From positions 1 through 64,000 of the forward strand of contig JAGXNO010000015.1 of the NCBI GenBank assembly GCA_019894975.1: DNA of 64,000 nucleotides. The letters run 5' to 3'. The notes beneath the pieces are model-generated. The model was not told where the DNA came from. It saw only the letters and a program-made list of their open reading frames with translations, and made no database searches. Made by a program: the position numbers and the translations under genes. This document shows, in pieces, positions 1-64,000 of the stretch. How positions within the stretch are numbered: position 1 is the first letter of the stretch; every line of letters begins with the position of its first letter. Source of the stretch: Promethearchaeota archaeon (lineage in GTDB: Archaea; Asgardarchaeota; Lokiarchaeia; Sigyniarchaeales; SOKP01).

Positions 1-276
1 TTCATATAATTCTAAATCCAAAGTTTTAGGCAATGTTTGTTTTAACTTTCTATTATCCATGTTTCCTTGAATTGCGATGATTTTATCTTTTCCAAATGTT
101 TTTTGAAGGTTTTGATATACACTAGTAATATCGAAATCACCGAGATGAATTAGATAATCAATTTTCCTTTCTTTAAAATCATCTATTATATTTTTAGGGA
201 TTTCTGCGACTCTTGAGGGAATATGGGTATCTCCTATTAACCCAATCAATAATTCGTCTTTATTCGTCTGTATCAT
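1..276 (-). CDS. YfcE/Vps29-family metallophosphoesterase (runs off window start)
   Basis: Not in ORF track. Manual translation from ATG at 276: MIQTNKDELLIGLIGDTHIPSRVAEIP...LIHLGDFD...IQGNMD, showing the DxH, GD and GNxD metallophosphoesterase motifs. Overlaps the stop of the upstream gene by 17 nt. Confidence 0.85.
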   Translation of the reverse strand, partial: MIQTNKDELLIGLIGDTHIPSRVAEIPKNIIDDFKERKIDYLIHLGDFDITSVYQNLQKTFGKDKIIAIQGNMDNRKLKQTLPKTLDLELYE

Positions 277-1192
277 TGTTGTCAGTTTCTTTTAATCTTA
301 ATTTAATTATCCTCAGAGCAAAGTTAATAACCTCTTCAAGATCTTTCCATTTTCCTAGATTTATCATGTCTTTAGCCCAATAAAAAAGGTCTTGACTTAT
401 GGCAACAGTAGAGTATATAGGTTTCAACAATTTTTCTTCTTCAGAACCAGCTTTGTTTAATAGCCAAGATATGGCATTAGAGACTAATTTAAAGTTATCT
501 CCAGCACTAATACCGTACGATTTGTTTAAGCTTGAAAAAATTGAGAGATTACCAATAGCAAAAACTTTCCCTAATTCATAGTGTACGGCCCCTATTATAG
601 GAAGATGTTGTTTCGATTCATCATGCCATCCATCTCCATCCAAGTAGCTATGCCATGATGTATTTTCTGAGGAATATGCAATACCATTAATATCAATTTT
701 CTCATTTTCAATGGATTTATCTACGGTTAGGGTACAACCATTAGAATGAATAAATTGGTTTAAATCCCTTGTAATATAATGAGGACTAAAATCCTTGATT
801 ACGGGATGAGAATTTTCTTGGGAAAACGATTTATTATCATATAATTTATCATTATTAAAAATTATCCCGAAGTGTTTAGTTAATTCAGATAAATTATTTT
901 TATTTTCATAATCCCCCCCACCATCGTTTATTATGAGAAGACTCCCACCTTTTTTAACATAATCAATTAAATCATCTATTTCTTCTGGTCCTAAGTTTGG
1001 ACCCAAATGTGGAACTCCAATAATGAATAGATCATAACTAGCTAACTTTTCAGTTGTGATTCCTGCCTCGATTTTTCCCAATTGAAAACCAGAATCAAAT
1101 AAATACTGTATAAAATCAGTAAAAGCATTATTCTCAATAGTTAGTTTATTGTTATGAGTACAGTCAAAACCAATAGCAATTTTATTTGTCAT
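260..1192 (-). CDS. GldG/IFT52 (GIFT, DUF4350-like) domain protein with C-terminal ribbon-helix-helix-like segment
   Basis: Motifs FDCTHNN, YDLFIIGVP, DYVKKGGSLLII, FGIIFN and GKVFAIGNLSIF...DNFKLVSNAISWL are typical of the class I GATase-like GIFT fold. The C-terminal STVAISQDL...WKDLEEVINFALR resembles an RHH. Confidence 0.6.
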   Translation of the reverse strand: MTNKIAIGFDCTHNNKLTIENNAFTDFIQYLFDSGFQLGKIEAGITTEKLASYDLFIIGVPHLGPNLGPEEIDDLIDYVKKGGSLLIINDGGGDYENKNNLSELTKHFGIIFNNDKLYDNKSFSQENSHPVIKDFSPHYITRDLNQFIHSNGCTLTVDKSIENEKIDINGIAYSSENTSWHSYLDGDGWHDESKQHLPIIGAVHYELGKVFAIGNLSIFSSLNKSYGISAGDNFKLVSNAISWLLNKAGSEEEKLLKPIYSTVAISQDLFYWAKDMINLGKWKDLEEVINFALRIIKLRLKETDNNDTDE

Positions 1193-1317
1193 GGTTAATA
1201 ATTCCTACTATTTTGTTATAAAATTCATTTATAATTTGATATAAAACACTAATGCAAATTTCTACTTATTAATATCAAATAAAATGATTATCTAATTATT
1301 TTTTGTTATTATTTTAT

Positions 1318-2712
1318 TTATAAGTTCTTTAATGTGATAAAAGCACTCCCAATTTGAATCCGAACTAATTTATTTATGGGGATAACTTCGAATTTGGTAT
1401 GCTTTAATAACTCATTAATTTTTGTTTCTATAAATTTTTCTAAGTCCGTTTTAATTTTCATTAATTCAGGTCTCTTTTCTGGACGATTTAAAATGGCTTC
1501 TTGACATAGCCTAGCTAACATTGACATAGAGAGTAGATAGTAATATTTACTAGCAACATTTAAGTCAAATGCCTGCGATACTGTTGCTTTTCCGTCATAC
1601 ATAAGTGATGTCTTAGCATCTTGCATATAAACTCCTAGCAACAGTCCCCCATTTTTAATTAAAGAGTCTATTGCATGAAAAAGTCTTGTAGTCTTTATAC
1701 AATATTTCTTAATTGAACGAAAAATTTTCTTAGATTGGTTATAAAGATCCTTCGTATAATTTATTGATTCTATACGTAGGTCTCTTCTTTCAAATTCAGT
1801 ATGCGATAGATCATCTATAGCTTTATCATAAAAATATGGCATTTCACATACTAATACAAAGCTCTTATCAGCTGTAATTGTTTTAAGATAATCATCTGAG
1901 GATGTCCCACACCGTAAAATTTCTTGTGGATTCTCTATACCGTTAGCTTCAATGAAATCATATTGTTCCTGAATCCCAGACATCTCGAAAACTGCATCAT
2001 GAAGAACCTTAATGAAAGGAGCTTCGGGTTCTCCAAGATGCAAAGGTAACTTTTCTTCTTGAACGAATTTAATGAGTTCAGAAAATAAATTTCCCACTCC
2101 GCGAGTAACATAGAAATATACGCCGCCAAAAGCTGAATTATGGAGACTATACATGAACGTGGGTTTTAATTCATGCATCAATGATATTAAAGCTTGAGTT
2201 TCAGGAGGAGGTGTTTCAAACTCAAGTTTCTTATACTTGATAGGAAAAGACCATTCAACTTGTTCGTAAGCAGCAGGTCTATAATAATTTCTCGCGTATT
2301 TTATTGGACTAAATTTTCCCTTAAACCATCCTTCATTCATTACAGCTCCATCAATATCAATAGCTTTAATTATATACCATGTATAACCTGTTTTTTCTGT
2401 AAATTCAGGGTTTTCTGCTAAATATTTTGATAAAAACTCCAGACTCATACTTCCAATTGGCTCATTGGGATGTGGAAATGCAAAGAGAAGTGCATTTTCC
2501 TTTCCTTGGCCAATTTTTAGACAATATATTGGTCTTCCTTCTCCTGTTTTCCCTAATTCTTTCAACTCTACATTAGCAAATTCTTTAGCTAACTTCTTAC
2601 TCGAATTATCTAGCTCAGATATAGTCATAAATTCTTTATATTCAGGGATTTGGTTTAGGATTTTATTAAGATCTATATTATTCACCCGATAAGTTTGAAA
2701 ATTCATAATCAA
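1318..2712 (-). CDS. M14 family zinc carboxypeptidase
   Basis: LGKTGEGRPI, HPNE (HxxE), PETQA and YSLHN zinc-ligand motifs. Confidence 0.85.
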   Translation of the reverse strand: MIMNFQTYRVNNIDLNKILNQIPEYKEFMTISELDNSSKKLAKEFANVELKELGKTGEGRPIYCLKIGQGKENALLFAFPHPNEPIGSMSLEFLSKYLAENPEFTEKTGYTWYIIKAIDIDGAVMNEGWFKGKFSPIKYARNYYRPAAYEQVEWSFPIKYKKLEFETPPPETQALISLMHELKPTFMYSLHNSAFGGVYFYVTRGVGNLFSELIKFVQEEKLPLHLGEPEAPFIKVLHDAVFEMSGIQEQYDFIEANGIENPQEILRCGTSSDDYLKTITADKSFVLVCEMPYFYDKAIDDLSHTEFERRDLRIESINYTKDLYNQSKKIFRSIKKYCIKTTRLFHAIDSLIKNGGLLLGVYMQDAKTSLMYDGKATVSQAFDLNVASKYYYLLSMSMLARLCQEAILNRPEKRPELMKIKTDLEKFIETKINELLKHTKFEVIPINKLVRIQIGSAFITLKNL

Positions 2713-2823
2713 TAAATATGCTTACCATAATAAAAGTATCATGCTTTTTTGTAGTAAGACCTTTTTGCCGAAAGAAAAATGTGGATAATATAAATTTAAT
2801 AGATTTTGTTTTTTTTCTAAATT

Positions 2824-3186
2824 ATGATAAAAAAAAATTATACTGATGTGGAAGAAAAGCAAGCTACTTTAAGCAATGGAACTAATGTAGAAGATGTAAC
2901 CGTTAGATGGTTAATTGATAAGAATTCGGGTGCTAATAATTTTGCAATGAGAAGATTTGAAATAAAGGTAGGCGGAAAAGTTCCACTCCACAACCATGAA
3001 CAAGATCATGAAATATACATCTTATCTGGAACGGGAAGATTCTATAATGATAAAGAACAAGAATATAAAGTTATGCAAGGAGATGTTATCTACATCCCAC
3101 CAAATGAAAAACATGGAATAGATAATTTAAGTAAAGATAATCTAATTTTTATTTGCTTAGTTCCGTATCTAGAAAATAAAAATTAA
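2824..3186 (+). CDS. Cupin domain protein
   Basis: PLHNHEQDHEIYILSGTG and GDVIYIPPNEKHGI cupin motifs. Confidence 0.9.
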   Translation: MIKKNYTDVEEKQATLSNGTNVEDVTVRWLIDKNSGANNFAMRRFEIKVGGKVPLHNHEQDHEIYILSGTGRFYNDKEQEYKVMQGDVIYIPPNEKHGIDNLSKDNLIFICLVPYLENKN

Positions 3187-3191
3187 GAAAA

Positions 3192-5630
3192 TTAAACTTC
3201 TTTTTCACACTTTCCGATTCCAGTTACAAAATCATTTTCATACAATTTAATAACTCTAACACCTTTTGCGGTTCTATGAGTAATTCTTATTGAATCTACA
3301 GATACTCTTATCATTTGTCCTTGTTCTGTTCCAATTAATAGATCCATCTGTTTCGCAATTTTAATGGCAATGACTTTGTCATTTTTTTCTTTATTCAAAG
3401 TTATATTTTTAACCCCTTTTGCGCCTCTCCCCGTTTTTCTATATTCTTTCACATAAGTTCTTTGGCCATATGCATTTTCCGTTAAAGTTAAGATTATCTC
3501 ATCATCTGAGACTAATAAGAAATCAATAACTTCATCACCTTCTCTTAAATGTGCTCCCTTGACACCCATCGAATTTCTTCCCAACTCTCTTAATTCAGAT
3601 TCATCGAATCTAATCGCATAACCTAGTTTTGTGGCAATGAATATATCTTGTAATTCGTTTGAAAGTCTTTTAACGCTTACTAATTCATCATCTGGTCTTA
3701 TTCTCTGAGCTCTTACTCCTGTACTTTTAAATTTTGAAAATAATCGTAATGGAGATTTCTTTATAATTCCATTTTTAGTTGCCATTATCAACATTTCTGT
3801 GGTATCAAAGTTGTTAATGGGAATCATAGAAGAGATTTTTTCACCCGGTTGTAGAGGGAGTAAATTGATTATTGGTTTACCGCGTGCAGTACGTTGTTGT
3901 AAAGATATATTATAACTTTTAATTGAATATACCCTACCTTTAGAAGTAAAGACTAAAATTGTATCATGAGTAGAACATACAAATAAATCGGTAATGAAAT
4001 CTTCTTCCCGGACAGTCATTCCTTTTTTACCACGCCCGCCTCTACCTTGGATACGATACTCCTCAACTGAGATCCTTTTAATATACTGATTTTTAGTAAA
4101 AATCACAATCGTTGGTTCATTTTTAATAAGATCTACCCTTTTAATGTCTCTAGCAGATTCTTCACCACTAATTTCTATTTTTGACCTTCTATCATCACCA
4201 TATTTTGCACTCAGATCATTTAATTCACTTTTTATAATATCTAATTGCAACTGCTCCTTAGCTAGAATTTTTTTATATTCTACGATACTTTCATTCAAAG
4301 ATTTCTCCTCATCCACCAGCTTTTGCTTTTCTAGATTAGTCAATCGAGATAATTGCATGTTTAATATTGCTTGGACTTGGATGTCACTTAAACTATAGGC
4401 TTCCATTAATTTTATTTTTGCTTCTTTTGTATCTTTCGCTTTTTTAATTATATTTATAACGTTATCAATATCATTTAAAGCAATAAGAAGCCCTTCTACT
4501 CTATGAAGTCGATCTTCAGCTTTTCTAAGATCAAATTCTATTCTCCTTCTAATAATTAACAGACGGTGAACTATATATTCTTGAATAATTTCTTTTAAAG
4601 TAAGAATTTTAGGTTGTTTTCCATTATTAATCAACACTAAGTTTATTACATTAAAACTTGTAAACAATCTAGTCCGTTTAAATAAAATGTTTTTAATTAT
4701 AACTGGTTGAGCATTTTTTGTTAAATCTATAACTATTCGCATCCCATTCCTATCAGATTCATCCCGTAAATCTCTGATGTCTTTAATAACACCATCCTTT
4801 ATTAATTTAGCAATAGATTCTATCAACAAAGATTTATTTACCAGATATGGAATTTCTGTAATAATTAGGCTAGTTTTGTCATCTTTAACTTCAGTTTCGA
4901 CATTCCCACTAATATTTACATTACCGATTCCGGTTGTGTATGCATTATATATACCATTTGTATCTGAAATAATCCCACCTGTAGGAAAATCTGGGCCTTT
5001 AATAATTTCCATAAGTTCTAGAATTGATATTTCAGGATCGTCAATTGTAGCTACAATTCCTTGGCAAATTTCATTTAAGTTATGAGGAGGCATTGAGGTA
5101 GCCATCCCTACAGCAATTCCTTTTGTTCCATTTATTAAAATATTAGGCAATTTGGCAGGTAAATAAACGGGTTCAACCTTACTATCATCAAAGTTTGGGA
5201 TAAATTCCACTGTTTCTTTATTTAAATCCTCAATTAATTCATCTGAAATGCGTGAGAGCCTGGCTTCCGTATATCTGTAAGCGGCTGGATCATCTCCATC
5301 AACTGAACCAAAATTACCTTGAGGATCAATTAGAGGATATCGTAGGGAAAAATCTTGCCCCATTCTTACAAGGGCACCATATATAGCATCTCCTGAATGA
5401 GGATGATAATTTCCTAAAACTTGCCCTACTATTTTAGCACATTTAACATGAGGAGAGCGTATATCCCATCCACTTTCTGCCATTGCAAAGATGATTCTTT
5501 TCTGAACAGGTTTAAGTCCATCTCTTACATCAGGAATTGCCCTACCAATGATGACCGACATGCTATAATCTATATAGCTGCTTGCCATCTCATCTTTTAA
5601 CAAAATTTCTTCAATCTGTTCTGATGTCAA
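3192..5630 (-). CDS. gyrA: DNA gyrase subunit A
   Basis: SYIDYSMSVIIGRAIPDVRDGLKPVQ, catalytic RYTEARL, GyrA-box QGRGGRG, C-terminal beta-pinwheel repeats. Confidence 0.97.
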   Translation of the reverse strand: MTSEQIEEILLKDEMASSYIDYSMSVIIGRAIPDVRDGLKPVQKRIIFAMAESGWDIRSPHVKCAKIVGQVLGNYHPHSGDAIYGALVRMGQDFSLRYPLIDPQGNFGSVDGDDPAAYRYTEARLSRISDELIEDLNKETVEFIPNFDDSKVEPVYLPAKLPNILINGTKGIAVGMATSMPPHNLNEICQGIVATIDDPEISILELMEIIKGPDFPTGGIISDTNGIYNAYTTGIGNVNISGNVETEVKDDKTSLIITEIPYLVNKSLLIESIAKLIKDGVIKDIRDLRDESDRNGMRIVIDLTKNAQPVIIKNILFKRTRLFTSFNVINLVLINNGKQPKILTLKEIIQEYIVHRLLIIRRRIEFDLRKAEDRLHRVEGLLIALNDIDNVINIIKKAKDTKEAKIKLMEAYSLSDIQVQAILNMQLSRLTNLEKQKLVDEEKSLNESIVEYKKILAKEQLQLDIIKSELNDLSAKYGDDRRSKIEISGEESARDIKRVDLIKNEPTIVIFTKNQYIKRISVEEYRIQGRGGRGKKGMTVREEDFITDLFVCSTHDTILVFTSKGRVYSIKSYNISLQQRTARGKPIINLLPLQPGEKISSMIPINNFDTTEMLIMATKNGIIKKSPLRLFSKFKSTGVRAQRIRPDDELVSVKRLSNELQDIFIATKLGYAIRFDESELRELGRNSMGVKGAHLREGDEVIDFLLVSDDEIILTLTENAYGQRTYVKEYRKTGRGAKGVKNITLNKEKNDKVIAIKIAKQMDLLIGTEQGQMIRVSVDSIRITHRTAKGVRVIKLYENDFVTGIGKCEKEV

Positions 5631-5678
5631 ATTAAAACCCCAATTTTTCTAAAATGAATAATTATTAAATAATAGGTG

Positions 5679-7741
5679 TTAGATATCTAACACATTAACT
5701 TCGTCAAAATGACTGATAATGAATTTTTTTCGAGCTTTCACTTCTTTACCCATGAGCTTTGTAAACATTAGATCATTTTCTAAATAGTCTTCATAAGTAA
5801 CTTTCTTTAGTTTCCTAGTATCGCGATTCATGGTGGTCACATAGAGCTCTTCTGCGTTCATTTCACCAAGGCCTTTATATCTTTGAGTTCGAATTGAACC
5901 CGTGTCCTTAAGATTATGTTTTGTTTGTAATCCTTGAAAAAAGTCTTCTTTTTCTTTATCTGTGAAGACATATTTTTGGTCTTTCTTATAACTAACTTTA
6001 TATAAGGGAGGACAGGCAATATAGAGATGTCCTGCATCTATAAGTGGACGCATATATCTAAAGAAGAATGTAAGTAGGAGTGTCTCAATGTGAAATCCGT
6101 CAATGTCAGCATCACACATAATTACTACCTTATGGTAGCGCAGTTTACTTAAATCAAAGTTTTCTTCGACTTCTTCACCTTCTTCAGTTTCACCATTGGT
6201 TCCATTTAAATCATTTTCCTCTTGGAATCCTACTCCTAGAGCTTTGATAATAGATTGGATTTCATTGTTTTGCAATATCTTGTCTAAACGGGCTTTTTCT
6301 ACGTTTAAAATCTTACCCCTAAGAGGAAGAATTGCCTGATAAGTTCTATCTCTTCCTTGTTTAGCAGAACCACCTGCTGAATTTCCTTCAACTATAAATA
6401 TTTCTGAATCTTCAGGTTTATTCGAAGAACAATCAGCAAGTTTGCCCGGCATCCTTGCACCATCTAATGCAGATTTTCTACGGATTAGAGATCTCGCTTT
6501 TTGGGCAGCTTCACGAGCTATTTTCGCATTAATAGTTTTTAAAATAATCCTTTTAGCTATTTGTGGGTGTTCTTCTAGAAATTGAGTTAACTTATCAGTA
6601 ACCATTTGACTTATTATCTGCCGAATCTCAGGGTTACCTAACTTAATTTTAGTTTGGCTTTCAAATTGAGGATCAGGAAGTTTAACCGAAATTACTGCTG
6701 AAAGTCCTTCTCGTGTATCAGTCCCACTTAATACGTGATCTTTATACTTCTTTTCCATATAATTTTCTATATAAGAATTAAAACCCCTTGTTAAGGCCGA
6801 TTTAAACCCGGTTAAATGAGTGCCTCCCTCGATAGTGTTGATTGTGTTGGCATAAGAGAGAATATTTGTATGATATCCTTGGTTGTATTGAGCAGCAACT
6901 TCACACATTATCGTAGAGCCATCTTCATCTTCAGTTGAATCGCTTATATAAATAACGTCATTATGTAAAGGCTGTTTGTCTTTATTTAAATAGCTTACAA
7001 ATTCCTTTAATCCGCCTTCATAATGAAATTCTTCTATTTCATCCTTAAATTTATCATGAAGTTCAAACCTTGCGTGTGGGTTAAGAAATGCAAGCTCTCG
7101 CATCCTAGCAGTAATAGTATGGGCACTGAATATCGGTTCATTAGGATCAAAATCAAAAATAGAATTATCTGGATAAAATTTGATTTTTGTGTATGTCTTT
7201 TCGGTTTTGATCTCTGTTGTTTCTGCATCAGTTACCTTTTTGCCTTTAGAAAATTTTTGTTTGTAGAGCAGACCATCACGACAGACCTCAACTTCCATCC
7301 ATTCAGTTAAAGCGTTCACAACTGAGAGTCCAACGCCATGTAAGCCACCAGAAATTTTATAACTTTTACTGTCAAATTTTCCTCCAGCATGTAAATGTTC
7401 CATGATTACTTCAAGCGCAGGTCTCTTAAATTCGGGATGTTCATCAATAGGGATGCCACGACCATTATCAGATACTTGAACTGTATTATCTTTATAGAGG
7501 GTTACCTTTATCTCGTCGGCATACCCTCCCATTGCTTCATCTACAGAGTTATCAAGTACCTCGAAAATAAGATGGTGAAGCCCCCTCTTGCTTTGGTCCC
7601 CTACATACATTGCGGGCCTCTTTCTTTGTCGACCTAGCGCGAATCGCGCATCTCCTTCATTCTTTATGAAGATAAGTTTACGCCGTCGAGCCCTTTTAGT
7701 ACTTGAATATCCTCTGCATCATATCCGCTTTTCTCAACCAT
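5679..7741 (-). CDS. gyrB: DNA gyrase subunit B, split: exon 1 7741-7679, exon 2 7625-5679 (669 aa if joined)
   Basis: ATG at 7741 gives MVEKSGYDAEDIQVLKGLDGV. After a 53-nt gap the frame resumes RKRPAMYVGD...EVLDNSVDE, GGLHGVG, VEGNSAGG, PLRGK, DADIDG, RYKGLGEM. The ORF track only catches 5679-7610. Confidence 0.95.
7626..7678 (-). other. 53-nt intervening sequence in gyrB, putative bulge-helix-bulge intron
   Basis: AACTTATCTTCATAAAGAATGAAGGAGATGCGCGATTCGCGCTAGGTCGACAA. Contains an in-frame TAA. Exact removal restores V-R-K-R-P. Folds into a three-way junction with BHB-like ends. Boundaries can slide by +/-1 nt. Confidence 0.75.
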
Positions 7742-8035
7742 GTTAAACCAAAATTAGTTTTTTTTAGTAAAGGTAAATCTATCAAATAAATCTCAAAATG
7801 TGTTGATAATTTAACAATTCACTATATTAATAATGGAATTTATCACTTTTAAATGTAGGTACAATTTTTCATAGTTTTTCGTCGCTCAAAATCGACATAA
7901 ATCTTTTTTTTTCTGCCCGTACTTTTAGAACTATAACATGGATACAATTAATATAGTTTTTAGTCTATAAAATCATTAGAATGAGTTTTACCGGTTCAAT
8001 TTTTCACAGTTAATTTTTTTGATTAGAATTGAGAT

Positions 8036-8899
8036 TTATTTGTTTCTTCTGATTTCTTTTGCCATTTTTACTATTTCAAAGATTTGATTATCCACATCAT
8101 GGGTTCGAACGATGTGAGCGCCATTATATACTGCTATTGCTGTTGAAGAAAGTGTTCCATTTAATCTATTTTCAGGATCAGGAATATTTAATGTTGTACC
8201 GATAAATGATTTTCTTGAAATGGCAATAAGAATAGGGAGATTTAGTATTCGAAGTTTGCCTAAATTATTAATTATTTTTAAATCATAGGTATGTACCTTT
8301 TTTTCAACCCATTTGCCGATCCCTGGATCTATAATAATCAAATTTTCGTTATAACCTTTGGATTTAAGATGCTTTATAGTTTTACTAAACTCGTGTAGTA
8401 TTTCGGCTATTTCACATAGATCTCCTGGAAGTTCTTTTGATGCTATTAAAATAACAGGAAGATTGTGCTTTATTAAAAAGTCTTCAAGGGTTGAGTCAGT
8501 TTTTAAACAACTTACGTCATTTATAATAATTTTCTTTTCAAATTTAAGAGATATTTTAAGAGCTACTTCAGCAACTTCAGTGTACTGAGTATCAACGGAG
8601 ATAATTACTTCTTTCGGAATTATATTACAAACTAGTTCCATAGCTGATTGAATCCGGTTAATTTCTTCATCGATGGTAATTTTTTGAGACCAAGGAGCTG
8701 TTGATCGAGCACCTAAATCTAGCATCGTAACACCATTTTCAATCATTTTTCGTGTGGCCTTCTCTAAAGATTGGTCGTCAGAATAAACCGATCCTTGGTA
8801 GAAACTTTCTGGGCTTAAATTCAGTACTCCCATTATGACGGTAGGGCAGTCATCTCCGATTTCTAAGATGCCATGTAAATTCATATATATTTTTTTCAT
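8036..8899 (-). CDS. folP: Dihydropteroate synthase
   Basis: IMGVLNLSPESF, DLGARSTAP, ISVDT, IINDVS, IIDPGIG, ISRKSFIG, IVRTHDV. Confidence 0.93.
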   Translation of the reverse strand: MKKIYMNLHGILEIGDDCPTVIMGVLNLSPESFYQGSVYSDDQSLEKATRKMIENGVTMLDLGARSTAPWSQKITIDEEINRIQSAMELVCNIIPKEVIISVDTQYTEVAEVALKISLKFEKKIIINDVSCLKTDSTLEDFLIKHNLPVILIASKELPGDLCEIAEILHEFSKTIKHLKSKGYNENLIIIDPGIGKWVEKKVHTYDLKIINNLGKLRILNLPILIAISRKSFIGTTLNIPDPENRLNGTLSSTAIAVYNGAHIVRTHDVDNQIFEIVKMAKEIRRNK

Positions 8900-8975
8900 G
8901 GGTTATCTAGAAAATGAACAAATTATATCAAATAAGTTTAATTAATGGATATCTAAGGATATGACATTTAAGAAT

Positions 8976-10364
8976 TTATTTACTAATTGAGTAAATTTTA
9001 GGAACATCTTCACCTGCTTCCTTCATTTTTCTCTTTAAAATATCTGCTAATCCTTTTCTTACATCTTCAAAGTTAGGATCTTCCACGAGATTATTTTTCT
9101 CATATACGTCATTCTCCAGATCATAAAGGAATTCTTCATTGTAAATATCGCTTTTTGAATACAGATAGCCGTCCCAAGGCTCGTTTCGTTTAGGTGCAAC
9201 TACAGAATACTTCCATTTTTTTGTTCGGATTGCTCTGCCAACTTGATTTTCACTAATCTGAATAAAAATTTCTTGAGGCCAATCTTTTTTATTGTCACTA
9301 TCGTTATCCAATAATTTCTGAAGAGCATTTCCTCTCATAAAATTTGGTATTTCTATCCCTGCTACTTTTAATAGCGTTGGGGGTAAATCTATCAAGCTTA
9401 CTAACTCACTGATTACTCTACCTCCATTAAAATCTAGTCCTTTGATTACTAAAGGAATTCTAATAGATGATTCATGGCAAGATCGTTTGTATTCTCTATT
9501 GCGAGTCCTAAAATGGCACCCATGATCGCTAGTAAAAAATATCGTTGAATTTTCATATATTCCTAATCTTTTTAGGGTAGCAATTATCCTCCCAAGGTTC
9601 ATATCAATTGAATGGCAACATCCTAAATAATCCGCGAAAAACTCTTCCCAATCACCTTCTGTATCCTGTAAATCCCCAGGAATTCTGAAATCTTTAAATT
9701 TTTCCTTGCTTCCTGTGGGTCCTTCTATTGCATTGTGATCATTTTGGTGATGTGGTTCTAAAAATGATATAAATAAAAATAATGGCTTTTGTACATTACG
9801 AGACTCTAAATAGTCCAGTATAAAGTCTGTTTGACAATCAACTCTATAGCCATTAAATTCTCTTTTATTGCCATCCCCGTCAAAAAAATGTCCATTATAG
9901 GCGTGTGAAGTGTGTTCGAGTGCATCGGATGCAAGCCAATAATCTTTATACCCTCCTCTGTATTCAGGGGGGATAGATCTCCTTCGAAAATCCTGTTTTT
10001 CTAATGAAATATCGTCAGATTTCCCAAGTGTACTTGCGAGATGCCATTTTCCTATATAAGCTACATCATAACCATTTTTAGAAAAATAGTTTGCTATGTT
10101 TTGGTCACTTATTGGGAGTCCAATCGCATTTCTGAAACATCCTAATTCAGTAGGATATTTTCCTGATTGGAGTATTGCTCTTGCTGGACCACAAACAGGT
10201 TGATTAGTGAAAGTATATTCAAAACAAACTCCTTCCTTGGCTATTCCATCAAGGTTAGGTGTAATATTCAAATCTTGGCCATAGCAACCAACTGTATCGT
10301 ATCTTTGCTGGTCCGTTAAAATGAAGATAACATTCGGTTTTGTTTTTGCCGTGTTATATCTCAA
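8976..10364 (-). CDS. Arylsulfatase-family (Cys-type) sulfatase
   Basis: PNVIFILTDQQR, CGPARA (CxPxR), GKWHL, TSDHG, FLYDLEND. Confidence 0.92.
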   Translation of the reverse strand: MRYNTAKTKPNVIFILTDQQRYDTVGCYGQDLNITPNLDGIAKEGVCFEYTFTNQPVCGPARAILQSGKYPTELGCFRNAIGLPISDQNIANYFSKNGYDVAYIGKWHLASTLGKSDDISLEKQDFRRRSIPPEYRGGYKDYWLASDALEHTSHAYNGHFFDGDGNKREFNGYRVDCQTDFILDYLESRNVQKPLFLFISFLEPHHQNDHNAIEGPTGSKEKFKDFRIPGDLQDTEGDWEEFFADYLGCCHSIDMNLGRIIATLKRLGIYENSTIFFTSDHGCHFRTRNREYKRSCHESSIRIPLVIKGLDFNGGRVISELVSLIDLPPTLLKVAGIEIPNFMRGNALQKLLDNDSDNKKDWPQEIFIQISENQVGRAIRTKKWKYSVVAPKRNEPWDGYLYSKSDIYNEEFLYDLENDVYEKNNLVEDPNFEDVRKGLADILKRKMKEAGEDVPKIYSISK

Positions 10365-10500
10365 TCCTCTTAATTTACTATAATATTTTTATTATTTTTA
10401 CTATATCTAATTTTCTATTGTGAGTTCATTGATTCTCATCTTGAGTTGATTATTGATAACCCGAAATAATATTAATTAAAATAAATTCTTCTCTCCTAGA

Positions 10501-11283
10501 ATGGAACTATTTTCAATTAAGCTTCCCCTTATCAAAGAGAATGATGATTTATTAAATATTATTTTTGAAAGTATCTCTAAACAAGGGAAATCTTTAAAGG
10601 AAGGAGATATAATAGTTATAGCCGAAAAGGTTATAGCTACGTCACAAGGAAGAGTAGTTAACTTGTCTGATGTCACTCATGTTTCGGAAAAAGCAAAAGA
10701 AATGGCGAAAGAATATGATATGGATGTACGATTTGTGCAATTAATATTACAGGAAGCATCAATGATACTAGGGGGAATGAAGCATGTAATTTTAGCCCAA
10801 GTGAATGATTTTTTAATAGCCAATGCGGGAATAGATCAATCAAACGCGGGACCAAATAAAGTTGTTTTACTCCCCAAAGATCTCCACAAAGTTGCTTGGG
10901 GATATTGGAAGAAATTAAAAAAAGAGTTTGGATTAAATAATCTTGGAGTAATTATCTCAGATTCAAGGGTCCAACCATTGAGAAAAGGGACTATTGGAAT
11001 TGCTATTGCAACAGCGGGATTTGAACCCATTGAAGATTTACGAGGCCATCATGATCTTTTTAATCGTCCTATGGAAATTACAATGAGAGCAATAGCAGAT
11101 GATCTCACGAGTGCTGCTCAATTTCTTCTAAGTGAAGCGGATCAACAAACGCCTGTTGTAGTAATTAGAGAGAGTAATGTTGAGTTCACAGAAAATCCTC
11201 AGTTAACTCCTGAAATGGCTCCAGAAGAGTGCCTTTATATGAATATCTTTTCTAAATATCTTTTAAGAAATCAGGATAAATAA
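10501..11283 (+). CDS. cofE: Coenzyme F420-0:L-glutamate ligase (CofE family)
   Basis: PLIKENDDL, GDIIVIAEKVIA, ANAGIDQSN, GVIISDS, ADDLTSAA, PVVVIR. Confidence 0.88.
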   Translation: MELFSIKLPLIKENDDLLNIIFESISKQGKSLKEGDIIVIAEKVIATSQGRVVNLSDVTHVSEKAKEMAKEYDMDVRFVQLILQEASMILGGMKHVILAQVNDFLIANAGIDQSNAGPNKVVLLPKDLHKVAWGYWKKLKKEFGLNNLGVIISDSRVQPLRKGTIGIAIATAGFEPIEDLRGHHDLFNRPMEITMRAIADDLTSAAQFLLSEADQQTPVVVIRESNVEFTENPQLTPEMAPEECLYMNIFSKYLLRNQDK

Positions 11284-11290
11284 AAAAAAA

Positions 11291-11761
11291 TTACTTTTTT
11301 ATAGATTTTGGGGTCATTTGAGCATCATTTCTTTCTCTTATTTTACTGCCTATAAATCCTCCTAGTGCTCCACACAAAATGGAAGGAATTACATATACCA
11401 CAGTAAAAAATTCCACAAAAAATCCGAGAAAACCAGAAGGTGAAAATATACCAAAAATTAACCAACTCAAAGTAATCCCTGCTGCCCCGCCTAAAGGTCC
11501 ACGTTTAACTATCGTATTAAAATAACCTGCAGCGATACCAAAAGCAACACCTAAAATATAAGCGAGAAAGAAATAAAAGGATACTGTAGAGAGTAAAAAT
11601 AATGAATTCAAGAGCCCGGAAATGAAAATTCCACCAAGAAAACTTTCGTCTTGGAATTTTTTGTGAGCCAAAAATACAAGGTAACCATATATTACTATAC
11701 AGGCGATAAAAATAGCCAACCCAGATACAAATAAAACTCCATTTAAAATCATATTTATCAC
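11291..11761 (-). CDS. Hypothetical multi-pass membrane protein
   Basis: 156-aa hydrophobic ORF with Gly-rich TM helices (GALGGFIG). Confidence 0.7.
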   Translation of the reverse strand: MINMILNGVLFVSGLAIFIACIVIYGYLVFLAHKKFQDESFLGGIFISGLLNSLFLLSTVSFYFFLAYILGVAFGIAAGYFNTIVKRGPLGGAAGITLSWLIFGIFSPSGFLGFFVEFFTVVYVIPSILCGALGGFIGSKIRERNDAQMTPKSIKK

Positions 11762-11874
11762 ATATTTGAATAAAGCAATAACTGTAAAATTTAGAATTGT
11801 AGAACATTTTTTAAATTTAATCGTTAAACTTTTTTGAAATCCACAATATTTATGGATATTCTAATGTTGAAAGT

Positions 11875-13188
11875 ATGAATAGGAAAATGAAGGAACTTAA
11901 ATATTTAACAATAAAAGAAGCAGTGGAGAAGGGTGATACTGAAGTAAATTTGAGAGGGTGGGTTTATCGTGAGCGAAAATCAAATAAATTCATATTTATT
12001 GTATTAAGAGACGGATCAGATATAATACAATGCGTTATACCAAAAAGTAAAAATCCAAAACTCTTTGAAATAGCTGAAACATTAACGATTGAATCCTCAA
12101 TTCAAATCTCAGGAACACTTAAGGAAGATGATAGAGCCCCTACGGGTTATGAAGTCTCTGTAGACAATTTGGAGATCGTACAAATAGCTGAACCTTTTCC
12201 AATTACAGAATATCAGTCTCCAGAATTGTTATATGATAATAGACATTTATGGTTACGTTCACGGAAATTGAATGCAATCTTAAAGATACGCCACACAATT
12301 GTAGGAGCAATTCATAAATTTTTTAGAGATCATGGGTATTATGAATTCGATGCTCCTATCTTCCAACCTAGCATGTCGGAAGGAGGTTCTACATTATTTG
12401 AAGTTAAGTATTACAAAGATAAAGTCTATTTAAGCCAATCTTGGCAACTTTATGCTGAAGCGGGGATTTTTAGTTTGGGTAAAATTTATAATATGGGTCC
12501 TACGTTTAGAGCTGAAAAATCTAAGACTTCTAGACATTTATCGGAGTTTTGGATGGCAGAAATGGAAGCTGCTTGGATGGAACTTGATGAAGTAACTGAA
12601 GTTGCAAAAGATGAGATAAGATTTATAATTCAAGAAGTATTAAAAGATAATCGAAAGGAACTTGAGGTTTTAGAAAGAGATATTAGTTTGTTGGAAAAAT
12701 ATGAAAAAGCAGAATATCCAACTATTAAGTATTCAGAAGTTTTAGATATTCTTAATAAGAAATATGATATGAAAGTACCTTGGGGTAAAGATTTAAGAAC
12801 TAATGAGGAAGCAAAGATAGCAGAACATTACAAGGTTCCGGTGGTTGTCACTCATTACCCTACAGAAATCATGGGTTTTTATAAACCACCTAGTACAGAA
12901 AATCCGCAAGAAGCATTATGTTTTGATATGTTAGCTCCTGAAGGATATTGCGAAATTATTGGAGGGTCAGAAAGGAGCCTTCAAGTTGAAAATATGAAGG
13001 AAAGATTAAGAGCTGAAGGAGAAAATCCAGAAACATACTCATGGTATTTTGATTTAAGACGCTATGGCAGTGTTCCCCATTCAGGTTATGGAGTAGGAGT
13101 TGAAAGAGTTATTTCTTGGATCTGTGGTTTAGATAATATTAAAGATGCAATCCCGTTCCCGAGAACTATGCTGAGGAAATCACCATGA
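11875..13188 (+). CDS. asnS: Asparagine--tRNA ligase
   Basis: N-terminal OB fold (LRGWV, FIVLRDGS), YLSQSWQLY, FRAEKSKTSRHLSEFWMAEME, EIIGGSER, PHSGYGVGVER. Confidence 0.93.
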   Translation: MNRKMKELKYLTIKEAVEKGDTEVNLRGWVYRERKSNKFIFIVLRDGSDIIQCVIPKSKNPKLFEIAETLTIESSIQISGTLKEDDRAPTGYEVSVDNLEIVQIAEPFPITEYQSPELLYDNRHLWLRSRKLNAILKIRHTIVGAIHKFFRDHGYYEFDAPIFQPSMSEGGSTLFEVKYYKDKVYLSQSWQLYAEAGIFSLGKIYNMGPTFRAEKSKTSRHLSEFWMAEMEAAWMELDEVTEVAKDEIRFIIQEVLKDNRKELEVLERDISLLEKYEKAEYPTIKYSEVLDILNKKYDMKVPWGKDLRTNEEAKIAEHYKVPVVVTHYPTEIMGFYKPPSTENPQEALCFDMLAPEGYCEIIGGSERSLQVENMKERLRAEGENPETYSWYFDLRRYGSVPHSGYGVGVERVISWICGLDNIKDAIPFPRTMLRKSP

Positions 13189-13260
13189 GAAATTAAATCT
13201 TATTCTACAAAATAAGAGTTATTAAGATCCTTTTCCTTAATTATTTAAAAGTGTGGTTTA

Positions 13261-14748
13261 TTGCAAATGGAATTCTATGAATACATGGCCTATGAACTAA
13301 TTGAAAAGATAAAAACTAAAGAATTTACAATAGAAGAAGTCATTCAGAAATCTTTTCAACGAATAGAAGAAACGGAGAAAAAACTGCATTCTTTTGTTCA
13401 TTTACACAAAACTGAAGCTTTAGATAAAGCAAAAAAATTAGATAATAACTTAAGAGAAGGGAAATCTATAGGAAAGCTTTATGGATTACCTTTTGGTATA
13501 AAAGACCTCATTTGTGTTAAGAACAGTCCTACTACCTGCGGATCCAAAATTTTAGAAGGATATCTTCCTCCTTACAACGCAACGGTTATAGAACATCTAA
13601 TTGAAAAGGAAGGAGCCATATGTTTAGGACGTACAAATATGGACGAATTTGCAATGGGTTCATCTACAGAAAACAGTTCCTATGGTCCAACGTATAACCC
13701 GTGGGATATTGAATGTGTTCCAGGAGGCTCAAGTGGAGGATCGGCTACATGTGTAGCATCAGGTCAAACCTCAGTCTCATTAGGGACAGATACTGGGGGG
13801 AGTATTAGGTGCCCCGCTTCATATTGTGGGGTAGTGGGATTAAAGCCTACATATGGGCGGGTATCTAGATATGGGTTAGTCTCATATGCAAATTCATTAG
13901 ATCAAATTGGACCTTTATCTCGATGTGTATACGACTCAGCTATGATACTGGAAATAATCGCAGGACATGATCCTTTAGACTCTACAACAGCAGATATTAA
14001 AGTTGATAACTACACCCAAGAACTTAAAAATTCATTAGAAAATAAAGTTCTTGGTGTTCCTAAAGAATTTTTTGGTGAAGGATTAGAAAAAGATGTAAAG
14101 GATAGAGTAACAAGGGCAATTAAGAAACTAGATAGTCTGGGAGCTAAGACCATAGAGATTTCATTTCCCCATTTAGAATATGCTATTCCCACTTATTATT
14201 TAATTGCTATGAGTGAGGCAAGTTCGAATTTAGCTAGGTATGACGGATTGAGATATGGTGAGATGAGTGATGATCTTAGTGGGGATATTTATGAAGTTTA
14301 TAGTAGAACTCGAGCAGAAAAATTTGGATCTGAAGTGAGGAGAAGAATTATCTTAGGAAGTTATGCACTTTCTGCAGGATATTATGATATGTTTTATATC
14401 AAAGCGTTGAAGGTAAGAACTCTAATTAAAAATGATTTTCAAGAAGCATTTAAACACTGCGAAGCAATATTATGTCCCACAATGCCTACAACTGCATTTA
14501 AAATTGGTGAATTAGTAGATGATCCTTTAAAAATGTATTTAATGGATATACTAACCTGTCCAGTTAATTTAGCGGGTTTACCTGCTCTTTCAATCCCATG
14601 CGGTTTTGACACAAATAACCTTCCAATTGGATTTCAGATTATTGGAAATTATTTTGATGAAAAATCCATACTTAATATCGGTTACCTACTTGAACAAGAA
14701 CTGAATCTATATAGAAAAATGGCTCCAATCATGAACAGAGGGATTTAA
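13261..14748 (+). CDS. gatA: Asp/Glu-tRNA amidotransferase subunit A
   Basis: Amidase signature PGGSSGGSA, GTDTGGSIR; SSNLARYDG; EVRRRIILG. Confidence 0.96.
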   Translation: MQMEFYEYMAYELIEKIKTKEFTIEEVIQKSFQRIEETEKKLHSFVHLHKTEALDKAKKLDNNLREGKSIGKLYGLPFGIKDLICVKNSPTTCGSKILEGYLPPYNATVIEHLIEKEGAICLGRTNMDEFAMGSSTENSSYGPTYNPWDIECVPGGSSGGSATCVASGQTSVSLGTDTGGSIRCPASYCGVVGLKPTYGRVSRYGLVSYANSLDQIGPLSRCVYDSAMILEIIAGHDPLDSTTADIKVDNYTQELKNSLENKVLGVPKEFFGEGLEKDVKDRVTRAIKKLDSLGAKTIEISFPHLEYAIPTYYLIAMSEASSNLARYDGLRYGEMSDDLSGDIYEVYSRTRAEKFGSEVRRRIILGSYALSAGYYDMFYIKALKVRTLIKNDFQEAFKHCEAILCPTMPTTAFKIGELVDDPLKMYLMDILTCPVNLAGLPALSIPCGFDTNNLPIGFQIIGNYFDEKSILNIGYLLEQELNLYRKMAPIMNRGI

Positions 14749-14749
14749 T

Positions 14750-16210
14750 TTGAGTTCGAACTATGAAGATGTGATAATTGGATTAGAAGTCCATATTCAA
14801 CTTACTAGTTTAAAAACAAAGTTGTTTTGTGCTTGTAATGCTGATTATCGTGGTGCGGAACCAAATTCGTATAATTGTCCAATCTGTTTAGGGTTACCAG
14901 GTTCATTACCTGTTATAAATAAAAAAGCTATAGAGTATGCTACTAAACTTGCATTAGCATTAGATTGTAATCTAAACAGCATAAGTTATTTTTTTCGAAA
15001 GAATTATTTTTATTGCGATTTACCGAAAGGTTTTCAAATCACTCAATTTCACAAGTCTGGTGGAAAAGCTTTCGCAGATGGGGGAATAATTACTATTAAA
15101 ACTAATGGTGCTAAGAAGGCGATAAAGCTAAATAGAATACATTTAGAGGAGGATCCTGCAAGGTTAGTACATAAGGGAAGTATCGCTACGTCCCCTTTTA
15201 CTTTAGTAGATTATAACCGATCTGGCGTATGTCTTATTGAAATCGTGTCAGAACCAGTAATAAATTCTCCTGAAGAAGCAAGAGAATTTCTAAAACAATT
15301 AAAATCAATCGTTCAGTATACAGGTATATCAAATTTAGATTTAACTGGGGCTGCTCGAGTTGATGCGAACATATCAATAAGAGGACATGAACGAAGTGAA
15401 GTGAAAAATATTAGTAGTTTTAGAGAAGTAGAACGTGCCTTGAAGTGGGAAATTCAACGACAAAGAAATCAGTTAAAGAGAGGGAAAATTTTAACTCAAG
15501 AAACTAGACATTGGGATGACAAAAGGAGGATTACAATTTCTCTAAGAACAAAAGAATTTGAAGCAGATTATCGATATTTTCCAGAACAGGATTTAGTTCC
15601 AATAAGAATCGATGATGATTTTATCAAAAAAGTTAAAGATATATTACCAGAAATGCCCCTCGAGAGAGCAGTAAGACTTCACAGAGATTATAATTTATCA
15701 GAATTTGACTCAGAAAATTTAGTTCTAGATAAAGATATAGCTGATTTCTATGAAGACGGAGTAAATTCTGACCCTTCATTCGGTCCGAATGAGTATAAAC
15801 AATTTTGTAATTGGTTGATGAACGATATATTGCGACATTTAAAAGAACAAAATAAGACAATAAAAGAAACAGAAATTCACATCAAACAGGTAGTTGACTT
15901 AATAAACGGTATTAAGGAAGGAAAGATTACCACTAAAATAGCGAAGACATTTATAAGTGAAATGATGAATGGCTCTTCAATTTCTAAGATTATTGAGAAG
16001 AATGGTAAAAAGAGAATTTCTAATGAAGAAATTATTGAAAAATATTGCAAAGAGGTAATCCAAGAGAACCCGAAAATCCTTGAAGATTATCATAAGAATC
16101 CAAAAGCAATAGAAGCTTTAATAGGCCGAGTTATGGGAAAAACCAAAGGTCAAGCCGCCCCTGAAATTACTAGGGAAATAATGGTTGAGCTCCTAAAAAC
16201 ATTGGGGTAA
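14750..16210 (+). CDS. gatB: Asp/Glu-tRNA amidotransferase subunit B
   Basis: IGLEVHIQL, RKNYFY, IHLEED, DYNRSG, RVDANISIR, DYRYFPE. Confidence 0.96.
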   Translation: MSSNYEDVIIGLEVHIQLTSLKTKLFCACNADYRGAEPNSYNCPICLGLPGSLPVINKKAIEYATKLALALDCNLNSISYFFRKNYFYCDLPKGFQITQFHKSGGKAFADGGIITIKTNGAKKAIKLNRIHLEEDPARLVHKGSIATSPFTLVDYNRSGVCLIEIVSEPVINSPEEAREFLKQLKSIVQYTGISNLDLTGAARVDANISIRGHERSEVKNISSFREVERALKWEIQRQRNQLKRGKILTQETRHWDDKRRITISLRTKEFEADYRYFPEQDLVPIRIDDDFIKKVKDILPEMPLERAVRLHRDYNLSEFDSENLVLDKDIADFYEDGVNSDPSFGPNEYKQFCNWLMNDILRHLKEQNKTIKETEIHIKQVVDLINGIKEGKITTKIAKTFISEMMNGSSISKIIEKNGKKRISNEEIIEKYCKEVIQENPKILEDYHKNPKAIEALIGRVMGKTKGQAAPEITREIMVELLKTLG

Positions 16211-16247
16211 TGGAGTAAGCAAAAATTATTAAAAAAAGAGAAAAAAA

Positions 16248-16601
16248 TTATAACCATTTTCTAAGTTCTGTACTAGCAGCATCCAATTTTAGGTTGATAA
16301 TTCCTAATTTAGCTTCCTTTGTAGTGATAATCGTAAGGATATTTCCCTCAATTTCGCTGAAAAGTATTTTTCCCTTCTCAGACTCTATTATTGCGCTGAA
16401 GAATTGACCTTGTTCTAATTCCTTGGTTGCTCTTTGACTTGCTTTTAAGATTAAGGTTACCATAGCTGCTACTGCCTCTGGATCTACCCATCCGGGTAAT
16501 GCGCTACCTCTAATTAAACCAAATTTCTCAATTACAGCGGCACCATGAACTCCTTTAATCGCCTTTAGAGAATCAAGCACTTGTATTATTCTTTCACTCA
16601 T
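16248..16601 (-). CDS. Roadblock/LC7 (MglB-like) domain protein
   Basis: 117 aa; IKGVHGAAVIEKFGLI...AVAAM...ELEQG...IIESEKGKIL...AKLGII pattern. Confidence 0.85.
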   Translation of the reverse strand: MSERIIQVLDSLKAIKGVHGAAVIEKFGLIRGSALPGWVDPEAVAAMVTLILKASQRATKELEQGQFFSAIIESEKGKILFSEIEGNILTIITTKEAKLGIINLKLDAASTELRKWL

Positions 16602-16803
16602 CTAACTCATTCCAATTTTAATGTAGCGAGATTATAAATTCTATAATTATTATGTAAGGTGTACTTATATATAAGTATAAAAATCTTAATTAAAAAAGCT
16701 ATTTATCATTTTTTAAATTATTGGGGTTTCAATTAAGGATTAAGCATAAGTAACCATATTAAGATATTTATTTTATCAGAAGGGAAGTAATAGTCCAATT
16801 GCT

Positions 16804-17052
16804 ATGAAAATTGCTAAAGTGGTGGCCGTTGCGGCAGTCACTACTATTGTTTCAGCTGCTTTGACTCCCGCAGTAGGTATTATTGCCGAAGAATTAGTAG
16901 GGGGAGGAACAATTGGGGGAAATGTCTTAGCTCAAACTGCGGATGCAGCAACACAGGGGCTTAAAAATCTTGTAGATCCAATAAAAATTGTTAAAATGGG
17001 AGTTTCAAAAATAATAACAAAAGGTAAAGATCTCCCTGGTGCTAACAGATGA
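16804..17052 (+). CDS. Small hypothetical protein with hydrophobic N-terminus
   Basis: 82-aa ORF, Ala/Val/Gly-rich, GC higher than the flanking DNA. Confidence 0.5.
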   Translation: MKIAKVVAVAAVTTIVSAALTPAVGIIAEELVGGGTIGGNVLAQTADAATQGLKNLVDPIKIVKMGVSKIITKGKDLPGANR

Positions 17053-17129
17053 TATAAAAAATAGTAATATACTTAACATATTCTTTTTTCATTTTCTTAT
17101 TATAATCAATCAGTCAACAACAACATTAA

Positions 17130-17639
17130 GTGATACATATTTCTTTGGTTAAAATTGTTAAAGAAAGGAATGTTAGCTGGGGTATAACAATTTCCACAAT
17201 ACTTACTTCTGTAGCTTATGTAATAATCTCGATTATTTCTATAATTATAGGAAAATATCTTTATTACGGCACGGTGCTCTTTGCCGATCTGCAATTTCTT
17301 TTAGGTTCTATTATTGGTGTGGTATATTGTTTAGGAAATCTCCAACGTGATCAACCATTTTTGAAATATGGAATAATTGTGGGGATATTGGGAGGATTAT
17401 TTTCTTCCGTATTCATAAGCTTATATCAAACTGTTTTGTTAGCAATAACAGGAGGGGAAACAAATATTTTTATTTTCTTCCTATATCTTGGGTTCACACT
17501 TCTTTCTGGGATTGTAATCGGATTATTAACAGGAGCAATTTTAGGAACGATTTACATATATAAAGATATGAAAAAATACGATATTAAGGAAGATGAACAC
17601 CTCGATGATGATTTTTTTAAGGATTTAATCGATAAATGA
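17130..17639 (+). CDS. Hypothetical membrane protein
   Basis: Four hydrophobic segments and an acidic C-terminal tail. Confidence 0.7.
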   Translation: MIHISLVKIVKERNVSWGITISTILTSVAYVIISIISIIIGKYLYYGTVLFADLQFLLGSIIGVVYCLGNLQRDQPFLKYGIIVGILGGLFSSVFISLYQTVLLAITGGETNIFIFFLYLGFTLLSGIVIGLLTGAILGTIYIYKDMKKYDIKEDEHLDDDFFKDLIDK

Positions 17640-17686
17640 GTTTTGGATATTGGCTCATTAATAAAAAAAAAGAAGTAATAAGTAGA

Positions 17687-18625
17687 TTACATTAAAGCCG
17701 CTAAAGAAGACATTAATGTTTCCTTTTTAGGTTTTCCTTTTAACAATTCTTGCTCAACGCGCTCAGCTAGAATCTGAGGTGTGAATTTCTCACCATTATT
17801 GTCTATTTGTTTATATGTAGTCCATCCTATTAGTGAAAAAACACGATCTCCCACAGTTCTAAACACTTCCCCGTTGATTTTTGCAGCTTTATCTGAGGCT
17901 AAGAAAGCGACTAATGGAGCAACATTAGCAGGATCGAAGATATCAAATCCTTTCTTATCCTTCATTTTCATTGTATCTACCATCGTAGGTGTTGCGTCTG
18001 TGGTGAGTCTTGTTCTAGCAACAGGGACGATGCAATTTACAGTAGCATATTTTTTTAATTCCATAGAGGCTATATTTGTAAAAGCAGCAATACCTGCTTT
18101 CGCAGCACCATAGTTGGCTTGCCCTACGTTTCCCAACAAACCTGCATCAGATGCGGTATTAATAATCCGCCCAAAAGCACCTAAATCTGGATTAGCCTTT
18201 CCTTGTTCTCTAAAATATGCTGAAGCGTGTCTTGTTAAATTAAAAGTTCCTTTTAAATGTACAGCCATAATCGCATCCCATTCAGCTTCGGTCATATTGA
18301 ATAACATGCGATCCCTAAGAATACCTGCATTGTTCACTAAAATATCTAACCTACCTAACTCAGAAACAGCTTGATCGATCATAGCTTTAGCGGCATTAAA
18401 ATCGGTGACAGAATTATAATTTGCTACTGCTTTTACACCCATTTTCTTAACTTCTTCTACAACCTCATCAGCTACTTTTGATTCTGATCCTGTTCCATCA
18501 TGAAATGCACCTAGATCGTTTATAAGTAAATTACATCCCTCTTTAGCCATAATCAAGGCTTCTTCTCGTCCTAAACCACGACCAGCGCCAGTGATTATTG
18601 CTACTTTTCCATCTAACATTCCCAT
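17687..18625 (-). CDS. Short-chain dehydrogenase/reductase (MFE-2/HSD17B4-like)
   Basis: TGAGRGLG, NNAGILRD, NYGAAKAG (YxxxK). Confidence 0.92.
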   Translation of the reverse strand: MGMLDGKVAIITGAGRGLGREEALIMAKEGCNLLINDLGAFHDGTGSESKVADEVVEEVKKMGVKAVANYNSVTDFNAAKAMIDQAVSELGRLDILVNNAGILRDRMLFNMTEAEWDAIMAVHLKGTFNLTRHASAYFREQGKANPDLGAFGRIINTASDAGLLGNVGQANYGAAKAGIAAFTNIASMELKKYATVNCIVPVARTRLTTDATPTMVDTMKMKDKKGFDIFDPANVAPLVAFLASDKAAKINGEVFRTVGDRVFSLIGWTTYKQIDNNGEKFTPQILAERVEQELLKGKPKKETLMSSLAALM

Positions 18626-18707
18626 ATCTTATCACATACAATTGGTTTATAATTAATTTTAATATAATAAATTGAATTGCAAGTTTAAAAAATTTTAAGG
18701 ATTTTAT

Positions 18708-19119
18708 TTAATTTTGTAATTTACCCTTAAACTTGAAATCTGTAAATTCTTTAAAATAGAACAAATGGCTCCTACAATGACAATCAGATGAACCAAAGTC
18801 CCTAATAAAACTATCTGATAACTCTATCATTTCTCTAGCGATTATACATTCATCGTTTTAAGGAAGGTATTAAAAATAACCTATTTAAACTACTTTTCTC
18901 ATGATTTAATAGATAATCAATATGCCAATGTGTCTTTTTTTGAGTTGAGGGGCGTATATGTCTATTTACTCTTCCTTCTAATGTAGTTGAACCATTACCA
19001 CCCATTCCCGATCCAATGTATAGGTAGGTTCCTTTTTCAAAAGAAATTCTTCCTAAAGCACCGACGATTAAATCTATGTTCTCTGAAATTAAAATTACCA
19101 AAATGTAGGATCCTTTCAT
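18708..19119 (-). pseudogene. GIY-YIG nuclease (DUF123 family), frameshifted
   Basis: KGSYIL, YLYIGSG and HWHIDYLL in 18850-19119. The C-terminal ECIIA...FGSSDCHCRSHLFY continues in the +1 frame (18851-18708). Confidence 0.8.
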
Positions 19120-19292
19120 TTCTTACAATTCTTCTTATGGTCTTGGTAACAACTATCACAAAGATATGCTCCGCATTTTTTGCAAACTTTACTGCATTCA
19201 TCACAGAGATGATTACTGCAATCCTCACAATCAAAAATGACCGAGTCTGTATTTTCTCCACAATTTTCACATATGATATTTTCTTGGCTCAT
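19116..19292 (-). CDS. Small Cys-rich zinc-finger protein (B-box-like), 58 aa
   Basis: MSQENIICENC...CEDC..HLCDEC..VCKKC...LCDSCYQDH. GGAG just upstream of ATG 19292 favours this start over 19337. Overlaps the next start (ATGA). Confidence 0.75.
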   Translation of the reverse strand: MSQENIICENCGENTDSVIFDCEDCSNHLCDECSKVCKKCGAYLCDSCYQDHKKNCKK

Positions 19293-19445
19293 AATACTCC
19301 TCTTATATTCATGTATAAAATTATGAAATATAAACAATTAGTCAAATAAATCTCTATTATTATTAGGTAAATAAGCGTTCTTGTTAAGATCCTCTCTGGG
19401 TAAGAACCCATTTTCTAAAACTTTTTTTAAATTAAAAAATTCATA

Positions 19446-21227
19446 TTGATTAATCCTTTTAGTATTAGCTTGTTATCTATGGAAAAAGAACAAGACAAAA
19501 CAGAAATTAAGATTGACTTCTCAAGAGAGCGGAAATTTTTTGAGCAAGAAGGGAGTTCGAGAGTTATAACTTCTGGATCTCTTTATATGTTTTTCGCTCT
19601 AGTTAATGCGGGATGTATTTGGGTTTTCATAATACTAGCTACTAATTGGGAAGGACTAAAATATTTTGGTTTAACTACTGCAATAAATGGTATAGTTGGG
19701 TTGATTGGGATTGGGATTTCAAGATATTTTATTGCAGAAATTAAAACTGCTTTTATTATAAATGAAGAACTTGGACGTCTAAAAGCTGCTACTTATTCAA
19801 AAATCCTATTTTTAATTGGTTTATTCTTAGGTTTAGGGTTGATTATGATACCCTTTATGTTTGGGTCCATCTTGACAAATCCACTATTAAAAGAATGTAT
19901 TTTTGCTTCAGGATTTACCTCCATTTTATTACATACTAATTTTGTATTTCAAATAGGATTAGAAATTAAGAATAGATATGACATAATTGCCTTTCTATCA
20001 ATATTTGCGGGAATTTTCCTGTTGATTTGGGGATATATATTCATATCTTTCAATATTAATCCTTTTTGGTTTGCTTTTTATCCGTTTTTCAATATCACCA
20101 CTTTGTTTCTCTTGGCTTTTTATTTTTATAGGGAGGCTCCTTATACAATCATGGATATATTTAAAGCAGGTTTAAGGACGGATACTATGAAAGCTAGAAC
20201 TTCTCCAGACGTAAGAGAACTCATTGATGAGCACCAAATTTGGTTATATATGAAGAATTCGATATATTCAATATTAACAAATATACAAAACTCAAAATTT
20301 TTTGAGGATATTTTATTCTTCTTTGCTGCTATCTATTTAGCGATATACGCTGATACCGAATACCAAGGTTTTGCATTAAGTTTATTAACTGTTTTAATGA
20401 CTTATGGCGCCGTTAAATCCGTGATTTTATATTATTCTGCCCCATTAAATATTGAAATAGCTGAAGCTTGTGCAAAAGGTAGTTATACTACGGTTGAGAA
20501 TTCAATTAACGATTCTACAAGAGTATCTAGTATTTTAGCTCTTGGTTTTCTCACTGCGATGGTTGCACTTTCCGGAGAACTGTTACTTTATTTGCATAAG
20601 GATTTATTTTTAGATGGTGGGTCAATCAATACAGAAATCCTTACGATGGCACGAGCATTATTTATTCTTATAATTTTAGGTCAATTCCTTTATGGGTATT
20701 CAACATTGTTCGGAAACGCACTAATAGGTTCGGGAAATGCTAATTCAGCCGCGAGAGGTTTTCTAATAACAATAATATTAATATTCGTCTTATCTCCAAT
20801 TTTTATTTCTCTTCTTGGTTTAATAGGTATTGGGATTGTAATGTTAATTTCAGCATTATTTTTGTTACCTTATACAATTTGGCAACTCAAACGAAAGCTT
20901 AAGGTACATTATAATGTTAAAATCTACCGATTAATCCCCAATTTGATAATTTTATTTACCATTCTATGGTTGTTCCCTATTAAAACTACTATCATTTTAA
21001 TATTGGCTATAATCGTCGGAGCATCAATATATTTAATGTTAAATCCTTTCTTTGGGGTGTCTATCCCTGCTGATCTACAAATGATTAATGATTTATTCAA
21101 CGCCTTAAAAATGAAACAGTTGGGAGATATTATTGTTAATGCTATGAGAACAACATATAACCTGAGCCCTTTAAATAAGGATAAAATAGTTCTTGAAGAA
21201 GATAGATTAGTTTTAGTTAAGAAGTAG
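19446..21227 (+). CDS. MOP-superfamily (MATE/polysaccharide flippase-like) membrane protein
   Basis: About 14 TM segments; GIGISRYFIAE; ALIGSG...LSPIFISLLGLIGIGI. Confidence 0.6.
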   Translation: MINPFSISLLSMEKEQDKTEIKIDFSRERKFFEQEGSSRVITSGSLYMFFALVNAGCIWVFIILATNWEGLKYFGLTTAINGIVGLIGIGISRYFIAEIKTAFIINEELGRLKAATYSKILFLIGLFLGLGLIMIPFMFGSILTNPLLKECIFASGFTSILLHTNFVFQIGLEIKNRYDIIAFLSIFAGIFLLIWGYIFISFNINPFWFAFYPFFNITTLFLLAFYFYREAPYTIMDIFKAGLRTDTMKARTSPDVRELIDEHQIWLYMKNSIYSILTNIQNSKFFEDILFFFAAIYLAIYADTEYQGFALSLLTVLMTYGAVKSVILYYSAPLNIEIAEACAKGSYTTVENSINDSTRVSSILALGFLTAMVALSGELLLYLHKDLFLDGGSINTEILTMARALFILIILGQFLYGYSTLFGNALIGSGNANSAARGFLITIILIFVLSPIFISLLGLIGIGIVMLISALFLLPYTIWQLKRKLKVHYNVKIYRLIPNLIILFTILWLFPIKTTIILILAIIVGASIYLMLNPFFGVSIPADLQMINDLFNALKMKQLGDIIVNAMRTTYNLSPLNKDKIVLEEDRLVLVKK

Positions 21228-21245
21228 AATATCTTATATGTTTTA

Positions 21246-21716
21246 TTAATATTTTTCAGTTACCTGATTTCTTATTATTAAAATTATTAATAGAATTTGC
21301 ATTGCGATTAATGAATATAATAAAATATCAAGATAAAAACTCGCATGGATGTCTATACCGAGCCAATTTTTAATCCAACATCCTGGATCACCATTATTAA
21401 ATAGTAAGCAATCGGTGACTGATAAGTAAAGGATATGGAATCCTAATGAAAGAACTATTACAAGAATTCCTAAAATTATTTGAAAATAGAAACCTTTCTT
21501 AATACTTTGATTTTTAACAGGAGGATCAAATATAAATGATTGGCCTAATGATTTTTGATAGTTTTTCTTTACACGTCCAACAATTAGATCTTTTAAATTT
21601 TCATTCTCTTTCTTTAATAGGTTAATTTGGGTTATCAAATTCTGATAGCTATTCTCAGATTTGCCGACTTGTTTTTCAAAATCCCCGTTTTTTTTTTTTA
21701 CTTCTGATTTACTCAT
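21246..21716 (-). CDS. Hypothetical protein (coiled coil + 2 TM)
   Basis: 156-aa ORF with N-terminal heptads and two C-terminal hydrophobic helices. Confidence 0.65.
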   Translation of the reverse strand: MSKSEVKKKNGDFEKQVGKSENSYQNLITQINLLKKENENLKDLIVGRVKKNYQKSLGQSFIFDPPVKNQSIKKGFYFQIILGILVIVLSLGFHILYLSVTDCLLFNNGDPGCWIKNWLGIDIHASFYLDILLYSLIAMQILLIILIIRNQVTEKY

Positions 21717-21960
21717 AGTTAAATAAATATGATTTTTTTAGGAAAGATATCCTCGAATCTGTAAACCCCTAATAATCTTAACCCAATTTATTACAAACTG
21801 AATAGTTAATAAGACTTTTCATATTAAAAAGTAATTAAAATTTGATTTTTTCGTTACATTAAAACATATTTTGAAGTAAAACATATTTATAATAATGAGA
21901 AAATATTAATACCAAAAAAACGGAGCTCAAAAATCTTAATTACAAAAAAAGGAGGAAATT

Positions 21961-22821
21961 TTAATATTCATAGAATCCTTTTCCGCTTTTTCTCCCTAAA
22001 AGCCCTTCCCTTGCCATTTTTCTTAATAGAGGGCTTGGTTGATAGTTATTTCCAAGTTCTTTTTCTAAATATAATCCTATATGATCATAAATATCATTAC
22101 CTACTAAATCAGACAGCTCTAAAGGGCCAATAGGAAAATTAAATGCTAATTTACACGCAGTGTCGATATCTTCAGCGCTAGCGATTCCTTGTGCTAACAA
22201 GTTAATTGCTTCATTACACAATACATAAATTAGTCTGGTTGTTACAAAACCAGGGGTATCATTTACAGTCACTACTGTTTTATCTAGACTTTCAGAAAAT
22301 TTTTTTGATTTTTCCACAATTTCATCAGAAGTTTTCTTTCCTTTTATTAACTCAATTAGTTTCATTACTGGAGCTGGATTAAAAAAATGAATTCCTATTA
22401 TCCTCTCCTGATTTATCGATTTTGTTGCCATATCTGTAATACGTAATGATGATGTATTAGACGCAAGAATTACATCTTTCTCACATTGAGCATCCAGATC
22501 AGCGAATAAGTTTTGCTTTAATTCCATATCCTCAAATACTGCTTCAATTACCATCTGTGCATCTTTAATTGCTTCGTCTTTATTGACGAGTAAATTAATT
22601 CGATTTAAAATTCTTTCTGCTTCTTCTTTAGAGATTTTATTTTTATCAACATAAAATTTCTGTAAATTTTTATCTATCACTTCTTTAACTTTTCTTAATA
22701 TATCATCACTTACATCAACTAAGTTTACATTTATACCGTGAGTTGCTAATAACTGGGCAATTCCCGATCCCATAATTCCGGCTCCAATTACGCACACATT
22801 TTTTATATCCATAACTCTCAC
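21961..22821 (-). CDS. 3-hydroxyacyl-CoA dehydrogenase
   Basis: VIGAGIMGSGIA, IEAVFE, ASNTSS, GIHFFNPAP, GRKSGKGFY. Confidence 0.95.
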   Translation of the reverse strand: MRVMDIKNVCVIGAGIMGSGIAQLLATHGINVNLVDVSDDILRKVKEVIDKNLQKFYVDKNKISKEEAERILNRINLLVNKDEAIKDAQMVIEAVFEDMELKQNLFADLDAQCEKDVILASNTSSLRITDMATKSINQERIIGIHFFNPAPVMKLIELIKGKKTSDEIVEKSKKFSESLDKTVVTVNDTPGFVTTRLIYVLCNEAINLLAQGIASAEDIDTACKLAFNFPIGPLELSDLVGNDIYDHIGLYLEKELGNNYQPSPLLRKMAREGLLGRKSGKGFYEY

Positions 22822-23615
22822 TACTCTCTAAATTGGTTAAAATCAGGTTTTCTTTTTTCCAGAAATGCATTTTTCCCTTCTACTGCTTCATCAGTACCAT
22901 AATAAAACGATAAACCCCCAACTCCAAGTTGAGTAACCCCTGTAACCCCATCGGTCTCGGCCAAAAAGGCAAACTTTAGCATTTTTAATGCATTTGGACT
23001 CTTTTCTAGTAGTTCATTACACCATTGCTCTACTTCTTCATCTAATTTCTCCATAGGGACTACAGCATTCACAAGTCCCATTTCCAGAGCTTGCTGAGCA
23101 GTATAACGTCGACAAAGATACCAAATTTCTTTAGCACGTTTTATGCCTACGGCCCGCATTAAGTCCCCCGTTCCATAACCAGGATCAAAAGAGCCTACAC
23201 GTGGACCAGCCTGTCCTAATTGGGCATGTTCTGCTGCAATACTTAGATCACAGTTGACATGCCAAACATGGCCACCCCCAATTGCATATCCATTTACTCT
23301 TGCGATCACCGGTTTAGGTAAAGTACGGATAGAATGTGTAACACGTTGCCAACCGACTTCAAGAGGTAACATCTGACTTCCTTTATATCCCCCTTTTTCA
23401 CGAGTGCTCTGATCCCCACCAGTACAAAAAGCTTTTTCTCCGATACCTGTAAATACTACCACACCAATTTTATTATCAAAGCATTTATCAAAAGCATCCA
23501 TTAATTCATGAACAGTCTTTTGTGTGCATGCATTATAACGTTCAGGACGATTGATTGTTATTCGTGCCACTCGGTCTTTTTTTTCAAAAATTATATCTTC
23601 ATAATCCAAATTCAT
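22821..23615 (-). CDS. Crotonase-family MenB/BadI-like enzyme (DHNA-CoA synthase or ketocyclohexanecarboxyl-CoA hydrolase)
   Basis: AFCTGGDQS, GYAIGGGHV, GPRVGSFDPGYGT, EIWYLCRRY, AFLEKRKPDF. Confidence 0.85.
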   Translation of the reverse strand: MNLDYEDIIFEKKDRVARITINRPERYNACTQKTVHELMDAFDKCFDNKIGVVVFTGIGEKAFCTGGDQSTREKGGYKGSQMLPLEVGWQRVTHSIRTLPKPVIARVNGYAIGGGHVWHVNCDLSIAAEHAQLGQAGPRVGSFDPGYGTGDLMRAVGIKRAKEIWYLCRRYTAQQALEMGLVNAVVPMEKLDEEVEQWCNELLEKSPNALKMLKFAFLAETDGVTGVTQLGVGGLSFYYGTDEAVEGKNAFLEKRKPDFNQFRE

Positions 23616-23824
23616 ATCAACTCTAGTTTATTATAATTTCATTTTGATGAGTATTCATTAAACATAATCTCATAAGACTTAAAACAACTATCCAAAATAA
23701 GTGCTTATAATTTCTTCAACTTCTAGAACTCAAGTATACTTTCTCTACTTTTATTATAATAAAAATTGCGTGAAACCTTCATTTCACGAAGATTCAAAGT
23801 AAAATTATGATTTGCCATAAAATA

Positions 23825-24352
23825 CTAGAATACCATTTTTTGCTTAATTTCCTGAACCATTTTATACCCATTTTCGTTAATTTCAGTTATAATGTCTCTT
23901 AATATTTCGTTGATGGCCAAACCGTGCAAATCACACGATACATATAAAAGAGATAATATTTCCTTAGACAACATTGAAATATTTTTGATGTCATTAATTG
24001 GTATCCTTATTCCAAGGGCCTTCAAGTCTAAATGAGTTTCTTTTTCTTGTTGTCGAATTGTCAGTAAGACATCATTTTTTCTACCTTTCCACTCCTCGGT
24101 AATAGCTCTTATAGATAAGAGATAGCTTTTTGTTGGGCTTCCAATCCCCATGACATCTTTTGCAAAATCTAATGCTTCGGAATTTCTTAATGATTTTAAG
24201 CCAAAAGTTCTATTGACCTTATAGTTCTTATCTAACTTATTTTTCATTTTAGAAATTTCATCAGTTAATTGTTCGACTTTTAATGCTAACTTCTCAAATT
24301 TTTCAGTAAATAATTCCTCAACGTTAAATTCATAATTACTCATATTAGCCAC
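23825..24352 (-). CDS. Hypothetical protein
   Basis: 175-aa ORF with N-terminal coiled coil. Confidence 0.65.
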   Translation of the reverse strand: MANMSNYEFNVEELFTEKFEKLALKVEQLTDEISKMKNKLDKNYKVNRTFGLKSLRNSEALDFAKDVMGIGSPTKSYLLSIRAITEEWKGRKNDVLLTIRQQEKETHLDLKALGIRIPINDIKNISMLSKEILSLLYVSCDLHGLAINEILRDIITEINENGYKMVQEIKQKMVF

Positions 24353-24486
24353 TTGTAAAGATTAAATATAACATCATTTGAATTATTCTTTGATAAAACT
24401 ATTTATTAACCGTTTATTCGTCGGAGAATTTCTAATTTTTTAAAAAAAGAAATAAAAAATAAATGTGATTTTTAAATAAGAATTCT

Positions 24487-25719
24487 TTAAAAGGTTTGAT
24501 CTTGGTTGAATTCTTCGGATTCCTCTCCTACTTCAGTATCTTCATTGTTCCCACTATCTTTCTCTGTTAATATTATGTCATTCTCATCTTCGATTGGTTG
24601 AGATGATATTAATTCATCGATTTCCTTATCTTCTTCCCCATTTAATTTTCTTGTCTCTTTAGCATATTTATTGATCTCATAGATTCCAATTACGATTAAT
24701 AGCAATAGGAAAAATACTAAGACAGCTACGTTTTTAAGAAGATTAATAAGATCATTATTTAATTTAGATAACTCATTAATTAATGGAAAATCTATATTCG
24801 CAAATTTCGTATAAGGGAAGAATCGAATAAACTCATAAGTTACCTTGGAGAGAATTAACCATATAATTACTGTATCAAGTTTAAATCTTTTGAATCTTTT
24901 ACCAAGAAGCTCAGCTTGCGATCCCATAAGAGTACTGAGAGAGTAGAAAATTATAAACAAATCCGGGATAATCATGCCAATATAAGCCCAAACACTACTG
25001 ATTTCTTGAATATCCTGGAGATTCAATATTCCAAGATAGATCTTTAATACAAGGAACAGTGTATAAACGGAAACCAAAATTGCAAATGTACCAAACCAAC
25101 TTGCAAATGATTTCTTAAACATGAAAACAACACATACAACTGCAAGTCCGATAAGGATTCCTCCAACAAGAATATATACTCCATTTAGATATCCTGGCAC
25201 ATCAGTAGTAGGATCTAGTACGACTGTGATATCGAATATTGTAGGCCCAATTATAAAGAGATATAAAAACAGAAGAGCTCCAACCAATCCTCCAAAAAAG
25301 ATAACAACTCTTAGAAAAGATCTTGCTTTAGAAGTCTTAGATATTCTCGTATCAACATTTTTGCCTAACAAATAACAACCGTAAAGGATAAACCATGATG
25401 AAAAGAAAAAATACGAAATAACTGAAATTGCAAATAGAACTATAAGAACTACAGAGATCAGCAGCATAAGTGGTAAAGAAATCATTAAAAACAAAAGGAT
25501 TTTCCACGTTTCGTATTCAAAGATATTCTTTTTTGAAATTAGAGAGAGTAAGAATAAGAACATAAGAAATACTAAGAAAGGGAGGAATATTATTATACCA
25601 ACAAAAGAAACGTTTGGATCTGGGAAAGGAATTATTGCTATACCAACTAATAACCATATTACAATAACTAATAATCTCCAATTTTTGACTAGTTTCTTAA
25701 AGTTATCAATAATATCCAT
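24487..25719 (-). CDS. Hypothetical polytopic membrane protein with acidic C-terminal tail
   Basis: About 10 TM segments, Glu/Asp-rich tail. Confidence 0.75.
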   Translation of the reverse strand: MDIIDNFKKLVKNWRLLVIVIWLLVGIAIIPFPDPNVSFVGIIIFLPFLVFLMFLFLLSLISKKNIFEYETWKILLFLMISLPLMLLISVVLIVLFAISVISYFFFSSWFILYGCYLLGKNVDTRISKTSKARSFLRVVIFFGGLVGALLFLYLFIIGPTIFDITVVLDPTTDVPGYLNGVYILVGGILIGLAVVCVVFMFKKSFASWFGTFAILVSVYTLFLVLKIYLGILNLQDIQEISSVWAYIGMIIPDLFIIFYSLSTLMGSQAELLGKRFKRFKLDTVIIWLILSKVTYEFIRFFPYTKFANIDFPLINELSKLNNDLINLLKNVAVLVFFLLLLIVIGIYEINKYAKETRKLNGEEDKEIDELISSQPIEDENDIILTEKDSGNNEDTEVGEESEEFNQDQTF

Positions 25720-25819
25720 AAAAAATTAGTCAAACTCAATATATTTAAACTTTCTTATTCATACAAGCAATTTAAAAACTCTTAGGAACTATTAGAATGA
25801 GTCTAATTTAGGAATATTT

Positions 25820-26623
25820 CTATTTTACATATTCTGATAAGCTTTTTTGAGAGTTATAACTGTGAAAATTTATCCCAAATTTCTTTCTTAGATTATTTAC
25901 ACTTTCAGGAGCGGAACCTTGAAAATGGTTATTTACGATAATAAAAATTTCATATATTTCTGGTATCTCTCTTAAATTTTGAACGTTTTTATAAAGGTCT
26001 ATTAGAGCATTCTTTTGGGTTCTTTGAATTCGGTTAAAAACCGTCAGTTCTCTATCTCCAATTAACCTAATATAATAAATTTTTTGATTTTCCATGTAAT
26101 AGGGTATAATTCCCGGCATATACGTAGTACCAAGTATTATTTGATTACCATTGATAAATTGGGTTAGGATTTCAGAATTGAACCATGAATTGTCTCTTAA
26201 TTCAACTATATATTTATACTCTGAGGGGAGTTCATTAAATAATGATTTTAATTTACTAAAATGACTCTCTGAATACTTAAACCAAGGGGGGAATTGAAGT
26301 AGGAAAGCTTTAATTTTTCCCTTTAATGGTTCCATTGCAGAGAAAAACCTTACTAAATTTAAATCAAGTTCAGGATCATTAAGGTTATGAGTAATCTTTT
26401 GCCACACTTTAACAATAAAACGAAATTTCTCTGGTACACGTAATTTCCAATTTTTAACCATATTCAAGGAGGGTACATTATAAAAAGTTGAATTTATCTC
26501 AACAATATCAAAGTATTTTGAGAAATATTCCAAATGTCGGGTTCTTTCTAATTGTTTCGGATAAAAAGATCCAACCCAATCTTTATAATCCCATCCTGCA
26601 GTTCCAATATCAATTTTAGGCAT
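25820..26623 (-). CDS. DUF72 (YecE) family protein
   Basis: IGTAGWDYKDW, VEINSTFY, KITH, LLQFPPWF, VELRDNSW. Confidence 0.92.
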   Translation of the reverse strand: MPKIDIGTAGWDYKDWVGSFYPKQLERTRHLEYFSKYFDIVEINSTFYNVPSLNMVKNWKLRVPEKFRFIVKVWQKITHNLNDPELDLNLVRFFSAMEPLKGKIKAFLLQFPPWFKYSESHFSKLKSLFNELPSEYKYIVELRDNSWFNSEILTQFINGNQIILGTTYMPGIIPYYMENQKIYYIRLIGDRELTVFNRIQRTQKNALIDLYKNVQNLREIPEIYEIFIIVNNHFQGSAPESVNNLRKKFGINFHSYNSQKSLSEYVK

Positions 26624-26795
26624 GAAAAGTACATTTTTCTTGATTCAAATCTTATATGATCAATGATTTTTTACTATTATAACTATTTTTTTATGAAAAA
26701 TTAATTTAATTTTAAAGATTTAATAAAGAAGTTAATTATATTAAATATGAAGAAAGGATTATTATACATCTTAAAAATAAAATCAGTGAATTATT

Positions 26796-27524
26796 ATGGG
26801 TATAGATTGGGCAAAAATAGAGGAAAGTCCCAAAAAGAAGCTTTCTGTAGAGGGAAACACTTTATTAGATTTTAAAGCGAAAATTGGGGATTTAGAAAAG
26901 AGAATCAACCAGTTGGTTAAAGAATTAGAAGATCAATCAGGAGAGTTAGATACAATAAAAAAAAAATTAGTAGGTCGGGAAAAAAGTTTGATTCAGCTTA
27001 CTGAAAAGAGATCAACAGCTAGAAAAACTCTTGATAAAATTAAAGAAGAGAAACTCCATGCAGATATTAAGATAACGCAATTAACCGCAGCAAAATCCGA
27101 ATTAGAAAAACAACGTGATGAAAATGCTAAGAAAATTACAACATTGGAAAGCCAATTGAAGTTTAAAGCGAAAAATTCAGAGGAATTTGGAGAAAAAATA
27201 GTAATTAAAGAAAGAGAACTCCAAACTAAAGAAGAAGAGATGCTAAATAAAACTAAAAATATATTAGAAAAAGAAAAGGAAATTCAAAATATTAATTCTC
27301 TTTTAGACCAGCGAAATAAGGAAATAGATTTTCTTAAAAAGAATTTAGAAGTTGAGAAAGGAAAAACGTCTTATCAAATTAAAAGAGTTGAATCTATTGA
27401 GGCACAAATAGCGAAATCAGAAAGTATCTTATCTATTATTAAGAAAATAAAAGATTTAATCGATGTTAAAGGCTTTCTTAGTGATAAAGAACTTGAACCC
27501 TTATTAAAGGAAATAATGGATTAA
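26796..27524 (+). CDS. Coiled-coil protein (paralogue 1)
   Basis: Long heptad-rich rod; IDWAK head and KGFLSDKE tail. Confidence 0.8.
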   Translation: MGIDWAKIEESPKKKLSVEGNTLLDFKAKIGDLEKRINQLVKELEDQSGELDTIKKKLVGREKSLIQLTEKRSTARKTLDKIKEEKLHADIKITQLTAAKSELEKQRDENAKKITTLESQLKFKAKNSEEFGEKIVIKERELQTKEEEMLNKTKNILEKEKEIQNINSLLDQRNKEIDFLKKNLEVEKGKTSYQIKRVESIEAQIAKSESILSIIKKIKDLIDVKGFLSDKELEPLLKEIMD

Positions 27525-27668
27525 ATTTTTAATCTCAATTAAGTTGTAATAATACTTGGGTTTAAAAAATTTTAATATAAAATTTATATGTAATAGATTT
27601 TAAGACATTAAATATACTGTTATATAATAAAAATATCAAAAAGTAAAACTTATCAAATAATCAAAAAG

Positions 27669-28412
27669 GTGACAAAAATGTCAATAGACTGGGCCAAAGC
27701 CGAAGAACGCCCTGAGAAAAAGCTCGCTATTGAAGGAAGGTTCTTGTTAGATCTCAGATCCAAGGTCAACAATTTAGAAAAACAATTAGCTCAAACATCT
27801 AAGAACTTAGAGAAGACTTCAGATGAGCTTAAATCAATTAAAGAAAAATTCTCTGAAGCCTCGAATAAAGTAGAGGAACAGTCAAAGAGTCTCTTAGAAA
27901 CCCAAAAAAATTTCGAAAGAGCAAGAGAAGGAAAACTTTATGCAGATGCTGAAATTACCAAATTTAAAACTTCAAAAGCAGAGCTAGAAAAAGATCTCTC
28001 AGAAGCTAAATCTATAATCGTAGAATTAGAAAATAATGTTAAAGAAACCTCTTTAAAAGCAGAAACCATAGAAAAGGAAAAATCTAATGTGCTGGAAAAC
28101 TATGAACGCGAAAAGATGAGTATTAAGGATGAAATGCAACAAAAAGAAAATGAAATTGAGGATCTTAAAAAAGAATTACAAACAACAAATTCAGATAAAT
28201 ACGTAGAAATTGAATCCCTTAAGGATGACCGTGATGCCAAAGCGAATGAAGTAAACGCTCTTAAACTAAAAATTGAAGCTCTCGGTGAGACGATATCTGA
28301 AGCAAAAGGGGCACCCCAACTTATGGAGGAAATTAAAGGAATAATGGCTCATAAGGGTTTCCTTTCAGATAAGGAGTACGATGATTTAATCGAGAAATTA
28401 GAAAACACTTAA
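27669..28412 (+). CDS. Coiled-coil protein (paralogue 2)
   Basis: Same IDWAK and KGFLSDKE motifs as the upstream gene. Confidence 0.8.
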   Translation: MTKMSIDWAKAEERPEKKLAIEGRFLLDLRSKVNNLEKQLAQTSKNLEKTSDELKSIKEKFSEASNKVEEQSKSLLETQKNFERAREGKLYADAEITKFKTSKAELEKDLSEAKSIIVELENNVKETSLKAETIEKEKSNVLENYEREKMSIKDEMQQKENEIEDLKKELQTTNSDKYVEIESLKDDRDAKANEVNALKLKIEALGETISEAKGAPQLMEEIKGIMAHKGFLSDKEYDDLIEKLENT

Positions 28413-28435
28413 TAAATTCTCTTTATTGTATTAGA

Positions 28436-29530
28436 ATGGTTAACTTAATTTGGAAGAAAAAAGTAGACATATCAGTAAATTTAGAAACCTTAAAAAAAAA
28501 ATATTCTAATTTTTTTGAATCTTTCATTGTGGATTCATATTTAGAGGACTTTGATATTCCTGTTAATTCTTTTTCTAAAGAGTGGAAAAACAAATTATTC
28601 TGGGGGGAAAATAAAGAAGTTATATCTTATCTCTTAAATAATTTCGAAGACAAAATTGATTTAATTTACATTGATCCCCCTTTCTTTTCAGGTATTAATT
28701 ATGAAATCGAGGTTACAAAAGATGACAAGATTTTTGATTCAATTGCATATTATGACCATTGGGAGAAAGATTTAGATTCATACCTACAAATGATTTATGA
28801 GAGTATAGTATTATTTAAAAAATTATTATCAAAAACTGGATTAGTATTTATTCATTTGGATTGGCATGCGAGTCACTACATTAGATTGATATTAGATGAG
28901 GTTTTCGGTGACACTAATTTTGTAAATGATATTGTATGGTATTATTATAATAAATACTCATCTGGAAAGAAAAATTTACCTCGTGCTCATGATAATATTT
29001 TGGTATATTCTAAGTCAAATAAATACACTTTAAATGAAATTCGATTACCCCGTAAAAAGCCAAGAAAACAATTGATGCGAGTTAATGTTAATGGTGTGTT
29101 AAAAAATTTAAAAGATAAAGATGGACATGTAAAATATCGGGTTGTAAATGATAAAAAGTTAGACGATGTTTGGAGAATTCCATGTTTACAACCTGCCTCA
29201 AAGGAGTGGACTGGTTTTCCAACACAAAAACATCATGAATTACTTGAGAGAATTATTAGATTGGGATCTAAAGAAGGAGATTTAATTGCTGATTTTTTTT
29301 GTGGTTCTGGAACCTCTTTATTAATGGCTGAAAAATTAAAAAGAAAATGGATAGGATGCGATATCTCAGAGTACTCGATATACCTAACTAGAAATAGGAT
29401 TTTAAACTACCAGAGTGAATCTCAAACATATTACCCTTTAGAAATTTTAACTCATCTAAATACTGAAAAAAGAGAGATAATTGCTACAGGTTTTTTCGAA
29501 AAGCAAATATCCATAAAGAGAAAAAAATAA
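28436..29530 (+). CDS. Site-specific DNA amino-methyltransferase (beta class, N6A/N4C)
   Basis: DLIYIDPPF (motif IV) precedes FPTQK and DFFCGSGTS (motif I). Confidence 0.92.
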   Translation: MVNLIWKKKVDISVNLETLKKKYSNFFESFIVDSYLEDFDIPVNSFSKEWKNKLFWGENKEVISYLLNNFEDKIDLIYIDPPFFSGINYEIEVTKDDKIFDSIAYYDHWEKDLDSYLQMIYESIVLFKKLLSKTGLVFIHLDWHASHYIRLILDEVFGDTNFVNDIVWYYYNKYSSGKKNLPRAHDNILVYSKSNKYTLNEIRLPRKKPRKQLMRVNVNGVLKNLKDKDGHVKYRVVNDKKLDDVWRIPCLQPASKEWTGFPTQKHHELLERIIRLGSKEGDLIADFFCGSGTSLLMAEKLKRKWIGCDISEYSIYLTRNRILNYQSESQTYYPLEILTHLNTEKREIIATGFFEKQISIKRKK

Positions 29531-29536
29531 AGGGCG

Positions 29537-30973
29537 TTAATCTATTACTTTATGAACTTCTAAATTATAGCCTAAATATTTTGTAAGAGCTTCATAAACA
29601 ATATCTCCAACATGTTTTAGTGTTGCAGCAACATGATGAGCGAAACCTCCTAAACATAAAGATTTTAGAAGATCCTGTAAATTGGGAATTTCAACCACAC
29701 CATATCCCCCAAATGTATTTAAAGGATCCTCAGTATAGTTCCCTTCTGCTAAAATTGCTTTTATTTCCCCGAATAAATCGTCTGTTTCAATCCGGAGTAA
29801 TGTGCAAGGTTTAGTTTTAATTCGTCCTTGAATTGCTCCGAAGGTCGTGTCTTCTCCCTTTAAATCTGAAATTATAGGGTGTATTGTCATTTTGGTATCT
29901 TGAAAGAATGATTTAGGAAGGTTGCTACAATGAAAAAGTACCATTTTGTTCGGGTCATCCCCATAGTTGTTGTTCCAATCAAGAATGGCGGAAGGTGTTT
30001 CTGAGGCAATCTGTAGTATTAACATCCCAATTAACCCTGAGATGTCTACTTCACATGCAGCAGGTACCAACCCTTCACTAAACATGCTCATCACAGCACA
30101 GGGAACTATACCGAAATTATCTTGAATTGAAGGCCAACATTGGAAGGCAAAACCATCTAATTCGTTTTCAACGACCCAATTCTCAACGACAAATGCTAAT
30201 TTCGCTAATTTTAAAATCCCCTCTTTAGGAAATGTTGTAGTAGACGTGTAATTTCTAATAAATTCAATTTTTTCTTGAACTTTTGGATCATCATCTTTTA
30301 ATTGATTGATTAAACCAAAAATCTCGGATAAATCAATTGGTTCTATACTTATACCGTTAAATTCTAAGATTTTTTCACTGTATCTTACCGTTTCAAAAGC
30401 ATTTGGGCGTGTCCCAATTTGACCTAGTCTAACATTTTGAAGTTTATTTACAATTCTACATATTTTTTCGAATCTCCTAACATCTGTTTTGAATACATCT
30501 GATTTTATGGGACAAGTATGATATTTTGTGAGAGTAAATGGGATTCCATGCTGGTATAACACACTGGTAACGGATATTTTACCACAAAATGCATCTCTTC
30601 GATTTTTTCGATCCATTTTATCAATTTCGTCAGAAGAAGCATGAATTAAGACAGGAACATTGAGATTTGCTAACTTTAGAGTATTAGCAATACCTTTTTC
30701 ATCACCAAAGTTAGGGAGGATAACAACCACTCCGTTTATTATTTCTTTATTAGACTTAAATAATAAAGCACATTTTTTAGCTTCTTCGAAGGTTTCTACA
30801 CAACCAAATTTAGTTTCTTCCTCGCTTAAAATAACATAATTATAGCCTAGCTCCTTCATGACTTCAATAATTTCATGCCTTCCTTCTTTTGCTAGATTAT
30901 CAGGGAATACATCACGGTTTCCTACGATGATTCCAAATGTAATTTTTTCAGAAGCTTTAGATATTAACACCAT
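29537..30973 (-). CDS. L-fucose/L-arabinose isomerase family protein
   Basis: PNFGDE, RRDAFCGKIS, QCWP, ACEVD, FHCSN, TFGGYGV, FAHHVA. Confidence 0.88.
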   Translation of the reverse strand: MVLISKASEKITFGIIVGNRDVFPDNLAKEGRHEIIEVMKELGYNYVILSEEETKFGCVETFEEAKKCALLFKSNKEIINGVVVILPNFGDEKGIANTLKLANLNVPVLIHASSDEIDKMDRKNRRDAFCGKISVTSVLYQHGIPFTLTKYHTCPIKSDVFKTDVRRFEKICRIVNKLQNVRLGQIGTRPNAFETVRYSEKILEFNGISIEPIDLSEIFGLINQLKDDDPKVQEKIEFIRNYTSTTTFPKEGILKLAKLAFVVENWVVENELDGFAFQCWPSIQDNFGIVPCAVMSMFSEGLVPAACEVDISGLIGMLILQIASETPSAILDWNNNYGDDPNKMVLFHCSNLPKSFFQDTKMTIHPIISDLKGEDTTFGAIQGRIKTKPCTLLRIETDDLFGEIKAILAEGNYTEDPLNTFGGYGVVEIPNLQDLLKSLCLGGFAHHVAATLKHVGDIVYEALTKYLGYNLEVHKVID

Positions 30974-31059
30974 TGTTTATCTCTCATTATATTTATAAAA
31001 TTTAATTAAGTAATTTAATTAAAGAATTTAAAACTAAATTAAAATTTGCTAAGTATTCA

Positions 31060-32322
31060 ATGAATATTATACCTAGATTTAAGACTCGAGTTAAACATCT
31101 TTGGGAGCAAAAAGTATTTCGATTGGCTGTGATTCTTCACGTCTTCTACTTCTTTCTTTCGATCATCTTATTCTTTTTAATTTACAAGGAGAAAAATGAC
31201 TTTATAATCTTCTATAATGTTGGAGATATTTTCCTTAACGATATTGAAAATCTATATAACCAAGCATATTATTTATGGGATTTCAGATACTTTCCTTTAT
31301 CAGCACTATTTTTTATTCCGTTTTCAGTCCTGAGCTTTGAAGTAGCATTTGTAGTTTTTAATATTTTTAATATTCTGCTTAATGTTCTGATATCAATAAT
31401 TCTCTTTAAAATTATAAAGCTAGTAAAACATAGGGATCATGAAGAAGACGATAAAAGAGTTATATTATACGTGTCTATCTATTTAATGGGCTTACCCCAT
31501 GTATTAAACTATATTTATGGACAAATTAATTTATTTATTACCCTATTTATTTTGGTATCTCTTTATATATTTATAAAATATGAAGAGCTTAAATGGCAAT
31601 TAATAGGAAGTATAATCTTAGGAATAAGTATCATAATTAAACCTACAGCTTTTTTCCTAATTCCTTTTTTGATTATCTTAAGATTTGACTGGGAACAAAA
31701 GAAGTTTAAACTTAACTTTATTACAAGTCTAGTAAGATTAATGGGAGTAATTTTACCTTTGTTACTAAATTTTATTCTTTTTTTAATCTATCCCTTGTTA
31801 TGGGAAGGATTTTTAGAGACTAACTTTACGGGAAGCAATCCAGTTGCTCTAAATTTTTCTTTTAGCATTACTAAACTAATAACAAATTTCTGTTATTTCT
31901 ATAATATTCCTTTTAATCAACTTTATATATTAATTGGAGTAATTTGTGTTGTAGGAGGATTAGGTATCATCAGTTATTTGATCAGAAGATCTGCAGAAAA
32001 TGCAATAATATACGGTTTTGCATTTGGAATCATTATTATGCTACTTGTGTACTATGATTCCTGGGATCACCATCTTTTAAATTTAACTCCTATCCTAATT
32101 ATTATAATATTTAATCTTCCAAGACAATCTGAAATTACAAATTCTATTAAACCTAGCTTAATTTTCTTTAGTTTTTTTGACTTAGCATTTGTAGGAATTT
32201 GGTATCTTATATACCCATTATTCCCCTTCAATTTTGAAGCAACATTCTTCTTGTTACTCACGTTTTATGCTATCCTTAAATATTGCTTAAAAAATAAAAA
32301 GGTTTCATTAAAGGAGGAGTAA
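31060..32322 (+). CDS. GT87/DUF2029 GT-C glycosyltransferase
   Basis: DFIIFY, FRYFP, GQIN, IIIKP, SWDHH; polytopic membrane protein. Confidence 0.8.
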   Translation: MNIIPRFKTRVKHLWEQKVFRLAVILHVFYFFLSIILFFLIYKEKNDFIIFYNVGDIFLNDIENLYNQAYYLWDFRYFPLSALFFIPFSVLSFEVAFVVFNIFNILLNVLISIILFKIIKLVKHRDHEEDDKRVILYVSIYLMGLPHVLNYIYGQINLFITLFILVSLYIFIKYEELKWQLIGSIILGISIIIKPTAFFLIPFLIILRFDWEQKKFKLNFITSLVRLMGVILPLLLNFILFLIYPLLWEGFLETNFTGSNPVALNFSFSITKLITNFCYFYNIPFNQLYILIGVICVVGGLGIISYLIRRSAENAIIYGFAFGIIIMLLVYYDSWDHHLLNLTPILIIIIFNLPRQSEITNSIKPSLIFFSFFDLAFVGIWYLIYPLFPFNFEATFFLLLTFYAILKYCLKNKKVSLKEE

Positions 32323-32326
32323 AAGC

Positions 32327-33073
32327 TTGAATCGAAAATTATGGTTTCTTAGCATTATAATTATCTTTTTCTTGTCTCCTGGAATGATTTTAAACGTTGG
32401 TGCGATAAAGTACAACACAGGAGTTAAAGAAAACGATGATTTGATATGGAAATGTAGGGTGTGCGATGATGCTGAAATGAATTTTATTTTTGGAATTGGT
32501 TGGGATAATTCAGGGATATTTCAAAATTTAAGTAAGGGGAAAATGATGAAATGGGAAATAGACTCAGTTCAGGTTAATGATACTGTTATTAAAATTGAAT
32601 TTGGTGTGTGGTTTTGGAGACAAAATAGAAATTGGGGGATTAAAGATAATGATTCTGAAATTTTATATCATACCAATCCAAGTGATTATACTGAAGAACT
32701 AAATTTCTCATCAGAAAAATCATTTACACCATTCTGGTTTCCTGTTCCTGTAGGAGAATATATAGGAGGTTTGAATTTAACTGGTTGGTATGATGTTGAT
32801 AATAGAGTTTTACCTACGTTAAATGTTGACATTCCTAAGGATACTGTTTTATCTGGATATCCTAATAGAAGTATACAGGTTATAGCTATTTATAACGAAC
32901 TAGGGATTTTAAGCTCCTACAAGTTATATACTAAAGGAAATGTAGTTATCATTGATATTGCTCTTGATTTTTTGCCTATTTATGTGATACCCTCGTTAGT
33001 AGTCTTATTTACGATTCTATCTCTTGGGGTAATTATTTATATAATTAAAAAATATAAATCCACTAGACTATAA
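32327..33073 (+). CDS. Secreted, C-terminally membrane-anchored protein
   Basis: N-terminal signal peptide, C-terminal TM followed by KKYK, several NxS/T sequons. Confidence 0.75.
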   Translation: MNRKLWFLSIIIIFFLSPGMILNVGAIKYNTGVKENDDLIWKCRVCDDAEMNFIFGIGWDNSGIFQNLSKGKMMKWEIDSVQVNDTVIKIEFGVWFWRQNRNWGIKDNDSEILYHTNPSDYTEELNFSSEKSFTPFWFPVPVGEYIGGLNLTGWYDVDNRVLPTLNVDIPKDTVLSGYPNRSIQVIAIYNELGILSSYKLYTKGNVVIIDIALDFLPIYVIPSLVVLFTILSLGVIIYIIKKYKSTRL

Positions 33074-33087
33074 TAACAGCTTTTAAT

Positions 33088-34356
33088 ATGAAGGTTCAAA
33101 ATTTTTTATCTCAAGTAAAAGAAAGGAGTAAAGAACTCTGGAAATATAAAATAGTTAAATATGCAGTCATCATTCATGGGGTATATTTCATATTATCACT
33201 AATTTTAACACTCATTTTTTTACGAAATAATAATGACTTTAAAGTTTATTATGATGTAGGGGGAGTGGCGTTAAATAATCTAGAGGATCTTTATACTGCA
33301 CCTTATAAATGGCCTTTTAGGTATTTGCCAATAGCTTCATTATTATTTATTCCATTTCATTTAATGGGATTTGATTTAGGTTTTATTGTATTCAATGTTC
33401 TTAATTTATTTCTCAATATCTTGATATGTGTTATTCTTTACAAGATTATAATTTTAATTAGGGCAGACAGTCATGAAAAAGATGAAAAAAGAGTGATAGT
33501 CTATATTTGTATATATATGATGAGTTTACCAAATTTATTTAACTATGTTTTGGGTCAAATTAATTTGTATGTCACACTATTAATTCTATTGTCCTTATAT
33601 ATTTATTTGCAATGCAAAGGAATGAAATGGGAATTTCTAGCAAGTGTTCTTCTTGGAATAAGCATAATTATTAAGCCAATCACTGTTTTCATGATTCCTT
33701 TTATCCTCATCATTCATTTTGATTTAATTAATAAAAAGCTCAAATTTGATATCTCTCGTAGTTTCATAAGATTAGTTGGTATATTTCTACCAATCTCTCT
33801 AAATTTCTTAATGTTTCTAATGGTACCGAATTTATTAGATGGATTTATCTCAGCTAACTTCACAAGCGCAGAGCCTTCCCAAATAAATCACTCCTTTAGC
33901 ATAACAAAACTCATTATCAACTTCTTTTACTTCATTGGATTTACTGAAGAGGGAGTACTTGCACTTCAAATGCCTGTTTTCTTCATTATAGCCATTATAT
34001 TAAGTTGTATAGGTTTCATTTCATTTGTTGTGAGAAGAATTCCTAATCATTCTTTGCTATATGGCTACTGTTTTGGGATTGTTATAATGTTTCTTTGTTA
34101 TTTTGATTCATGGGATCATCATTTACTAAATTTAATACCTTTATTGATAATGATTTTATTCAATTTACCAAGAGAGTCTAGTTTGACTAGAAAATATATC
34201 AAACCAAGCATAATTTTTTTGAGCTTTTTTGATCTTGTCTTTATGGGGCTCTTTTTTGTAACAGGAAGCTTTTTCCCCTTCAATTTTGCCAGTACAATAT
34301 TCCTGATATTAATCTTCTATGTATTAGTAAAAAACAGTATTACAAAAAGAAATTAA
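33088..34356 (+). CDS. GT87/DUF2029 GT-C glycosyltransferase (paralogue)
   Basis: DFKVYY, FRYLP, GQIN, IIIKP, SWDHH; clearly paralogous to 31060-32322. Confidence 0.8.
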   Translation: MKVQNFLSQVKERSKELWKYKIVKYAVIIHGVYFILSLILTLIFLRNNNDFKVYYDVGGVALNNLEDLYTAPYKWPFRYLPIASLLFIPFHLMGFDLGFIVFNVLNLFLNILICVILYKIIILIRADSHEKDEKRVIVYICIYMMSLPNLFNYVLGQINLYVTLLILLSLYIYLQCKGMKWEFLASVLLGISIIIKPITVFMIPFILIIHFDLINKKLKFDISRSFIRLVGIFLPISLNFLMFLMVPNLLDGFISANFTSAEPSQINHSFSITKLIINFFYFIGFTEEGVLALQMPVFFIIAIILSCIGFISFVVRRIPNHSLLYGYCFGIVIMFLCYFDSWDHHLLNLIPLLIMILFNLPRESSLTRKYIKPSIIFLSFFDLVFMGLFFVTGSFFPFNFASTIFLILIFYVLVKNSITKRN

Positions 34357-34372
34357 TGAGATCAGAATAGAT

Positions 34373-35101
34373 ATGGAAATCATCCCTGCAATCGATGTGA
34401 GTAATGGAAAATGCGTGAGATTATTTCAAGGAGTAAAAGGATCAGAAAAAATATATTATGACAATCCTCTTGAAGCTATCGATTTTTGGATTAATGTAGG
34501 AGCAAAACGAATCCATTTCATAGATTTAGACGGTGCTTGGGGAACTGATACAAATAAAGCTTTATTTAGAGCTTTGATTAAGAAGGCTTCTACTAAACTA
34601 AAGATTCAAGTTGGAGGAGGAATAAGGGATATTGAATCAGCACAAGAACTAATCAATATTGGTGTAGATCGTATTATTTTAGGAACTGTTGCACTCAAAG
34701 AACCGAATGTGGTTCAAGCATTAGTTAATATGATTGGCGCTGATAAAGTAATTATAGCAATTGATTATCAAGATGAAAAAATTGCTACTCATGGATGGAC
34801 TAAAATTTCCAAGAAAGATCCGTTCTCATTTGGGAAAGAAATGGAGAAATTAGGCGTAAGATTAATTTTATTCTCTTCAATTGACGCAGATGGGACTTTA
34901 GCTGGACCTGATTTTCAAAATATCAAGAAAATGATGGAAACTCTCAAGAAGGCAACACTATATGTTGCTGGGGGTGTCCGGGATCAAGAAGATCTTGATA
35001 TGTTGAAGCAAATGGGTGTAAAAGGAGTCATAATTGGAAAAGCCTTTTATGAGCAAAAATTGTCATATTCAATAATCAAAAATTCTAAATATAATGATTA
35101 A
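34373..35101 (+). CDS. hisA: ProFAR isomerase
   Basis: IIPAIDV..GKCVRL, IHFIDLDGA, QVGGGIR, DGTLAGPD, AGGV, IIGKAFY. Confidence 0.95.
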   Translation: MEIIPAIDVSNGKCVRLFQGVKGSEKIYYDNPLEAIDFWINVGAKRIHFIDLDGAWGTDTNKALFRALIKKASTKLKIQVGGGIRDIESAQELINIGVDRIILGTVALKEPNVVQALVNMIGADKVIIAIDYQDEKIATHGWTKISKKDPFSFGKEMEKLGVRLILFSSIDADGTLAGPDFQNIKKMMETLKKATLYVAGGVRDQEDLDMLKQMGVKGVIIGKAFYEQKLSYSIIKNSKYND

Positions 35102-35174
35102 AATATATTTAAAGGAGACCCACGAATTAGAATATAAAAATTAAAGAATTCCAAATTAAAGCAATTTTTCAAAA

Positions 35175-35900
35175 ATGTTTCAAGAATTTTATCTACCGCC
35201 ACTATTAGTTGTTTTCGCGCCAGCATTCACTTTGGGTTTTCTTCATACGGCTATTCCTTGTGAAGATAAAGCAATCTTCTTTTTTTGGTCATTTGGTATT
35301 TCTAAGACACCTCTAAGAAGTGTTTTAATATTAGTCCTTTATGGTTTAGGATTAATGTCTTCTAATTTGATCATAGCTTTTGTAACTGTAGCTGTGAGTT
35401 TTCTTCCTCAAATATTTATCCCCGGTATTATCCCTGATGATTTTACTATCAATTTTTTTGGAGCTGTTGTTTCTATGTTTGCAGGGATAATTTTATTATT
35501 TTTTATAACGCGAAGAAAATATATGCCACATTCTAAATATAAAGATGAATTAAGCGAATTGAATTGGGAAAAAAAGAAGACACCTTATCTTTTTGGGATT
35601 TTAGCAGGATTTGCACCTTGTATTTTTGAACTAATAATTTATACTCAATGTTTACAATATTCACTTAGTGGGATTTTCATTGATGGGATTTTCATTGTGT
35701 TTTACTTCTCATTAGGAACATTTGTAGGCCTTTTTCCCTTGGCTTTGGCAAAACACGGAACTTCTCAAATTCTAAAGACAAGAGAACCTAAACCTAACCG
35801 TGTATTACTCATTATGATATTGATACTCATATTATTCAACGCGGCTGTAATGATTCTATCATTTTTACGTATCCGTGTTTTTCCAGAAGTTTCTTTTTGA
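35175..35900 (+). CDS. Membrane protein, DsbD_2/UreH/NicO-like
   Basis: GFLHTAIPCED, GILAGFAPC, FSLGT motifs. Confidence 0.55.
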   Translation: MFQEFYLPPLLVVFAPAFTLGFLHTAIPCEDKAIFFFWSFGISKTPLRSVLILVLYGLGLMSSNLIIAFVTVAVSFLPQIFIPGIIPDDFTINFFGAVVSMFAGIILLFFITRRKYMPHSKYKDELSELNWEKKKTPYLFGILAGFAPCIFELIIYTQCLQYSLSGIFIDGIFIVFYFSLGTFVGLFPLALAKHGTSQILKTREPKPNRVLLIMILILILFNAAVMILSFLRIRVFPEVSF

Positions 35901-36059
35901 GATTTCTGTCAATACCTAATATGATATTAATGAAAAAATTAATTACCTTTTAATTATTCATAATATTTGAGTCTACTAAAATTTGGTCTATTAAAATATT
36001 TTAAGCTGTAATTTTTTTATAATTATATAGATTTCAAAAAACCAAGAAGTTTTAAAATA

Positions 36060-38432
36060 ATGAAATGTCTCTACTGCGAAAGTCAAAATATTGATTATAC
36101 TTGTGAAAAATGCAAGTCTAGCTTCTGCATTAATCATATTGCCACTACAGAGATTCATGAGTGTAAAAGGCACGAAATAATTTATTCAAAAGCAAAGGCA
36201 TTAGAAAGAAATTTTAAATGTACTGTAGTTGAAGATAGCGAGTGTCCAGTATGTAAATCTCCTCTAAGGTTAGAAAGATTGTCTTCTGGTCAATATTATT
36301 TGGAATGCACAAATCCTCAATGCCCAGACTCGTGGAATTCTTATTTAAAAACACCGGGAATATTTTTTCCTACGAAAGAAAAACTCGCAAGAGAAGCTTT
36401 AAGGTATAATCTCATTAAAGGAAACAGATTGATTTTGTGTGGTAAGAGATTAAAACATATTATTGGAAAAGAAATATGTCCTAATTGTTTTTTAGACCTA
36501 CTCCGAAGAGCATCTCTCACTAATTTCCCAACTATCATGAATTCATTTAATATCTCGGCAGATCAAATGATTAAGTTCATAAATAAATATATGGAAGAGG
36601 ATAGAATTTATGGAATCATAGATCAAAAGAACCAAATGTTTTATTATATCTCTTCAGAGTTGAGGGATAACTTATTATCGAAGTTCAATGATGAGGGAAT
36701 TATTAGAGTAGATGAACTAACTGCTATGTTGGATATGAGTAGTGATATCGCTCGTAAAGTAATATATAAGTTAATCAATCAATTCCAAATAAAAGGGTCC
36801 TTTTCACAGGAAAGAGATATCTATTACACCCAAAAATACATTTTAGATAATTTAATTGAAGAAATTAAGAAAAAGGGAAGAGTATCCTTAAAAGGATTAG
36901 CAATTAGTTTAGATCTTCCACAAGAGCTTGTAAAGTCTTTTTGTGTTAATTTAATGAGAGCAAAAGCGGTGAATGGTTATTTTGCTGACCGAGGTAATGA
37001 AGTAATTACTGCTAACCAAATATTTAATGAAATAAAAAACTTTTCCAAACAGACAGGTTTATTTGAACTGAATAAACTTGCCCTAAAATTAAAGATAGCT
37101 GTCGAATTAGCGAGAAAAAGTTTGCATGAATTAATTAAAACCGGTAAAATTAAGGGTTTATTCACCCAAAGAAGAGAATTTATGACAAACAAATTTATGG
37201 AAAACAAAATAAAGGAACTCGCTAGAGCTTATCGTACTATGCCTTTAAGAGAACTTTCTAATAGATTGGGTGTTACCGAATCAAGTATAGAAGAAAATTT
37301 AGCACAAATTATTGCGCGTGGAGATATCGATGGGTATATTGATATGTCAAAAAGAAATTTCACTGCTTATTCTGTACCAAGGGAAGCAAAATCTAGTGCG
37401 CAACCAAAAGCAACGGTTAACCCTACTGATGAGGGAAAGATAGAAGTGGTTCGTGAGTATGATTTCATCGGTGGGCAGCTACATATGAAAATCGTTACTC
37501 GGAACAATAGTTCTATGGCAATAAATTCAGTAAAAGTGATCTTAGATGCCCCTACAAGCTATAATATAAAAACTCCTCTGATCACCATCCCTGTTATTGA
37601 AGCAAATAATTCTAGAGGTGTTGATTTCTACTTAGAGCCAAAAGAGTGTGGGATCTCTTCAATTGGTGGTGATGTGATCTACAAAACAGCATCAGGGGAA
37701 AAAAGAACCATACATATACGAAAAAAAGAAGTCCAGATAAAATGCCCCTTAGTTGTATCGTGTTTGTCAACTATTGAAGATGTTCAGATTACAATCCAAG
37801 ATCTTCCAAATGATGCTCGCGCCTTTTTAATAGCAGACATCGACCCAAGATTAGCCTATAGAGCAGCAGTTCGCACTTTAAAACGTTTTGAAGTAAGCAC
37901 AGTTACATCACATGAAGGAAAAGATCCGAAAGGAAAGTACGAAGCAGAGAGCTGGCATTGCTCAGAAGCAAAGGTTGGGGGAGGAAGAATAGTTACCAGG
38001 ATATACGTTTCTGAAACAAATCAATCTTTAGAAGTGAGAGTTTGGTGTGGAGAAGCTGGACAGCTAACTGGCTTTTTAGCCAAAATTATCGAGCTATTAT
38101 TTGAGGAAATTAACATAATTCGCAAAATCAGATCAGAGGAGAGGGAGAAGACTATTGATGTTATGGCAGTAACCCAAAATTTAGCTGAAATGTCTGATTA
38201 TTGTATGTTAAGATGGAAAGCTCAAAATATTAGGATTAAACTACATGATACATTTGTGAGAGTAAGGAAAATTATTGGAGACAACGAGCCTATCCTAAGC
38301 AGAATGGAGTTTTGGTTAACTCAGTTAAATAAGTACGCCAAAGATGATAAAATAAGTGAGGACGACGCCGATCGACTAGTAAATGACCTGGAGAACTTCA
38401 AGTCTGTAATCGCAAGGGCAATTAAACTTTAA
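36060..38432 (+). CDS. Multidomain protein: Zn fingers + tandem winged-helix (PCI/UFL1-like) repeats + Ig-like/platform appendage
   Basis: N-terminal CxxC pairs; about four repeats of the G.I.G.(I/F)...Y(I/Y)(T/S) type; C-terminal beta-rich region. Confidence 0.6.
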   Translation: MKCLYCESQNIDYTCEKCKSSFCINHIATTEIHECKRHEIIYSKAKALERNFKCTVVEDSECPVCKSPLRLERLSSGQYYLECTNPQCPDSWNSYLKTPGIFFPTKEKLAREALRYNLIKGNRLILCGKRLKHIIGKEICPNCFLDLLRRASLTNFPTIMNSFNISADQMIKFINKYMEEDRIYGIIDQKNQMFYYISSELRDNLLSKFNDEGIIRVDELTAMLDMSSDIARKVIYKLINQFQIKGSFSQERDIYYTQKYILDNLIEEIKKKGRVSLKGLAISLDLPQELVKSFCVNLMRAKAVNGYFADRGNEVITANQIFNEIKNFSKQTGLFELNKLALKLKIAVELARKSLHELIKTGKIKGLFTQRREFMTNKFMENKIKELARAYRTMPLRELSNRLGVTESSIEENLAQIIARGDIDGYIDMSKRNFTAYSVPREAKSSAQPKATVNPTDEGKIEVVREYDFIGGQLHMKIVTRNNSSMAINSVKVILDAPTSYNIKTPLITIPVIEANNSRGVDFYLEPKECGISSIGGDVIYKTASGEKRTIHIRKKEVQIKCPLVVSCLSTIEDVQITIQDLPNDARAFLIADIDPRLAYRAAVRTLKRFEVSTVTSHEGKDPKGKYEAESWHCSEAKVGGGRIVTRIYVSETNQSLEVRVWCGEAGQLTGFLAKIIELLFEEINIIRKIRSEEREKTIDVMAVTQNLAEMSDYCMLRWKAQNIRIKLHDTFVRVRKIIGDNEPILSRMEFWLTQLNKYAKDDKISEDDADRLVNDLENFKSVIARAIKL

Positions 38433-38545
38433 AGATTTTGGATAAAAACACAAAAAAAAAATTTATAAACTTTATCACCTATATTGTATATTAAAAATTA
38501 CATTTCTCTTTAATTATCTTTCAATTAATAAAAAGTGAGATTAAT

Positions 38546-38962
38546 ATGAGCCCAATAATTAGTATAAGCATAAATGAAAGCCTGAAAAAATTCATCAATA
38601 AATTAGTTTCAAAGAATCAATATGAGAATAAATCTAAATTAATTAGAGATGCATTACTGCGCTTAATGTCAACAATAGATATATCAAGCATGGATCTTGC
38701 TAGCGAAATAGGCCCAATTCCAAAAAAAATAGTTGGAAATATGATCCTCATAGCCCCTAATGATTATTTAATACAGAAAAAGCTGAATAAAATTGAAAGT
38801 GAATTTAAAGAGCAAATAATTAGCAAGAATGTTAATTTTGTGAATCAAAATTCTATAATATTCATGATTTTCGAAGGCCAAGTACAAGATTTCCAGAAAC
38901 TTGTTGTTGAAATAAATAGTATTGAAGAAGTTAAGAATTTTAGATATTTAATTGTGAACTAG
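38546..38962 (+). CDS. CopG/NikR-like ribbon-helix-helix regulator
   Basis: IISISINESL...YENKSKLIRDAL followed by an ACT-like C-terminal domain. Confidence 0.8.
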   Translation: MSPIISISINESLKKFINKLVSKNQYENKSKLIRDALLRLMSTIDISSMDLASEIGPIPKKIVGNMILIAPNDYLIQKKLNKIESEFKEQIISKNVNFVNQNSIIFMIFEGQVQDFQKLVVEINSIEEVKNFRYLIVN

Positions 38963-39034
38963 GAAACAACTACTTCTTGTAGAACCTTAGAATACACATT
39001 TTTTTTCTGATTTTATTGAGTAAGTGATAATACT

Positions 39035-39397
39035 ATGGGAAAAAATAAATATGGAAAAGAATATCAAAAAAAAGTAAATCCTTCTACGGGACAGAAAGGA
39101 GGAAGCAAAGGAGATCCAATCCGAGGAGGGAAAATTAAAGCAAGTCATATTTTGATTGATAAATTTAGTAGAGCAACAGAAATTTATGAGGATCTAGAAG
39201 CAGGAGAAAAATTTGAAAGTTTAGCTCAGCAATATTCTAGTTGTCCAAGCAAGAAAAAAGGTGGAAATTTAGGAGATTTTTCTAAGGGTGATATGGTCTC
39301 TGAATTTTGGAACGCATGTAGTAAATTGAAAGTGGGTGAAATTTCTCAACCTGTAAAAACACAGCATGGGTATCATATAATAAAACGTACAGGATGA
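39035..39397 (+). CDS. Parvulin-type peptidyl-prolyl isomerase
   Basis: ASHILI, YSSCPSKKKGGNLG, GDMV, PVKTQHGYHII. Confidence 0.93.
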   Translation: MGKNKYGKEYQKKVNPSTGQKGGSKGDPIRGGKIKASHILIDKFSRATEIYEDLEAGEKFESLAQQYSSCPSKKKGGNLGDFSKGDMVSEFWNACSKLKVGEISQPVKTQHGYHIIKRTG

Positions 39398-39405
39398 AAA
39401 AGAAA

Positions 39406-39509
39406 TAGCCCAGCACGGATTCGAACCGTGGTCCAAGGGTTCAGGGCCCTCGATGATTGACCATTTCGCTATTGAGCAAGAGAAATACCCAAATCTACAC
39501 CACTGGGCT
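39406..39509 (-). tRNA. tRNA-Gln(CUG) with D-loop intron (about 39461-39488)
   Basis: Acceptor stem AGCCCAG/CUGGGCU + A73, T arm CACGG-UUCGAAU-CCGUG, anticodon arm GAGGG-CCCUGAA-CCCUU; about 28 extra nt in the D arm. Confidence 0.88.
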
Positions 39510-39679
39510 ATTAAAAATATTTTCTAATTTTTATAATTTTATTTATCTAAAAAATATTTGCAATTTATTAAAATCTTAAGGAATAATATTGAAAAGCTAG
39601 TAAAATATAAGTAATTAGTATTTTTGATTTTTTTGTTAAATAAGATAAATTTTTATGTAGAGTGAACTTTATCATAACT

Positions 39680-39813
39680 TGGATCTTACGATTTGGAGGA
39701 TTCAAAAAGATATCAGTTTCAAAAACTAATTTTTATTTAAACCCCGTGACGTGACTGAAAAACCCGTAAACTGAAAAAACTTTTTAACAAAAATTCCTCC
39801 TAAGTATGATCCA
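39680..39813. ncRNA. Putative structured ncRNA (rod-like hairpin)
   Basis: Nested helices TGGATC/GATCCA, GGAGGA/TCCTCC, AAAAAG/CTTTTT and TCAGTTT/AAACTGA in an ORF-free intergenic region. Confidence 0.45.
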
Positions 39814-39889
39814 CCCTTTTTTGATTTTAGAAATAAAGTAATATTAGTATAATATTTTCATTGAAAGAAAATGAAGGTTTAAAATCTAT

Positions 39890-41095
39890 TTAATTCATTT
39901 TTTCTTGATAATAGGTAAACACTTCGCTAAAATATTTATCAGACATACCTGCGATATAATCTCTTACAATTAAAGTTAATTTATTAGTTTCTTTAAGAGG
40001 TTGATAATAAGTCATAAATTTTTGATCATCAATATATTCAATATGGTCTCTAAAAATGGGAGAATCATGATTGTCTTCTTCTAAATCGGCCAAACACATA
40101 CTAAATATAAGATTGAACTTTTTCTTCAATATATCTACAAAGGTCTTATCAGTTAGATTTTTTTTAAACAGATCTCTCCTTGTATATATTTTCTCATAGT
40201 TAAAAGCTTTAAGTTCCTTTAATGCTTCAAAAATCTCACCAGAATACCCAATAACATCATTATCAAGGCTATAATTTAATAAGTCTGTTATGAGAGTATT
40301 AATTATCTTAGCATTTGTATCACCTAATATTCTTTTACATACATCAGGAATTTGGTCACGAGATATGAGTTTTAATAATATTGCATCTTCAATATCTCTA
40401 CCAATATAACTTATTGTATCTGCAAATCTTACCGCAATTCCTTCGTAAGACATGGGTATCCTTGATATTTGATTTTCATTAATACAATCGTTATATTCTA
40501 TCAAATGAGTTTCCCAAGTCTTTCCATTTCTTTTGAATGGTTTTAATTTTTGTTCATTAACTTCACCATCATGGCAAAGAATACCATCTAAAACTTGTAG
40601 AGTTAAGTTTAATCCTTTAGCAGGCTTATCTGGGAATTTTCTTTCCAGGTAAGAAAGCCATCTTATCCCTTGGGCATTATGACTAAATGTTCCCATCTTA
40701 AAATCCTTGCTTATTTCAATTAATATTTCCTCACCAAGATGCCCAAACGGAGAGTGTCCTATATCATGTCCTAATGCTATTGCTTCTATTAAATCTGTGT
40801 TTAGCCTTAAAACGCGACCAATTTGCCTACTAACTCTGGATACTAAAGTTACATGAAGAGATCTATGGGTGATGTTTGCATTATTTATATCAAAGAAAAC
40901 TTGAGATTTATCAATGTATCGGCTAAAAGCCTTTGAATGAACAATCCTATCTACATCTCTAAAGAAGGGAGGTCTTATATCTTCGCTTTCATCTTTATAA
41001 TATCTATGTGCTTCTGAATCTAATATCCCATGAATCCCAACATTTACATCCCTTTTCATTCTTGTTTGTAGTTGTTCCGTAGTTTTCTTATTCAT
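39890..41095 (-). CDS. HD-domain dNTP triphosphohydrolase (dGTPase-like)
   Basis: FFRDVDRIVHSKAF, THRSLH, GHDIGHSPFGHLGE, ADTISY, RDYIAGMSD. Confidence 0.92.
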   Translation of the reverse strand: MNKKTTEQLQTRMKRDVNVGIHGILDSEAHRYYKDESEDIRPPFFRDVDRIVHSKAFSRYIDKSQVFFDINNANITHRSLHVTLVSRVSRQIGRVLRLNTDLIEAIALGHDIGHSPFGHLGEEILIEISKDFKMGTFSHNAQGIRWLSYLERKFPDKPAKGLNLTLQVLDGILCHDGEVNEQKLKPFKRNGKTWETHLIEYNDCINENQISRIPMSYEGIAVRFADTISYIGRDIEDAILLKLISRDQIPDVCKRILGDTNAKIINTLITDLLNYSLDNDVIGYSGEIFEALKELKAFNYEKIYTRRDLFKKNLTDKTFVDILKKKFNLIFSMCLADLEEDNHDSPIFRDHIEYIDDQKFMTYYQPLKETNKLTLIVRDYIAGMSDKYFSEVFTYYQEKMN

Positions 41096-41212
41096 AATTT
41101 AAAATACCCTTTTCTAAATTAAATACAAACAGTATTTAATATAAGATTAGTACTACAATAATTAAGGTTTTTCTTACTTCTAATTACCAATTAAGAAATT
41201 CTATTACTCAAA

Positions 41213-42160
41213 TTAACCAAATTTCATATCAATAGCATTATAAGGACACTTTTCTTTACATTTCAAACAAAAATTGCATTCCCCATTTCCAGTAAAAAAT
41301 TCAAAGGGTTCATCTAATATTCGAATTTGTTTTGGGCATACTTTTTCACAAATTCCACACTCTGTTCTTCCTACACATCTTACTGGATTTCGGGATAACT
41401 TTAAAAAAGAATATTCTGATATTACTGAGGATACAGCAGCAAAGGGGCAAAAATACCTGCAATAAACCCGAGGATACCATACGGATAAGATAATTAAGGC
41501 TATGTAAAAGAAAAAAATAATGAATGTCAGAAAGCTTGAAAATAAAGGTTGTAAACTTCCTGTGACAATCATATCTTTAATCATATTAGGAAAGAACACA
41601 AATATATATTCAGAAAGAGAGAAATATCCCATTGGATTTTTTCCAAAATCCCCTAAATTAGCCCGATAATCTAAGTAAAAATCATAATTGGTCGTTGCAG
41701 TAATCCCCAGAGGAATAATAAGGATAATTATTAATACTACAAAAATATACTTAATTTTTAATAATGAATTATGAGTACTGATTTTTAACCTCTTTTTATT
41801 TGTTGGAACCGCAGCACAAACATCTTGAATTGTACCAATTGGACATATCCATCCACAAAAAAATCGATTTGTAAATAGGAGTACCAATACTAATAATGCT
41901 ATAAGAAATAATGGAAAAATTCCTTCAATAATTGAGTAGAATATCATCTCTAGAATTCCCGTTCCGTTTGATATCGGATTTTTTGGGGCATTTAAAACGG
42001 GAAGAACTTTTAGGAAAGCATCAAGACTGATTAAATTTAATACAAAAAGTTGTTCTATTAAAATATAATTTATTACGATAAAAGCAATGATTTGAACGAT
42101 ACGTCTAATCGTTGTCGTTCGACGATTTTTTATTTCCGATAGTAAGCTTTTAATATTCAA
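41213..42160 (-). CDS. Membrane 4Fe-4S binding protein (NapH/MauN-like)
   Basis: RFFCGWICPIG, YCRYFCP, CGICEKVCP, CNFCLKCKEKCP. Confidence 0.88.
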   Translation of the reverse strand: MNIKSLLSEIKNRRTTTIRRIVQIIAFIVINYILIEQLFVLNLISLDAFLKVLPVLNAPKNPISNGTGILEMIFYSIIEGIFPLFLIALLVLVLLFTNRFFCGWICPIGTIQDVCAAVPTNKKRLKISTHNSLLKIKYIFVVLIIILIIPLGITATTNYDFYLDYRANLGDFGKNPMGYFSLSEYIFVFFPNMIKDMIVTGSLQPLFSSFLTFIIFFFYIALIILSVWYPRVYCRYFCPFAAVSSVISEYSFLKLSRNPVRCVGRTECGICEKVCPKQIRILDEPFEFFTGNGECNFCLKCKEKCPYNAIDMKFG

Positions 42161-42330
42161 AAAATACCACTAAACACTTCTTTAACAAATTTAATTAATA
42201 CTGGTTAAAAAAATTAATTCTTCTCTTAAGAAATTTCAAATGTAGAAAAAGAGTTGATATAACTTAAGAGAAGAAATAGTATACATTCTCTTAATTTAAG
42301 CAATAATACTTACTTTGCTAAAGAAGTAAT

Positions 42331-44241
42331 TTATTTAAGAAGGATTGTTTCTAAATTTGTTGGGGATTTTGTTTGTTTCCTTAGTTTCTTATGAATCATT
42401 GTTGATAAACTCACACATTTGGATGCTTCACCGTGATTAGTTATTATAGATTTAGGTCGTGGTTGAATTCTTCTTAAAAATTGAGATATTTGACTCCGTG
42501 AAGAATGTCCCGAGAATCCTTCCAAGGTAAATACTTTTAGGTTTATTTTTACTAATTGAGTTCGACCTTTTGCATCAACATAAGTAAATTCCCGAAATCC
42601 CTTTATTAATCTTGAACCTAGAGTCCCGTTAACTTGATAAGACACGAAAATAAGTGTATTCTTTGGATCATTTGCTAACTCTCTTAAATATTGCACGGAT
42701 GGGCCACCAATAAGCATCCCACTCGTAGCTAAAATAATGCAAGGTCCTCCTTTTATGATATCCAACCTTTCTTCCTGAGCAGAAACTGTTTCGAAATAAT
42801 CGCTTAAAAAAGGATTTTTCCCTTGATGTAATATTTTTTCCCTCAGATCACTGCTAAGAAAATCGGGATTAGCTGTATGTATCGCAGTAGCTTCACTAAT
42901 TAATCCATCTATAAAAATAGGTACTTTGTCAATAAACCCTTTATTGATATATTCTTCCAAAACAACCAATAATTCTTGAGCGCGTCCTACGGCTAGAACT
43001 GGAACTAATACCTTTCCACCTCTTTTAAGTGTGGAATTTAATATCTGTTTTAGTTCTTTTTCAGATTCTTGTCTACTTGGAATTCGATCTTGAGGTCCAC
43101 CATAAGTTGATTCTATTAATAAACTTTCTACTCTAGGAAACTTTACAGCTGCTTTTTCTAATAATCGAGTTTTTTGATATTTAAAATCACCGGTATAAAC
43201 AAAATTATAATCTCCTTTGCCAAAATGTAAATGAACCATCGATGATCCTAGAATGTGTCCTGAATTATGTAATGTTAATTTAATATCAGGGGCAATATCC
43301 GTAACTTTACCCCATGAAAGGGGAATTGTATGAAGAACTGTTTGTTTAACATCTCTTTTTGAATATGGTAAAGGGGATCCTTCTTTCTCACAGATTTGAA
43401 TGAAATCTAATTGTAACATAGTAGCTAAATTTCTCGTAGGTAATGTACAATAAACAGGCCCACGATATCCGTACTTATAAAGAAAAGGAACAAGACCACA
43501 ATGATCTAAATGAGCGTGAGAGATTATAACAGCGTCTAAATCTCTTAGAGAAAATTCAGGAACGTCAAAATATGGAAACTTATCATGTGGGCTTCCTACA
43601 TTTAACCCTACATCTAGTAGTACGCTACTATCTCTAGTTTGCATTAATATACAAGATCTTCCAACTTCACGAAAACCTCCTAATGCAGTTAATCGTATAT
43701 TTAAATCTTTGAATAATGGAGGTCTATGAATTCTTTTGCCAATTCTTAAAAGAATATCTTTTTGAGTTTGTCTTTCTTTTGTGAGCATACCTCTAATTAA
43801 CTGTATAGTGCGAGATGCAAGTGGAGGAGTTCTTATAGTTTTAGGCTGCCAAAAAGTGTTTGACCTGATCTCCTTTAAATTAACTCCTTTTTTACCGATT
43901 ACAAGCCCAGGTTTTACAGATTCAATTATGACCTCACCTCGTGTGTGATCGAACTCAATAGCTGAAATTTCTGCGTCCTCATTAATTAAATTTCTAATAT
44001 ACTCTTCAGTTTCAACGGGATCTTTACGTTTATCTACATTCCATCTAAAGACTACTCGCTTTCTCATGGTTTTAGCCAAGTCTTTTAGAATTGTAGAACT
44101 TTCGACCGCATCTACATCTGAATTCTCTGAATATACTGCAATTTCCGGACCCTCAAATTCAATTTTATTTACTTTTATATCAGCTGGTAGGATTTCAACA
44201 ATCTCATTTTTTATCCTTTCTAGTTCTCCTTCATAACTCAT
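42331..44241 (-). CDS. fttA: Beta-CASP ribonuclease aCPSF1 / transcription termination factor FttA
   Basis: N-terminal KH domains, LGGFREVGRS, SHAHLDH, GHILGS, ESTYG, GFSGHS, HGE. Confidence 0.96.
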   Translation of the reverse strand: MSYEGELERIKNEIVEILPADIKVNKIEFEGPEIAVYSENSDVDAVESSTILKDLAKTMRKRVVFRWNVDKRKDPVETEEYIRNLINEDAEISAIEFDHTRGEVIIESVKPGLVIGKKGVNLKEIRSNTFWQPKTIRTPPLASRTIQLIRGMLTKERQTQKDILLRIGKRIHRPPLFKDLNIRLTALGGFREVGRSCILMQTRDSSVLLDVGLNVGSPHDKFPYFDVPEFSLRDLDAVIISHAHLDHCGLVPFLYKYGYRGPVYCTLPTRNLATMLQLDFIQICEKEGSPLPYSKRDVKQTVLHTIPLSWGKVTDIAPDIKLTLHNSGHILGSSMVHLHFGKGDYNFVYTGDFKYQKTRLLEKAAVKFPRVESLLIESTYGGPQDRIPSRQESEKELKQILNSTLKRGGKVLVPVLAVGRAQELLVVLEEYINKGFIDKVPIFIDGLISEATAIHTANPDFLSSDLREKILHQGKNPFLSDYFETVSAQEERLDIIKGGPCIILATSGMLIGGPSVQYLRELANDPKNTLIFVSYQVNGTLGSRLIKGFREFTYVDAKGRTQLVKINLKVFTLEGFSGHSSRSQISQFLRRIQPRPKSIITNHGEASKCVSLSTMIHKKLRKQTKSPTNLETILLK

Positions 44242-44643
44242 AATTATTCACTTTTTTAATTAACGACTATTTGTTTTAAAGTAGTAAATTTAGAATATGA
44301 TCTATTGCTCATCTAATATATGTTTTAGTCAACTAATTCAATATGTCGAAATATATATTAATAACACTCGATATTTTATTTGGATATATGCTCTGATATT
44401 TGATAAACACTATTTTGAATAAATAGAATATCATTCTCTTACAATAAAATTCAATTAACGAAGAGAATTGTTTTTAGAATGAAGTACTTCTAAATTTCTA
44501 TGATAGATATAAATTAATCAAATAAAAACATTTTGATTATGAAAAAAACAAAGTTTAAGATAAAGAAAGAGTCTGAACTAATTTCCAAATGTGTTTTTTT
44601 TAAATTAGATATATTTTTTTGATAATATTGATTAGAATCAATT

Positions 44644-45276
44644 ATGAGTAAAATAAAAATTGGTGCTATTGCTTCCGGGTCTGGATCAAACTTTTTAGCG
44701 ATAATCCAATCATGTGAAGAAGGAATTTTAAAAGAGAAAGCTACCGTTGAAGTTTTAGTTTGTAATAAAGCAGGAGCTTTTTGTATGGAACGAGCAAAAA
44801 ATCATAAAATCCCTTATTTTTTGATTGAATCTGACAAACATCAAGGAACAAGAGAAGAATTTGACCAAAAAGTCATTGATGTTTTAGACAGGTATGGTTG
44901 TAATTTAATAGTCTTAGTAGGATATATGCGTTTTGTAAGTAAATTCTTCATAAATCATTTCAATGGCAAAATAATGAACATACACCCCGCACTTTTACCA
45001 AGTTTTAAGGGAATGCATGCACATGAGGATGCTATAGCTTATGGAGTCAAGGTTTCGGGTGTTACAGTCCATTTTGCTGATGTTCATGAAGATCACGGAC
45101 CAATAATTATACAGAAAGCAGTTCCAGTTTATGATACAGATAATAAAGACACTTTAGGAACGAGAATATTAAAATGGGAACATAAGGCTTTTCCAAAAGC
45201 AATAGAACTTTTCTGTGATGGACGTTTACATGTTGAAGGACGGATTGTTAAAATTGACGGGGAAGTTAAATTATAA
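44644..45276 (+). CDS. purN: Phosphoribosylglycinamide formyltransferase
   Basis: ASGSGSNF, GYMR, NIHPALLPSF, GVTVHF, GPIIIQ. Confidence 0.96.
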   Translation: MSKIKIGAIASGSGSNFLAIIQSCEEGILKEKATVEVLVCNKAGAFCMERAKNHKIPYFLIESDKHQGTREEFDQKVIDVLDRYGCNLIVLVGYMRFVSKFFINHFNGKIMNIHPALLPSFKGMHAHEDAIAYGVKVSGVTVHFADVHEDHGPIIIQKAVPVYDTDNKDTLGTRILKWEHKAFPKAIELFCDGRLHVEGRIVKIDGEVKL

Positions 45277-45293
45277 AATTTACTTTTTATTCA

Positions 45294-45394
45294 AGGGAAA
45301 TGATTTTAATGCGCTTTCTGACCCAACGGATTAAAACAGTTCTAAACTGTTATTAAAATGACGAAGATCTTGAGTAGCGAGAAATCATTTCCCT
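45294..45394. ncRNA. Putative structured RNA / 101-bp element closed by a perfect 13-bp inverted repeat
   Basis: AGGGAAATGATTT (45294-45306) / AAATCATTTCCCT (45382-45394) with further internal helices. Confidence 0.45.
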
Positions 45395-45488
45395 CCTTTT
45401 CCTACTATACCTTCAATAGCCAATAAACACTAAAGTTTTAATCCAAGTAAGAATAATTCCTAAATAATTATTTAGAAATCGTGTACAT

Positions 45489-47684
45489 TTGAGAATGCCT
45501 CGTAGAAAAGAAATCACGGAAATATTAAATTTAATGGAAAAAACTCAGAACATAAGGAACATTGGATTCGTTGGACACATAGACCACGGTAAAACCACAC
45601 TTTCTGATTCTCTTTTGAGTGAAGCTGGTTTTTTATCACCAGAATTAGCAGGTGAAGCTAGAGCATTAGATTTTTTGGAAGAAGAACAGCGACGTGGAAT
45701 AACAATGAAATCTGCAAATATCTCATTATATTATGAGAAATCTCTTGAGAACCAAGAACCTTTTCTTATAAATCTAGTTGATACACCAGGTCATTTGGAT
45801 TTCAGTGGAAAAGTAACTCGAGCCTTACGGTTGGTTGATGGTGTAGTGGTAGTGGTTGATGCTGTAGAAGAAATAATAACACAATCTGAAACTGTAATAA
45901 GACAAGCTTTACAAGAGGGAGTTAAACCGGTTCTTTTTATTAATAAGGTTGATCGTCTTATAAGAGAATTAAAGCTCTCAGATGAGGAAATTAAGAAAAA
46001 ATATATTCGAATTATAAAATCCTTTAACACTCTCATAGATAGATATGCAGATTCTCCATTTAACAAAAAATGGAAAGTTTCTCCATTAGCCGGCAGTGTA
46101 GCCTTCGGATCAGCCCTTCATGGATGGGGGTTTACCCATAATATATTAGAAAACAGCGATGTAAAATTCAAAGATATTAGAGAGCGATATAAGAAAGAAA
46201 CTTATACCAAGGAGAGTTATGCTGATTTACCCGTTTATTTACCCATTCATAAAGCTATTCTAGAAATGATTGTAGATCATTTACCAAACCCAAAAGAAGC
46301 TCAAGAATATAGAATTGGTAAAATTTGGGATGGGGATCTAAATTCTAACTTGGGAAAAGCAATAGTGAATTGTGATCCTAATGGTCCACTAGTAATATGC
46401 CTAAGCAAGGTTCAAGCGGATAAACATGGTTTAGTCGCCACAGGAAGAATTTTTTGTGGTAATTGTAGTAAGAAAAAAGAAATCTTTCTCTTGAATGAAA
46501 GCACTTATGAAACTATACAAAGAATTGCTATTTTTATGGGGCAACGAAGAGAACAAGTTGATAAAATCCCTGTAGGTAATATAGTAGCATTAGAGGGATT
46601 AAAACTAATACGAAGTGGTGAGACTATCATTGATAGCAATAACATTAATGAAATGGTTCCGTTTGAAAGTGTTAAATACATAACTACACCGGTTATAACA
46701 ATTTCGATTGAACCTGAATATTTAAGAGATTTGGATAAAATGAAAGAAATAGTTGAAAATATGTTAATTGAAGATCCAAATCTGAAATTCGAAATCAATG
46801 AAGAAACTGGAGAATTCTTATTGAGTGGAATGGGGCCATTACATCTAGAAGTTACGGCTAATGATATAGGAAAGAAAGGTGTAAATGTTTCCATTTCAGA
46901 ACCACGGGCAGTTTTCAAAGAATCATGTCGCCAGAAATCTTCTTTAATAGAAATTACAAGTCCTGATAATAAAAACGTATTAAAATTAAAGGTTGAGAGA
47001 TTAGATAGTAAAACTGTTGGATTTTTTCAAAACAGTGATTACAGAACTATAAAACCTTTTAGTGTATTGAAAGAAGTTTTAAAAGAAAATACAGGATTAG
47101 AGGATAGTGAGATTGAAAATTTCTGGGTATGCGATGAAGATCAAAATATTATTATATTTGAGGAAAGTAATGAGTTAGAGGAATTTTATAAAAATACAAT
47201 TATAGAAATAGTTGAAAAAATTAAATTAAACGGGCCTTTATGTGGCGAGAAACTTACCGAACTAAAAATAACGATTGAGGAATTGGTTATTGATACTACT
47301 CTGCAAGAAAGAGCATTCACAGAATTATCTGCAATGTTTTATGAAGCTATAAAAAGTGGATTAATTGAAGCAGAATTAATTCTTTTAGAACCTATATACC
47401 ATACAATCATACAACTTCCCCCCGATCATATTAAAAACACCGTTTCACTACTCTCAAAGTATTCTGCCAAGATTAAGAGTTTAGATCAAGAAAAAGAATA
47501 CCAAGCAATAATTGAAATCTTTTTGTCAGTCCGGAATTCAATTAAATTTGCTGAAGATATTCGAAGTTCGACTTCTGGAAAGGCGTTTTGGCAAAATGAA
47601 TTTTATGCATTCATGGAAGTTCCAAATCACGAATCTCAAAAATTGATTCAAGATATTAAGTTTAATAAAGGATTAATTTGGTAA
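45489..47684 (+). CDS. Elongation factor 2 paralogue (aEF-2p-like; no diphthamide HRG motif)
   Basis: GHIDHGKTT, RGITM, DTPGH, NKVD, SGMGPLHLE, LLEP. The domain IV loop reads IDTTLQERAFTEL instead of HEDxxHRG. Confidence 0.9.
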   Translation: MRMPRRKEITEILNLMEKTQNIRNIGFVGHIDHGKTTLSDSLLSEAGFLSPELAGEARALDFLEEEQRRGITMKSANISLYYEKSLENQEPFLINLVDTPGHLDFSGKVTRALRLVDGVVVVVDAVEEIITQSETVIRQALQEGVKPVLFINKVDRLIRELKLSDEEIKKKYIRIIKSFNTLIDRYADSPFNKKWKVSPLAGSVAFGSALHGWGFTHNILENSDVKFKDIRERYKKETYTKESYADLPVYLPIHKAILEMIVDHLPNPKEAQEYRIGKIWDGDLNSNLGKAIVNCDPNGPLVICLSKVQADKHGLVATGRIFCGNCSKKKEIFLLNESTYETIQRIAIFMGQRREQVDKIPVGNIVALEGLKLIRSGETIIDSNNINEMVPFESVKYITTPVITISIEPEYLRDLDKMKEIVENMLIEDPNLKFEINEETGEFLLSGMGPLHLEVTANDIGKKGVNVSISEPRAVFKESCRQKSSLIEITSPDNKNVLKLKVERLDSKTVGFFQNSDYRTIKPFSVLKEVLKENTGLEDSEIENFWVCDEDQNIIIFEESNELEEFYKNTIIEIVEKIKLNGPLCGEKLTELKITIEELVIDTTLQERAFTELSAMFYEAIKSGLIEAELILLEPIYHTIIQLPPDHIKNTVSLLSKYSAKIKSLDQEKEYQAIIEIFLSVRNSIKFAEDIRSSTSGKAFWQNEFYAFMEVPNHESQKLIQDIKFNKGLIW

Positions 47685-47700
47685 AAAAAGAATTTCATTA

Positions 47701-48438
47701 TTATTTAAATTTTAAAATTTGATCTTTTATTTCATAATTTGGAAGGATTAAACCAGCAAAACCCTTTTCTGCTGCCAATTTTGGCATGGCATATAAAATA
47801 CTTGTCTCTTCAGACTCTGAAATTGTTTTTCCTCCTAATTTTTGAATGACACCTAATCCTTCGACCCCATCTGAGCCCATGCCAGTCAAGATAATACCCA
47901 TAGCCCTATTTCTGTAAATTTTTGCTGCAGAATAAAATAATGTGTCTATTGAAGGCATACAATAATTAACTGGAGTACCTTTATAGATTTTTATACATGG
48001 TTTATTGTCTTTTACACTGATTTCCATATGGTTTTCACCAGGGGCAATATAAACTACTCCAGGTTGAATAAATTCCCCATTAGATGCAACTTTAATTTTT
48101 AAACTACATTCTAAGTTTAAATTATCAGAAAAAGCACTCATAAATTGCGCTGAAAGATGCTGAACTACTAAAATCGGTGCAAGGAAGTTCTTAGGTAGTT
48201 CTTTTAGTATAGTAGTTATCGTTCTAGGTCCACCTACACTAGCACCAATCACAATAATATTTGAGGTTAAAGAAACTCCTTTGATGGGAGTAAGATTTGG
48301 AGTATATGTTGATTTCTTATTTTTTTGAATAGTCAGCTGAGGTTTTTGAGATAGAGATTCATTAATTTTAGCAGATCTCCTACCACTTGATTTTGCTGTA
48401 GGTTTTACATCTAATTTTCCAATATTAGTGCGTAGGTT
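47701..48438 (-). pseudogene. cheB: CheB methylesterase catalytic domain + linker, lacking the receiver domain
   Basis: IGASVGGP, VQHL, PSID, ILTGMGSDG. The frame is open upstream to 48438 but holds no receiver domain and no ATG start. Confidence 0.8.
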
Positions 48439-49150
48439 TTAATACGGAAATAACAATGTTTTCAATTTCTAAAATCTCGTCTAGAACATGAGAAATATCA
48501 GGTTTATTTCTTTGGCTGATATAAAAGATTTCAAAATCATTTTTTAGAATTGCTTTTTCTAAAGATTCTGGTGCCGGATCAGTCCAGCAGATTCGACCAT
48601 TTTCATTCAAAGCTCGAAAAATTATATATAATCTTACTTTTTTAAATACACAAGTTTCTTCTAAGCGGATGTAAATTTTATAGGGCTTTTCTTGCTTATC
48701 GCCTAATATCTTTGTTATTTCACTTGTTGAAATTGGCTGAATAAAAGTTATATCATATTCTACCTCAAAAGTATCGAAACTTCCCTTTATGTCATCAACA
48801 AATTTATTGTCAATGTCAGTCATATCACCTTTTTTTACTTTTTTTATGACATTTCGAAGTACATCCAAGCTCTCAAAGAGCATATCAATAAAATTTGTAC
48901 GTTTTTTTGCTGATACTTTTTTATCTTTTGTATTATCCAAAAAGGTTTCAAAGTGATGACAAAATTTTGAAAGGTTTTCAAATCCTGCCATTGCTGTAAG
49001 ACCCTTTAACGTATGAAAAGTAAAAAAAAGTTCCTTAATTGGTTTAGGATTTTCTGGATTTTCTTCTAAATTTAGAATTGCATCCTCAGTCTTTTGAATA
49101 AGATCTTCTGCTTCACTTATAAAAAGCTTAATATCCTCGTTAGTTGCCAC
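48425..49150 (-). pseudogene. cheA: CheA N-terminal fragment (HPt + P2) without dimerisation, kinase or CheW domains
   Basis: FISEAED, LFFTFHTLKG, CHHFET and a P2-like VRLYIIFRAL segment; stops at 241 aa. Confidence 0.82.
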
Positions 49151-49176
49151 CTAATCACCCTTTTATTTATTATATA

Positions 49177-49572
49177 TTATTCTTTAGCTGTTTTCTTATT
49201 TTTTAGTATCCGATCCATTACTTCAAGTATTTGCTCACTCTTGAAAGGTTTTTGAATGAAATCTTTTGCACCCTTCTTAGCTGCTTCAAGAACTAAAGCT
49301 TCTTGTCCTAATGCGGATACAACGACGATTAATGCACCTGGATTAATTTTTAAGATCTCTTCAGTTGCTTCAATACCACCTTTTTCGGGCATTACTAAAT
49401 CCATAGTAACCAAATCAGGATTTAATTTTTTGTATAAGGATATTGCCTCAACACCATTAGCAGCTTCGCCTACTACTTCGATTGATTCGATTTTGCTAAT
49501 AATTGCTTTGAGCATATTCCTTGTGAAGGCTGCATCGTCAACAATCATAACCCTTTTTTTTTCGTTTGTCAT
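49177..49572 (-). CDS. cheY: Chemotaxis response regulator CheY
   Basis: IVDDAAF, PDLVTMDLVMP, VSALGQ, FIQKPF. Confidence 0.92.
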   Translation of the reverse strand: MTNEKKRVMIVDDAAFTRNMLKAIISKIESIEVVGEAANGVEAISLYKKLNPDLVTMDLVMPEKGGIEATEEILKINPGALIVVVSALGQEALVLEAAKKGAKDFIQKPFKSEQILEVMDRILKNKKTAKE

Positions 49573-49600
49573 TTAATCAACTCCATTTTTTATTTCAAAT

Positions 49601-50149
49601 TTAAATTTCTTTCAAAGACGATAAACCCTGTTGGACTTTAAATTCCTCAACTTCAATAAGAATCCTGCCTAAATCAAGCATAATTCTCGGTCTTTCTTTG
49701 AAGTTTATAACTCCCTTTATATAGTTCATAGCTACACTGGTTTGAAAAATCGGACTTAATTCTGTAATTTCATTGACCCCAATGTGATCTATATTTATAA
49801 TGCGATCTACATAAAATCCTACAAGGTTATTGTCTACTTTTAAAATAATTATGTATTTCTTGGTATTACTGTAATTTTCTTCTTCTTCTTCCTTAGAGGA
49901 TTTTTTGGAACGATACAACATATATTCATTTAGTTGTAATTTCTTTTTCAGATTGACTATATGTATGATTTCTCCTCTATAATTATAAATCCCATCTATG
50001 TACTCTAAGCTTTTTGGTAATTTCCTTATTTGGCCTGCTTGTATAATTTCTTTTACATCAACAAGGTTAATTACAAATTGCTCCCATCCAATCTGAAAAA
50101 TTAGGATGGAGACTTGGTCTATATTTTTATATTCCTGGTCTTGAATCAT
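49601..50149 (-). CDS. cheW: Chemotaxis coupling protein CheW
   Basis: VKEII, LPKSLEYIDGIYNYRGEII, VGFYVD, YIKGVI, MLDL. Confidence 0.88.
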   Translation of the reverse strand: MIQDQEYKNIDQVSILIFQIGWEQFVINLVDVKEIIQAGQIRKLPKSLEYIDGIYNYRGEIIHIVNLKKKLQLNEYMLYRSKKSSKEEEEENYSNTKKYIIILKVDNNLVGFYVDRIINIDHIGVNEITELSPIFQTSVAMNYIKGVINFKERPRIMLDLGRILIEVEEFKVQQGLSSLKEI

Positions 50150-50167
50150 TTTCTTTATACCTCTTTT

Positions 50168-50977
50168 TTATATTATAAAATATTGATTAATTTTTTCTTC
50201 AAAAGTGTTGAATGGGGTTATATCCCCGTTAAATTCTTTTAAAAGATTCTTAAATTGGTAGAGAAACTCGTCAGCAACTAAATACATGTATCTTTGAAGT
50301 AATGAGGTCATTGTTTCTACTAGAAAAGCAAAGATCACATCATTTTTAGTTATTACATAGAATTGTTGATTCCCAAAGTTAATTTCTTTTAGTTTGGCTC
50401 CTGTTTCCTCTCCAATAATTGTGTTTGAAAATGATAATAGAGCTGAAATGAAACCACCGATGTGGACTTCATGATCTGCAATTTCAGATCTATCCTTATT
50501 AATTTTGGATATATATGGACTTCCTGCTGCACCTATAATAAAGATAGCTATAATACCATCTGTTTTAGGGATTTTCACTGCTGTATCAAAATCGTCGATT
50601 ATATTTAAGACGGGTTCGTTTACCTGGAATTTCCGGTTAATTTTTTTCGATAAGAAATATAATTTTGAGAAATTTACCGAACTATTTTTTTCTTCCATAT
50701 AAATTATAACTAATATATCCTGATTGTGATTGAAATAGTGAATGAAAAGATTAAACTTCTCTAAGGGAATTATTGAGCTTCCCTGTTTTTTATGAATTAT
50801 CTCCTTTTTATATAATTCGATAACATTTTGAATGAGTGGTACACCTATACCTTTCTGGAATAAAACATCAAATCTTCCTTTTGTATCAATTTGTGAAATC
50901 TTAACCAATCCAATACCTAATATTTCCATTACTAGCGGATTTTCTCTAAAGTTTTGATGGTTTTCCATGATTATCAT
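50168..50977 (-). CDS. Hypothetical protein with C-terminal longin/roadblock-like domain
   Basis: AIFII...G.PY, IGGFISALLSFS, LKEINFG, FLYQF...FNGDITPF pattern of Asgard longin-like proteins. Confidence 0.6.
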   Translation of the reverse strand: MIIMENHQNFRENPLVMEILGIGLVKISQIDTKGRFDVLFQKGIGVPLIQNVIELYKKEIIHKKQGSSIIPLEKFNLFIHYFNHNQDILVIIYMEEKNSSVNFSKLYFLSKKINRKFQVNEPVLNIIDDFDTAVKIPKTDGIIAIFIIGAAGSPYISKINKDRSEIADHEVHIGGFISALLSFSNTIIGEETGAKLKEINFGNQQFYVITKNDVIFAFLVETMTSLLQRYMYLVADEFLYQFKNLLKEFNGDITPFNTFEEKINQYFII

Positions 50978-51578
50978 TAACTTCGTGCCTTATATTGTTT
51001 AGATTATTTATTATTTTCACATTTGAGTGGGACTAAGATTCTAATAATTTATTTTTCAAGTTTTTTGCTAATTCTCCTAATTTAATTGCCGTAGTTGTAA
51101 TCTCTTCCATAGGTGTGGTTTGTTTTTCTGTAATATAATGATTCCAAAGGCTATTTATATTAAATGTAATAATTACTAAGAAGAAATAAGATGAACTTAT
51201 AAGATCCTTTGTTCCTATAACAACCCCTCTTCCAATAAACATCTTCTTTAACCCTTAAATGGTGATTCATTTAGTGTATGTAATTATTTTTTGTGGTAAA
51301 ATTATTGTAATAATTGTATTTATTGTGCTTCTTTTTTTATGAAACTAAAGATTTTATATAAGAATTTCTATTTAAATATTTGTTGTTGTAAAATGTTTTG
51401 TACTTATGGTAAATAAAAATTATATTTAAGCATTTGAATAACTTGTCTAAAAGCTAAATGTTAATCTTGGAAACAAAAGTTTAAATAACACAAAAAAACT
51501 ATTTATGTAAGAATTTTTGAGTACAAAAACTGTTATTTTATTAACATTTGGATTTTTTGATCGGAATGTGAAAGAAGA

Positions 51579-52247
51579 TTGACATTAACCAATTCAAGCA
51601 ACAATAAAAATGGGGATTTTTTTGAAGAAGTATTAATAAAGTGCCCAAATTGCAAAGCTAGTCGTAAACTAAGAGTTCCGATAAAAATAATCAACCAAAG
51701 TAAACAGTTGACTACTATTTCAATACCTTCAGGATTTAACTGTGATCATTCATTTCAAGCCTTTGTAGATAAAAATTTCATTGTTCGAGGTTATCAAACA
51801 GTAGATTTTGAGTTTTCTCATTTAGAACTATATGAAAGCAGTGTCAATGTCTTAGTAGGTGAGGAAGACAAAAAGTCAGAAAGTAAAGACTTCACATCAA
51901 TGCCACTTTTTCAAAATATCATCCAAGTTCTAAGAGACTGTGTTGATGATAAAGAGATAATAGGAAGTGGTATCTTCAGTGAAGAAGGGAAAGTATTATA
52001 TTCATCATTACCTCAAACAACATTATTTAACACTATGAAGGAATTTGAAGTTAGAAATGAGAGAAATTTAGTGAGTGTTAAAAAAATGTACTTAGAGTTA
52101 GAGAATAGTGAGAAGTTTATTTCTAAATTCATGGCTATTGATGGAATAAAGTTCAATCTAGTGTTAATATTTTCATTTAGAGTCAAGTTTGGAATGGGTA
52201 ACTTACATCTCAGAGATATATTGAGAAAAGTGGAGAAACTGGAATAG
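51579..52247 (+). CDS. Zn-ribbon + roadblock/profilin-like domain protein
   Basis: CPNC...CDHSFQAFVDKNFIVRGYQ, then IIGSGIFSEEGKVLYSSLP. Confidence 0.6.
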   Translation: MTLTNSSNNKNGDFFEEVLIKCPNCKASRKLRVPIKIINQSKQLTTISIPSGFNCDHSFQAFVDKNFIVRGYQTVDFEFSHLELYESSVNVLVGEEDKKSESKDFTSMPLFQNIIQVLRDCVDDKEIIGSGIFSEEGKVLYSSLPQTTLFNTMKEFEVRNERNLVSVKKMYLELENSEKFISKFMAIDGIKFNLVLIFSFRVKFGMGNLHLRDILRKVEKLE

Positions 52248-52529
52248 AAATAACACAAATATCTACTTTTCGTCTCATCTTTGGTATAAACTAGTGAAAT
52301 TGTGCATTAATCCTTTTATCTTAAGAAAAAATCTACGTCTTCATTCCTAATTTAATATCTCAAAAATATGAATGGATTATAATTTTTCCCACAAATTTGA
52401 TTTCAAAATAGATTATCTGATATTTTTGTATACAAACGCATTACTGGTAAAATAAAAACGAAAAGATTTAATAATTAAAATATAATTATAATTCAAAAAG
52501 TGATTTAACAAACATATTAGTCGTGAATT

Positions 52530-52787
52530 GTGTTGTCTATGACGGATGATAAGATTGATAGAAAAATACATCTTGTAAGGGATATCTTAAAAAACATTTA
52601 TGAGATTTTGGAAATATTTAAACCTTTACTTGAAGTAATGTTAGAAATGGAAGAAGCCGAACGATATAAAAAAAATGGTGCTTTTGAAAAAGCAGCTGCG
52701 CTATTCGGTGAAATTTCTCTCTTATGTAAAGAAATTGAAAAGGATGCACCCTCACTAGACCTCTTCCTAGATAATTTAGGAAATTAG
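52530..52787 (+). CDS. Hypothetical helical protein
   Basis: 85-aa ORF with coding-like composition. Confidence 0.55.
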   Translation: MLSMTDDKIDRKIHLVRDILKNIYEILEIFKPLLEVMLEMEEAERYKKNGAFEKAAALFGEISLLCKEIEKDAPSLDLFLDNLGN

Positions 52788-52816
52788 GTTATGGGGAATA
52801 ATTAATTGTTAGCAAA

Positions 52817-52887
52817 TGCGCCCGCCGGGAATTGAACCCGGGACGCTGACTTGGGAAGCCAGCATATTACCACTATACTACGAGCGC
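52817..52887 (-). tRNA. tRNA-Gly(CCC)
   Basis: GCGCUCG...CUGGC-UUCCCAA-GUCAG...GGUUCAAUUCC...CGGGCGC-A; 71 nt, no intron. Confidence 0.95.
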
Positions 52888-53314
52888 TTGAATTATAAAA
52901 AAAGAATATTTTATAATAATTAGGGCTAGTAATTAAATCTTTTTGAATTTTAAGAACCTTTTATCTGCTATCATTTGACATCTATAAATATCTATGGAAA
53001 CCTACATTAAACAACTATAAAAACAACTCCCAAATTTTTCCCACTATAAAAAAACTTAAAAAAATGTCAATTTGGACTCTTTTTAATTTAATTACGTTTC
53101 AAATAATAGAACAAATGCGAATTTCCTCAATATTAAAACGAATAATACTATTACAATTATAGGAGTGTTATAAGAAAACAATTGTTTTAAATTTCTTTCA
53201 AAATCTTATACAATAGATTTTAAATTCCTCCATCTAAAATAATCAAAGATCCGAATAATAATTGTCAGTCCGCGACATTTAGAATATATCCTCTTCTATA
53301 AAAAATGTGATTCC

Positions 53315-54466
53315 ATGCCACGTGAAGCAAATAGCAAATCAAATGACATAGAAAATAAATCAATGGAATCATCAACCATGTATAAATTGATTTCTGAAAA
53401 TGCACGCGATTTAATCTTGATAGCTAGTGAAGATCTGATCATCGAATATGTAAATAAAAAATCCTTATATAAACTAGGAGGTTATTCCGTTGATGAAGTT
53501 CTTGGAAAAAGAGCTCTAAATTTTATACATATAGATGATGCGAAGAATGCATTAATAAAATTCTATAAAGCTTTTAATACAGAAGGTCGTGGAACAATAG
53601 AAGCAAGAATAAAACACAAAGATGGTCATTTTGTACATGTGGAAATCAATGGGAGCCTATTTCATAATGAAAAAGGTGTATCAAAAGCCCTCTTAATCAC
53701 TAGAGATATTACAGATCGGAAAAATGCTGAAAAGGATATTCTTGAAGAAAATAAGAAACTACTAGAGCTTAGTCAGATTAAAAATGAATTGATTGCAACA
53801 ACTTCACATGAACTTAAGACACCATTGAATTCTATATATGCGGCCTCACAGTTTCTTCTAAGCAATTTAAAGGATCAAATTGGAGAAGATGCTTTAAAAT
53901 TTGTAGAAATGATTCATAGAGGAGGACAAAAATTAAAGTTATTAATCGAAAATCTACTCGATACGTCTAAAATTGAATCTGAGAATATAAGTTTACATTT
54001 GCAACGAGAAAATATTTTAGAATTAACAACTAATTGTATTAACGATATAAAATATTGGGCTGATAAACGAAATATTAATATTGTTGTCGATCATCCAAAG
54101 CAAATGCATGTGTTGGTGGATCGAATCAAAATTGAACAAGTTATAACAAATCTTCTTTCTAATGCAATTAAATTTACTCTTCCTAAAGGTGAAATTCATG
54201 TAAGAATCTATGAAGAAGATCATTGGGTAAATATCTCTGTAAAAGATGATGGCATTGGTTTGACCAAGAAAGAAATTAAAAATCTATTTAAAAAATTTGG
54301 TAAAATTGACCATTTTGGAAATGGTTTCGATGTAGAAAGTGATGGGACAGGTCTTGGTTTATTCATTTCAAAAGAAATTGTAGTGCTCCACAGTGGAGAA
54401 ATATTGGTAGAATCTAAAGGGAGAAATAAGGGATCTAATTTCACTATCAGATTACCAATACTATAA
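53315..54466 (+). CDS. PAS-domain sensor histidine kinase
   Basis: PAS (FIHIDD, RDITDRK), SHELKTPL, NLLSNAIKF, DDGIG, GTGLGL. Confidence 0.95.
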   Translation: MPREANSKSNDIENKSMESSTMYKLISENARDLILIASEDLIIEYVNKKSLYKLGGYSVDEVLGKRALNFIHIDDAKNALIKFYKAFNTEGRGTIEARIKHKDGHFVHVEINGSLFHNEKGVSKALLITRDITDRKNAEKDILEENKKLLELSQIKNELIATTSHELKTPLNSIYAASQFLLSNLKDQIGEDALKFVEMIHRGGQKLKLLIENLLDTSKIESENISLHLQRENILELTTNCINDIKYWADKRNINIVVDHPKQMHVLVDRIKIEQVITNLLSNAIKFTLPKGEIHVRIYEEDHWVNISVKDDGIGLTKKEIKNLFKKFGKIDHFGNGFDVESDGTGLGLFISKEIVVLHSGEILVESKGRNKGSNFTIRLPIL

Positions 54467-54660
54467 CAAGCATAGATTATGATTTCATTAAGTTAGAATT
54501 TTAAATATTAATTCCTTTTTAATTATATAATCGCGAATAGTAAGCAATTTTATAAATCTCAAATTTTATTATTCGAGTCTTAGATGAATAACTATTGTGA
54601 ATTATAATAAGAATATCAACAGAAAATACTAAGAGACTTCAATATTCCATTCCATTTGGA

Positions 54661-55260
54661 GTGTATGGATTATTGTCAATTGCATTTGGAATTATCGGGG
54701 ATGTTTTAGCTTATATTTTTTTCCCAAACTTTAATATCTTAAGGAGAGCGGTAAGTTCATTATGCAAAGGAAAGGGTGGTCTATTTTTTCAAATAGGATC
54801 AGTAATTTCAGGGATTTTTGCTATACCTTTTGTTGTATACTTAAACAAATCATTCAATAAGGAATATGTGAAAGAGGATCTTAAAAGGAAAGCCTTAATA
54901 ACAGCACTCATTTCTTGTTCTTGTTTAATAATATTAGGGGCTTTTTGTGGATCTAATCCTATAGTTGCGGTAATACATGGAGTGTCCGCGGTAATAAGTT
55001 GGTTATTTGGATTATTTTATATTACTTTCTTTAACATTTTTATGTTAAGAGATCCCAAGTATTCCAGATCTCTTTCAATCATTGGATTTTGCGCTACTTT
55101 TTCTTTGTCTTTACTGATGATTCTTTTTTTCTTAGCATTTATTCCATCAATACGATTTTTAGTCATCATACTACCTTCTATTGAATGGATAAATACTATC
55201 ATAATAATATTGTGGTATCTTATCATTTCACTTTATACCCTCAAGAACAGGATATCATAA
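54661..55260 (+). CDS. DUF998-like membrane protein (start uncertain)
   Basis: AVSSL, IHGVSA, EWI; paralogous to the next gene. The frame is open from 54601. Confidence 0.65.
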   Translation: MYGLLSIAFGIIGDVLAYIFFPNFNILRRAVSSLCKGKGGLFFQIGSVISGIFAIPFVVYLNKSFNKEYVKEDLKRKALITALISCSCLIILGAFCGSNPIVAVIHGVSAVISWLFGLFYITFFNIFMLRDPKYSRSLSIIGFCATFSLSLLMILFFLAFIPSIRFLVIILPSIEWINTIIIILWYLIISLYTLKNRIS

Positions 55261-55308
55261 AGTAAAATCATAAATTATTTTTAAAGTGTAATTAGTAAGG
55301 TAATTATT

Positions 55309-55986
55309 ATGAGTAAAGTAAACGATTATTTTGATAAACTATTTACTAAAATACCAGGTTATGTCTTTGGAATATTAACGTTTGTAATCGGTTCCTCTGG
55401 TTTTATTATTGCCATTTTATTATCTCCAGAATATGTGATGTGGGAGAAATCTATAAGTGTGTTAGGACACCACACTGGAGGTATTTTTTCAAGATTAGGA
55501 TTAATAATTTCGAATACTATCGCAATACCTGCTTTAATCTATTTAAGCAGATCTCTGAAAGATGAGAATGTAAATGAAAAAGTTAGAAAGATTGCATTAG
55601 GAACGGGAATTTTTGTTTCAGTAATCGCAGCATTATCAGGAATCGTAACAGGTAGTGCTCAGATCATTAAGGATATACATGGCTTTTTTGCTCTTTTGAG
55701 TTGGATTGGGGGCATAATTGTTTGCTTATCTTTTGGTTTGTTAATGTTAAAAAGTTCAAAATATTCAAAATCCGCAGCAAATTTTAGTTTTGTAATAGCT
55801 GGTATTTTTGGTTCTTTTCTTGTACCTTTTTTCATCACAAATTTTTGTTCTGCTGTTCCAGATATATGTGGTTCCTTTGGAAGGCGAGTATATACAATAA
55901 TGCCTATTTATGAGTGGATTGTGATGTTTTCCATTCTTAGCTGGTACCTATTTAATTCAATTTATACTCTAAAGAACAAGTTGTGA
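55309..55986 (+). CDS. DUF998-like membrane protein
   Basis: SISVLG, IHGFFA, YEWI; multiple TM segments. Confidence 0.7.
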   Translation: MSKVNDYFDKLFTKIPGYVFGILTFVIGSSGFIIAILLSPEYVMWEKSISVLGHHTGGIFSRLGLIISNTIAIPALIYLSRSLKDENVNEKVRKIALGTGIFVSVIAALSGIVTGSAQIIKDIHGFFALLSWIGGIIVCLSFGLLMLKSSKYSKSAANFSFVIAGIFGSFLVPFFITNFCSAVPDICGSFGRRVYTIMPIYEWIVMFSILSWYLFNSIYTLKNKL

Positions 55987-56022
55987 GAACCATAAGCATA
56001 AAATAATAATAGGGATGATTCT

Positions 56023-56697
56023 ATGGAAATTAATTATTATGAAAAGAGTATTAAGATTAACGAGAAAGATGCATTAATAATCGTCGATATGCAAAATGAT
56101 TTTATACCAGGAGGATCATTACCTGTGGCGGAAGGAGATCTTATTATAGAGGAAATAAATACTACAGCTAAGAAATTCAAAAATAGTGGAGGGATTGTAG
56201 TTTTAACTCAAGATTGGCATCCAAAAAATCATCTATCCTTTGCTAGTAATCATCCAGGAAAGAGTTCAGATGATGAGTATACATCAGATAATGGGGCAAT
56301 CGGTCCGGTATTATGGCCTGATCACTGTGTTCAGAATTCTCAAGGTGCTAAGTTTCATAAGGATTTAAAAGTTGAATTAGCAAGTAACATTATTCAAAAA
56401 GGAATGAATCCTAATTTAGATAGTTATTCTGGTTTTCAAGATAATGATAAGAAATCTGAAACAGGACTTAGAAGATATTTAGAATCATTAACTATTAAAC
56501 GAATTTTTATATGTGGGTTAGCCTTAGATTACTGTTGTTATTTTACTGCTATGGATGGAATCGATTTTGGGTTTAATGTTTATTTTTTGGTTAGGTTGAC
56601 AAGGGGTATTGATTTACCGGAAGGGAATATAAAAAACGCGTTGGAAAACATGGATAAGAAGGGAATAAAAATAGTTAAGAAAGCTGATTTCAAGTAA
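56023..56697 (+). CDS. pncA: Nicotinamidase/pyrazinamidase
   Basis: VDMQNDF, QDWHP, WPDHCVQ, DSYSGF, GLALDYC. Confidence 0.95.
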   Translation: MEINYYEKSIKINEKDALIIVDMQNDFIPGGSLPVAEGDLIIEEINTTAKKFKNSGGIVVLTQDWHPKNHLSFASNHPGKSSDDEYTSDNGAIGPVLWPDHCVQNSQGAKFHKDLKVELASNIIQKGMNPNLDSYSGFQDNDKKSETGLRRYLESLTIKRIFICGLALDYCCYFTAMDGIDFGFNVYFLVRLTRGIDLPEGNIKNALENMDKKGIKIVKKADFK

Positions 56698-56737
56698 ATA
56701 ATAAAGATTTTTTTATATCATACATTTAATTCTAATA

Positions 56738-57214
56738 ATGACAAGTAAATTCCCCTATAAGTCAATTTTAATCGTTTGCAGTGTTAACACAGCACGTAGT
56801 CCTATGGCAGAAGGTTTTTTAAAAGATTTCTTCTCGAAAAATAATCTTGATATAGAAGTGAAATCAGGAGGAATTTCTTCTCATGCAAGAGATGGCATGC
56901 TCATCTCTATGGATTCAAAATTAGCAATGAAAGAAATTGGTATAATTCTCTCTGATACATCCATGTCAGTTGATTTAAAGAAACATACCCACTTGATTGA
57001 AAAAGCAGATTTAATTTTAACCCTAACGGATAAACATAGGAAAGAAATTAATAATTTCCTCAAAACAAATAACAAAAAGATATGTACAATTAAGGAGTTT
57101 GGTGGAAGAAAGGGAGATATTGAAGATCCTAGTATGAAAGAAGAACTTTTTAGTAAAGTTAGAGATGAAATTATAGATAATTTAACAGAAGGTTTAAACA
57201 AATACTCTTTTTAG
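56738..57214 (+). CDS. Low-molecular-weight protein phosphatase / ArsC family
   Basis: P-loop VCSVNTARSPMAE; DIEDP. Confidence 0.88.
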   Translation: MTSKFPYKSILIVCSVNTARSPMAEGFLKDFFSKNNLDIEVKSGGISSHARDGMLISMDSKLAMKEIGIILSDTSMSVDLKKHTHLIEKADLILTLTDKHRKEINNFLKTNNKKICTIKEFGGRKGDIEDPSMKEELFSKVRDEIIDNLTEGLNKYSF

Positions 57215-57217
57215 ATC

Positions 57218-58063
57218 ATGATTGAATATATCATAATTGCTATACTTCAAGGTATTTTTGAATGGCTTCCTATCTCAAGTTCAGGACAAACTATGATTAT
57301 TTCTACCAATTTATTCGGAATTTCTCCTGAGAATGCTTTTAGTCTCGCTATTTGGTTACATTTTGGTACGATGTTTGCAGTCTTAATAAAGTTTAGAGGA
57401 GATTTCTTTGGGATAATAAAAAGTTTAATACATAAAGGCACTACTATAGAAGAAATTGACATCAAAAAGAGGAATTGGTTAATTTTTGCTACGATTGGAA
57501 CCGGGGTAACAGCTTTACCTCTTTACTTCATTTTTAAAATAGTATTTCTTGATGTCTTTTCGGCTAAACAAGGAGATATAATAACCCTTTTCATTTCAGG
57601 CTTATTAATCCTTACAGGGATAATAATAATTAAAACAAGAAAAGTATATGGTAATTCTAAAATAATTACTACATCTAAAAAGAAGATACAAAAAGATAGC
57701 ACCTTATCAGGTCTTATCCAAGGCATATCGATATTGCCAGGCGTCTCTCGCTCTGGAGTTACAGTTTCAACTATTTTACTTGAGAAATATGAACAAAAAG
57801 ATGCACTTAGATTGAGTTTTTTGATGTCTGTTCCTGTTGTTATCGCTTCAATTATTGTGGATATAATATTTGGTGAAGGTTCAATTTTTGGGACATTAGA
57901 CTTAATTACCATTATAATAACTACGTTAATTAGTTTTATTATCGGATATGCTACAATTGAATTATTACTAAAATTAGCTAGTAAAATTAACTTTGGTTAT
58001 TTCTGCATTGTATATGGCGTAATTGCTTACGCGGTTATTATTCCTTTTATGATAATTCCTTAA
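57218..58063 (+). CDS. uppP: Undecaprenyl-diphosphatase (BacA family)
   Basis: QGIFEWLPISSSG, LHFGT, PGVSRSG, SFLMSVP. Confidence 0.93.
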   Translation: MIEYIIIAILQGIFEWLPISSSGQTMIISTNLFGISPENAFSLAIWLHFGTMFAVLIKFRGDFFGIIKSLIHKGTTIEEIDIKKRNWLIFATIGTGVTALPLYFIFKIVFLDVFSAKQGDIITLFISGLLILTGIIIIKTRKVYGNSKIITTSKKKIQKDSTLSGLIQGISILPGVSRSGVTVSTILLEKYEQKDALRLSFLMSVPVVIASIIVDIIFGEGSIFGTLDLITIIITTLISFIIGYATIELLLKLASKINFGYFCIVYGVIAYAVIIPFMIIP

Positions 58064-58956
58064 AGAGTTAAAATGTGACCTTTAATAAATTCACTTAAGA
58101 CATTCTCTATTTTAGGTATTCCTTTAAAACTTGGAAAATCATTCAAATCAATTAAGTATAATTCTTTTTGATTCAGAGGTTTAACTAAGTCAAAACCAAA
58201 AATTCTGAGATTTAACTCTTTTGATAATATTTGTGATAATTGTACAATATCTTCTGTAATTTCAAATTCTTCTCGTTCGAGCTGGCTAACATCGATGTTT
58301 TCTGGTTTTTCCCTTAAATAAATGTAAATTGGATTTTCTCTTTTAATACCGTAAACCTTGTCTCCAATTACATAAACTTTCCGTTCAAAACCATCGCATG
58401 GAATGAATTCTTGGATATATACATCATAGTATAAGAATTGTTTATACATTTTACAAAATTTGTCAACTTCCTCAATATTTTGAACTAGAAAATTAAACCG
58501 ATTGTATTTATCATGTTGGTAATGACTTTTAATAACAATAGGTAATTTTGATAAAGCCCATTCTTTAAATTTGGTTACATCCGATAAAGTCTGGTTCCAT
58601 GAGTTAGGCATTAAGAAGTTCTGTAATTTTTGTTTATGATCTGCTAGTGCTTTCCTTAATGCATAATCAAGAGCAATTTTATTCTTACATAACAAAACAG
58701 TATCCACATTATGGAGTGTTGGGATGTTATAAAGCTTAGCAAAATGTAATAAATCTATTGAACATTCGTTTCTAACCTTTAATATTATCATATCTACTTT
58801 TTTGAAGGATGTTGGCATATCTGCAAGACTAAAAAACTCATTTTGAGGATCATGGAGGATTATCTCGAAATCTTCAATTTGTTTTAAATTAGTAATAAGT
58901 TGTGAAATTACTTCATGATCTTGTCGTGCTGAGAAAATAATTTTTCTTTTTGTCAT
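58060..58956 (-). CDS. ATP-grasp inositol phosphate kinase (ITPK1-like) 1
   Basis: YIQEFI, KVYVIGD, IFGFDLV, LIDLNDFPSF. Confidence 0.75.
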   Translation of the reverse strand: MTKRKIIFSARQDHEVISQLITNLKQIEDFEIILHDPQNEFFSLADMPTSFKKVDMIILKVRNECSIDLLHFAKLYNIPTLHNVDTVLLCKNKIALDYALRKALADHKQKLQNFLMPNSWNQTLSDVTKFKEWALSKLPIVIKSHYQHDKYNRFNFLVQNIEEVDKFCKMYKQFLYYDVYIQEFIPCDGFERKVYVIGDKVYGIKRENPIYIYLREKPENIDVSQLEREEFEITEDIVQLSQILSKELNLRIFGFDLVKPLNQKELYLIDLNDFPSFKGIPKIENVLSEFIKGHILTL

Positions 58957-59197
58957 AGTAATCAGTTTAATTATTACTGAATATACTTAAGTTTATTCTT
59001 TTAACCGCTTTCTTATCCTAGATAGTTATTGATTTTAAAATATTCCTACTCCTTTTCACATAAAACCTTTTTTTTAAAGTATTGAATAGTTAAATATTAA
59101 AAAATTTAATAATATTAATCAATCTTTTTAATTAGTTAACGGATCTATTCATTATTTCAAAATAATTTAAATATTATAATTTTATATTGAAAATATC

Positions 59198-60289
59198 ATG
59201 GGGAATAAAATTAATTGTGCGATCATAGGAGTAGGAGACGTAGCAAGCGCATTAGTTCAAGGGGTAGAAAATTATAAAAAAAATCCCGACAAAATAATAG
59301 GGATCTTACCAGAAATTACCCAATATAGCATACATGATATAAATTTTGTTTTAGGAATTGATGTAAATTCAAATAAAGTTGGTAAAGATTTAAGTGAGGC
59401 AATTTTTGCTGAACCTAATTGTAATATGAGACTTTTTAATCCAAGTAAATTGAATGCTCCTGTAATCAAGGGACCTATAATGGATGGATTAGATAGTAAC
59501 ATTAAGAATATTATACCTGTTGAAGAAACTCAAAAACCAGCAGATATAATGAAAGAATTAAAAGATAGAAATGTGGATGTTACAATTATTTTACTCCCCA
59601 CTGGGGCGCATAACGCTGTTAAATTTCATGTTATGAATGCAATCGAAGCAAGTTCATGTGTAGTAAATGGAATGCCTTCTCCCGTTGTTCATGATTCAGA
59701 AATTGTAAAAAAGGCTGAAGATCAAAAAATATCACTAATCGGAGATGATGTTAAATCTCAGATAGGTGCAACTATAATCCATAGAGCTTTGACTAATCTT
59801 TTTCCAATGAGAGGGGCAATCTTGGACAGAACAATCCAATTAGATTGGGGTGGATGTAGCGATTTTTGTAATTTACTAAGTCCTATGCCTAATGGGGAAC
59901 TAAGATATGAACAAGGTAAGAGAAAGTCAAAAACCGAGTCAGTCATAGCTAACCTTCCAAATAAGGATGAAGTTCAGTGCCAAATTTCTGCTGTGGATTA
60001 TATCCCATTTTTAAAAAACCAAAAAGAAGCTTATATGAGATTGGAAGGTAGAATATTTGGAGGAGCTCCTGTGAGAGTTGACATTACTATGTTTGTGGAA
60101 GATGGTAATAATTCAGCTGGAATTATAGCTGATTGTATTAGGGTTAGTAAAATTGCAAAAGATAGAAAGATTGGAGGTGTGCTTCATTCAGCTAGCTCCT
60201 TCTTTACTAAACATCCTCCTAAACAATTAGAAGACTATATTGCTAAAAAAGAACTTGTAGAATTCATTAAAGGAAATAGGAATAATTAA
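59198..60289 (+). CDS. ino1: myo-inositol-1-phosphate synthase
   Basis: GVGDVASALVQG, IGDDVKSQIGAT, DFCNL, KSKT, NSAG, FTKHPP. Confidence 0.93.
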   Translation: MGNKINCAIIGVGDVASALVQGVENYKKNPDKIIGILPEITQYSIHDINFVLGIDVNSNKVGKDLSEAIFAEPNCNMRLFNPSKLNAPVIKGPIMDGLDSNIKNIIPVEETQKPADIMKELKDRNVDVTIILLPTGAHNAVKFHVMNAIEASSCVVNGMPSPVVHDSEIVKKAEDQKISLIGDDVKSQIGATIIHRALTNLFPMRGAILDRTIQLDWGGCSDFCNLLSPMPNGELRYEQGKRKSKTESVIANLPNKDEVQCQISAVDYIPFLKNQKEAYMRLEGRIFGGAPVRVDITMFVEDGNNSAGIIADCIRVSKIAKDRKIGGVLHSASSFFTKHPPKQLEDYIAKKELVEFIKGNRNN

Positions 60290-60307
60290 TTTTAAGTATA
60301 AAATCAC

Positions 60308-61222
60308 TCAACCATGTACCTTGACAGATGCTTTATACGTTTGTCCTCTTACAAAGAGGATGTTATAGATGTAATCTGAAATTAAACTTACAGCTTCTGG
60401 AATACTTCTAAAACTTGGAAAATCATTAACATCAACGATATAACGGATTCCATCATTAGTAATAATGTAATCAATGCCAAAAATAGCCATACCTAATTTT
60501 CTACCTAGACGTAACACTCTTCTTTTAAACTGTTTCTCAACTGGGGCTCTCATATGAATAAGGTCAAGTGGAGATAAATCATTTCTTTCTTGTAATCGAT
60601 TGTGAGAAGTTATAGAGCCAACCCAACGATCAATGACATATATTTTATAAACTAAATCAAACTCACCTATATATTCTTGGAAAAATAGATTGCTATTCTT
60701 GAATTCCGCAGTTAGTTTTTCAAATTGGTCCAGATTTTCTGCAATTCCAAGAATCCTATCATTTTTGGGAAGAGAGGGGACATTATGTGTGTCTATTTTA
60801 ATAATAATGTTCTTACCATTTTTACATGCTTCATAAGCTTCATTAAAAGTAGGATAAATTTGAGGTGTGTACAGTTTTTTACATTTCTGATTAATAAACT
60901 GAATAGTATTCTTTCTACTTTCACAAATTTTAACAGAGTTTAAACTGTTTAGCACAGGGATATTTGGTGCATATAAATTTAGAGCATCGTAGATAATTTG
61001 ATTTGATGCTTCAGAGTATAATTTCACAATAATTAAAGAAATTGGATACTTCTTTAATCTTTTTTTGAAATATTTTACATTGAATTTATCTGAGCCACTT
61101 TTAAAAAGGTTTACAATAGATATATTATAGTTTTTACTACAGAATTTCTTGATCTCCTGAAAAATCTCAAGGTCACGATTACAAATAGCACCAACATAAA
61201 TTCTATAGAGCTTATTTGACAT
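60308..61222 (-). CDS. ATP-grasp inositol phosphate kinase (ITPK1-like) 2
   Basis: FQEYI, YKIYVID, IFGIDYI, IVDVNDFPSF. Confidence 0.75.
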   Translation of the reverse strand: MSNKLYRIYVGAICNRDLEIFQEIKKFCSKNYNISIVNLFKSGSDKFNVKYFKKRLKKYPISLIIVKLYSEASNQIIYDALNLYAPNIPVLNSLNSVKICESRKNTIQFINQKCKKLYTPQIYPTFNEAYEACKNGKNIIIKIDTHNVPSLPKNDRILGIAENLDQFEKLTAEFKNSNLFFQEYIGEFDLVYKIYVIDRWVGSITSHNRLQERNDLSPLDLIHMRAPVEKQFKRRVLRLGRKLGMAIFGIDYIITNDGIRYIVDVNDFPSFRSIPEAVSLISDYIYNILFVRGQTYKASVKVHG

Positions 61223-61470
61223 AGTAAAAACCCTATTATTTTGTTAAAATATGAATAAATTATGATATATAAATATATTGATTGATTAATTGAGATTTAG
61301 GTGATGATTTTAAGAAAATCATTTTTATGTTTCTCATAGATTAGATTTATATTTCAGTTCTATATTAAATAATTGTTAATTTGATAAGAATTGGATTTAA
61401 ATTGAGTAATTTTTAATAATTTAATAAAACACAGATAAATTTCTTATATAAACCTTCTAGGGTAAATTTT

Positions 61471-62286
61471 GTGAAAAAAATAGGTATAATTATTGATAGA
61501 TATCATCTAGAACATAAAGTTTCTGAATTTTTAGAATACCTAAAAACTAAAGCGGAAGTAAAAATGTATGTTGAAGAAACTTTTCTCTTAGATAGTTCTA
61601 AATTGAAATTTGATGAAGACATATTTTTTGTTAAAGGGAAAGGAGATTTGATATTAGCCCTTATAAAATTAATAGCTGAACAAACTGACATTCCTGTTAT
61701 TAATTCATATAAGGGAACTTGGTTAGCAATTAATAGATTTTTGAATAGTGTAGTCCTGAAAAAGGCGGGTATACCTATTCCAGATTTTTCATTAAACCCT
61801 AAAGGAATTATACCGCCCTTTAAAGACTATATAATAAAAAATATAATCGATCAAAAAAATTATAAGTTTACACCAATTGTACATAAAGAAAATGGGCAAT
61901 TAAAAGTAGTGGATGAAAGAGCGTTAAATGAAGTTGATAAAACGGGCCCCAAATATAACTACCTCTATTATCAAAAATTTATAAGAAGCAAATGGGAATA
62001 TAAAATCTATGGAATTGGCGATCAAGTTTTCTTTAACAGACAATTGCCAATTTTAGTAAATCCTAATAAGTTGGAATCAAGATGTGAAATAGAAAAGATT
62101 CCTGAATTAGAAGAATATTGCTACAAAGCAATGGAAATTATGGATTTAAAATTGACTTCACTTGATTTTCTAAAATCAAAAGATCAATTCTACCTAACCG
62201 ATATAAACTGTACACCTAATTTTAATTATCTTAAAAATGGTCCCAAAATCGTTGCAGATTATTTATTAGAACTAGCAAAAAGATAA
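61471..62286 (+). CDS. ATP-grasp (ITPK1/RimK-like) protein 3
   Basis: YQKFI, YKIYGIGD, SLDFL, LTDINCTPNF. Confidence 0.7.
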   Translation: MKKIGIIIDRYHLEHKVSEFLEYLKTKAEVKMYVEETFLLDSSKLKFDEDIFFVKGKGDLILALIKLIAEQTDIPVINSYKGTWLAINRFLNSVVLKKAGIPIPDFSLNPKGIIPPFKDYIIKNIIDQKNYKFTPIVHKENGQLKVVDERALNEVDKTGPKYNYLYYQKFIRSKWEYKIYGIGDQVFFNRQLPILVNPNKLESRCEIEKIPELEEYCYKAMEIMDLKLTSLDFLKSKDQFYLTDINCTPNFNYLKNGPKIVADYLLELAKR

Positions 62287-62300
62287 CAAAGTGATGAAAA

Positions 62301-63098
62301 ATGAAGATTGGCATCCTCTCAAAAAGAAAAACTATGATGGCTGGCAAATTGAAATCATGTTTAGAGAATAAAGGATTTACTGTTTCAATTTACACATTAG
62401 AAAACTTAGTTATTGATGATTCACTTTTAAATCACGATTTTTTTATACTTAAGTCGAAAAGCTTATTTTTTCTGTATGCGGGATATTTCTTAGAAGCAAA
62501 TAATATTCCGGTAGTTCCCAAACCAGATGATTCTTTCATTCAAAAAAATCGAATACAGTCACATTTTTTAATTAAAAAATTAGGGCTGTTATGTCCTGAG
62601 ATCTATTTAGGAACACCAGATTCATTCAAAAACAATTTAAAGGAGTTTCCTTATATTTTAAAACCAATCATGGGATCAGGGAGTAGGGGAGTCCGGATAA
62701 TTAAATCAAATGAAGACTTATTAATAAAAGATAAGGGCATTCTATATATGGAAAAATTTATCTATGGTCTTCATTATAATGTTTACTTTATAGGAAATGA
62801 TATATGTACACTAATTAAACCTCCTTTATCACACGAACACGTAGACATGAAGAAAATCAAAACTCCTAACGATATTAAGAGTTTAATTGAAACATGGAAA
62901 GGTTATTTTAAAGGTGATCTCTTATTTGGGCATTTGGATATTGTAAGAGAAGAGTATAGTAATAAGTTATATGTTGTAGATCCTGGTTCCTTCCCTGAAT
63001 TTACAAACTGGAAGTGTGATGGATCACCACCTGAAAAAATCTGTAATATTATACTTGAGTATGTTAAAAAATTGAAATCCACAATAAATAATATTTAA
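62301..63098 (+). CDS. ATP-grasp (ITPK1/RimK-like) protein 4
   Basis: FPYILKPIMGSGSRGV, MEKFI, FGHLDIV, VVDPGSFPEF. Confidence 0.7.
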   Translation: MKIGILSKRKTMMAGKLKSCLENKGFTVSIYTLENLVIDDSLLNHDFFILKSKSLFFLYAGYFLEANNIPVVPKPDDSFIQKNRIQSHFLIKKLGLLCPEIYLGTPDSFKNNLKEFPYILKPIMGSGSRGVRIIKSNEDLLIKDKGILYMEKFIYGLHYNVYFIGNDICTLIKPPLSHEHVDMKKIKTPNDIKSLIETWKGYFKGDLLFGHLDIVREEYSNKLYVVDPGSFPEFTNWKCDGSPPEKICNIILEYVKKLKSTINNI

Positions 63099-63126
63099 TG
63101 TATATTAAGAAGAAATACTAGATAAA

Positions 63127-64000
63127 ATGAGCTCTCAAAAAGATATAGAAAAATCAAAGATTTATGGAGAGAAACAAAAGGTTAGATTATATAATCTCAA
63201 GCATTTTATATTTGATTTTGGTGGAGTCTTAATAGAAAAGACTTTTGTACTGAAAAATTTATTTGATATGCTTGAAGCAGATTTAAATTTTACAATTCCA
63301 CGGTTCGAAAACTCTTTTATTAGAAAAATTAAACGTAGTTTAAGTTCGGGAAGAATCTCTTCTCATGAATTTTTAGAAAAAATATTTGAAAAATATTATT
63401 ATCCATTTCAAAAGACCAATGGAGCGTTACCACCTAAAAAAGTAAATGTGGAATATTATGTAGAACTGTGGTTCGATTTATATTCTCAAGTTACTACTTT
63501 TTCATTAGTTATGGCCGAGATAATCGAACGGTTACATCAAGCAGGATATACTGTGAGTTTATTATCAAATACTCATGATATTCATGCCAAATCAAATATG
63601 TTGAAAGGATTTTATGATAATTTTGATAACGTATTTCTCTCAAATGAAATTGGATTAATTAAACCTGATATGGAGAAGTACAAGTATGTTATCAAGAAAT
63701 TAGATACATCCCCAAAGAAATGTGTATTTATTGATGACAAAATTCTAAATTTAGTCCCTGCTAGAGAATTAGGGATGATAGTTATTAGATTTGAATCATT
63801 TGAGAGATTTAAGAAAACTTTAAATGAATTAGGAATAGGAAATATCAATAAAAATCTTCGACATGATATAAAGGAAAAATATAAAAAATACAAAAAGAGT
63901 AAGAAAAAATATAAAAAGGTAAAAAAAGAATATAAAAAAGCTAAGAAGGAGTACTTGAAAAAGAAAGGAAAATCTCTTAAAAGAAAATTAGCATTTCAGC
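63127..64000 (+). CDS. HAD-superfamily phosphatase (YihX-like) with Lys-rich C-terminal tail; runs off window end
   Basis: Not in ORF track. Manual translation: MSSQKDIEK...FIFDFGGVL...LLSNT...SNEIGLIKPD...FIDDKILNL...KEKYKKYKKSKKKYKKVKKEYKKAKKEYLKKKGK. Confidence 0.88.
   Translation, partial: MSSQKDIEKSKIYGEKQKVRLYNLKHFIFDFGGVLIEKTFVLKNLFDMLEADLNFTIPRFENSFIRKIKRSLSSGRISSHEFLEKIFEKYYYPFQKTNGALPPKKVNVEYYVELWFDLYSQVTTFSLVMAEIIERLHQAGYTVSLLSNTHDIHAKSNMLKGFYDNFDNVFLSNEIGLIKPDMEKYKYVIKKLDTSPKKCVFIDDKILNLVPARELGMIVIRFESFERFKKTLNELGIGNINKNLRHDIKEKYKKYKKSKKKYKKVKKEYKKAKKEYLKKKGKSLKRKLAFQ

What the first reader, a model, noticed from the sequence alone, without database searches (positions are those of the whole stretch)
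7626..7678. Candidate bulge-helix-bulge (tRNA-endonuclease-type) intron inside the protein-coding gene gyrB
Seen in sequence: gyrB starts at 7741 (MVEKSGYDAEDIQVLKGLDGV) and hits TAA at the fifth codon of a 53-nt insert. Removing exactly 7626-7678 restores the conserved GyrB motif GLDGV-RKRPAMY and a 669-aa protein, and the rest of gyrB and gyrA look intact. The insert (43% GC vs ~30% background) folds on the mRNA strand into a three-way junction: P1 ACUUA/UAGGU; P2 UCUUCAU/AUGAAGG with loop AAAGA; P3 GCGCG/CGCGC. P1 stacks on a 4-bp helix GGCG(exon 1)/CGAC(intron) with one G.A mismatch. This helix is flanked by 3-nt bulges UA^A and AA^A and closed by an exon-exon C-G pair, with GGGCU/GGCCC further out. 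Cutting after the second nt of each bulge, as EndA does, gives exactly the in-frame junction. Established: archaeal EndA cleaves BHB motifs, and the classic mRNA example is the crenarchaeal cbf5 intron. Inference: this Asgard-like archaeon splices an essential mRNA, and the intron was gained after the bacterial-type gyrase was acquired. It could act as a post-transcriptional control on supercoiling.
Basis: partly seen in the sequence, partly recalled or inferred. Interest (0 to 1): 0.95.

Follow-up and report, generated by a model that had tools for sequence, protein, structure and literature searches.

The report
tRNA-type intron splitting Asgard gyrB
The only DNA gyrase B gene of this Loki-type Asgard archaeon is broken by a 53-base insert of the kind archaea cut out of tRNAs, so its messenger RNA very probably has to be cut and re-joined; in the papers I could search this is confirmed inside only one other archaeal coding sequence (cbf5).

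Summary
Observation confirmed. The 53-nt insert (7626-7678, minus strand) is real: a contig from another study holds it unchanged. It breaks the genome's only gyrB. The same codon boundary carries inserts of 30, 31, 33, 52 or 53 nt in 23 of 113 genomes of the family (three genera). All have a stop in the exon-1 frame and keep the bulge-helix ends (central helix 98.5% paired over 17 alleles). Both exons stay under strong purifying selection (dN/dS about 0.05). Precise excision is the only single mechanism that fits all lengths; frameshifting, bypassing, re-initiation and decay fail. The genome encodes a two-subunit EndA with the specificity-loop lysine, and RtcB. No spliced RNA was seen. Corrections: the conserved motif is relaxed (one strict bulge plus a loop); the G.A mismatch is unique to this allele; gyrB is not shown to be essential; supercoiling control is unsupported, since EF-1alpha and purA here are split the same way. 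The intron is scattered over the species tree together with its flanking bases, which suggests lateral exchange. This scan noted the same intron earlier on other DNA.

The parts
7679..7741 (-). gyrB exon 1, 21 codons; includes the N-terminal arm tyrosine (E. coli Tyr5 equivalent)
   Evidence: alignment of an intact relative to E. coli GyrB; dN/dS 0.05 among carriers
7626..7678 (-). 53-nt intron with a stop at its fifth codon (7666-7664)
5679..7625 (-). gyrB exon 2, 648 codons plus stop; gene callers start it at ATG 7610 and give a truncated 643-aa protein
7681..7684 (-). 5' strand of the 4-bp central helix (exon 1, GGCG)
7678..7680 (-). 5' splice-site bulge; predicted cut between 7679 and 7678
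   Evidence: strict 3-nt bulge in the 12 genus alleles; same geometry in the short forms
7673..7677 (-). P1 (h') 5' strand; pairs with 7636-7632
   Evidence: 97.6% paired, two pairs with changes on both sides
7654..7672 (-). P2 hairpin, homologous to the core hairpin of the 30-33 nt forms; variable
   Evidence: 77% paired in a fixed register; p-distance 0.35
7637..7649 (-). P3 GC-rich hairpin, the arm found only in the 52/53-nt form; most conserved part of the interior
   Evidence: p-distance 0.13; occurs once in the genome
7628..7631 (-). 3' strand of the central helix (intron); G.A mismatch only in this allele
7625..7627 (-). 3' splice-site bulge or loop; predicted cut between 7626 and 7625
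7614..7618 (-). exon-2 strand of the outer exon-exon helix (partner 7693-7689), kept through synonymous codon choice
   Evidence: exon duplex -9.6 to -15.1 kcal/mol in carriers, -2.7 to -10.7 in 30 of 31 non-carriers; C-G/G-C exchange at wobble sites
3192..5630 (-). gyrA, intact 812 aa, directly downstream

Best explanation
The insert is a protein-spliced archaeal intron in the gyrB pre-mRNA. SHOWN (sequence and comparison): it breaks the frame, has conserved bulge-helix ends, and sits in a gene whose two exons are both selected as one protein; the genome encodes the machinery. INFERRED: the transcript folds so that four exon-1 bases pair with four bases at the intron's 3' end, with P1 inside (P3 probably stacking on it) and an exon-exon helix outside. 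The two-subunit EndA cuts after the second base of the 5' bulge and at the matching place of the 3' bulge or loop. RtcB joins Val21 to Arg22, and the 53-mer leaves, probably as a circle. It is most likely a tolerated, near-neutral genetic parasite at a conserved site, one of several in this genome. INFERRED, weaker (about 0.6): intron-bearing and intron-free versions of the 5' end of gyrB are swapped between species by recombination, which carries along some tens of flanking bases.
For: Single gyrB in the genome. Insert unchanged in another study. Same junction occupied in 12/43 genomes of the genus, 5/9 of genus g21 and 6/36 of g22, with lengths 30, 31, 33, 52, 53 nt (all three phases), each with a stop in the exon-1 frame. 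Central helix 98.5% and P1 97.6% paired; 13 cells change on both sides and 0 of 500 shuffles reach that, though relatedness inflates it. RNAalifold finds the same helix-bulge-helix unprompted. dN/dS among carriers is 0.05 in exon 1 and 0.06 in exon 2, as in non-carriers; this genome's own branch gives 0.04-0.07. The two Arg codons between the intron and the next ATG switch between AGR and CGN yet stay Arg in 12/12, so they are translated. The EndA catalytic subunit best matches A. pernix EndA (3P1Z, E 1e-34) with the Tyr/His/Lys positions and the K44-equivalent loop lysine aligned; a second EndA paralogue and an intact RtcB are present. (alpha-beta)2 EndA with that loop cleaves relaxed HBh'/BHL motifs (PMC6379350). 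Exchange: 9 changes on the rpoB tree and 11 on the exon-2 tree (no better than random) against 5 on a tree of the upstream 210 nt (1 of 1000 shuffles); sister pairs that are mostly 85-98% identical in exon 2 drop to 65-76% in its first 60 nt; the nearest local flank is a carrier for 10/12 carriers but for 1/31 non-carriers.
Against: No spliced transcript, circle or cleavage was observed. In this allele the splice-competent fold is not the predicted ground state, and it has the only mismatched central helix among the 17 long alleles. The exon-2 frame is open across this allele's insert, so this genome alone does not exclude a frameshift. Five short forms depart in the central helix or P1 (G.A at the fourth pair in G115 and G152; mismatches in P1 in three g21 alleles). 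The direction of exchange (spread or repeated loss) is not resolved, and part of the flank similarity is forced by the structure.
Confidence: 0.88

Rival explanations
1. Programmed -1 frameshift or ribosomal bypass (T4 gene 60 type, also a type II topoisomerase gene with a 50-nt gap) carries the ribosome across the insert without splicing.
For: In this allele the exon-2 frame is open through the insert. The gap size and gene type resemble T4 gene 60, and the insert is structured.
Against: 8 of 12 genus alleles have a stop in the exon-2 frame inside the insert, 7 of them directly before exon 2. Lengths of 30, 31, 33, 52 and 53 nt would need different shifts. There is no identical take-off and landing codon in 10 of 12 alleles, this one included; matched codons are part of gene 60 bypass (10.1101/2024.12.09.627546). 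The stop is five codons in, not next to the take-off codon.
Confidence: 0.04
2. No joining: translation re-initiates at Met27 (7610) and gives a 643-aa GyrB, with exon 1 unused or made as a separate peptide.
For: An in-frame ATG lies 15 nt after the insert, and databases call it so (30 of 120 hits start there).
Against: The codons between the insert and that ATG keep Arg-x-Arg-Pro-Ala through two-base synonymous switches, and exon 1 has dN/dS 0.05. The lost part is the N-terminal arm of the ATPase gate (alignment; its role in dimerisation is from my own knowledge of Brino 2000, cited in PMC4159350).
Confidence: 0.03
3. The insert inactivates gyrB (pseudogene in a lineage where gyrase is dispensable), or is an assembly artefact.
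For: gyrB was not found with this query in 11 of 54 genus genomes. This allele has the weakest predicted BHB.
Against: Identical contig in another study; 23 genomes carry an insert at the site; exon 2 is intact in all complete carriers; branch dN/dS 0.04-0.07; gyrA intact; no second gyrB.
Confidence: 0.02
4. It is spliced, and splicing is an evolved regulatory switch on gyrase and supercoiling (first reader's suggestion; an add-on to the best explanation, not an alternative to splicing).
For: P3 is more conserved than the rest of the interior (0.13 against 0.35). A competing fold is predicted in this and several other alleles, which could make splicing rate-limiting.
Against: 31 of 43 congeners lack the intron, sisters of carriers included. 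Short forms without P3 occupy the same site. Unrelated housekeeping genes of this genome are split likewise. P3 conservation is also explained by stabilising the fold.
Confidence: 0.1

Closest known systems
cbf5 pre-mRNA intron of Crenarchaeota (Watanabe 2002; Yoshinari 2006; Yokobori 2009, PMC2738675)
   Same: Short ORF-less insert in a conserved motif of a coding sequence; BHB-type ends with cuts between the second and third bulge bases; hetero-oligomeric EndA; lineage-specific absence.
   Different: Asgard host; gene of bacterial origin; three-way-junction interior; relaxed 3' site; five lengths at one site; scattered over the species tree with its flanks, whereas cbf5 is read as one gain and at least two losses; cbf5 splicing is shown by cDNA, this is not.
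Non-canonical (HBh'/BHL) archaeal tRNA introns, including the many Asgard ones (PMC6379350; bioRxiv 10.64898/2026.10.13.758758)
   Same: Same motif and enzyme type; repeated gains in Asgard lineages with unknown route of arrival.
   Different: Lies in an mRNA; the cited Asgard preprint treats tRNA genes only ('mRNA' does not occur in its text).
Haloferax volcanii HVO_1309 5' UTR BHB intron (PMC7714728)
   Same: 46-nt EndA-excised, circularised intron in an mRNA.
   Different: Outside the coding sequence, so the protein does not depend on precise re-joining.
T4 gene 60 translational bypass
   Same: About 50-nt non-coding gap in a type II topoisomerase gene with an in-frame stop.
   Different: No matched take-off and landing codons here; variable lengths; conserved BHB ends.
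Homing archaeal rRNA introns and group I introns (own knowledge)
   Same: Patchy distribution with flank changes around a conserved site resembles co-conversion.
   Different: No endonuclease ORF in the intron, and none recognised among the upstream neighbours; Rfam gives nothing significant.

Membership tests
Archaeal BHB (EndA/RtcB-spliced) intron | 4-bp central helix formed by exon 1 and the intron 3' end | tested here: met
   98.5% of cells paired in 17 alleles; 3 of 4 pairs in this allele
Archaeal BHB (EndA/RtcB-spliced) intron | 3-nt bulge and intron helix h' at the 5' site | tested here: met
   compensatory C-G/U-A in h'
Strict hBHBh' motif | Second 3-nt bulge closed by an exon-exon helix h | tested here: not met
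   closing pair in 5 of 12 alleles; a single C-G pair here
Relaxed HBh'/BHL intron | One strict bulge plus a loop, and an EndA type that cleaves it | tested here: met
   PMC6379350
Archaeal BHB (EndA/RtcB-spliced) intron | Cuts after the second bulge base restore the mature sequence | tested here: met
   true for all five lengths
Archaeal BHB (EndA/RtcB-spliced) intron | EndA and RtcB encoded by the host | tested here: met
Archaeal BHB (EndA/RtcB-spliced) intron | Spliced RNA or circular intron seen in vivo | tested here: inconclusive
   RNA-run contigs do not reach the junction; joined pattern has no match in metagenome contigs
Archaeal BHB (EndA/RtcB-spliced) intron | Cleavage by EndA in vitro | not testable with these tools
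   needs biochemistry
Translational bypass (T4 gene 60 type) | Matched take-off and landing codons, stop next to take-off | tested here: not met
Programmed frameshift | Downstream frame open from the shift site, one consistent shift | tested here: not met
Group I/II intron or other Rfam family | Ribozyme core or covariance-model match | tested here: not met
   best E 3.6; 53 nt is too short
Homing (mobile) intron | Encoded or linked homing endonuclease | tested here: inconclusive
   no ORF in the intron; upstream neighbours are folP and assorted genes, judged by clustering and eye, not by profile search; enzymes acting in trans were not searched
Homing (mobile) intron | Co-conversion of flanks and discordance with the host tree | tested here: met
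   direction of transfer unresolved

The most novel reading that the evidence does not exclude
The insert belongs to a family of ORF-less, EndA-spliced mRNA mini-introns that spread laterally between Loki-type Asgard species and genera by a homing-like conversion of a short tract. Protein-catalysed splicing of coding mRNAs would then be routine in close prokaryotic relatives of eukaryotes. The 53-nt form arose from a 30-33 nt form by gaining the P3 arm.
Probability: 0.45. Interest if true: 0.9.

Novelty: new variant of a known kind. Interest (0 to 1): 0.75.

Why it matters
In the papers searched, EndA-type splicing inside an archaeal coding sequence is confirmed for one gene, cbf5, plus one 5' UTR (PMC7714728, PMC2738675). 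A gyrB intron in Asgard archaea, with further cases in EF-1alpha and purA of the same genome, would make mRNA splicing a normal step in this lineage. It bears on how introns in coding genes were tolerated before the spliceosome, and on the roots of RtcB-dependent mRNA splicing (XBP1/HAC1 type; own knowledge). The site is a natural experiment on how archaeal introns arrive and leave, a question the 2026 Asgard tRNA preprint leaves open: one junction, five lengths, sister species with and without. In practice, annotation is affected: 30 of the 120 best database hits start at the internal Met, as this gene's own call does.

Tried and rejected
RNA evidence: runs X19 and X20 (small share of words) hold identical pieces of the 3' part of gyrB but do not reach the junction, and X17 holds mostly relatives; this is no evidence either way. 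A degenerate joined-junction pattern found nothing in metagenome contigs. Full-length database proteins with short N-termini (P0101, P0110, P0119) come from intron-free alleles with non-carrier flanks, not from recognisable spliced copies. Four blind genome-wide scans for BHB inserts were tried: one timed out and three gave no enrichment over shifted-geometry nulls, so I give no genome-wide count; only the homology-guided cases (EF-1alpha, purA) are counted as confirmed. The cdhD gene is split but I did not resolve its BHB. Single-sequence folding is uninformative. Rfam gave nothing. The P3 core has no second copy in the genome, so no source in a tRNA intron or repeat was found. Five pattern hits in GC-rich sequence (L112, L121, L142, L144, L145) are chance. 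The careful protein tree did not finish (quick tree only). Three-point branch dN/dS values are noisy for short branches and G061 is partial. A Z-DNA or supercoiling-sensor role for P3 was considered and not tested. No structure prediction was run, as it could not decide the question.

Full report
OBSERVATION. On the minus strand gyrB starts at 7741, runs 21 codons, enters a 53-nt insert at 7678 and meets TAA at its fifth codon. Removing 7626-7678 gives an open 669-aa GyrB with the motif GLDGV-RKRPAMY, which aligns with E. coli GyrB through an intact relative. The cut can slide by one base either way without changing the product. It is the only gyrB in the genome (95% complete), and gyrA follows intact. 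A contig of run X4, from a study not marked as the source, covers 6835-7957 with no difference, so this is not an assembly error. Taken alone, however, this allele does not fold better than its shuffles (z -0.83), and its BHB form is 4.1 kcal/mol above the predicted minimum because exon-1 UCGAC can pair with intron GUCGA instead.

HOST. A pattern from the intron found 13 archaeal records among GTDB genomes. One is Promethearchaeota archaeon Loki_b32, whose contig length (39,631) equals that of congener G041's contig. The host is therefore a Loki-type Asgard archaeon of that genus (inference). NCBI labels of these MAGs are inconsistent (Odin-, Thor-, Hermodarchaeota). Asgard gyrase is reported to come from group II Euryarchaeota and ultimately from bacteria (PMC9348778).

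DISTRIBUTION. In the genus, 12 of 43 genomes with gyrB carry an insert at exactly this codon boundary: 53 nt in eleven, 52 nt in one. In the rest of the family, 5 of 9 genomes of genus g21 carry 30 nt; 6 of 36 of g22 carry 31, 33 or 53 nt; 25 genomes of ten other genera carry none. None was seen in 15 loci of other families. Every insert has a stop in the exon-1 frame, the in-frame 30- and 33-mers included. The short forms share the ends and a central hairpin with the 53-mer and lack the P3 arm. The restriction to three genera supports a gain after gyrase was acquired.

STRUCTURE ACROSS ALLELES. In 17 alleles of the long form the central helix is paired in 98.5% of cells; the single failure is this allele's G.A. 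P1 is paired in 97.6%, with C-G and U-A exchanged at one position; sliding the partners drops pairing to 32-39%. These counts are inflated by relatedness, but RNAalifold recovers the helix, bulge, P1 and P3 unprompted. The pair closing the 3' bulge forms in 5 of 12 alleles; otherwise there is an internal loop closed by an outer exon-exon helix. The conserved motif is thus the relaxed HBh'/BHL type. The outer helix is kept through synonymous codon choice, with C-G/G-C exchange between a Gly and an Arg wobble base. P2 is variable (p-distance 0.35) and P3 conserved (0.13).

SELECTION. Among carriers dN/dS is 0.05 in exon 1 and 0.06 in exon 2, as in non-carriers (0.04 and 0.07). This genome's own branch gives 0.04-0.07. 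The two Arg codons between the intron and the first downstream ATG switch between AGR and CGN families and stay Arg in all 12. Exon 1 and the first codons of exon 2 are therefore translated into one protein, which argues against decay and against re-initiation at Met27.

RECODING RIVALS. Eight of 12 alleles have a stop in the exon-2 frame inside the insert, seven right at its end. The lengths cover all three phases. Identical take-off and landing codons are absent in 10 of 12, this allele included. Frameshifting and gene-60-type bypass fail as a common mechanism, although this allele alone would allow a -1 shift.

MACHINERY. The genome has two EndA paralogues and an intact RtcB. The catalytic one is closest to Aeropyrum pernix EndA (3P1Z, E 1e-34), with the catalytic Tyr, His and Lys positions and the lysine matching K44 of the Crenarchaea-specific loop aligned. 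The other lacks the catalytic Tyr and His and looks structural. This enzyme type cleaves relaxed motifs (PMC6379350).

MECHANISM. Shown: broken frame, conserved splice-type ends, joint selection on both exons, enzymes present. Inferred: EndA cuts at 7679/7678 and 7626/7625, RtcB joins the exons, and the intron leaves, probably as a circle (0.88). Splicing of this allele may be slow because of the mismatch and the competing fold (speculative). Not shown: any spliced RNA.

HISTORY. The intron needs 9 changes on an rpoB tree and 11 on the exon-2 tree, no fewer than random labels, but only 5 on a tree of the 210 nt upstream that excludes the structural bases (1 of 1000 shuffles). Sister pairs that differ in the intron (G061/G048, G041/G051, G016/G010, G005/G008) are mostly 85-98% identical along exon 2 but 65-76% in its first 60 nt, with the differences packed into about 20-35 bases on each side. 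The nearest local flank is another carrier for 10 of 12 carriers and for 1 of 31 non-carriers. The 53-nt form also occurs in a second genus whose other carriers have short forms. This fits exchange of a short tract by recombination better than clean vertical descent with precise loss (about 0.6). The direction is unresolved, part of the flank likeness is structurally forced, and no linked endonuclease was recognised.

CONTEXT IN THE GENOME. Following leads from earlier notes of this scan, I confirmed a 30-nt insert with two in-frame stops and BHB ends in EF-1alpha and a 32-nt one in the purA motif; removing each restores a conserved motif. cdhD is split. My blind scans had no power. The gyrB intron is thus one of several, which argues against a dedicated control of supercoiling. 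gyrB was not found with this query in 11 of 54 congeners, so 'essential' is unproven.

COMPARISON AND VERDICT. It works like the crenarchaeal cbf5 intron and meets every sequence-level criterion of a relaxed archaeal BHB intron; the RNA-level criteria are untested. My literature searches found no report of such introns in Asgard coding sequences. The library lacks most subscription journals, and Yokobori 2009 mentions unconfirmed predictions in other archaeal genes. The scan itself has noted this 53-nt intron, and 30- and 33-nt versions, on other DNA; those notes are not independent support. Verdict: real, a new variant of a known kind, interest 0.75.

Noticed in passing
L130 (G000:C107:21215-21244, minus): 30-nt insert with two in-frame TAA and BHB ends in EF-1alpha; its loop AATTC is the same as in the short gyrB introns; removal restores the DAPGH motif region.
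   Followed up: yes
L137 (G000:C86, about 62901-62932, plus): 32-nt BHB insert inside the Asp codon of the purA WGDEGKGK motif.
   Followed up: yes
L139/L140 (G000:C88:31050-31087, plus): cdhD is split by a short frame-breaking gap; BHB not resolved by my script.
   Followed up: partly
G000:C22:42270-42299 (+), C101:40055-40085 (+), C120:110770-110799 (-), C120:56315-56348 (-), C164:15343-15374 (-), C164:24143-24173 (+), C86:44836-44867 (-): Hairpin inserts of 30-34 nt with BHB geometry whose removal joins two ORFs into plausible protein; not checked by homology, and the scan as a whole was not enriched over nulls.
   Followed up: no
window 7590-7604 (minus) and relatives: The residues just after MY[IV]G are hypervariable between close relatives (DQ, ST, DT, DR, SR), carriers or not, as if the segment were often exchanged.
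   Followed up: partly
L185 (G149) and L173 (G100): Intron-free gyrB alleles with carrier-like junction codons; G149's 24 junction bases equal the joined form of G106. Candidate precise losses or pre-insertion alleles, and a caution for reading joined contigs as spliced.
   Followed up: no
protein hits P0001-P0120: 30 of 120 best GyrB hits start at the internal Met, as carriers' gene calls do; P0100 and P0115 start at an ATG inside a 31-nt intron (L125, L126).
   Followed up: partly
genus survey: gyrB not found with this query in 11 of 54 congeners, seven of them 92-98% complete; gyrase may be dispensable in the genus.
   Followed up: no
L068 (G000:C48:320-1171): A second, partial RtcB-family match near a contig end besides the intact one on C90.
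   Followed up: no
window 3192-5630 (minus): gyrA appears to start at TTG and has a slightly non-canonical GyrA box (QGRGGRG).
   Followed up: no
L055-L059 and other carrier loci: The gene upstream of gyrB is folP in most genomes, but different cargo genes are often found between folP and gyrB, in carriers and non-carriers alike.
   Followed up: partly
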